Shown in pieces: positions 1 to 26,915 of a stretch of DNA of 26,915 nt. Source of the DNA: a virus. Taxonomy: Duplodnaviria > Caudoviricetes. Positions within the stretch are counted from its first letter, which is position 1; each line of letters begins with the position of its first letter. Made by a program: the position numbers and the translations under genes. Below the pieces are notes generated by a model. The model searched no databases and was not told the origin of the DNA. It saw only the letters and a program-made list of their open reading frames with translations. The stretch spans positions 1-26,915 of the IMG/VR virus record IMGVR_UViG_3300046656_000554. One strand, written 5' to 3'.

Positions 1-245
1 TGCCGGGATGATGGACTTCGTTGGGTTCGACGCTGCGGCACCGGCGGTGATGGCGGACTTCTTCAAGGGGCCTTGACGTCTGGGCAACGAGGCGCTAGTT
101 TGTGAATCGTCGAGCCGCTGCCGCACTGTTCTCTAAAAAAAGCCGGTGCAGCGATCCTTCGTTCGACATTCGTTTTAGGCGGGCCGCTGGTGCTGTGTTC
201 TCCTTGTAACAGTCGCAGCGCTGATCCTTCGTCCGCCGACTTGTG

Positions 246-270
246 ACGCCCGGCCTGACCCGCCGGGCGT
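246..270. terminator. GC-rich hairpin (possible terminator or regulatory stem)
   Basis: acgcccggc-ctgaccc-gccgggcgt: perfect 9-bp stem, 7-nt loop, no U-tract; lies just upstream of a class-2 promoter motif. Confidence 0.35.
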
Positions 271-277
271 ACGTATG

Positions 278-304
278 TCATGGTGGTGTGGTAGGTATAT
301 GACC
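278..304 (+). promoter_or_regulatory. Class-2 promoter-like motif
   Basis: TCATGGTGGTGTGG-TAGGTA-N7-ATG(305); matches four other copies in the window. Confidence 0.55.
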
Positions 305-565
305 ATGGCGACCGTCGAATTACCGCATCCATTGGATTCCATTATTGACGCCTCGCCGGACGGGAAATGGTGCGTCACCGCGACGTTTGAGGTGTACCCG
401 GACTGCACGGGTAAGCTGAGCATCCAAGAATGGATCTGCGGCCGTGCTGGCTGGTACGGGCCACACGATCTGAGCGGCGTGGATCTTGACGCTGATGCGG
501 TCGCCAGGCTGCGGCCGATCTTGTTGCGCTTCCTTGAAGCGCTTGCGGCTGCTCGGGACGCATGA
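305..565 (+). CDS. Hypothetical protein (start re-called from 275 to 305)
   Basis: In frame with the 275..565 ORF; ATG is 7 nt after the class-2 motif; ATGA overlap with the next gene. Confidence 0.6.
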   Translation: MATVELPHPLDSIIDASPDGKWCVTATFEVYPDCTGKLSIQEWICGRAGWYGPHDLSGVDLDADAVARLRPILLRFLEALAAARDA

Positions 566-972
566 GGCCAGCGGCAGCCCCTGACCTATTCGACCTCCCC
601 TCCAACCTGTCGCACCCTCTACCCGTGCCAACCCTCCTGACGATCACCGATCCTCGCGATCTGACCGATCGCCAGCTGCTTCAGCTCATCTACGAAAGGC
701 TCACCACCATGTCCGCTACTGCCGATTCTACCGCTGCCGCTGTCGCCGCCCTCGACGCCAAGGTCGACGCGTTCATTGCCCTCGTTTCCCCGACCCTTCA
801 GAGCCTCCGCGATGCCCTCGCCGCGGCCCTGGCTCAGGTCGCCGCGCTCCAGGCCGGCGACGCGGCTGATGCTGCGACGCTGACTTCGACGCTTGCGGAC
901 GCCGTCGCCGAGACCGCCAAGGTGCAGGCGGCGATCGACGCGCTGACTCCGCCGGTGACGCCGACTCCGTGA
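562..972 (+). CDS. Ala-rich coiled-coil hypothetical phage protein
   Basis: Strong GC3 codon bias, amphipathic helical pattern, coupled to neighbours on both sides. Confidence 0.7.
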   Translation: MRPAAAPDLFDLPSNLSHPLPVPTLLTITDPRDLTDRQLLQLIYERLTTMSATADSTAAAVAALDAKVDAFIALVSPTLQSLRDALAAALAQVAALQAGDAADAATLTSTLADAVAETAKVQAAIDALTPPVTPTP

Positions 973-1124
973 GAGCCAGCCGCGAGCGGCAGCCGGTGAA
1001 GACCGACCAGCATTCTGACGGCTACAGCCGAGACAACGTCATCACCGGCGTGCTGGTCGTACTTGGTGTCGGCGCTGCGCTGGCGTTGGTCGGGCTGCAG
1101 GTTCTTGCGCAGTTCAGGGGCTAA
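969..1124 (+). CDS. 51-aa single-pass membrane protein (not in the ORF track)
   Basis: GTGA overlap with the upstream stop; MRASRERQPVKTDQHSDGYSRDNVITGVLVVLGVGAALALVGLQVLAQFRG has a C-terminal hydrophobic helix. Confidence 0.55.
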   Translation: MRASRERQPVKTDQHSDGYSRDNVITGVLVVLGVGAALALVGLQVLAQFRG

Positions 1125-1162
1125 TCGACCTAACCCCGCGGATCCTGCACTGTCTCTAGTGC

Positions 1163-1576
1163 ATGCCAACACTGCCATCTATCACCTTTGATCCTGTAAC
1201 CCGCGCCGCCCAGTACATCGAGGTCGCTGTCCTGGCGAACTCGATCGATCCGGCGACCGGCGCCAACCCCGGCGTCATGGACACCACGACGCCGCTGACC
1301 ATGACGTACCTGAGCGGCGCCGCGAGCGGCTCGGTGCCGGCCTACGCGACGATCGCCGAGGTCGCGCAGGCGCCTGACGGTGCTCGGATCCTGCGGATCG
1401 CCCCGGGTGCGGTGCCTGGTGCTGTACCCGGCGGCGGGACCGCATTCTCGTGGTCGATCAGGCTCAGCGCGGCCGGTCGCACCGGGACCCTGACCGTCTC
1501 CGGTACGACGCCGCTGATCCCGGATGTCAGCGGGGTTGCCTGGAACGGCGTGGGTCCGCAGACTGTTCAGCCCTGA
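1163..1576 (+). CDS. Beta-rich hypothetical protein, possibly a virion accessory protein
   Basis: Thr/Gly/Ala/Pro-rich alternating pattern, phage-like codon bias; degenerate class-1 motif (TCGACC at 1125) upstream. Confidence 0.6.
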   Translation: MPTLPSITFDPVTRAAQYIEVAVLANSIDPATGANPGVMDTTTPLTMTYLSGAASGSVPAYATIAEVAQAPDGARILRIAPGAVPGAVPGGGTAFSWSIRLSAAGRTGTLTVSGTTPLIPDVSGVAWNGVGPQTVQP

Positions 1577-1599
1577 CAAGACCGTGCAGCCCTGACAAG
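1568..1599. repeat. 13-bp direct repeat cagccctgacaag x2
   Basis: Copies at 1568-1580 and 1587-1599 duplicate the end of the upstream gene; followed by an 8-bp hairpin ccccactc/gagtgggg at 1610-1635. Confidence 0.7.
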
Positions 1600-1636
1600 G
1601 GTTGTCCGACCCCACTCCCGTAGGGTAGAGTGGGGC

Positions 1637-1825
1637 ATGGACGCTCGGAAAGACATACCTCTGCTCGATGGCATCGAGGGGCCCCGTGTCGGTACGGTGA
1701 CCGCTGACGGCTACCGCGCCATCGCGATTGTCACCGATGCGCACGTCACCAAGCGACTGCTCGAGCCGGCTGCGTTGATCTCCGTCGGGTATCGGATTGC
1801 CGGTTCAGCGGTAGGCGGATCGTGA
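1637..1825 (+). CDS. 62-aa protein resembling the core of the DUF2213 prohead protease but lacking the His motif
   Basis: IPLL..VGTV..IVTDA....L....ISVGYRI aligns by eye with APLT..IGHV..IIKDA....V....LSPGYKI of 15197..16723. Confidence 0.5.
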   Translation: MDARKDIPLLDGIEGPRVGTVTADGYRAIAIVTDAHVTKRLLEPAALISVGYRIAGSAVGGS

Positions 1826-1963
1826 AGCACGACGAACAGGCACGGATCGGGGAGGCCGCCCGGAAGATGGACGGCGCCGCCTGGGTATTGGCTCTCGCGC
1901 TCATACCCGGAGATCGGCGAGGTCACGGCGCGCTGTCGGGCTGGCGTAGTCCACTGGAGACTC

Positions 1964-2194
1964 ATGCGCCACGATGACCGCCGCCGCCTGTTCGGCCTGA
2001 CCTGGATCGGCTGGCTCAATCTGCTCGGACTGCAGTGGGTCGGGCTCCGATTGGCCGCGGTCGTGGCGCCGCCCGATGATACGCACGTCGGGTGGGCGGT
2101 CTGTGGACGTTTGCCCGTGAGCGGCTGGCGCTGGCCGTACAAGGCGGTGTCTGTGGCGTGGCTGGCCGCGGTGGTTGCCGCTTGGGCACTGTGA
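1964..2194 (+). CDS. Trp-rich small membrane protein
   Basis: GGAG upstream of ATG, two hydrophobic segments, GTGA coupling to the next gene. Confidence 0.5.
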   Translation: MRHDDRRRLFGLTWIGWLNLLGLQWVGLRLAAVVAPPDDTHVGWAVCGRLPVSGWRWPYKAVSVAWLAAVVAAWAL

Positions 2195-2511
2195 TCCGGT
2201 ACGCATCCCAGATGCTGGCCGTCGCTCGACGACGCAGCGAGCGGACCGCTGCCGGATTGTGCGTCGACTGCCCGGATCCTGCGCCGCCGGCTACCGACGG
2301 TAGCCACTGTGCCTCGCATGCGGCCTTGCACCGTAGCTACGAGCGCCAGAGCCAGGAGCGCAAGAAGCGTCTCGGGCTGTGCCATTGCGGCAGACCGCGG
2401 TCCGCCGAATTCGCTCGGTGTGGACGCTGCCGGCTGATCCGGAAGCGTCAGGCTGTGTCGAGTCGTATGTCTCCGGGTGTGGGTATTCGACCGTCTCCAC
2501 GCTCGAGGTGA
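2191..2511 (+). CDS. Basic tandem Zn-ribbon protein (start re-called to GTG 2191)
   Basis: GLCVDC...HCASH and GLCHC...RCGRC motifs; GTGA overlap with the upstream stop. Confidence 0.65.
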   Translation: MIRYASQMLAVARRRSERTAAGLCVDCPDPAPPATDGSHCASHAALHRSYERQSQERKKRLGLCHCGRPRSAEFARCGRCRLIRKRQAVSSRMSPGVGIRPSPRSR

Positions 2512-2521
2512 TTCTGTCTTC
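2487..2521 (+). promoter_or_regulatory. Class-1 (late-type) promoter-like motif
   Basis: TCGACC-N17-GATTCT-N6-ATG(2522). Confidence 0.6.
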
Positions 2522-2548
2522 ATGAACCACTGGTATCCCACGAAGTGA
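2522..2548 (+). CDS. 8-aa leader peptide MNHWYPTK
   Basis: ATG exactly 6 nt after the class-1 -10 box; its stop overlaps the GTG of the next gene (GTGA). Confidence 0.4.
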   Translation: MNHWYPTK

Positions 2549-3108
2549 GCGCACATCTCGATCGCAAGCTGGCTGGCAAGTGCACATGGTCCGCACGCTG
2601 CAGGCGTCCCCTCGCTCCGGACTGCGACATGTGCGAGCGCCATCACAAGCGCAAGAAGCGCCAGCGCTCGAAGTCTGCCGCCGCGGCTCGCGACAACAAC
2701 CGGGCGCTTGGCCTGTGCGCATTCTGTCCGACCTCATCCGAGACCTATCGCTGCGCAGTGTGCGCGGCCAAGCATGGCCAGGTGCCAGCTTCGGTGAGGC
2801 TACGTATGACTACCGGTGTGGGCACGGACTCGGACCCCTGGCGCAAGGACTCCGACGGTTGGAAGCGCTACCGCGGCAAGGGCCGCCGCGGCCCCCCGGC
2901 CGCCGCCGTGAACGACGAGCAAGATCTGAAGGACGCCGAGCGGGCCCTCGAAAAGGGCCGCCAGGCGCTGGCCTATGCCCGTTCGCCGGAGGTCCAGGCG
3001 CTTCCCCGGATTCAGCGGGCCGGCGTCAAATCAGAGGCGGTAGCGTTCCTGGCGCACGCCGCGCGGTTTCTGGATGAAGTCGTAGATCGGAACGGAGGAT
3101 CAGAATGA
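2545..3108 (+). CDS. Basic tandem Zn-ribbon protein with helical C-terminus; possible nucleic-acid-binding regulator
   Basis: GKCTWSARC...MCERH and GLCAFC...RCAVC motifs; immediately upstream of and coupled to terS. Confidence 0.7.
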   Translation: MSAHLDRKLAGKCTWSARCRRPLAPDCDMCERHHKRKKRQRSKSAAAARDNNRALGLCAFCPTSSETYRCAVCAAKHGQVPASVRLRMTTGVGTDSDPWRKDSDGWKRYRGKGRRGPPAAAVNDEQDLKDAERALEKGRQALAYARSPEVQALPRIQRAGVKSEAVAFLAHAARFLDEVVDRNGGSE

Positions 3109-3548
3109 CCGGAGGCAATCGAAGGGCAGCAAGGTTCGGCGACAAGCAAGGTCAGGGCGCGCGCCCCTTCCAAAAGGGCGTCTCCGGGAACCCCGGCGGC
3201 CGATGCGGATCGGCCATGGAGCTTGGGCGCCGCATTCGCGAGCGCACCGGCGACGGCCTAGAGCTGATCGACTTCGCGCTCGCTGTGCTGCGGGGAACCG
3301 GGAAGATGCCACCGCCGGCGACGGCCGAGCCCGGGACGCCGGACGTTGGCGTGCCTGACGATCCCAAGTCCCGGATGTTTGCCCTCGACTGGCTCACCGA
3401 GCGTGGCTGGGGCAAGGCCAAGCAGGTCGTCGAGGTCTCCACGGGCGCCGCGATCGAGATGCCGGACATGACGCAGAAGACGCTCGACGAGCTCCAGCAG
3501 ATCATCGCGACGGAGCTGGACAGTGAATCGGACGGCGACGTCCATTGA
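3105..3548 (+). CDS. terS: Terminase small subunit (DUF5681-like N-terminus)
   Basis: PFQKGVSGNPGGR motif, LTERGWGKAKQ motif, 147 aa, overlaps terL. Confidence 0.75.
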   Translation: MTGGNRRAARFGDKQGQGARPFQKGVSGNPGGRCGSAMELGRRIRERTGDGLELIDFALAVLRGTGKMPPPATAEPGTPDVGVPDDPKSRMFALDWLTERGWGKAKQVVEVSTGAAIEMPDMTQKTLDELQQIIATELDSESDGDVH

Positions 3549-5382
3549 GATCGCCAGGCGGGCGATCGCGGAGCTCGAGCGACGGGCGGCCAAGGCCGAG
3601 CTTACTCAGCGCTCGCTGGCTGAGTTCTTCAAGCAAGCCGTAGCGGCCGGCTGCGTCGCGGGTATCAAGCGGTTGGAGTGGGGGCCGCACCTCGAGTTCT
3701 ACTGCCTGAGCGTCCAGTTGCAGCTGGAGTCGTGGCTGGTGGCATACGGCTTCGGCACGGATGAGATGATCGAGCGCCAACGCGCGGCGTGGGAGCGTAC
3801 GGGCGCGGCGTGGGAGGACGGCAAGCCGGAGCCGTGGCTGCGTTACGTACTGGTGCAGAACCAGATCGACAACCTGCCGCCCACGACGCTCAAGAGCACG
3901 ATCGCGATGGTGATTGCCAACGCCTGGATCTGGCTCTGGGCGCCGGAGTGCTCGTTTATCGCGGCGAGCGGCGTAGAAGCTAACGTAGACCGCGACTCGC
4001 AGTCTACGCGCGATCTGGTCCGCTCGCCCTGGTACCGCGAGACGTTCAGAATTTCGTGGTCCACGTACGATGTAGCGATTCCAATGGAGATCCGTAAGGA
4101 CTCCACCGCGGTCCGGCTATGGGAAACTACCGCCGGCGGAAAGCGAGATTCCAGAACAATTAACAGTGGATGGATCGGTGCGCACGGTGATCTCCTATTT
4201 GTGGACGACCCTGACGATCCCGACAAGGTTTTCAGTGAGGCTGATCGACTCAAGCCACAGAACCGCTTCACGCGTGCGATGGAGAACCGGACCAACGACG
4301 ACAACCGATCGATCCGCCGCGTGCTTCAGCAGGCGACCCACATCGAGGACTTCACCGCCTATCTGCTGTCGCTCGCTCGCTGGAGCGTGGCAAATCCGAA
4401 GGGCTGGCACCTCAACTGTCTGCCAGCCGAGTACGGCCACGGGCCTGATGATGCTCCGACGGAGACGCCGTACGGGCAGCGCGACTGGCGCACCGAGAAG
4501 GGCGAGACCCTATCGCCCCGCCTGAGCCCAGGTATCCTCGCTGACCACAAGCTCAAGCGGCCGGAGTACGAGGCGCTCTACAACCAGAATCGCAAGCGAC
4601 GTACCGGCGGCATCTTCGCGCCGCGCTACGCCCGATTCTTCATCTGGGAGCACCAGGTCGGCCAGTGGTTGCGGCCCCGGCCGGATCTCTGTGTGCCGCG
4701 TGAGGCGCTGCCGCCGGTGGTCGTCAAGCCTGGCCAGCTGCGCGACCTGACGCTCAGCATCGACGCCGCGAACAGTCTGGATCCGGATCCGACCGCCAAG
4801 GTGTCGGCAGTCGGCCTGACCGTGAACGCGTGCCGCGGCGAGGAGCGGCTGGTGCTCGATGACGCGACGCGTGTGCTCGGCGTCCACGGGACCTACAAGG
4901 CGATCTACCAGCTCACGGCCCGGTGGGCGCTGGACCGGATCCTCGTCGAGATGAAGGCTCTTGGCGCCGGCGTGGTTGCCGAGATCCAGATGGCGATCCG
5001 CCGTGGCTGGTACATTGACTCGGAGACCGACGAGAAGATTCAGCTCGTGGGGCCCGACGGCCGTCCGCTGCGCTGCGAAGTCGAGCAGATCAAGCTGGCG
5101 CAGGGCGAGGACAAGATCCAACGCGCCAACGGCATGCTACCGAGCTGGAACCAGGGCCTGTGGCTCTTGCACGACGGCGCGGACTGGCTCTACCCTAAAG
5201 TCGACGAGTCACGGCGCACGCTGGACGAGGGCTGGATCGGCGAGGTCTGCTCGTTCCCGGGATCGCGGAGAACAGATCGGGTAGACTCGGAGTCGCAGTT
5301 CTTCGGGCGTTACCGCAACACGACCGACACCCGCTCCGAGTGGCAAGCCATGCGGCGACTCGGACTGGTCGGCCGTCGGTAA
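3523..5382 (+). CDS. terL: Terminase large subunit
   Basis: Deviant Walker A NLPPTTLKST, Walker B DLLFVDDP, ALYNQ, nuclease motifs SIDAA, ILVEMKALG, DKIQRA and FPGSRRTDRVDSESQ. Confidence 0.93.
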   Translation: MNRTATSIEIARRAIAELERRAAKAELTQRSLAEFFKQAVAAGCVAGIKRLEWGPHLEFYCLSVQLQLESWLVAYGFGTDEMIERQRAAWERTGAAWEDGKPEPWLRYVLVQNQIDNLPPTTLKSTIAMVIANAWIWLWAPECSFIAASGVEANVDRDSQSTRDLVRSPWYRETFRISWSTYDVAIPMEIRKDSTAVRLWETTAGGKRDSRTINSGWIGAHGDLLFVDDPDDPDKVFSEADRLKPQNRFTRAMENRTNDDNRSIRRVLQQATHIEDFTAYLLSLARWSVANPKGWHLNCLPAEYGHGPDDAPTETPYGQRDWRTEKGETLSPRLSPGILADHKLKRPEYEALYNQNRKRRTGGIFAPRYARFFIWEHQVGQWLRPRPDLCVPREALPPVVVKPGQLRDLTLSIDAANSLDPDPTAKVSAVGLTVNACRGEERLVLDDATRVLGVHGTYKAIYQLTARWALDRILVEMKALGAGVVAEIQMAIRRGWYIDSETDEKIQLVGPDGRPLRCEVEQIKLAQGEDKIQRANGMLPSWNQGLWLLHDGADWLYPKVDESRRTLDEGWIGEVCSFPGSRRTDRVDSESQFFGRYRNTTDTRSEWQAMRRLGLVGRR

Positions 5383-5405
5383 CAGGCATCGGAACAGGCT
5401 GCAAA

Positions 5406-5440
5406 TCGCCTGTTATCAGGGCTGCGGTTACCGTAGACGC
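5406..5440 (+). promoter_or_regulatory. Degenerate class-1 promoter-like motif
   Basis: TCGCCT-N17-TACCGT-N6-ATG(5441). Confidence 0.45.
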
Positions 5441-5734
5441 ATGCAGACCCGAAACCCCTACGTCACCACCGAGCAAGAGCGCCTCCGCGAACTCGTCTTC
5501 TCGCTGTTCAAGGAGGAGATCCCGCTAGATCCCAAGGACCTCAAGCAGCTGGCGCCGTTCGTCAGGCGCGTGCGCGAGGAGTTCGTGGAGAATACAACGC
5601 CGGGTCAGCGGGCGCTCAGGCGGGTCGAGTATTTCGTGCTCAACGCTAGAGGCCGGCACCTGTACCAGCAGTGGGAGATGGGGAAGCTGGACGGGTATGC
5701 GGATGGGCGGACGCCGGTGCGGCTGCCGAGCTGA
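5441..5734 (+). CDS. Hypothetical protein
   Basis: 97-aa ORF with phage codon bias and a promoter-like motif at fixed spacing. Confidence 0.65.
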   Translation: MQTRNPYVTTEQERLRELVFSLFKEEIPLDPKDLKQLAPFVRRVREEFVENTTPGQRALRRVEYFVLNARGRHLYQQWEMGKLDGYADGRTPVRLPS

Positions 5735-5760
5735 CAGAGCAGCATGGTAAAATGCGCCAG
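5734..5760 (+). promoter_or_regulatory. Class-2 promoter-like motif
   Basis: ACAGAGCAGCATGG-TAAAAT-N7-ATG(5761); extended -10 TGnTAAAAT. Confidence 0.55.
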
Positions 5761-6276
5761 ATGAACAAGATCGAGCCTGATTTCGGGTTGCGTACCGCAT
5801 TGCTCGGTGGATCGGTTGCCGCTGTTCTGAGGTCCAACGCCGACATCAGGACATGCTGTCACCTGCCGCTGGTCCCAACCACCGAGGCGGGCCAAGTGTG
5901 GCTGACCTGCGGGAATTGCAGAAAGAAAGAGGGCCCGTACGAGAGGCCATTGCAAGTCCGCGGCACGCCAGCTCAATTCTCCACGTTGTCGCGCATCCCG
6001 GAACGCATCGGAGAACTTGCATCAAGCGTGCCTCTGCCATATCTTGGAATGCTGTATGCGAGCAAGAACTCTCGGTTTTGTCTTGGGGCGACATGGTCAT
6101 CCAGCAATGCGTTCTTCGTGTTGGAAATCGAGGAAGACGGGCGAGTGAGATGGCTTTGGCAGTTGCGCGCTCCTGGCGCCGGGGAGATGCGCTGCTCCCA
6201 GGGGGATGACGACGGTCTGGAGACGGGCCTGCCAGACAGCGCCATCGGGTGGTTTGCCGAGCACTTCGCGGCCTGA
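5761..6276 (+). CDS. Hypothetical protein with possible Zn-ribbon (start re-called to 5761)
   Basis: TCCHLP...LTCGNC; weaker GC3 bias than neighbours, moron-like. Confidence 0.55.
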   Translation: MNKIEPDFGLRTALLGGSVAAVLRSNADIRTCCHLPLVPTTEAGQVWLTCGNCRKKEGPYERPLQVRGTPAQFSTLSRIPERIGELASSVPLPYLGMLYASKNSRFCLGATWSSSNAFFVLEIEEDGRVRWLWQLRAPGAGEMRCSQGDDDGLETGLPDSAIGWFAEHFAA

Positions 6277-6278
6277 TT

Positions 6279-6313
6279 TAGACCGCTCTGCGAGACGCGC
6301 CTAGCGTCAGGGC
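6279..6313 (+). promoter_or_regulatory. Class-1 promoter-like motif
   Basis: TAGACC-N17-TAGCGT-N6-ATG(6314). Confidence 0.55.
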
Positions 6314-6715
6314 ATGACCACTGGGCGCATTCTCGAAGATCTCGCATCGCGGATTACGCATGCCTCCAACGCTACTTCGGCCGGCGCGATCGTCGGTCAT
6401 GACTTCCTGATCCCCAACGCTGCGACGGCGGACTACGACATCGTCCTCGACGAGAAGTTCGAGGTAGTCGACGTCATCGTCCGCAAGGACGGCGCCGGGG
6501 CGGCCAACACGGCACAGATCAAGACCGGTGCGGGTGTCGCGATCACCGACGCGATCATCGCCGCCGTCGACAAGGTCGTGACCCGGGCGGGCACGATCGA
6601 CTCGACGGGCGGGAACAACGTCATCGCGGCTGGCGGCACGCTGCGCTGCACGTTCACCCGGGCCGCCGGGACGAGCGCTGCTCTGGTCACCGTGCTGGGG
6701 TTCTGCAGGCCGTGA
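6314..6715 (+). CDS. Beta-sandwich protein, probable virion decoration/spike component
   Basis: Ala/Gly/Thr/Val-rich beta pattern, strong GC3, class-1 motif upstream. Function is inferred. Confidence 0.6.
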   Translation: MTTGRILEDLASRITHASNATSAGAIVGHDFLIPNAATADYDIVLDEKFEVVDVIVRKDGAGAANTAQIKTGAGVAITDAIIAAVDKVVTRAGTIDSTGGNNVIAAGGTLRCTFTRAAGTSAALVTVLGFCRP

Positions 6716-6861
6716 AGCTCGTTAGGAGGCTACGGTTGCGAGGCGAGCGGATCAAAGTGCTGGCCGGGCTGGAGCTCGGTGCGGTGCAGGGTGGCCGCGT
6801 GGCCGTGACGGACGACTGTCCGAGCGCGTACACGTACTGCTACAAGTATTGCGGAGACTAG
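6712..6861 (+). CDS. 49-aa double-glycine-leader, Cys/Tyr-rich RiPP-like precursor peptide (not in the ORF track)
   Basis: MKLVRRLRLRGERIKVLAGLELGAVQGG|RVAVTDDCPSAYTYCYKYCGD; ELxxVxGG leader end; GTGA-coupled to the upstream gene. Confidence 0.7.
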   Translation: MKLVRRLRLRGERIKVLAGLELGAVQGGRVAVTDDCPSAYTYCYKYCGD

Positions 6862-7034
6862 GGGTGGGAGGAGCCGGTGACGCCGTAGACCAGTAGCGGC
6901 CTGTAGCGATAGGCTAGGCCGTAGAACCAGCGTTCGAGGTGTTCGTCGCGGTTCGCGTGAGTCACGTGAGTCACGTGGCCTCCGGTCGCGGCCGATCGGA
7001 CGGCCATGTTGGTTTCACGCGGATCCGACGTCAC
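6858..7034 (-). CDS. Small hypothetical protein (58 aa; start uncertain; not in the ORF track)
   Basis: GTGA-coupled to the 7031 stop and open to TAG at 6858; alternative GTG start after GGAGG; ends ...EHLERWFYGLAYRYRPLLVYGVTGSSHP. Confidence 0.35.
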   Translation of the reverse strand: MTSDPRETNMAVRSAATGGHVTHVTHANRDEHLERWFYGLAYRYRPLLVYGVTGSSHP

Positions 7035-7588
7035 GGTCCCTCCGTTGCGGCTCGCAACTCATCGAGCGTGATCCGCGTGCCGTCGATCTCGATGATGCCG
7101 TCGGGGATGGATTCGTCGTGGTGCACCGAGAGGCTGCCGATCGGCGGCAGCCTTGCGATGAATGGCGGCAGGCCGCGATTGTCTTGTGGTGGAGGCGGCG
7201 GCAACGCAGCCACGGTGGTGCGGTTACAGCGCACCACGGGGCTCATCGGCAACGGCCGGTCCCGGTCGCGGAACACCGGCATGTCGGCGATGCGGTCGCG
7301 GAGGTAGGGTGAGCGGGTCATCGTGCTTGTCTCGATGATCACATAGTCCGCGCGATCCTCGGTGAGCATGAGGATCTTCGCAGGAAGAGGGTGCAGCCCA
7401 TCGGTGCAAACCACATGCGTGGTCCCGATCGCGAGGACTCGGCCGAAGTGGGACAGTCTTGGGGTATCCCAGCGTTTTCCGTCCCACGGACAGGCGCCAC
7501 CTAGATCCAGGCAGACGGCGTCGTCTGGGACGTCATCGCGGAAGTGAAGGTGGCCCGGAGGGTGATGCCAGGAGATGCACTTGGTCAC
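7031..7588 (-). CDS. Hypothetical protein (start re-called to GTG 7588)
   Basis: GGAGG upstream and GTGA overlap with the 7585 stop. Confidence 0.55.
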   Translation of the reverse strand: MTKCISWHHPPGHLHFRDDVPDDAVCLDLGGACPWDGKRWDTPRLSHFGRVLAIGTTHVVCTDGLHPLPAKILMLTEDRADYVIIETSTMTRSPYLRDRIADMPVFRDRDRPLPMSPVVRCNRTTVAALPPPPPQDNRGLPPFIARLPPIGSLSVHHDESIPDGIIEIDGTRITLDELRAATEGP

Positions 7589-7890
7589 AGCCTCGCCTCC
7601 GGCCAGGCAATCACGCGTGGCGTGTTGGTCACGGTAACCACGCCGCCGGTCATGACGACCTCGGTGACGACCTCGAAGCACTCCTGGCCGCCGACGATGT
7701 AGCCGTCCTTGACCTCCAGGCCAAGGACTAAGACTCGACGCCCGCCGATACCGTCAAACGTGGGACGCTGGTGCACGATGTGGAACTCCTGTGGCCTGTA
7801 GCCCAGCGCGAGCACGTGGCGTGCGGCGGCGTCCATCATCGAGATCCAGGCGGTGCCGGCGTCGAGGAGTTGGGAATCGGCAGGGGTCAT
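7585..7890 (-). CDS. Hypothetical protein
   Basis: AGGAG RBS and ATGA coupling within the minus-strand cluster. Confidence 0.6.
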   Translation of the reverse strand: MTPADSQLLDAGTAWISMMDAAARHVLALGYRPQEFHIVHQRPTFDGIGGRRVLVLGLEVKDGYIVGGQECFEVVTEVVMTGGVVTVTNTPRVIAWPEARL

Positions 7891-8129
7891 CGCCTCTCCT
7901 GAATCGCCTGCAGCAGCATGCCGCGAATCTTGGCCAGCAGGTCCGATGCATCCTCGCAGTATCGGCGAGGCAGGGCCGCGCCGCGTGGACCGTTGCCAAG
8001 TGCAGCCAGCTCAGCATGCGCGCTCCGCAGCGCGGTGTCTGCGATACTCAGGTAGGCTCGGGCCTGTCCGAGGGCGTGTGCTTCGTCGAAGGCGTCGACG
8101 CGCGCGGTGTCGGAGGGTGAGCGGGTCAT
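7887..8129 (-). CDS. Helical hypothetical protein
   Basis: ATGA coupling on both sides. Confidence 0.6.
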   Translation of the reverse strand: MTRSPSDTARVDAFDEAHALGQARAYLSIADTALRSAHAELAALGNGPRGAALPRRYCEDASDLLAKIRGMLLQAIQERR

Positions 8130-8287
8130 CGGGTTGGTTCCGTTGGAGCGGACAGTGCGTCACCGAAGCGAAAGCCATACGCGTTTGGGCAGTGGTGCCA
8201 GCTGGAGTTCGCCGGACGCATCACGGGGAACCAGTACAGTTTGTTGTGCGCCTGCGGATCCTCGTCGCAGTGGTCGTGGTCCATCAT
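8126..8287 (-). CDS. Small His/Cys-containing hypothetical protein (start uncertain: 8287, 8371 or 8404)
   Basis: GGAGG before ATG 8287; stop coupled to the 8129 start. Confidence 0.4.
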   Translation of the reverse strand: MMDHDHCDEDPQAHNKLYWFPVMRPANSSWHHCPNAYGFRFGDALSAPTEPTR

Positions 8288-8372
8288 GGGCGCGGCCTCC
8301 ACGCTTCGGTAAGCAGTCGCACCCTGCCCCGAGACACGAACTGCAGGCATTCCCTGGGGCTGGCCGCGCATG

Positions 8373-8684
8373 TCATCTCGCCTCCAGCGGCGTTCCGTTG
8401 ACACGCACGGTAGTCTGGCGCACCGGTTTCAGGCTGCCCCATGCTTCGGCAATCGTCGGATCTGCTCCTTCCGGGAGCGCGGCCTGCTCGAACGGGATGA
8501 CGCCTGCCTCGACGGTGATCGGTTCCAACTGCTTGTGCGAAGTCACGCCGAACGCCTCGAAGCGGTACCAGCGGTCCAAGATGTGACAGCGCACGCGGGC
8601 GCAGAACTCGGTACCGGCGTCACGATGGAGCTCCATCGCCTCGGTGAGGAGGCCGTGGAAGACGGCTTGTAGCTCAGGGCTCAT
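8373..8684 (-). CDS. Hypothetical protein
   Basis: ATGA coupling with the 8681 stop. Confidence 0.6.
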   Translation of the reverse strand: MSPELQAVFHGLLTEAMELHRDAGTEFCARVRCHILDRWYRFEAFGVTSHKQLEPITVEAGVIPFEQAALPEGADPTIAEAWGSLKPVRQTTVRVNGTPLEAR

Positions 8685-9253
8685 GATGCGGCAGACTCCG
8701 GGCCGCCATTGGTCAGTGGAGTGCCGCGGTACCCGAGAGCAAACACCTCTGGCATGTCGGCCAGCTGGCTGGCGTTCAGCGGCGCGACCTTGCCGGCGTC
8801 AACGCGGGACCTGTAGTTTACGCCGCTAGCGTGAGCGATCTGGTCGTCCCGCGGCGGAGCATTCCTACTTGGCGGAGCCGCCGCGGCTGGCTCACGCTCA
8901 GGGTACGGCTCCGGTAGGGCAAACGCCCTGGCCAGGTTGTTCGCCGCGAACATCCACAGCCACGAATCGCCATCGACGTACAGCCGCGGGAAACGCCATA
9001 CGTCTTGCCCGGGGTTCTCCACGAACCGTACACACTCGAGAACCAGTCCCGGCATGTCGATGCGTGCGCGCTTCTGCTTGAAGCTGACGCGGTAGGGATA
9101 GCGGCCCGTGTCGTCGACTGACCCGGCGCGGGCGATCTTGGCGCCGGTAACGCCGATATCTGTCAGCAGCTGGCGAATATTGCGGTCCGCGTTGCGCCGG
9201 GTAACCCGGTCGGCAATGGGTCCGGTACCTGGGTTCATGAGCAGTGCATCCAT
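8681..9253 (-). CDS. Hypothetical protein, first gene of the minus-strand cluster (start re-called to ATG 9253)
   Basis: ATG 7 nt after a class-2 motif; contains RFPRLYVDGDSWLWMFA. Confidence 0.65.
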   Translation of the reverse strand: MDALLMNPGTGPIADRVTRRNADRNIRQLLTDIGVTGAKIARAGSVDDTGRYPYRVSFKQKRARIDMPGLVLECVRFVENPGQDVWRFPRLYVDGDSWLWMFAANNLARAFALPEPYPEREPAAAAPPSRNAPPRDDQIAHASGVNYRSRVDAGKVAPLNASQLADMPEVFALGYRGTPLTNGGPESAAS

Positions 9254-9280
9254 CCTCTGCACCCTACCATACCGCCCTGA
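9254..9280 (-). promoter_or_regulatory. Class-2 promoter-like motif
   Basis: Minus strand reads TCAGGGCGGTATGG-TAGGGT-N7-ATG(9253). Confidence 0.6.
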
Positions 9281-9282
9281 TA

Positions 9283-9317
9283 TCGACCGCCTGATCCGTA
9301 TCCGCGACCCTAACAGG
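9283..9317 (+). promoter_or_regulatory. Class-1 promoter-like motif for the portal operon
   Basis: TCGACC-N17-GACCCT-N6-ATG(9318). Confidence 0.7.
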
Positions 9318-9626
9318 ATGGAACAGGCTATCCCGTCTCCGACCCACGACGCCGACTACACCCCCGAGCACTGGATCCCCAACCCCGGTGACGTCGTAGG
9401 CCTCGCGAGCGGCGGGCCGGACCTAACGGTGTTGTACCTGAGTGGGCCCGACGACCAACAGATGGCCGCATTCAGCTGGTTCACAGCGGTTGGCGATCTC
9501 CGCTCCAGCGAGTTGCCGGTCAAGGCGTTGGTGCCGCGGCCGACGCCTCCGGCTAGCAGTTCGGTCGACATCGGTCCCATCGCCATCCCCGTCGCCGGCC
9601 CCGGTCGCCCGCTGCGCCGCCGGTAG
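9318..9626 (+). CDS. YodC/DUF2158-family small beta-barrel protein (start re-called to 9318)
   Basis: PGDVVGLASGGPDLTV...SWF matches the family signature GDVVxLKSGGPxMTV...WF. Confidence 0.75.
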   Translation: MEQAIPSPTHDADYTPEHWIPNPGDVVGLASGGPDLTVLYLSGPDDQQMAAFSWFTAVGDLRSSELPVKALVPRPTPPASSSVDIGPIAIPVAGPGRPLRRR

Positions 9627-9629
9627 CCC

Positions 9630-12600
9630 ATGGCCTCGCCTCGCACACCGACCGGCCAGTACGAAAAAGGCACCAGCGGCAATCCCCGCGGTCGCCCACC
9701 TCGCGCCCGCCAGGACTCCGTGCCGACGGCTCTCGTCCGCACTCCGTCGCAGCCCGCTCCTACCCCCCGCCGCGACGGTTGGCAGAACGAAGCTTCCGGG
9801 CATGGGACGCGTCGAGATCGCCGCACCCTGACCCGTTTCGGCGTCGACATCGTCACCGATATCGAGGCGCTGCAGCTCTGGCGCTCGGAGTTCCTGGCCG
9901 CGACGATTATCGAGGGCGAGCCCAAGGAGGCTCTCAAGCGCGGATGGCGGTTCAAGTGCGAGGACAAGGATCTCGAGGTCGCGGTACTCAAGCGCGCCGA
10001 GGAGATCGGCCTGGAGCACGCACTCCGCAAGGCGGCCGAGTACGAGAACGCCTACGGCGGCTCGGCGATCTTTCCGGTGCTCACCGGAGCGCTTGGCGAT
10101 CTGAGCACAGAGCTCGACCCCGGCGCGATCGCCTCCGTCGATGCGTTCCACGTGTTCGAGCCGCAAGAGCTCTTGCCCAATACCTACTACAAGGACATCC
10201 GGCTGCCGAAGTGGCGACGGCCGGAGACCTACCGACTCATACCGCTGACCTCGGGTCGCAGTGGGTATTTCAATCCGCAGATCGTCCACGAGTCGAGGCT
10301 GATCATCTTCCCGGGCACTCGCGTCTCCGTGCAGACGCAGCCCGGCCAGCGTGAGGGCTGGGGCGACTCGAACCTGTGCCGCCCGCGTCAGGTGATTGCC
10401 GACTTCGGCCTGAGCTGGGCGTCGGCGGCGACGCTACTCCACGAGCACGGCAAGGGCACGCTCGAGATGGACAACTTCGCCAACATGATGGCGCAGGCCG
10501 ACGGGCTCGATCAGTTCGACAAGTACATCACCGCGATGCAGATGGCGTGGTCGACGATCGGTATGGTTGTGATCGACGGCAAGAGTCGATACAGCCGGTC
10601 GACGGGCGCGCTGACTGGGATCAGCGAGGTGCTGAACGAATTCAAGGTCCTCATGGCTGCCGCCGTCGGTCGCCCCGTTAGCACGCTATTCGGCCAGAGC
10701 CAGACAGGCCTGCGGACCGGGGACGACGACACGCTGAGCTGGAACGCGAAGGTCGAAGGCTATCAGGGCAAGCACCTTCGGCCACGGCACGAGCAGGCGG
10801 TGAAGCTGATCCTGCTCTCGACGGCTGGGCCGACGAATGGCCAGGAGCCCGAGGCGTGGAGCGTCGAATACCCGCCGATCTCGACACCGAGCGAGAAAGA
10901 GAAATCCGAGATCCAGCTTGCGGACATGCAGCGGGCGAAGATTGCGATTGAGACTGGAGTGGCGAGCAAGGATGACTGCGCGGAGAGCTTCTACAAGGGC
11001 GACAGCTATAGCGGGGACATCAAGATCGACTGGGAGCGGCGCAAGAAGGAGCAGGCGGAGGCGAAGCTGCGAGAAGCTCAGGCTGCGGCTCAGGCCGCTG
11101 GGGGCGCAGGCGCGCCGCCGGTGGCCGAGCAGGAAGATCTGAGTCCCGAGGAGCTGGCGGATCTGCAAGGGCTACAGGAGGAGTTCGGGACGTCCGATGG
11201 CCAGGAGCCCGACGATTCGGAACCGGACGACGAGGAGCCGGACTTCGGCGATGATGTTCCGGACGACGAGGATTTGGCTAACGACCACGAGCCGCGTACC
11301 GATGACTTGGGCGCGCAGGGCTACAACCCGTACCGGACCCATGGCGGGCAGTTCGGCTCAGGTCCACACAAGGCTAGACCCGGCGCCGGTGAGCGTCAGG
11401 CCGCAGCGGTCGCCAAGTCCACGGAGCGCGTCGGTAAGACCGGGGCGCGTGTCGAGCACTATGCGGGCAAGCTCGCCGAGTCGCACCAGGCGCGGCACGC
11501 GGCGATTGCAGAGACCCGCGGTGCGCTGGAGAAAGCCAAGGCGGCGGGTGAACTCGCTAGAGCGAAGCCGACAGCAAAGAACCTAAAGGCGGCCGAGGTC
11601 GCGACCAACAAGGCGACCCGGGCGCAGGCCAAGGTCGGCAAGCACGAAGCGGCGATCGCGAAGCACACGGATCTGCATGCCAAGGCAGTGGGCGCGCATG
11701 CGAAGTCAACGGAGGCGCATGCGAAGACGGTGGCGAAGGGGGCGGAGGTCAAGGCGGCGGGGAAGGCGAAGACTGAGAAGCCAGCGGCCAAGCCAGCCGT
11801 TGAGGCCAAACCGGCAGCGAAACCGGCTACGGCAGCACCGGCCAAGCCTGTCGATCCGAAGGCTGCCCACGAAGCTGCGGCCCGCGAATCCGTGACCAAG
11901 GCACAGGCATCGCTTGCGGCAATCAAGAAAGAGGGTGTCCTGGCCAAGGACGCGGTGGCGGACACGGACTTCACCAAGGCCAAGCAGCATTTGGCAAACA
12001 TCGATAAGCACCAGAACGAACTATCCGGCCACGTAGCCGCGGCCGAGGCTAGTGCGAAACAACATGGCGGTGCGGATCTGGCAGGTCATGTGAGTAAATC
12101 GCTGAGGGATGAGGATGGGCGTTCTGCTGTCGAGCAGGGCCAGCGTCTACATGGTCACGCAGAAGCGGAAATTAGGTTTGGTGAGGGCGATCAGAAACTC
12201 TCATACTCGCGACGTGCAGCCCCGGAACAGGGCGCACTGAAGGCGGGCGAGTATCGAGAGTCCGCCGAATCGTTCCCGAAGTCGTTGACCCTAGAGCAGA
12301 AAGTCGCCGTATCGAATTATACAGACCACAGCGATCACATCTTGAATCCGATGCTGCGACAGACGAAGGGACAGCCAGACTCGTCGGCCAAGATGTACGA
12401 GGGGTCTCAGGTTCCCGAGCATGTTCATCAGGAGCGGCTCGGGAAGCGTCGTGAGCGAGTCGGCGCCGAGCGGGACACCGACATGACGGTCGGTACCGAG
12501 ATGAAGCATCTCGATTCCGCAATCGCTTCCCACTCATTCGATCGCGACGTTACGGCATATCGCGTTCTCAAGGATGATGGAGGGAAGATCATGGGGAACC

Positions 12601-12872
12601 TTCAGGTTGGGTCTACGTTCCAGGATCATGGATATGTGTCCACGACATCGGATAGTAACTTCCTGAAGAAGTTCTACAGTGGAGATCCTCAGCATCGCGT
12701 AGATGTGCACGTTACAATCAAGGCGGGCAAGCCAGCGGCTCCGATCCAGGAACTTACGTCATTCAAGTCGGAGAAAGAGATCCTGCTTCCGCGAGGCAGC
12801 AAGTTCCGGGTGACTAAGATTGTCCCTGCTACAGAGACGGCCGCGCGGCAGGTTCACGTGGAGACCATATGA
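9630..12872 (+). CDS. DUF1073-type portal protein fused through acidic and Ala/Lys-rich linkers to a C-terminal VIP2/Alt-like ADP-ribosyltransferase
   Basis: Portal motifs RRDGWQNEASGHG, YGGSAIF, IVHESRLIIFPG, GWGDS, PVSTLFGQSQTGL. ART motifs YT..S..LN..LR, LDSAI, AYR (R978), GYVSTT (S1004), SEKEILLPRGSKFRV (E1048/E1050). Confidence 0.9.
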   Translation: MASPRTPTGQYEKGTSGNPRGRPPRARQDSVPTALVRTPSQPAPTPRRDGWQNEASGHGTRRDRRTLTRFGVDIVTDIEALQLWRSEFLAATIIEGEPKEALKRGWRFKCEDKDLEVAVLKRAEEIGLEHALRKAAEYENAYGGSAIFPVLTGALGDLSTELDPGAIASVDAFHVFEPQELLPNTYYKDIRLPKWRRPETYRLIPLTSGRSGYFNPQIVHESRLIIFPGTRVSVQTQPGQREGWGDSNLCRPRQVIADFGLSWASAATLLHEHGKGTLEMDNFANMMAQADGLDQFDKYITAMQMAWSTIGMVVIDGKSRYSRSTGALTGISEVLNEFKVLMAAAVGRPVSTLFGQSQTGLRTGDDDTLSWNAKVEGYQGKHLRPRHEQAVKLILLSTAGPTNGQEPEAWSVEYPPISTPSEKEKSEIQLADMQRAKIAIETGVASKDDCAESFYKGDSYSGDIKIDWERRKKEQAEAKLREAQAAAQAAGGAGAPPVAEQEDLSPEELADLQGLQEEFGTSDGQEPDDSEPDDEEPDFGDDVPDDEDLANDHEPRTDDLGAQGYNPYRTHGGQFGSGPHKARPGAGERQAAAVAKSTERVGKTGARVEHYAGKLAESHQARHAAIAETRGALEKAKAAGELARAKPTAKNLKAAEVATNKATRAQAKVGKHEAAIAKHTDLHAKAVGAHAKSTEAHAKTVAKGAEVKAAGKAKTEKPAAKPAVEAKPAAKPATAAPAKPVDPKAAHEAAARESVTKAQASLAAIKKEGVLAKDAVADTDFTKAKQHLANIDKHQNELSGHVAAAEASAKQHGGADLAGHVSKSLRDEDGRSAVEQGQRLHGHAEAEIRFGEGDQKLSYSRRAAPEQGALKAGEYRESAESFPKSLTLEQKVAVSNYTDHSDHILNPMLRQTKGQPDSSAKMYEGSQVPEHVHQERLGKRRERVGAERDTDMTVGTEMKHLDSAIASHSFDRDVTAYRVLKDDGGKIMGNLQVGSTFQDHGYVSTTSDSNFLKKFYSGDPQHRVDVHVTIKAGKPAAPIQELTSFKSEKEILLPRGSKFRVTKIVPATETAARQVHVETI

Positions 12873-13129
12873 GCGATCGATCGGCGCATTACAGCTGGAG
12901 TCCGGACGACATCGTCGTAGATCCGCCGGGACAGGATTCCGGCCAATCTGCCCGCGCTCGCGTCCGCCAGTCCCTCGGCGATGTCGCGCACGCGATGAGC
13001 GACGCCGAGGTTGATGCGGTGATCGAGGCGGCGCGAGTCGATACGAACGGGGAAGGTGATTTGGCTCCTGAGGAGCTTGACGAAATCGACGCCCTCCTCG
13101 CCGAGTTCGGCGAATCCGATGACGAGTGA
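12869..13129 (+). CDS. Small acidic protein; candidate immunity/partner of the ART
   Basis: ATGA-coupled to the ART stop; EF-hand-like loop DTNGEGDLAPEE; C-terminus repeats a portal linker segment. Confidence 0.65.
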   Translation: MSDRSAHYSWSPDDIVVDPPGQDSGQSARARVRQSLGDVAHAMSDAEVDAVIEAARVDTNGEGDLAPEELDEIDALLAEFGESDDE

Positions 13130-14933
13130 ACTCCACTCCGCTTTGATCGTCGCTCGGCTCGCCGCTGACCTTGCGCGTCGCGATCCAACGGACGCCAACC
13201 GTCAGGCGGCACGGGATGCGGTGGCGGTGGTTGCGTACCGGGTCGATGCGGCCGGCTACAACCCGAACCGAGACAGCAAGGGGCGGTTCGCGTCGGGACC
13301 GCATCAGCAACGCGCGCCAAGCGCTGTCCCAGCCCATGTCGCCGCCCACGTCGAGCACACCGCCGGCCTGCGCAAGGCGGCCGAGGCGCGGCTAACTACC
13401 GCCAAGGCGGCGAAGATCGCTGCGGTCACGGAGGCCCGCGCGCGACTAGCCGTCGCCAGGGGCGCCGCCGAGGCGGCGCGAAAGAACCCGAGCGCAATCA
13501 ACGTGAAAGCGGCCAAGGTGGCCGCGCAGCACGCAGCTGCCGGTGCAGCGGTGGCCAAGCAGCACACCCAGACGGTCAGGCAGCACACGCTGGCGCACGG
13601 GGACGCGCGGGCAGCGCACATCGCGGCGAAGAAGCAGCTGAGCGAGGCGAAGCGAGGCGGTAGCCAAGTATCCGGTCACGGACTTCACACCGCGGCGAAT
13701 ACGGCCAGCGAGCATGCTCACAATGCCACACGTCGTGCATCCGAGACGCTTGAGGCCGGCGATCATCGAGCAGCGGCGCTTGCGCATGAGCATGCTGCGG
13801 CTGCGCACCTGGCTGCAGGTAATCGGACCGCCGCGGTCGAGCACAGCAACCACGCAAGCGATCACAAACGAAAGGCCGAGGCATCGGATCTTAGTGATCG
13901 CGCAGGAGAAGCGACCACCAAGGCGATTGTCTCGAAAAATGGAGCGGACCATGCATTAGCAGCGGAGGCGCACGAGCGTGCGGCCAAGGCGCACCGGGAT
14001 GCTGGGAGCAACGACGTTGCTGGCGATCATCATGGGTTGGCGGTTTTCCACAAGGTAGAAGCGGAAAAACTCAGCGAGGCACCGCGTCAAGTCGGCGACC
14101 CCAAGATCAGAAAGATCGCGACCGAAGATACAGGCAGGGCCGTGATCGCGCATGGAATTGTCGACCGCGTACATCATGATCCGCTCTACAACGATAGACA
14201 ATTATCCTCTGAGGCTCAGCGTGCTGTACGCGAGCATCATAACAAGGTACTTGCAGCGTACGGTCTGCACAATAAGGATGCTGGCTTGATTCACGCAGGC
14301 ACAGTCGAGGTGCGGACTCCAGAAGGGATGGCCGCGGGCGCTAATGGAATTGCCGCCGAAGGGCTGCATTGGAGACACGACGGCAAGATCGCATTGAACG
14401 TCGATCGGGCGGATGGGATGATGGAGCATTCTCGATTGGATTCAGATGGGCTACTGCGAGCAGGCCATGAATACTTTTCCTCCAAGAGTGCTCGTAGTGC
14501 CATCGATGCGTATCGTGTGTCTACCCACGAGGCGGTTCACGGTCACGGGCCCGATGTGATCAAGATTGGCCATGAGACCATGCTAGAGGAAATGAGCACC
14601 GAGATGGTGGCGCGGAAGATCACCGCAGATGTTCATGGGATGGACATTGATCGCGTTCAGGGTCACTACGGCGGGTATATCGATCCGACGGTGAAACATC
14701 TGGTGCGTATGTCGAACCCGGAAGGCTCGTCCGCCGCTTACACGAAGGCTCATGAGGCGCTCGCCCACGCCTCGCTGGAGTTCAAGCGCAAGTCCGGGCG
14801 GCAGCTGTCGCCCGCCATTGAGCTTCACGAAATCGGCGCCTCTGCCCTGAAAAAGTTAGGGGTGCACGATCCGGCGAAGCACATGGAACTATACGGACAT
14901 ATGGCCAACATCTCAGAGCGAGGCCCGCAGTGA
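13119..14933 (+). CDS. Putative virion-packaged effector: shared N-terminal module, His/Ala repeats and C-terminal HExxH zinc metallopeptidase (start re-called to 13119)
   Basis: RVDAAGYNPNRDSKGRFASGPH; GLHWRHDGKIALN strand; STHEAVH followed by LEEMSTE (gluzincin-like third ligand). Confidence 0.75.
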   Translation: MTSELHSALIVARLAADLARRDPTDANRQAARDAVAVVAYRVDAAGYNPNRDSKGRFASGPHQQRAPSAVPAHVAAHVEHTAGLRKAAEARLTTAKAAKIAAVTEARARLAVARGAAEAARKNPSAINVKAAKVAAQHAAAGAAVAKQHTQTVRQHTLAHGDARAAHIAAKKQLSEAKRGGSQVSGHGLHTAANTASEHAHNATRRASETLEAGDHRAAALAHEHAAAAHLAAGNRTAAVEHSNHASDHKRKAEASDLSDRAGEATTKAIVSKNGADHALAAEAHERAAKAHRDAGSNDVAGDHHGLAVFHKVEAEKLSEAPRQVGDPKIRKIATEDTGRAVIAHGIVDRVHHDPLYNDRQLSSEAQRAVREHHNKVLAAYGLHNKDAGLIHAGTVEVRTPEGMAAGANGIAAEGLHWRHDGKIALNVDRADGMMEHSRLDSDGLLRAGHEYFSSKSARSAIDAYRVSTHEAVHGHGPDVIKIGHETMLEEMSTEMVARKITADVHGMDIDRVQGHYGGYIDPTVKHLVRMSNPEGSSAAYTKAHEALAHASLEFKRKSGRQLSPAIELHEIGASALKKLGVHDPAKHMELYGHMANISERGPQ

Positions 14934-15124
14934 TTCGTTTCTTCGACATCGAGCCGAACAACATCGAGCAGGCGCTGGTCTACTACCGGCAGTGCGTAGA
15001 CGACGGCACTTGGAGCGCCGACAAGGCGCAGGCGTTGTGCCACAAGCAGGACGATCCCGATCCGCTTATCAGAGCGATCGCGGAGGTCAATGCAGCGGCC
15101 GGTGATACCGTAGGCGCGCCCTGA
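14930..15124 (+). CDS. Small protein; candidate immunity/partner of the metallopeptidase
   Basis: GTGA-coupled to the peptidase stop, 64 aa, acidic. Confidence 0.55.
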   Translation: MIRFFDIEPNNIEQALVYYRQCVDDGTWSADKAQALCHKQDDPDPLIRAIAEVNAAAGDTVGAP

Positions 15125-15161
15125 CACCGGCGGCCTGCGTCGCTGACCCCTGAGTGCTGAA

Positions 15162-15196
15162 TCGACCGTCTGGCCTGCCCGGCCGACCCTGACAGG
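15162..15196 (+). promoter_or_regulatory. Class-1 promoter-like motif
   Basis: TCGACC-N17-GACCCT-N6-GTG(15197). Confidence 0.7.
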
Positions 15197-16723
15197 GTGA
15201 GCAAGACGGTCTATCGTCACGATCGGAGCGACGGCGAGCTCAAGTCACCGACTACGACGTCGCAGGGCTTTCTGCTCGTTGACGGGCATCCGGCGCGCGC
15301 CGGGATCTACAAGTATCGCCGCGAAGACGGCTCGATCCAGTACGAGCGCCGGCCGCACGAAGAGGTGTTTCATCCCGACTCGCTGGCGAGCTACGACGAC
15401 GCACCGCTGACCCTCGAGCACCCGGCCGACGGTGAGGTCAACGCGGACAACGTCCGTCGCCACGAGATCGGCCATGTCAAGGGTCCCGGGCGGCAGGACG
15501 GCGATCGGGTCGCCACGACGCAGATCATCAAGGACGCCAAGGCTATCAAGATCGTCAAGGCTGGCAAACAGCAGCTCTCGCCTGGCTACAAGATCATCCT
15601 CGACGAGAAGCCGGGGTACGACGCGCGCTACGCGACGCCCGACAACCCGACCGGACGCTACGACGCGACGCAGACCCTGATCCGGGTCAATCACGAGGCG
15701 ATCGTCGACAGTGCTCGCGGCGGCGCAGGGATGCGGCTGCGAATGGATGGTGTTGAGATCCTGCTCGATGGGGAGATCCCAGCGGAGGAGGACCGCACCG
15801 ACGCTGCGGCACCCGGCACGTCGTACGACCTGAACAGATTCGCTGCCGATGCCTCGACTCGGGCCTCGGCAGCCACCCGCACCGCGCATACGCCGCCGGA
15901 GCACACGGCTGCGGCGCAGCTGCACCGTCATGCTAGCGTCGCGCAGCAGGCCGCCGGCGATACCGCCGCCGCCGAAGATCACCGGGCCCAAGCTGCGCAT
16001 CACCTGATCGAGGGTACGCGAGTCGCCGCGACGCACGCGACGGCGCAGGCCCGCAGTACCGGCAGTTACTCCGATCACATGGCTGCGGCAGCGGCGCACC
16101 ACGACGCGGCGCAGACCGCGCAGCACCACAGCAACGCCGTCCAAGGCGAGGAGCACACCCGTATGGCACGAGGACACGAGAACGCGGCAGCGGCTGCAGC
16201 CAGGGCCGGCCGTCGCGATACCGCCGACCGTGAATCTGGCCAGCGGGCTGACGCGGCGTCTACTACGGCCAACGCTACTGGCCGCGCGATCGATCATCGG
16301 CGCGCGGCACTGGCCCATCGAGACGCCGCGTGCCTCATGTCCAGGCTCGACTCCGGTGTCGCAGCCACGCACCGCGATCGCGCTTCAGCGCATACCCGTC
16401 TAGCCGATCGCGCGCTCGATGTCTCACGCCTCGACTCCTCGATCAAGCTGACCACGGCTGTCGACGGTCACCAGCACTCGGTCGATCTCGACCCCTGCTA
16501 CGGCTCGCGCATGGGCGGGTGTACCTCGTACTCGGTGAGCGATACCGAGAAAGCCGAGCACGGTCACACGCACGACTGGGTCCGGAACATGGACGGCACG
16601 ATCACGATCGCAATGTCCGAGGGTCACAGCCACGAGCTGCTCGACACCTCGGGCGTCGTCGGATACCCCTCGACGGCCGAGCTCCAGGCAGCGGCGGATT
16701 CCGCCGCCTCGACTCCCTCTTGA
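15197..16723 (+). CDS. DUF2213-type prohead maturation protease with His/Ala helical repeats and C-terminal GHxH repeats
   Basis: T.QGFLL...ARAGIYKY, EEVF..DSLASY..APLTLEHP, QLSPGY, YDATQ..IRVNHEAIV..ARGG...RLRMDG. Confidence 0.88.
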   Translation: MSKTVYRHDRSDGELKSPTTTSQGFLLVDGHPARAGIYKYRREDGSIQYERRPHEEVFHPDSLASYDDAPLTLEHPADGEVNADNVRRHEIGHVKGPGRQDGDRVATTQIIKDAKAIKIVKAGKQQLSPGYKIILDEKPGYDARYATPDNPTGRYDATQTLIRVNHEAIVDSARGGAGMRLRMDGVEILLDGEIPAEEDRTDAAAPGTSYDLNRFAADASTRASAATRTAHTPPEHTAAAQLHRHASVAQQAAGDTAAAEDHRAQAAHHLIEGTRVAATHATAQARSTGSYSDHMAAAAAHHDAAQTAQHHSNAVQGEEHTRMARGHENAAAAAARAGRRDTADRESGQRADAASTTANATGRAIDHRRAALAHRDAACLMSRLDSGVAATHRDRASAHTRLADRALDVSRLDSSIKLTTAVDGHQHSVDLDPCYGSRMGGCTSYSVSDTEKAEHGHTHDWVRNMDGTITIAMSEGHSHELLDTSGVVGYPSTAELQAAADSAASTPS

Positions 16724-16731
16724 CCGGCAAT

Positions 16732-16766
16732 TCGACCGATCCGGCACCCGGACCGATCGTTAACTC
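16732..16766 (+). promoter_or_regulatory. Class-1 promoter-like motif
   Basis: TCGACC-N17-GATCGT-N6-ATG(16767). Confidence 0.65.
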
Positions 16767-17390
16767 ATGGACCCTCAAGAGCAGATTCGCTCGCTGAAGG
16801 AGCAGCTCGCCGCAGCCGAGGCGAAACTGCCCCCCGCCATGGACGCGGCACACAAGGAGGCGGTCCGCGCAGACGGCGCGGAAGCCACCATCAAGACGCT
16901 TCGGAGCGAGATCTCCGAGCTGCGCTCGCAGATCCAGGCCGCGACCCAGGTGGTCGAGACCGAGGCGATCAAGCGCGAGAAGGTTCGCGCCGACGCCGCC
17001 GAGGTCGAGGTGCGGCGCCGTGACGAGCAGTTCAAGGCCGCACTCGATGCGCGCGTGGGGCTCGAGCGGACCGCCTCGATCATCTTCCCCGATCTGAACA
17101 TGCGTGGGATGAGCGATCGCGAGATCGTCACCACGGTCGTCAAGCGGCTCGATGCGCAGCAGCCGTGTGGACCGGAGATCAGCGATGCATACCTGCGCGG
17201 CAGGTTCGACTCGCTGATCGATCTGCACAAGCGCAATGCTCGATCGCTGCAGCAGCTCGGATCGGTCATCACGCAGGACAACAAGGAGCGCGCCGACTCA
17301 CTCGATGAGCAGCGCCGCAAGTTCCGCGCGCAGGGGCTCGAGCCTCTGCCCAACAGCCGCGAAGCGCGGCTCGCCAATGGGAGGGCCTGA
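16767..17390 (+). CDS. Capsid scaffolding protein (coiled coil)
   Basis: Position between protease and decoration gene; heptad pattern; SDAYLRGRFDS resembles the usual C-terminal part of DUF2213 proteins. Confidence 0.75.
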   Translation: MDPQEQIRSLKEQLAAAEAKLPPAMDAAHKEAVRADGAEATIKTLRSEISELRSQIQAATQVVETEAIKREKVRADAAEVEVRRRDEQFKAALDARVGLERTASIIFPDLNMRGMSDREIVTTVVKRLDAQQPCGPEISDAYLRGRFDSLIDLHKRNARSLQQLGSVITQDNKERADSLDEQRRKFRAQGLEPLPNSREARLANGRA

Positions 17391-17393
17391 GCC

Positions 17394-17915
17394 ATGCCGC
17401 AGACCGCAGTTGCCAAGGCGCCGGCCGTCGGCCGCGCTGGCGAACCAGCCGATCAGCTCACCGCCTCGGATGGACAGGTCGTCTCGGCGACCTCCGAGGA
17501 GTCCAGCGCGGAGATCCCGTTCGGCCTCATGGTCCAGGTCAGCACGACCAACAGCGACTACGGCGCCAAGCTGATCACCGCCACCAGCAACAAGCTGCTC
17601 GGTGTCACGGTTCGGTCGCACGACTTCAGCGATACCGACCTCGGATCGACCGGCCTCAAGCCGGGCTCGACGTTCGGCGCCGCTCGCAACGGTCGCTGGT
17701 TCGTGGTCATCGAGGAGAACGTGACCCCGACTTCGGCGGTCCGCGTTCGCTGCGCTGGCTCCGGCACGATCGGCGCGTTTCGCACGACCGCCGATAGCAC
17801 GAACTGTCTCGACCTCTCGCCGTTCGCGAAGTGGGTCCGCACGTCTCTGGCTGCCGATGGCGTCGGCGAGCTCGAATTCGACCTGACCAACGCCGCGCTC
17901 GCCGTGGCGGGCTGA
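17394..17915 (+). CDS. Capsid decoration/cement protein
   Basis: IPFGLMV, LLGVTVRSH, G.WFV..EENV, GAF motifs; directly before the major capsid gene. Confidence 0.75.
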   Translation: MPQTAVAKAPAVGRAGEPADQLTASDGQVVSATSEESSAEIPFGLMVQVSTTNSDYGAKLITATSNKLLGVTVRSHDFSDTDLGSTGLKPGSTFGAARNGRWFVVIEENVTPTSAVRVRCAGSGTIGAFRTTADSTNCLDLSPFAKWVRTSLAADGVGELEFDLTNAALAVAG

Positions 17916-17923
17916 GGAAGATC

Positions 17924-18901
17924 ATGTCCGCCATTCCAGAGAATCGACTCGACGCATCGGACATCGCGTTCCTGGAGCGCGAGCTCCGGCACGTCGATCC
18001 CGTCATCTACCCCACGTTGTTCGCCGGCCTGCTCGGCCGCAAGTACGTGCCGTTGATCGAGGGTATCTCGCCGCTCAAGGATGAGTACGCCTACCGGATG
18101 GCGACCATCAAGGGCGACGCGAAGCTCGGCGGCCCGAATGCCAACGACGCGACTGTGGTCTCGGTGACCTACGCCGAGTCCGTGTCGGCCATCAAGCAGA
18201 TCCCGGTGGCCATGAAGTGGACGATCCGTGAGCTCAAGCAGTCGGCGGCATTTGCCGGAGGCAAGCTCCAGGACGACACGATCCGCGCGGCAATGAGCGC
18301 GGTGGCGCGTAAGCGCGACAACATGATCGCGCTTGGGCTCACCGGAACGACGATCGGCGGCCTGCTCAACGCGACCGGCGTGCTCGCTACGACGCCGTCA
18401 ACGAAGACGGGCACCGGGGCCGGTACGGCCTGGATCCGGACCGTGCCCGTCGCGCCCGACGAGATCCTGGCGGACATCGCCAAGATCGTCGCGGATACGC
18501 GTGCGGCCCTGAACCAGGCGACGCAGTTGCCCGGCGGCGACGACATGCCGGCGTTCGCGCGCTGGGTGCTGCTGCTGCCGCAGGCGCAGTACACGTATAT
18601 CGCGCAGACGCCGCGATCGACGACGAGCGACAAGACGATCCTGCAGTGGGCTCTGTCGCAGAACCCCTGGCTGGAGTCGATCGAGGAGTGGTGGCAGTGC
18701 GACACTGCCGGCACCGGACCGACCACGCGTGCGATGCTGTACGTTCGGGATCCGATGTGCTGTGGCTGCGTGATCCCGGATGAGTGGTCGCAAGAGGCGT
18801 GGCAGTACGAAGGCCACAACATCGTGGTCCCGGCGAGTGGGAGCTGCGGCGGCACGGTTGTGAAGTATCCCGTTGCCTGCCGAACAATGGATGCGATCTG
18901 A
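17924..18901 (+). CDS. Major capsid protein, DUF2184/encapsulin-like HK97 fold (start re-called to 17924)
   Basis: GAGGAAG RBS; FLERELRHVDP.IY, WTIREL, GLLNA, GGTVVKYP..C...DAI. Confidence 0.9.
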   Translation: MSAIPENRLDASDIAFLERELRHVDPVIYPTLFAGLLGRKYVPLIEGISPLKDEYAYRMATIKGDAKLGGPNANDATVVSVTYAESVSAIKQIPVAMKWTIRELKQSAAFAGGKLQDDTIRAAMSAVARKRDNMIALGLTGTTIGGLLNATGVLATTPSTKTGTGAGTAWIRTVPVAPDEILADIAKIVADTRAALNQATQLPGGDDMPAFARWVLLLPQAQYTYIAQTPRSTTSDKTILQWALSQNPWLESIEEWWQCDTAGTGPTTRAMLYVRDPMCCGCVIPDEWSQEAWQYEGHNIVVPASGSCGGTVVKYPVACRTMDAI

Positions 18902-18910
18902 GAGTGATTC

Positions 18911-19147
18911 ATGTCGCGAACGATGTCCAAATGGGAGATTGCCTGGCGCAAGAGCGCAGGGCACGCGGTGCCGGCCGACGGCGTGCACCACGATGACGAG
19001 GATCTCGAGCGGATGACGAAGCCGGCCGAGAGTGCGCAGGCGGCGGTTGCGGCTCCTGCGGCGCCGCCGATCGCGCCCCAGCCTGTGTCGGTCTCGACGC
19101 CTGCCAAGCCCCCCCAGCCTACGACCGTGCCAGCCGGAAAGAAGTAG
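18911..19147 (+). CDS. Small Pro/Ala-rich protein following the capsid gene
   Basis: Fills the gap between capsid and adaptor genes; low-complexity tail. Confidence 0.55.
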   Translation: MSRTMSKWEIAWRKSAGHAVPADGVHHDDEDLERMTKPAESAQAAVAAPAAPPIAPQPVSVSTPAKPPQPTTVPAGKK

Positions 19148-19150
19148 GTC

Positions 19151-19531
19151 ATGGCTCCCGTTGCCTGGCCGGACGTGGTGGCCTATTCGTCTCCGCTCGC
19201 GGCCGTCAACATCACCGTCCAGACCGACCTCCTGGCCTGGGTCAACAAGTCATTCTCCGCGGTGTTCGACGGCGAGGACGGCGTCAAGACGCGGCTCGCC
19301 CGAATCTACGCCGCGGCGCACATGGCGTCGCTGCCTGGAGCCGGTGAGCAGCGACCAGGCGGCGCCGTGGTGGCTGAGTCGCGTGGTGGCCTTTCAAGGA
19401 GCTACGCACCGCCGCCTGTGATGAACAGCAACTGGTGGGCGTTGACGCAGTGGGGGCAAAGGTATCTGTTGCTGCTCGATGGCAGTAAGGCGATGTGGCC
19501 GAGAGCGCCGGGAATGCGGGTGCCGGGGTAG
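19151..19531 (+). CDS. DUF4054-type head-tail adaptor
   Basis: YAAAHMA, ESRGGLSRSY and WALTQWGQRYLLL signature. Confidence 0.8.
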   Translation: MAPVAWPDVVAYSSPLAAVNITVQTDLLAWVNKSFSAVFDGEDGVKTRLARIYAAAHMASLPGAGEQRPGGAVVAESRGGLSRSYAPPPVMNSNWWALTQWGQRYLLLLDGSKAMWPRAPGMRVPG

Positions 19532-19791
19532 TGCTGGCCGTGCTGGTTTGGTTGCTGGTGGCTGGCGGTCAGGAGCATCGGGCGCCTGTGGGCTGGTACT
19601 GTAATGGCGTACGTCCTGACGGGCGCTACGAGTTCAGGCCTGTGCTCGGTAGGCCAGAGATGGATCTGGAGGACGCCAGAGCGCGGCGGCAGATCGCGGA
19701 CGACCGCCGGAGCGTCGGCTGGATCTGGTGCTGGAGGCCGGCAACGCCAAGGCAGGACGGCTCGAGGGTCTGGTGTATCGATGGCCGCTGA
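19531..19791 (+). CDS. Small exported or membrane-anchored hypothetical protein (start probably GTG 19531)
   Basis: Hydrophobic N-terminus LAVLVWLLVAGG, three Cys; overlaps both neighbours. Confidence 0.45.
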   Translation: MLAVLVWLLVAGGQEHRAPVGWYCNGVRPDGRYEFRPVLGRPEMDLEDARARRQIADDRRSVGWIWCWRPATPRQDGSRVWCIDGR

Positions 19792-20239
19792 GCGCTGGGA
19801 GGCCATCCGCGCTGCGGCTGCCTCGCTTGGCCGCGCCGAAGTCCGTGCGGGAATCGTCGGCCCGAAGGCTAACGAGCGGCACCATGACAGCGATCTGACC
19901 AACGGAGAGGTTGGGATCATCCAGGAGATGGGCGCACCCAGCATAGGGCTGCCCGAGCGGTCGTTCGTCCGCAAGACGCTGCGCGACTCGAGGTTCCAGG
20001 CGGAGTTCGCGGTGTTGCAGGCGCGGCTCGTTGGTGAGGTGCTGGCCGGCCGCATGAACAGGGATGAGGCGCTGGCTGCGATGGGCGCGTTCACGGCCGA
20101 GCGGATCCGGCGGACGATCCTCGATGACGAGGTGAAGCCGGAGCTCAAGCAGTCGACGATCGAGGCCAAGGGCTCTGACCGCGTACTTGTGGACCATGGC
20201 CAGCTCGTCGAGGCTATCGGCTGGGAGATCCGGAAGTAG
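19781..20239 (+). CDS. Neck/tail-completion protein (HK97 gp10-like; start re-called to 19781)
   Basis: EMGAP..GLPERSFVR, STIEAKGSDRVLVDHGQL..AI motifs. Confidence 0.8.
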   Translation: MAAERWEAIRAAAASLGRAEVRAGIVGPKANERHHDSDLTNGEVGIIQEMGAPSIGLPERSFVRKTLRDSRFQAEFAVLQARLVGEVLAGRMNRDEALAAMGAFTAERIRRTILDDEVKPELKQSTIEAKGSDRVLVDHGQLVEAIGWEIRK

Positions 20240-20242
20240 ACG

Positions 20243-20269
20243 TCGGAGGGGCGTGCTAGGGTGATGGGG
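20243..20269 (+). promoter_or_regulatory. Class-2 promoter-like motif
   Basis: TCGGAGGGGCGTGC-TAGGGT-N7-ATG(20270); 20236-20262 is 25/27 identical to the reverse complement of 25150-25176. Confidence 0.65.
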
Positions 20270-20461
20270 ATGGACAATGCCGTCACCTTCATCGCCGACC
20301 TCGAGCGCCATTGCGCCGGTGAGCCCGTATTTCACCCGCCGACACCTGAGCAAGATCAGGCGCTCGATCGGCTGTTCGCGATGATGAAGCCGTGTTTTGA
20401 GGCGGCGCTGCAGGAGGCCGTGGATGCAGGGATTCTGCGCAAGCGGGAGGATGGCGAATGA
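20270..20461 (+). CDS. Hypothetical protein, first gene of the plus-strand accessory cluster
   Basis: ATG 7 nt after the class-2 motif; ATGA coupling to the next gene. Confidence 0.6.
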   Translation: MDNAVTFIADLERHCAGEPVFHPPTPEQDQALDRLFAMMKPCFEAALQEAVDAGILRKREDGE

Positions 20462-20982
20462 CTGGAGAGCAATTCCTAGCCCATGCTGTCGAGGCGTCCA
20501 TCGTCAACCTCATCTGTTACGGCGTGAAGTTGCCTGCAAATGCCCAGGGCAGACGCGCGTTGGCTGGCGAGATCACGCGATCGCTTAGCGGCGCAGCGGT
20601 ATCGGTTGATATCGATGGTGATTCGCTGGTAGCGACGTGGCAGGGCGTGACGCATCGACGCTCGCTGCTCGGCGGCGGGTTCCCGTGGGACCACTCAACC
20701 GCGATACCATCCCCGCCGTCCGCGCCTCCAAAACCCACACCGCGCGGCTTACGCTTTACCGACGCCTACCAGATTCAGCTTGCGCTGAATGCGGCACTTC
20801 TGACGCCCGATATAGATCGTCCATCACAACTGCTCACGGTGGAACTGCGCGCTCAGCTCGAGGCGGCGATCGACGCGGCCACGATCCGACCGGACGAGTG
20901 CTCGCATGGCGATTGGGAGTGGCCACGGCAGCGGTGTCCGAGTTGCGGGCTGGGTGACGTCAGGAAGGAGCCGACGAGATGA
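20458..20982 (+). CDS. Hypothetical protein with C-terminal Zn-ribbon
   Basis: ECSHG...RCPSCG; GGAGG RBS. Confidence 0.6.
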   Translation: MTGEQFLAHAVEASIVNLICYGVKLPANAQGRRALAGEITRSLSGAAVSVDIDGDSLVATWQGVTHRRSLLGGGFPWDHSTAIPSPPSAPPKPTPRGLRFTDAYQIQLALNAALLTPDIDRPSQLLTVELRAQLEAAIDAATIRPDECSHGDWEWPRQRCPSCGLGDVRKEPTR

Positions 20983-21518
20983 GTCGCGAGGAGTGTAAGC
21001 CGACAGTAGTCCGCTTCGCGCGCATTGAGATCCCTGCGAACGGCTGCATCATGCTGGGGTCGTTCATCGAGCCGCAGGTCGACCCGGCCAAGATCGTCGG
21101 CGTGGCCAAGTTCGATCCGTCGCCGGGGCCCGAACTACCGCCGGTTCCCGAGCCAGGATTCTACTGGGCCAAGCCGACCGACTGCAGCGAGTGGACGGTT
21201 GTGCGAGTCGCCGAGTGGGGTACATCTCGTTCTCGAGATGTCGATTGCTTCGGTTGGGCACCTCGGTCGTGTCGGGTCGCCGAGTGGGGTCCAAGGCTGG
21301 AGCCGCCGAACGACCTCCCGCTGACCAATGCCGAGCTACGCGGTATGACTTTCGCTGGCTGGCACGAGATCGCCCGGGACAGGGCTCGACGAGGTCAAGG
21401 CGATTCGATCGTGACCGGCGTCCTGTTCGACTGGATCTCCGAGCGCGTCGACAAGGCCGGGCAATCCGAGATCGCAGCTCAGCTGGCCGAGGCGTTTGGA
21501 CTGGAGTCGCCGCGATGA
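20979..21518 (+). CDS. Hypothetical protein
   Basis: AAGGAG RBS; PEPGFYWA..WTVV..WGPRLEPP segment. Confidence 0.6.
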   Translation: MSREECKPTVVRFARIEIPANGCIMLGSFIEPQVDPAKIVGVAKFDPSPGPELPPVPEPGFYWAKPTDCSEWTVVRVAEWGTSRSRDVDCFGWAPRSCRVAEWGPRLEPPNDLPLTNAELRGMTFAGWHEIARDRARRGQGDSIVTGVLFDWISERVDKAGQSEIAAQLAEAFGLESPR

Positions 21519-21697
21519 ACACCGCCATCCGGCCAAACGAATGTACCACGTACGCCGTCGGAGTTCCGATCGCATGGATGGCGCATCGCACGCACCGATA
21601 CGAGCCGTTGAGTTCGGAGATGTTCGCGCTGGCCAGGCAACTGCGCGAGAGTGAGCAGGTGCTCATGCGCTGGGTTGATGATGGCGGTGCTTCGTGA
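21515..21697 (+). CDS. Hypothetical protein (60 aa; start re-called to 21515)
   Basis: ATGA and GTGA coupling on both sides. Confidence 0.5.
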   Translation: MNTAIRPNECTTYAVGVPIAWMAHRTHRYEPLSSEMFALARQLRESEQVLMRWVDDGGAS

Positions 21698-21945
21698 GCA
21701 TTACCGAATGGTCCCCTTCCACCCTATACACCGTCGGAGATCGCGTCACGGGTCCGCTCGGTGACGTCATCCCAGGTTACGCTCCAGATCCGGATGCACC
21801 ACGCGTCGAGTACGTCGTCACGGCGGTAGATGCCGATCGGTTCAAGTTGGCTACGATGCGACCGCCGAAGGTCGCTGAGCGTCGGCCAGCAATCAAGCCG
21901 ACGCCGTCGATTCCGCCGTGGGCAAGGCGGCGAGGTAGGCGATGA
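21694..21945 (+). CDS. Hypothetical protein with a CBM5/12-like N-terminal motif
   Basis: EWSPSTLYTVGDRV...EYVV. Confidence 0.5.
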   Translation: MSITEWSPSTLYTVGDRVTGPLGDVIPGYAPDPDAPRVEYVVTAVDADRFKLATMRPPKVAERRPAIKPTPSIPPWARRRGRR

Positions 21946-22133
21946 AGGGCATCGGCGCAGCTATCGGCCAGTGGCTGCCTCCGGGCGCGGCTGAGTATTG
22001 CTCGCGCATCACGGCACTCGAAGGCCTCGTCCGCCTGTCCGGCGGCGAGGCTGCGATGCGCCGAGTTCGCGAACGGGCGAGCACCACGGGGCTCACGTAC
22101 GAGCAGGCTCTGACCGCGGAGCTCGACCCATGA
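21942..22133 (+). CDS. Hypothetical protein
   Basis: ATGA coupling on both sides. Confidence 0.5.
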   Translation: MKGIGAAIGQWLPPGAAEYCSRITALEGLVRLSGGEAAMRRVRERASTTGLTYEQALTAELDP

Positions 22134-22540
22134 GCCTCAACGGAACCCTCACCTCCCTCGGCTCGGTCGATCTGCGTGTCACTCGCACCGCGCAGGGTAC
22201 CCGCCAGCACGGCCGCTACACGCCGGGCCCCGCGACGACGTTCTCGATCACCTGCGGCACACCCGAGCCGGTCACCGGCCGCGAGCTCAAGGACATGCCC
22301 GAGGGCCGCCGCGGCGATGAGATCTTGAAGCTGTTCGCCAGCGGCGAGCTGGTCGCGGAGAAGCCGGGCGTTGACCCCGATACGGTGGCGTACACCGGCA
22401 GTGATCCGGACATGTTGACCATCATGGGCGCGGCCGAGGAGTGGACCGTGATCAAGGTCGACACGTGGACCGGGTTTGGCGAGACGCACCGCGAGGTGTC
22501 GATTGCCCGGGCGCCGAGTCCGGCGGGGCAGGTGCCGTGA
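22130..22540 (+). CDS. Head-closure/stopper protein (start re-called to 22130)
   Basis: VTRT..G....GRY..G, P.TG.EL..MPEG.R, DPD.V, W.VI.V..W motifs; neck-region position. Confidence 0.75.
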   Translation: MSLNGTLTSLGSVDLRVTRTAQGTRQHGRYTPGPATTFSITCGTPEPVTGRELKDMPEGRRGDEILKLFASGELVAEKPGVDPDTVAYTGSDPDMLTIMGAAEEWTVIKVDTWTGFGETHREVSIARAPSPAGQVP

Positions 22541-22557
22541 ACGCCCGCTCCGCTGAC

Positions 22558-22592
22558 TCGACCGCCCACCGCTGCTCCGCGACCATGACTGC
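22558..22592 (+). promoter_or_regulatory. Class-1 promoter-like motif
   Basis: TCGACC-N17-GACCAT-N6-ATG(22593). Confidence 0.7.
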
Positions 22593-23006
22593 ATGGCCGC
22601 GTTCAGCAAGTTCGACGCCTTCGTGCAGGATCTCGGGCGCAAGGCCCACAACCTGCACATCGACACGCTCAAGATCGCGTTGACGCTCGCGGCCCCGCTT
22701 CCAACGAACGCCGTGCTTGCCGACGTCACGCAGATCGCCAGCGGCAACGGGTACACCGCTGGCGGTTCCGCGCTTACCGGACAAAGTTACGCGCAGACCA
22801 GTGGCGTAGCCGTACTGGTCGCCGCTGACCTCGTATTCACCGCCGCGGGCGGCTCCATGGCTCCGTTTCGCTACGCCGTGCTCTACAACGCCACCGCGGC
22901 TGGCGGTCCGCTGATCGGCTGGTACGACGCGGGAGGCACAATCACGCTTGCTGACACCGAAACGTTCACCGTTGACATCGGCGCGAGCATCCTGACGTTG
23001 GCCTGA
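22593..23006 (+). CDS. Conserved phage virion protein (tail/neck-associated)
   Basis: FSKF..F, DTLKIAL, GNGYTAGG, FRYAVLYN, PLIGWYD motifs, as seen in phage structural genes. Confidence 0.7.
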   Translation: MAAFSKFDAFVQDLGRKAHNLHIDTLKIALTLAAPLPTNAVLADVTQIASGNGYTAGGSALTGQSYAQTSGVAVLVAADLVFTAAGGSMAPFRYAVLYNATAAGGPLIGWYDAGGTITLADTETFTVDIGASILTLA

Positions 23007-23764
23007 TGCCGAGCTTCGTCCTGCCCGTCGCCTCTGGTGCGCTCGTCCTGACCGGCGCGGCCGTAGCGCTCGTGAACCCGCACGAGTTGCCCGTGGATTC
23101 GGGTTCGTTCGCACTCACCGGCGCAGCGGTCGGGCTGGTCCATGGTGGACCGCGGCGGCTCTTGGCTGAGTCGGGCGTGTTCGCCGTGATCGGCGGTGAT
23201 GTCGGACTGGTCCAGGGGGTCGATCCGCTGACCGCCGTCGAGAACGCGATCCACGCGTGGGTCGTGATCGGATCGGGGCTCGACGCCGACCGCGTGATCT
23301 GGACGGGCGACGGACCCTCGGGGCCGCAGCCGGCCGGGACATTCATCTCGATGCGGATCATCGATGACAACACGGGGTTCAGGGACTGGTTGTTGCCGCG
23401 GCGAGAAGGCAATGGGATCCGGTACCGCATTCGATCGCACCACATGGCGACGCTCGAGTTGAGCTGCAACGCGGACGGATCGTTTGGCTCACAGCGCGGT
23501 GCGATGATTCTACGTCGAGTCATCGCGGCGCGCGCCTTGCCATCGGTTGTCGAGTCGATGCGCGGCGTGGTTGGCATCGGTCCCGCCGGCAAGATCCGGT
23601 TGATACCTGGCGTGCGGTCGACGCTGCTCGATCCAAAGGCGATGGTGGAGGTCGGGATCCACATGGTCACCGAGATCAGCGAGCCTGGATCGGCGATCGA
23701 GACGGTGTCGGTAGCGACGACGACGGATGTCGGGACGAGGAGCGGGACGGTCAGTAGGCCGTAG
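23006..23764 (+). CDS. Tail/neck terminator protein with three N-terminal beta repeats
   Basis: L.V.SG.(L/F).LTG..V.L x3, then ENAIHAWV..GSGL...RVIW....P.P..TFISM. Confidence 0.65.
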   Translation: MPSFVLPVASGALVLTGAAVALVNPHELPVDSGSFALTGAAVGLVHGGPRRLLAESGVFAVIGGDVGLVQGVDPLTAVENAIHAWVVIGSGLDADRVIWTGDGPSGPQPAGTFISMRIIDDNTGFRDWLLPRREGNGIRYRIRSHHMATLELSCNADGSFGSQRGAMILRRVIAARALPSVVESMRGVVGIGPAGKIRLIPGVRSTLLDPKAMVEVGIHMVTEISEPGSAIETVSVATTTDVGTRSGTVSRP

Positions 23765-23860
23765 GGCTAGCGTGTTGCCCGAGGTGTCGCTCGTCTCGAT
23801 GACGACGCCGGTCTCGGCTTCGATGACGTCGAGGTCGGTGGAGGTTGCGCGCGACATCAA

Positions 23861-24625
23861 TCAGTTGGCCCTCAGGCGAAAGATCCGCCGGAACGTGATG
23901 GCCATGATCTGGCGACCGGCCGCGCCGCTCTTGATGTTGAGTTCCTCGATGCAGGCATGCTCTTCGAGCGTCTGACCTCCAGCGCAGAACCTCGCCACCG
24001 AGCGGCTCTGGCGTGCTGACTCCACCGCGCGCAGGTTATCGACGGTGACCTCGACAAGACAGCGATGCCGGACGATGGGCGCGGTGACGATCTCGGCAAT
24101 CACGGCGGTTTTCACGTCGAACACGTCGAGCTCGAGATCGCCGAAGGTGATGCGACACGGACCGTGAGGCGCATCGACGATCTCCGCGGTGGTCGTGCGA
24201 TGGTCGGACTGCGTCAGGGCCGTGCGGCACTCGTCGCAGCCGCACTCGGAGGTGACCCTGCGGCAAATCTTGTGCTCGGTGCAGGCGTGCCGAGAGCATT
24301 GGTCGATGGAGACCTCGACGGAAACCAGATCGCCGATCCGGCAGTCTGGATCGGGCGGCGTGTCGACTAGGGCGACGCGGCCTGTGTGTAGCTTCGGCTG
24401 CCGGCTGTCGAATGCGTGATACCAGTCGGCGCCTGGAATGATGCTGTTGCTCTCGGCCCACGCAGCGGCGGAGGCTGCCCACAGTTGGCGCTCGAAGAAT
24501 TCGGCTTCAACCGGATCCGCCGCCTCCGCCATCGGCTGCGCGCACGTGTAGCAGGTCGGCGGCTCCGAGGCGGTCACCGGCGCGCGCTGTGGGCAGCTGT
24601 GGTTCGTGCAGGTGTAGCGGGTCAT
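23861..24625 (-). CDS. Cys-rich hypothetical protein (start re-called to 24625)
   Basis: GGAGG RBS, ATGA overlap; YTCTNHSC...TCYTC and CGCDEC motifs. Confidence 0.6.
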   Translation of the reverse strand: MTRYTCTNHSCPQRAPVTASEPPTCYTCAQPMAEAADPVEAEFFERQLWAASAAAWAESNSIIPGADWYHAFDSRQPKLHTGRVALVDTPPDPDCRIGDLVSVEVSIDQCSRHACTEHKICRRVTSECGCDECRTALTQSDHRTTTAEIVDAPHGPCRITFGDLELDVFDVKTAVIAEIVTAPIVRHRCLVEVTVDNLRAVESARQSRSVARFCAGGQTLEEHACIEELNIKSGAAGRQIMAITFRRIFRLRAN

Positions 24626-24960
24626 CGGGTACCTCCAGTCGGGCGCTTCCACTTTACGCCGGGCGGCAGATCGAACTCGATGTTGCTGCCGCTGACCGTC
24701 ACTTCGACGGAGTGCGGCGGAATTCCGCCGATCGCCTCGTGCTCAGCCGAAGCGATGGCGCAGACTTTCCAGTCGCGGTCGCGCTTGGGCTGGCGAGGTG
24801 CGCCGCCCTCGGCGAGCAAATCGTCGAGGTATTCGGCCGCGTCGTAGAAGCTCCACGGCGGACACGATGCGCACTTGCCATCGCGCGACGCGTGCGCACG
24901 TCCGTCGCGATACCAGAGTGCGTCGAAGTCGAATTCCTGGCAGACCTTGCCTGCGTTCAC
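24622..24960 (-). CDS. Hypothetical protein (start re-called to GTG 24960)
   Basis: GTGA overlap with the 24957 stop. Confidence 0.55.
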   Translation of the reverse strand: MNAGKVCQEFDFDALWYRDGRAHASRDGKCASCPPWSFYDAAEYLDDLLAEGGAPRQPKRDRDWKVCAIASAEHEAIGGIPPHSVEVTVSGSNIEFDLPPGVKWKRPTGGTR

Positions 24961-25142
24961 TGCGGCCCCCGAGTGATGAACGACGTCGGCACGTCGCCCC
25001 ATCCGCGCTCGAGTAGCTCGTCAAGGGCTGGGAGTGTTCGCTCCGCTGGCCAACCAATGTCGCGAAGCGCGCCTCCGGTGCTCAGGTGGCCGAGCAGGGC
25101 GGTTGCATCGTCGGAGAGCGGAGTCGGCTGAGTAGCTGTCAT
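24957..25142 (-). CDS. Hypothetical protein, first gene of the second minus-strand cluster
   Basis: ATG 7 nt after a class-2 motif. Confidence 0.55.
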   Translation of the reverse strand: MTATQPTPLSDDATALLGHLSTGGALRDIGWPAERTLPALDELLERGWGDVPTSFITRGPQ

Positions 25143-25169
25143 CGCCTCAACCCTAGCACGCCACTCCGA
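25143..25169 (-). promoter_or_regulatory. Class-2 promoter-like motif
   Basis: Minus strand reads TCGGAGTGGCGTGC-TAGGGT-N7-ATG(25142). Confidence 0.65.
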
Positions 25170-25188
25170 CGCCTACGCCTGCCCGATT

Positions 25189-25223
25189 TCGACCGTCTGC
25201 GCCGCCCATAAGACCCTGCTCTC
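25189..25223 (+). promoter_or_regulatory. Class-1 promoter-like motif
   Basis: TCGACC-N17-GACCCT-N6-ATG(25224). Confidence 0.7.
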
Positions 25224-26867
25224 ATGTCAGCAGCGTCCGATTTCGTGCTGGTCCAGCTCTCGATCGACGCCGTCGGGCTGGCCCGGGCGGGCTTCGGCGA
25301 GATGCTCATCGGTAGCCACAACGCCCCGTTTCCCGAGCGGATTCGGCGCTACAAGACCCTGTCTGCCGCGGTCCCCGGCACCTTCAGCGCCGACTCCTTC
25401 GAGGGGTTGGCCCTCGCCGCGGCGTTCGCGCAGACCGGCCAGTCCGGCCGCTCGGTGGCCGTTGGCCGGCTCGGCGGCACCGTCACTCAGCGCTACGACC
25501 TGGCCGCATCGACCCTCACCGTCGGGACGGTGTTCGCGATCGACGTCGTCGGCAAGGGGCTGACATCAACGCGGGTCAGCTACACCTCGCTGGCCAACCT
25601 GACGTTCGTTGACGCGGACGTCAACACCACGACCGACGCCGTCGCCGAGACGGCTCACGGGATGCTGACTGGGGCCGGGCCGTTCCGGCTCAGCAACGCC
25701 GGAGGCGCGCTGCCCACGGCGACTCCAGCGCTGGCCGTCGACACGAACTACTGGATCATCGCGGTTGACGCGGATCACTACAAGTTTGCCAGCAGCAAGG
25801 CGAATGCGATCGCTCTGACCCCGGTCGACATCACCGCGGCGGCGGGCGGCGGGACGCACACCCTGCTGCGCGCGGCCAACGATGTCGTAATGGCGCAGCT
25901 CAAGCAGGGGCTCGATGCGGTCGTCGGTGCGGGCACGGCCTACGTGGTTTCACAGGTCGCAGGCGCCGGAGACACCGATACGCTGCGCGTGACCGCCGCG
26001 TCTACGTCGCAGCAGTTCAGCCTGGCCGTCACCGACCCGGCGATCCTGGCCAACGCGCAGACGCACGCGGCGCCGGCCGACGTCACGCTGGCGACCGACC
26101 TCGCCGCGATCCGCGTCGCGGATCAGGGCTGGTACACGCTGATCACGCTCTACAACAGTGCGGCCTATGTCGAGGCGGCCGAGGCATGGGCCGAATCAAA
26201 CGGCGTCACCTACGCGTGGGACAGCTGCGATACGACGATCGGCACCACGGCGCTCAGCGGCGGGACCGACGTCGGCTCGGTCAGCTTCGGATTCGGCTAC
26301 GCCCGCTCGATGGGCAGCTACTACCCCGCGCCGGCGTCGATGTTGTCGGTGCGCAGCATGGGTCGGTTCCTGCCGCGTGATCCAGGCAAGAGTGTTCCGT
26401 GGGGCAAGACGCTGTCGGGCATTACCGGCCTGACGCTGACCGACACGTTCAAAGACAACCTCCGCGCCAAGCGGATGAACACCTACGAGCAGGTGTTAGC
26501 TGACCGCCCGTTCTTCTGGAACGGCACGGTGTTCTCGACGATCTACCGCTACTTCGACATCACCCGCAACAGTGACTGGTACCAGGATCAGGCCCAGAAG
26601 GGGGTGCTCGAAGCGCTGCTCGGCGTCGAGATTGATCCATTCACGACGGCCGGGATCAAGCTGTTGCAGGCCGCGCTGATTGGCGTCGGCGACCTCGCAT
26701 TCCGGCAGGGCGTGCTGGCCGATGTGCCCGTCACGGTGGCGCCCAAGATCGAGGACATCCTGAGTCAGGACAAGATCGATCGAAACCTGTCCGGTCTCCA
26801 GCAGTCCGGCACGTTCGCCGGCGCAATCCAGTCCGCCATCCCCGTTGACGTCGTCCTGACGTTCTGA
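25224..26867 (+). CDS. DUF3383-type contractile tail sheath protein with an inserted beta domain
   Basis: RAGFG..LI, ERIRRY, L.AI...DQGWY, AWAESN, PG...W.KTLSGI, N.Y, YFD..R..DW, PFT..GI, R.L.GL...G.FAGAI. Confidence 0.88.
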   Translation: MSAASDFVLVQLSIDAVGLARAGFGEMLIGSHNAPFPERIRRYKTLSAAVPGTFSADSFEGLALAAAFAQTGQSGRSVAVGRLGGTVTQRYDLAASTLTVGTVFAIDVVGKGLTSTRVSYTSLANLTFVDADVNTTTDAVAETAHGMLTGAGPFRLSNAGGALPTATPALAVDTNYWIIAVDADHYKFASSKANAIALTPVDITAAAGGGTHTLLRAANDVVMAQLKQGLDAVVGAGTAYVVSQVAGAGDTDTLRVTAASTSQQFSLAVTDPAILANAQTHAAPADVTLATDLAAIRVADQGWYTLITLYNSAAYVEAAEAWAESNGVTYAWDSCDTTIGTTALSGGTDVGSVSFGFGYARSMGSYYPAPASMLSVRSMGRFLPRDPGKSVPWGKTLSGITGLTLTDTFKDNLRAKRMNTYEQVLADRPFFWNGTVFSTIYRYFDITRNSDWYQDQAQKGVLEALLGVEIDPFTTAGIKLLQAALIGVGDLAFRQGVLADVPVTVAPKIEDILSQDKIDRNLSGLQQSGTFAGAIQSAIPVDVVLTF

Positions 26868-26874
26868 GGAGACA

Positions 26875-26915
26875 ATGTCCACGTACAATCCCGAGGAAGT
26901 GAATACGGTTGTCCT
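26875..26915 (+). CDS. Tail tube protein (DUF3277-like), 5' fragment
   Basis: GAGGAG RBS; MSTYNPEEVNTVV matches the TY(D/N)P..V start typical of these tubes; directly after the sheath. Confidence 0.65.
   Translation, partial: MSTYNPEEVNTVV

Follow-up and report, generated by a model that had tools for sequence, protein, structure and literature searches.

In bacteriophage T4, as described in the available parts of PMC9026906, the internal proteins IPI-III and Alt carry the capsid-targeting sequence (CTS), the protease gp21 cuts at L/I-x-E, and an ADP-ribosyltransferase is packaged in the head, as is predicted for the locus presented here. Further likenesses, again predicted in our case, are a protease motif common to scaffold, capsid, and cargo, the removal of propeptides, and ejection into the host; cargo, scaffold, and capsid propeptides here share the motif RxD, as seen for 33 of 33 tags. 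Unlike in that account of T4, a conserved peptide (the tag) follows the cut, would stay on the product, and spans phages of differing site chemistry, the cargo is portal-fused or arranged in cassettes, and the predicted site is Asp-specific. The T4 CTS is a removed N-terminal propeptide, whereas the tag lies after RxD and is internal in the portal fusion; the CTS position is held only by the leader (aa 1-43) of a stand-alone protein, Q. The T4 signal accounts for loading, not for exit.

Effectors fused to MuF, portal, or head-protease proteins, or polyvalent proteins, are likewise predicted to be packaged and injected, and the domains reported on portal or MuF include ART, metallopeptidase, InPase, 2H, Nudix, and BECR (PMC3482391, PMC5512222, PMC9503650). 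As in the systems of Iyer et al., an enzymatic effector is fused here to a portal in the head operon; the available sections of those papers describe no tag at a junction, no defined motif at which the prohead protease would release cargo, and no tagged cargo that stands alone. The MuF polymorphic toxins of temperate phages, as presented in parts of PMC5576092 and PMC12226406, share with our locus a variable C-terminal effector in the head module, followed by a small gene that confers immunity in the toxin systems and encodes a predicted inhibitor here, and among the relatives studied here a variable C-terminal effector does lie behind a constant N-terminal part (19 of 21 portals are tagged). 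However, the N-terminal MuF domain of these toxins is absent here, the constant part is a short tag, and the predicted inhibitor frequently forms one protein with the cargo that comes next; in PMC5576092, the main text as available has 0 occurrences of “motif” and of “cleav”. Finally, the portals of E217 and Pam3 belong to the same family, PF06381, and have a long C-terminal extension, and their cement protein shares a Pfam family with ours (PMC10329688, PMC9942802). For E217, aa 97-528 of the 765 in the portal are modelled and the first 65 aa of the capsid protein are unseen (PMC10329688, PMC9942802), and the C-terminal part of the portal projects into the head (PMC10329688). The available parts of these two reports mention neither cleavage motif nor tag, unlike the locus described here, in which a junction, on balance, probably marks enzymes for release by cleavage within the prohead and for ejection along with the DNA.

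A junction shared by two head-operon proteins

The window, i.e., the whole stretch of 26,915 nucleotides that was analyzed (IMG/VR record IMGVR_UViG_3300046656_000554), includes the following features.

9630..12872, +, portal (PF06381, aa 79-437), acidic linker, RxD, tag, stalk, and ADP-ribosyltransferase; 1080 aa
9636..9713, +, DUF5681-like portal leader with PRTPTGQY (9639-9662)
11118..11294, +, acidic linker from portal to cargo, predicted disordered
11295..11303, +, RxD (RTD), predicted head-protease site 1
11319..11369, +, tag copy 1 (GYNPYR...GQF...GPH), diverging from the broad consensus
11385..11759, +, stalk 1, Ala/Lys/His helical hairpin, aa 586-710, pLDDT mostly 80-90
12264..12866, +, VIP2/Alt-type ART domain (PF03496, E 2.6e-19) with YR, STT, and EKE at the expected catalytic places
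12869..13129, +, small acidic ORF I1, 3' of the ART
13119..14933, +, stand-alone cargo Q: hairpin leader, RxD, tag, stalk, His/Ala helical repeats, HEXXH zincin-like domain
13122..13238, +, Q leader, helical hairpin
13239..13247, +, RxD (RVD), predicted head-protease site 2
13254..13304, +, tag copy 2 (GYNPNRDSKGRF...GPH)
13332..13652, +, stalk 2, helical hairpin, aa 72-178
14199..14930, +, HEXXH...E metallopeptidase-like cargo domain; HEAVH at 14526-14540
14930..15124, +, small ORF I2
15197..16723, +, DUF2213 head maturation protease (aa 20-181, domain at 15254-15739), RxD on both sides, RxD-rich Ala/His extension
16767..17390, +, scaffold, five RxD sites
17945..17953, +, major capsid protein, RxD at aa 8-10

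PF06381 and PF03496 are found in a single 1080-aa ORF sited between terminase and protease, and the likeliest start of Q is the ATG at 13119, giving a protein of 604 aa (P0001). The major capsid protein has no sequence match in the PDB, and scans for promoters and terminators gave results at chance level.

A preliminary description of this DNA had proposed that the two effector proteins share a module of ~130 aa. Translation confirms its two peptides at 11295-11369 and 13239-13304, and both of its homologous helix strings are present in the translations (helix-alone score 127, reached by 0 of 5,000 shuffles). BLASTP of the full-length portal-ART against Q finds 50 identical residues in 136 (E 5e-7). 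For the module, the Smith-Waterman score of the two proteins is 187, compared with averages of 58.9 for global shuffles, 71.0 for shuffles in 10-aa windows, and 68.6 for those in 20-aa windows, and the peptide alone scores 67, a value matched by 0 of 20,000 shuffles. The similarity does not stem from Ala/Lys composition, the explanation against which it had to be checked, because 0 of 5,000 shuffles reach 187 under each of the three schemes; a composition artefact is ruled out. Identity between the copies at the three codon positions is 0.55/0.61/0.43 (123 codons), the third position being the most diverged, and the window holds no long near-identical DNA repeat between them. For these reasons the similarity is, as read from the sequences, old homology conserved at the protein level, and an assembly duplicate is ruled out. 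The contigs of one DNA run, possibly the source, show no alternative letters or joints.

What does not stand is the 130 aa as a conserved unit, and the idea of the whole length as a signal was dropped, given that the stalk signature is found in 0 of 275 tag instances outside the family. The shared stretch is instead a three-part junction, in which RxD, probably the site of the head protease, is followed by a tag that is short and widespread and then by a helical stalk confined to the family. Direct locus searches with single proteins returned no matches, whereas an alignment-based search did; neither tag nor module has an informative match in Pfam, NCBIfam, PDB sequences, Foldseek, or Atlas.

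Predicted cleavage sites and the tag behind them

In sequence comparisons, RxD behaves like the cut site of the DUF2213 head protease of the phage. In the family, 33 of 33 tag copies have it within the preceding 30 aa, with 10.7 expected (R..D in 10, RD in 8, K.D in 0), counts that are drawn from homologues and are not independent of one another. After clustering of the relatives, RxD precedes the tag in 14 of 16 clusters (expected 5.6), the two misses straddling the edge of a narrower counting range. Relative to shuffles, RxD is enriched in scaffolds (56 vs 14.3±3.4), portal leaders (36 vs 7.6), and capsid N-termini (8 vs 1.5; 8/8 capsid proteins examined have one within their first 30 aa), depleted in portal cores (9 vs 31.5±4.9), and near expectation in TerL (35 vs 30.4) and sheath (6 vs 6.2). 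Cargo domains are weakly depleted (39 vs 49.6, P 0.07), and the DUF2213 protease domain itself contains several RxD. All three portal RxD sites and both tags fall in zones of pLDDT<50 or at a helix end in the predicted structures. De novo motif enrichment recovered R.D in the window and in L003, and E.R/RA in L033; it did not recover the expected E/K signatures in L037 and L041, where the sites were read by eye. Comparison thus lends good support to the earlier proposal that cleavage at RxD bares a conserved N-terminal peptide, and a predicted Asp-specific site can now be assigned to a DUF2213 protease.

The tag has the consensus [YF]NPx(R/H/QPR)DxxG[RK]F and a length of 11–17 residues. DNA scans that left the upstream residues unspecified gave 275 distinct instances in IMG/VR, with another in an archaeal provirus. 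It is preceded by K-, D-, N-, E-, R-, L-, or H-type sites or by the start Met, is found on portal, MuF, protease, or stand-alone genes, and precedes swappable ART, zincin, kinase, or GNAT domains. Among 168 H-form tags, K occupies position -1 in 139 and V/I/L position -3 in 127. The residue before the tag agrees with a site signature that is enriched in other parts of the locus in 29 of 75 loci (permutation 17.4, 0/10,000), a modest concordance carried mainly by K and N, with R, E, and L giving no clear signal. Sites checked by hand are ExR (L033), LxE (L037), K (L041, MW202897), N (L030), and, in the archaeal provirus Pro-Nvie1, E. Since the tag recurs in unrelated viral sequences after likely head-protease sites, it probably marks cargo that is cut in the head and delivered.

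A profile built only from unrelated IMG/VR tags detects tag copy 2 (E 1.8e-7) and misses copy 1, on the portal. No relevant Pfam family matched any of 23 tag stretches, and a tag profile had 0 matches in one Kofleriaceae genome. A G-prefixed pattern had 9 matches in 596 Gb of cell genomes (~4.3 by chance): five lie outside any ORF that bears the tag, one (L023) falls in an ORF that is short and doubtful, and the remaining three are Chloroflexales loci, one of them beside a small-terminase gene. A match in a Caulobacter phage was dropped, being antisense to an annotated gene. Searches of the literature turned up no description of the tag; an RDxxGRF motif may also be present in tape-measure proteins.

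A portal, MuF, protease, or capsid domain is present in 50 of 138 tag ORFs, effector-type or other non-structural domains alone in 34, and no Pfam match in 54; a tail domain occurs in 0/138. As the tag marks the starts of effector domains, it could be used to split unannotated head polyproteins, such as those in the last group. For the 52 carrier-less loci, 32 were sampled: 20 have a head gene <=4 kb away and 12 have none nearby. Two tag ORFs (L047, L253) sit among tail genes, and fewer than 60 residues follow the tag in 6 of 275 instances.

These carriers bear on the suggestion that the tag, by itself or along with the cut site, serves loading as the T4 CTS does, binding scaffold, portal, or inner shell during assembly, and plays no part in ejection. 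The tag directly follows Met in P0047, P0059, and P0068 and in arrays in L024 and L025, and a leader of 5-10 residues ending in the site precedes it in P0034, P0046, L067, and L094, so that such cargo has little other than the tag to load it; in addition, the window has no MuF gene (neither protein matches PF04233, and tblastn with six MuF domains found no match in the window). We nevertheless regard this suggestion as unlikely. The tag is retained behind head-resident domains in the 50 ORFs noted above, stands ahead of every polyprotein unit (up to four per ORF), and would stay on the product, whereas the T4 signal, in the available account, precedes the cut and is removed (PMC9026906). The preliminary description had left the choice between encapsidation and ejection; the retention on units already fused to head proteins favors ejection or handling after maturation and fits encapsidation less well. 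From these sequence patterns, a tag that rides on matured head cargo is more likely to serve ejection than packaging, although the two roles could coexist. As a peptide that would remain on the mature cargo of portals and proteases from unrelated families, it would offer a direct handle for separating loading, cutting, and ejection. Effectors without a tag exist, namely an RxD-InPase on the portal of P0023 and zincins on MuF in L014 and L018, and the tag is therefore not universally required.

Cargo domains, stalks, and small downstream ORFs

The Ala/Lys helix is present in 17 of 33 family copies and 0 of 275 instances elsewhere and is, by this distribution, a family-specific stalk. Its composition has a bearing on the view that tag and basic stalk bind the packaged DNA, the genome then dragging the cargo out: the family stalk is 20-36% K/R/H and lies behind an acidic linker, the leaders of portal and small terminase that resemble DUF5681 likewise begin with RxxxGxF, and the T4 internal proteins are basic (PMC9026906, in part). 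In the broad set, however, the tag plus 19 residues has a mean net charge of +0.14, the linker after the tag is 63% G/A/S/T, the stalk signature is missing throughout, and the DUF5681 leader gets no score from the tag profiles, which makes this view decidedly improbable.

The preliminary description called for a tabulation of fused C-terminal domains. Among 21 portals, the 19 tagged ones carry 13 ART, 3 zincin, 1 kinase, 1 GNAT, and 1 unknown domain behind the tag. P0007 and P0008 are 98% identical across 658 aa (portal and module) and then continue into a zincin or a kinase, and the zincin occurs in four separate places among ART-bearing portals. The predicted ART motifs are YR at aa 977, STT at 1004, and EKE at 1048, PF03496 scoring above its cut-off. 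In the zincin-like domain, which has no Pfam match, H, E, H, and E are invariant in 19/19 aligned sequences. The whole-protein model of Q has a pTM of 0.39 and no PDB Foldseek match at E<=0.001. Its leader, homologous to the stalk turn and kept in P0002, P0024, P0025, and L003-L006, is a candidate loading peptide.

Swaps 3' of the module, together with the DNA likeness that persists between the two copies and the predicted cognate-inhibitor genes placed after effectors as in polymorphic toxin loci, would suit a tag that is a mere hinge, that is, extended protease recognition and a homology point for exchanging effector cassettes, comparable to the pre-toxin motifs of polymorphic toxins. We find this quite improbable, as one and the same tag is found behind K, D, N, E, R, L, and H sites and behind the start Met, 0-29 residues from the site, scaffold and capsid sites, which are most of all sites, lack it, and divergence is highest at the third codon position.

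The small ORFs are the predicted inhibitors. I2 and the zincin form a predicted complex with an ipSAE of 0.95 (best of three controls, 0.04), at a mark reached by 116 of 157 solved pairs and 2 of 215 mismatched pairs; agreement between runs is >=97%, the partner pLDDT is >=93, and the predicted contacts include the invariant residues H114, E131, and Y157. According to these models, I2 is predicted to plug the zincin active site. The I2 profile has no match after the MuF-fused zincins of L014 and L018. In relatives, an I2-like domain is fused as the leader of the next tagged cargo, which suggests, at the sequence level, chain loading of cargo via the inhibitor-leader. In I1, a WxPxD-type head similar to the leaders on the tagged cargo of P0038 and P0069 is accompanied by an RxD and by a tail resembling the acidic linker of the portal; I1 is a candidate ART inhibitor.

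Proposed route of the cargo and the portal leader

In the reading we prefer, with release in the prohead and ejection with the DNA, cargo would reach the prohead either fused to the C-terminus of the portal or carried by a leader that can be removed, the architectures being those found in the ORFs. The DUF2213 protease, going by the site statistics, would then cleave behind RxD, which would take off scaffold, capsid, and portal leaders and set free the cargo units, each of which would begin with the disordered tag after 0-25 small residues. Because the tag is retained on units that already have a carrier, we infer that its role comes after the cut and is most likely that of a front end for passage through the portal-tail channel. 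ART and zincin would act on host targets early in infection, as do T4 Alt and the effectors of MuF and portal proteins. The small downstream ORFs would shield the producing cell as cognate inhibitors, and those fused before the next cargo would chain-load it as well.

A wider reading, which we put forward tentatively and hold to be doubtful, is that of a portable N-terminal ejection signal, used across bacterial and archaeal tailed viruses and unmasked by the virus's own head protease, together with a daisy-chained arsenal in this lineage. In such a chain, each cargo leader would be the inhibitor of the previous effector, dock onto the portal-anchored chain, and keep it silent inside the cell that makes the virus; a single round of cleavage at RxD would then release and arm everything. 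The predicted inhibitor-leader would thereby join immunity and packaging in a single domain.

PRTPTGQY, which the preliminary description had related to the tag, is present at 9639-9662 and turns out to open a DUF5681-like leader that both tag profiles leave unscored. The portal leader matches DUF5681 (PF18932) at E 4e-4, under the Pfam cut-off (over it in L001 and P0021), and the small terminase matches weakly (E 0.006); the DUF5681 profile matches the portal leader and not the tag. Unlike the tag, this element continues into GxSGNPxGRP and precedes the cut sites, and the leader would be cut off, since it lies upstream of the RxD sites at aa 27 and 47.

Tagged proteins of the window

The window was analysed as a complete 26,915-bp virus record, and its head-tail operon lies on the + strand with the following genes:

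terminase-like genes (+)
9630..12872 (+), portal (PF06381, 1080 aa) fused to an ADP-ribosyltransferase, ART (PF03496)
12869..13129 (+), I1, a small acidic ORF
13119..14933 (+), Q, a stand-alone 604-aa cargo protein with a zincin-like domain
14930..15124 (+), I2, a second small ORF
DUF2213 head maturation protease (+)
scaffold (+)
cement (+)
major capsid protein (+)

The portal and Q share a short peptide, [YF]NPx(R/H/QPR)DxxG[RK]F, here called the tag, which in both stands behind an RxD motif and ahead of an Ala/Lys helical hairpin, the stalk. The preliminary description had placed these elements in a module of ~130 aa, and its peptides and coordinates are exactly as claimed in both proteins. 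The alignment score of the module is 187, compared with shuffle means of 59–71, and none of 5,000 shuffles reaches it under any of three schemes; significance holds for the helix alone and for the peptide alone. Between the two copies, identity is lowest at the third codon position (0.43 vs 0.55 and 0.61), and no long repeat was found in their DNA. The observation is confirmed with one correction, namely that PRTPTGQY, although present in the portal, belongs to a DUF5681-like leader, which neither of our two tag profiles scores.

The single sequencing run containing the window is a soil metagenome. Of the relatives, only two Kofleriaceae MAG loci carry a name, and because these lie outside the tag-bearing clade on long branches of the portal tree, they point only weakly to a Myxococcota host. 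In run X1, one 15.7-kb contig matches ~20 bases at both tags (window:11303-11321 and 13245-13265) from two places within the contig, which is perhaps another tagged element of the sample, or perhaps a chance match.

RxD as a candidate head-protease site

After removal of duplicates (P0001, P0003, P0014, L004, L012, L013, L015) and of two untagged portals, 33 tag instances were counted in the family. RxD, with 11 different middle residues, lies 7–29 residues upstream of the tag Arg in 33/33, while shuffling the same windows gives 10.7/33 and other residue spacings give 0–10. When instances whose upstream sequences can be aligned are clustered and each cluster is counted once, RxD is found in 14/16 vs 5.6 expected, the two misses straddling the edge of the narrower window used for this count. 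Compared with shuffles, the motif is enriched in the scaffold (56 vs 14.3) and portal leader (36 vs 7.6), occurs within the first 30 residues of 8/8 capsid proteins, is depleted in the portal core (9 vs 31.5) and capsid body (2 vs 7.1), and is neutral in terminase and sheath. Excess is seen where the head protease has to cut, and deficit where the protein has to stay intact. Two observations run counter to this pattern: the shortage in cargo is slight (39 vs 49.6, P 0.07), and several RxD motifs lie inside the protease domain itself. In predicted models, the portal RxD motifs at 27, 47, and 556 and both tags fall in low-confidence, unstructured stretches, and the site of Q is at the end of its leader helix. 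The earlier interpretation, in which cleavage at RxD exposes a conserved N-terminal peptide that directs encapsidation or ejection, is partly supported. The upstream position and the head-gene enrichment are consistent with such cleavage, which we infer from these sequence patterns.

The protease of the window bears a helical Ala/His extension with RxD on either side (window:15794-16426), missing in most relatives' proteases, which resembles residues 170–325 of Q (score 137, reached by 0/1,000 shuffles).

Cargo exchange, leaders, and a putative inhibitor

Protein searches, with 8,000 candidates scored in each, yielded 21 portals, including that of the window, and three stand-alone relatives of Q. 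An acidic linker, RxD, the tag, and cargo follow the portal in 19/21; P0018 is without the tag, and P0023 has RxD and an InPase without it. The C-terminal domains fused to the 19 tagged portals are ART (13), zincin (3), a kinase (1), two GNAT units (on 1 portal), and an unknown (1). Two of the portals (P0007 and P0008) share 98% identity across 658 residues but differ in the cargo that follows, and zincin appears at four separate places of the portal tree (31 rows; near-duplicate loci, L008, and L009 excluded).

No MuF gene was found anywhere in the window; its portal-protease interval (window:12869-15196) is where 11 of the distinct related loci with enough sequence have a MuF-like gene. Between portal and MuF, L001 has three tagged units and L003–L006 two each, while L007, L010, L011, L014, L018, L019, and L020 have none. 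In L018 and L014 a Q-type zincin is fused to MuF, the tag being absent, and in L011:7802-9301 and L019:11513-12874 MuF has an untagged InPase-like insert between RxD sites (Pfam match shown for L019). Since untagged effectors exist, these data show that the tag is not a universal requirement for effectors. A separate gene 5' of the portal, whose C-terminal domain is scaffold-like (E about 1e-12), is seen in L003:7829-8755, L004:7140-8351, L005:7896-8822, and L006:5272-6483, possibly a further cargo-loading route.

The 40-residue leader of Q is a hairpin homologous to the stalk turn (1/5,000 and 0/5,000 shuffles), and I1 is similar to leaders found on other tagged cargo, and its end to the portal linker. 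The gene 3' of the tagged zincin begins with a leader homologous to I2 in 4/4 loci (L001, L003, L004, L005; L003 and L004 are near-identical). When I2 was co-folded with the zincin domain and zinc, ipSAE was 0.95 vs 0.04 for the best control; the mark used is reached by 116/157 solved and 2/215 mismatched pairs, a rough calibration here, given our own alignments and the ligand in the folding. Runs agree to ≥97%, partner pLDDT is ≥93, and predicted contacts include the invariant H114, E131, and Y157, so that the model supports I2 as a putative cognate inhibitor of the zincin. While I2 is a stand-alone ORF in the window, an I2-like domain joined through a linker and RxD to the tagged cargo that comes next would hold this cargo to its predecessor up to the time of cleavage.

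Spread and possible role of the tag

A 36-position tag profile, with RxD left out, was run against 1.84 billion representatives and matched 55, of which 46 were new; these contain 52 tag instances, 28 preceded by RxD and the remainder by the start Met or by a site of Lys or Asn type. Two IMG/VR pattern scans gave at least 162 and at least 139 loci, with at least 275 distinct instances. Among the H-form matches listed, whose pattern left upstream residues unspecified, K is at −1 in 139/168 and V/I/L at −3 in 127/168; HK97-type proteases typically cut at Lys. The pre-tag residue agrees with the site signature enriched elsewhere in its own locus in 29/75 loci vs 17.4 by permutation, K and N contributing most of the signal. 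A profile from IMG/VR tags only detects the Q copy (E 1.8e-7) and misses the divergent portal copy of the window, which is linked through the family profile. The hairpin signature occurs in 17/33 family instances and, among the matches listed, in 0/275 others, where the pattern was stricter and many flanks short. The tag region carries almost no net charge and leads into a linker rich in G/A/S/T. By these sequences the ~130-aa module does not hold as one signal, the tag being older and wider in distribution than the helix.

The census covered 138 tag-bearing ORFs from loci with full flanks: 50 contain a domain of a portal, MuF, protease, or capsid protein, 34 other domains only (mostly ART, Zeta, kinase, Nudix, papain, and topoisomerase IB), 54 have no domain match, and none has a tail domain. 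In a sample of 32 of the 52 carrier-less loci, 20 have a head gene ≤4 kb away, and two tag ORFs sit among tail genes. In the archaeal provirus Pro-Nvie1 the tag is at the end of the portal, and in MW202897 it occurs in both portal and protease.

Most probably, cargo would come into the head as part of the portal or with a leader in front, after which RxD would be cut by the protease, leaving each unit with the tag at its start. We lean slightly toward the tag acting once cleavage is done, probably in ejection: it is retained on units that already have a carrier, and it persists although the protease chemistry changes. That it is a loading signal is rather unlikely; a mere hinge seems improbable, and DNA binding marginally more so.

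Effectors fused to portal and MuF are already described (PMC3482391, PMC5512222, PMC9503650, PMC5576092, PMC12226406). The closest worked-out system is the T4 capsid-targeting propeptide with gp21 processing (PMC9026906), in which the signal is removed, whereas the window tag would head each cut unit. In the literature searched (main texts, few subscription papers), neither the tag nor an RxD site for DUF2213 was found described.

Several further arrangements were noted. In L137 and L158 a GRF tag follows ELYH, a His-ending site. A second repeated tag, HPGHPDQSVH, follows LLE alongside GRF-type tags (L037:1743-5940); between portal and MuF, it heads several units of a polyprotein (1241 aa) and a neighbour. 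Chloroflexales loci L025:2-10586 (−) and L024:455-6662 (+) have small-gene arrays, each gene opening with Met, a few residues, and the tag, interleaved with ParB-methyltransferase-like genes (three and two, respectively); the L025 array adjoins a small-terminase gene. At its C-terminus, the tagged cargo at L041:5155-7119 (−) matches a family of phage RNA polymerases (phrog_414, E 6e-9). The tag-terminated archaeal provirus portal at L043:3783-5799 (FR725450.1) overlaps, in a different frame, a RelA/SpoT-like gene, and the two may be a fusion that was split or frameshifted.
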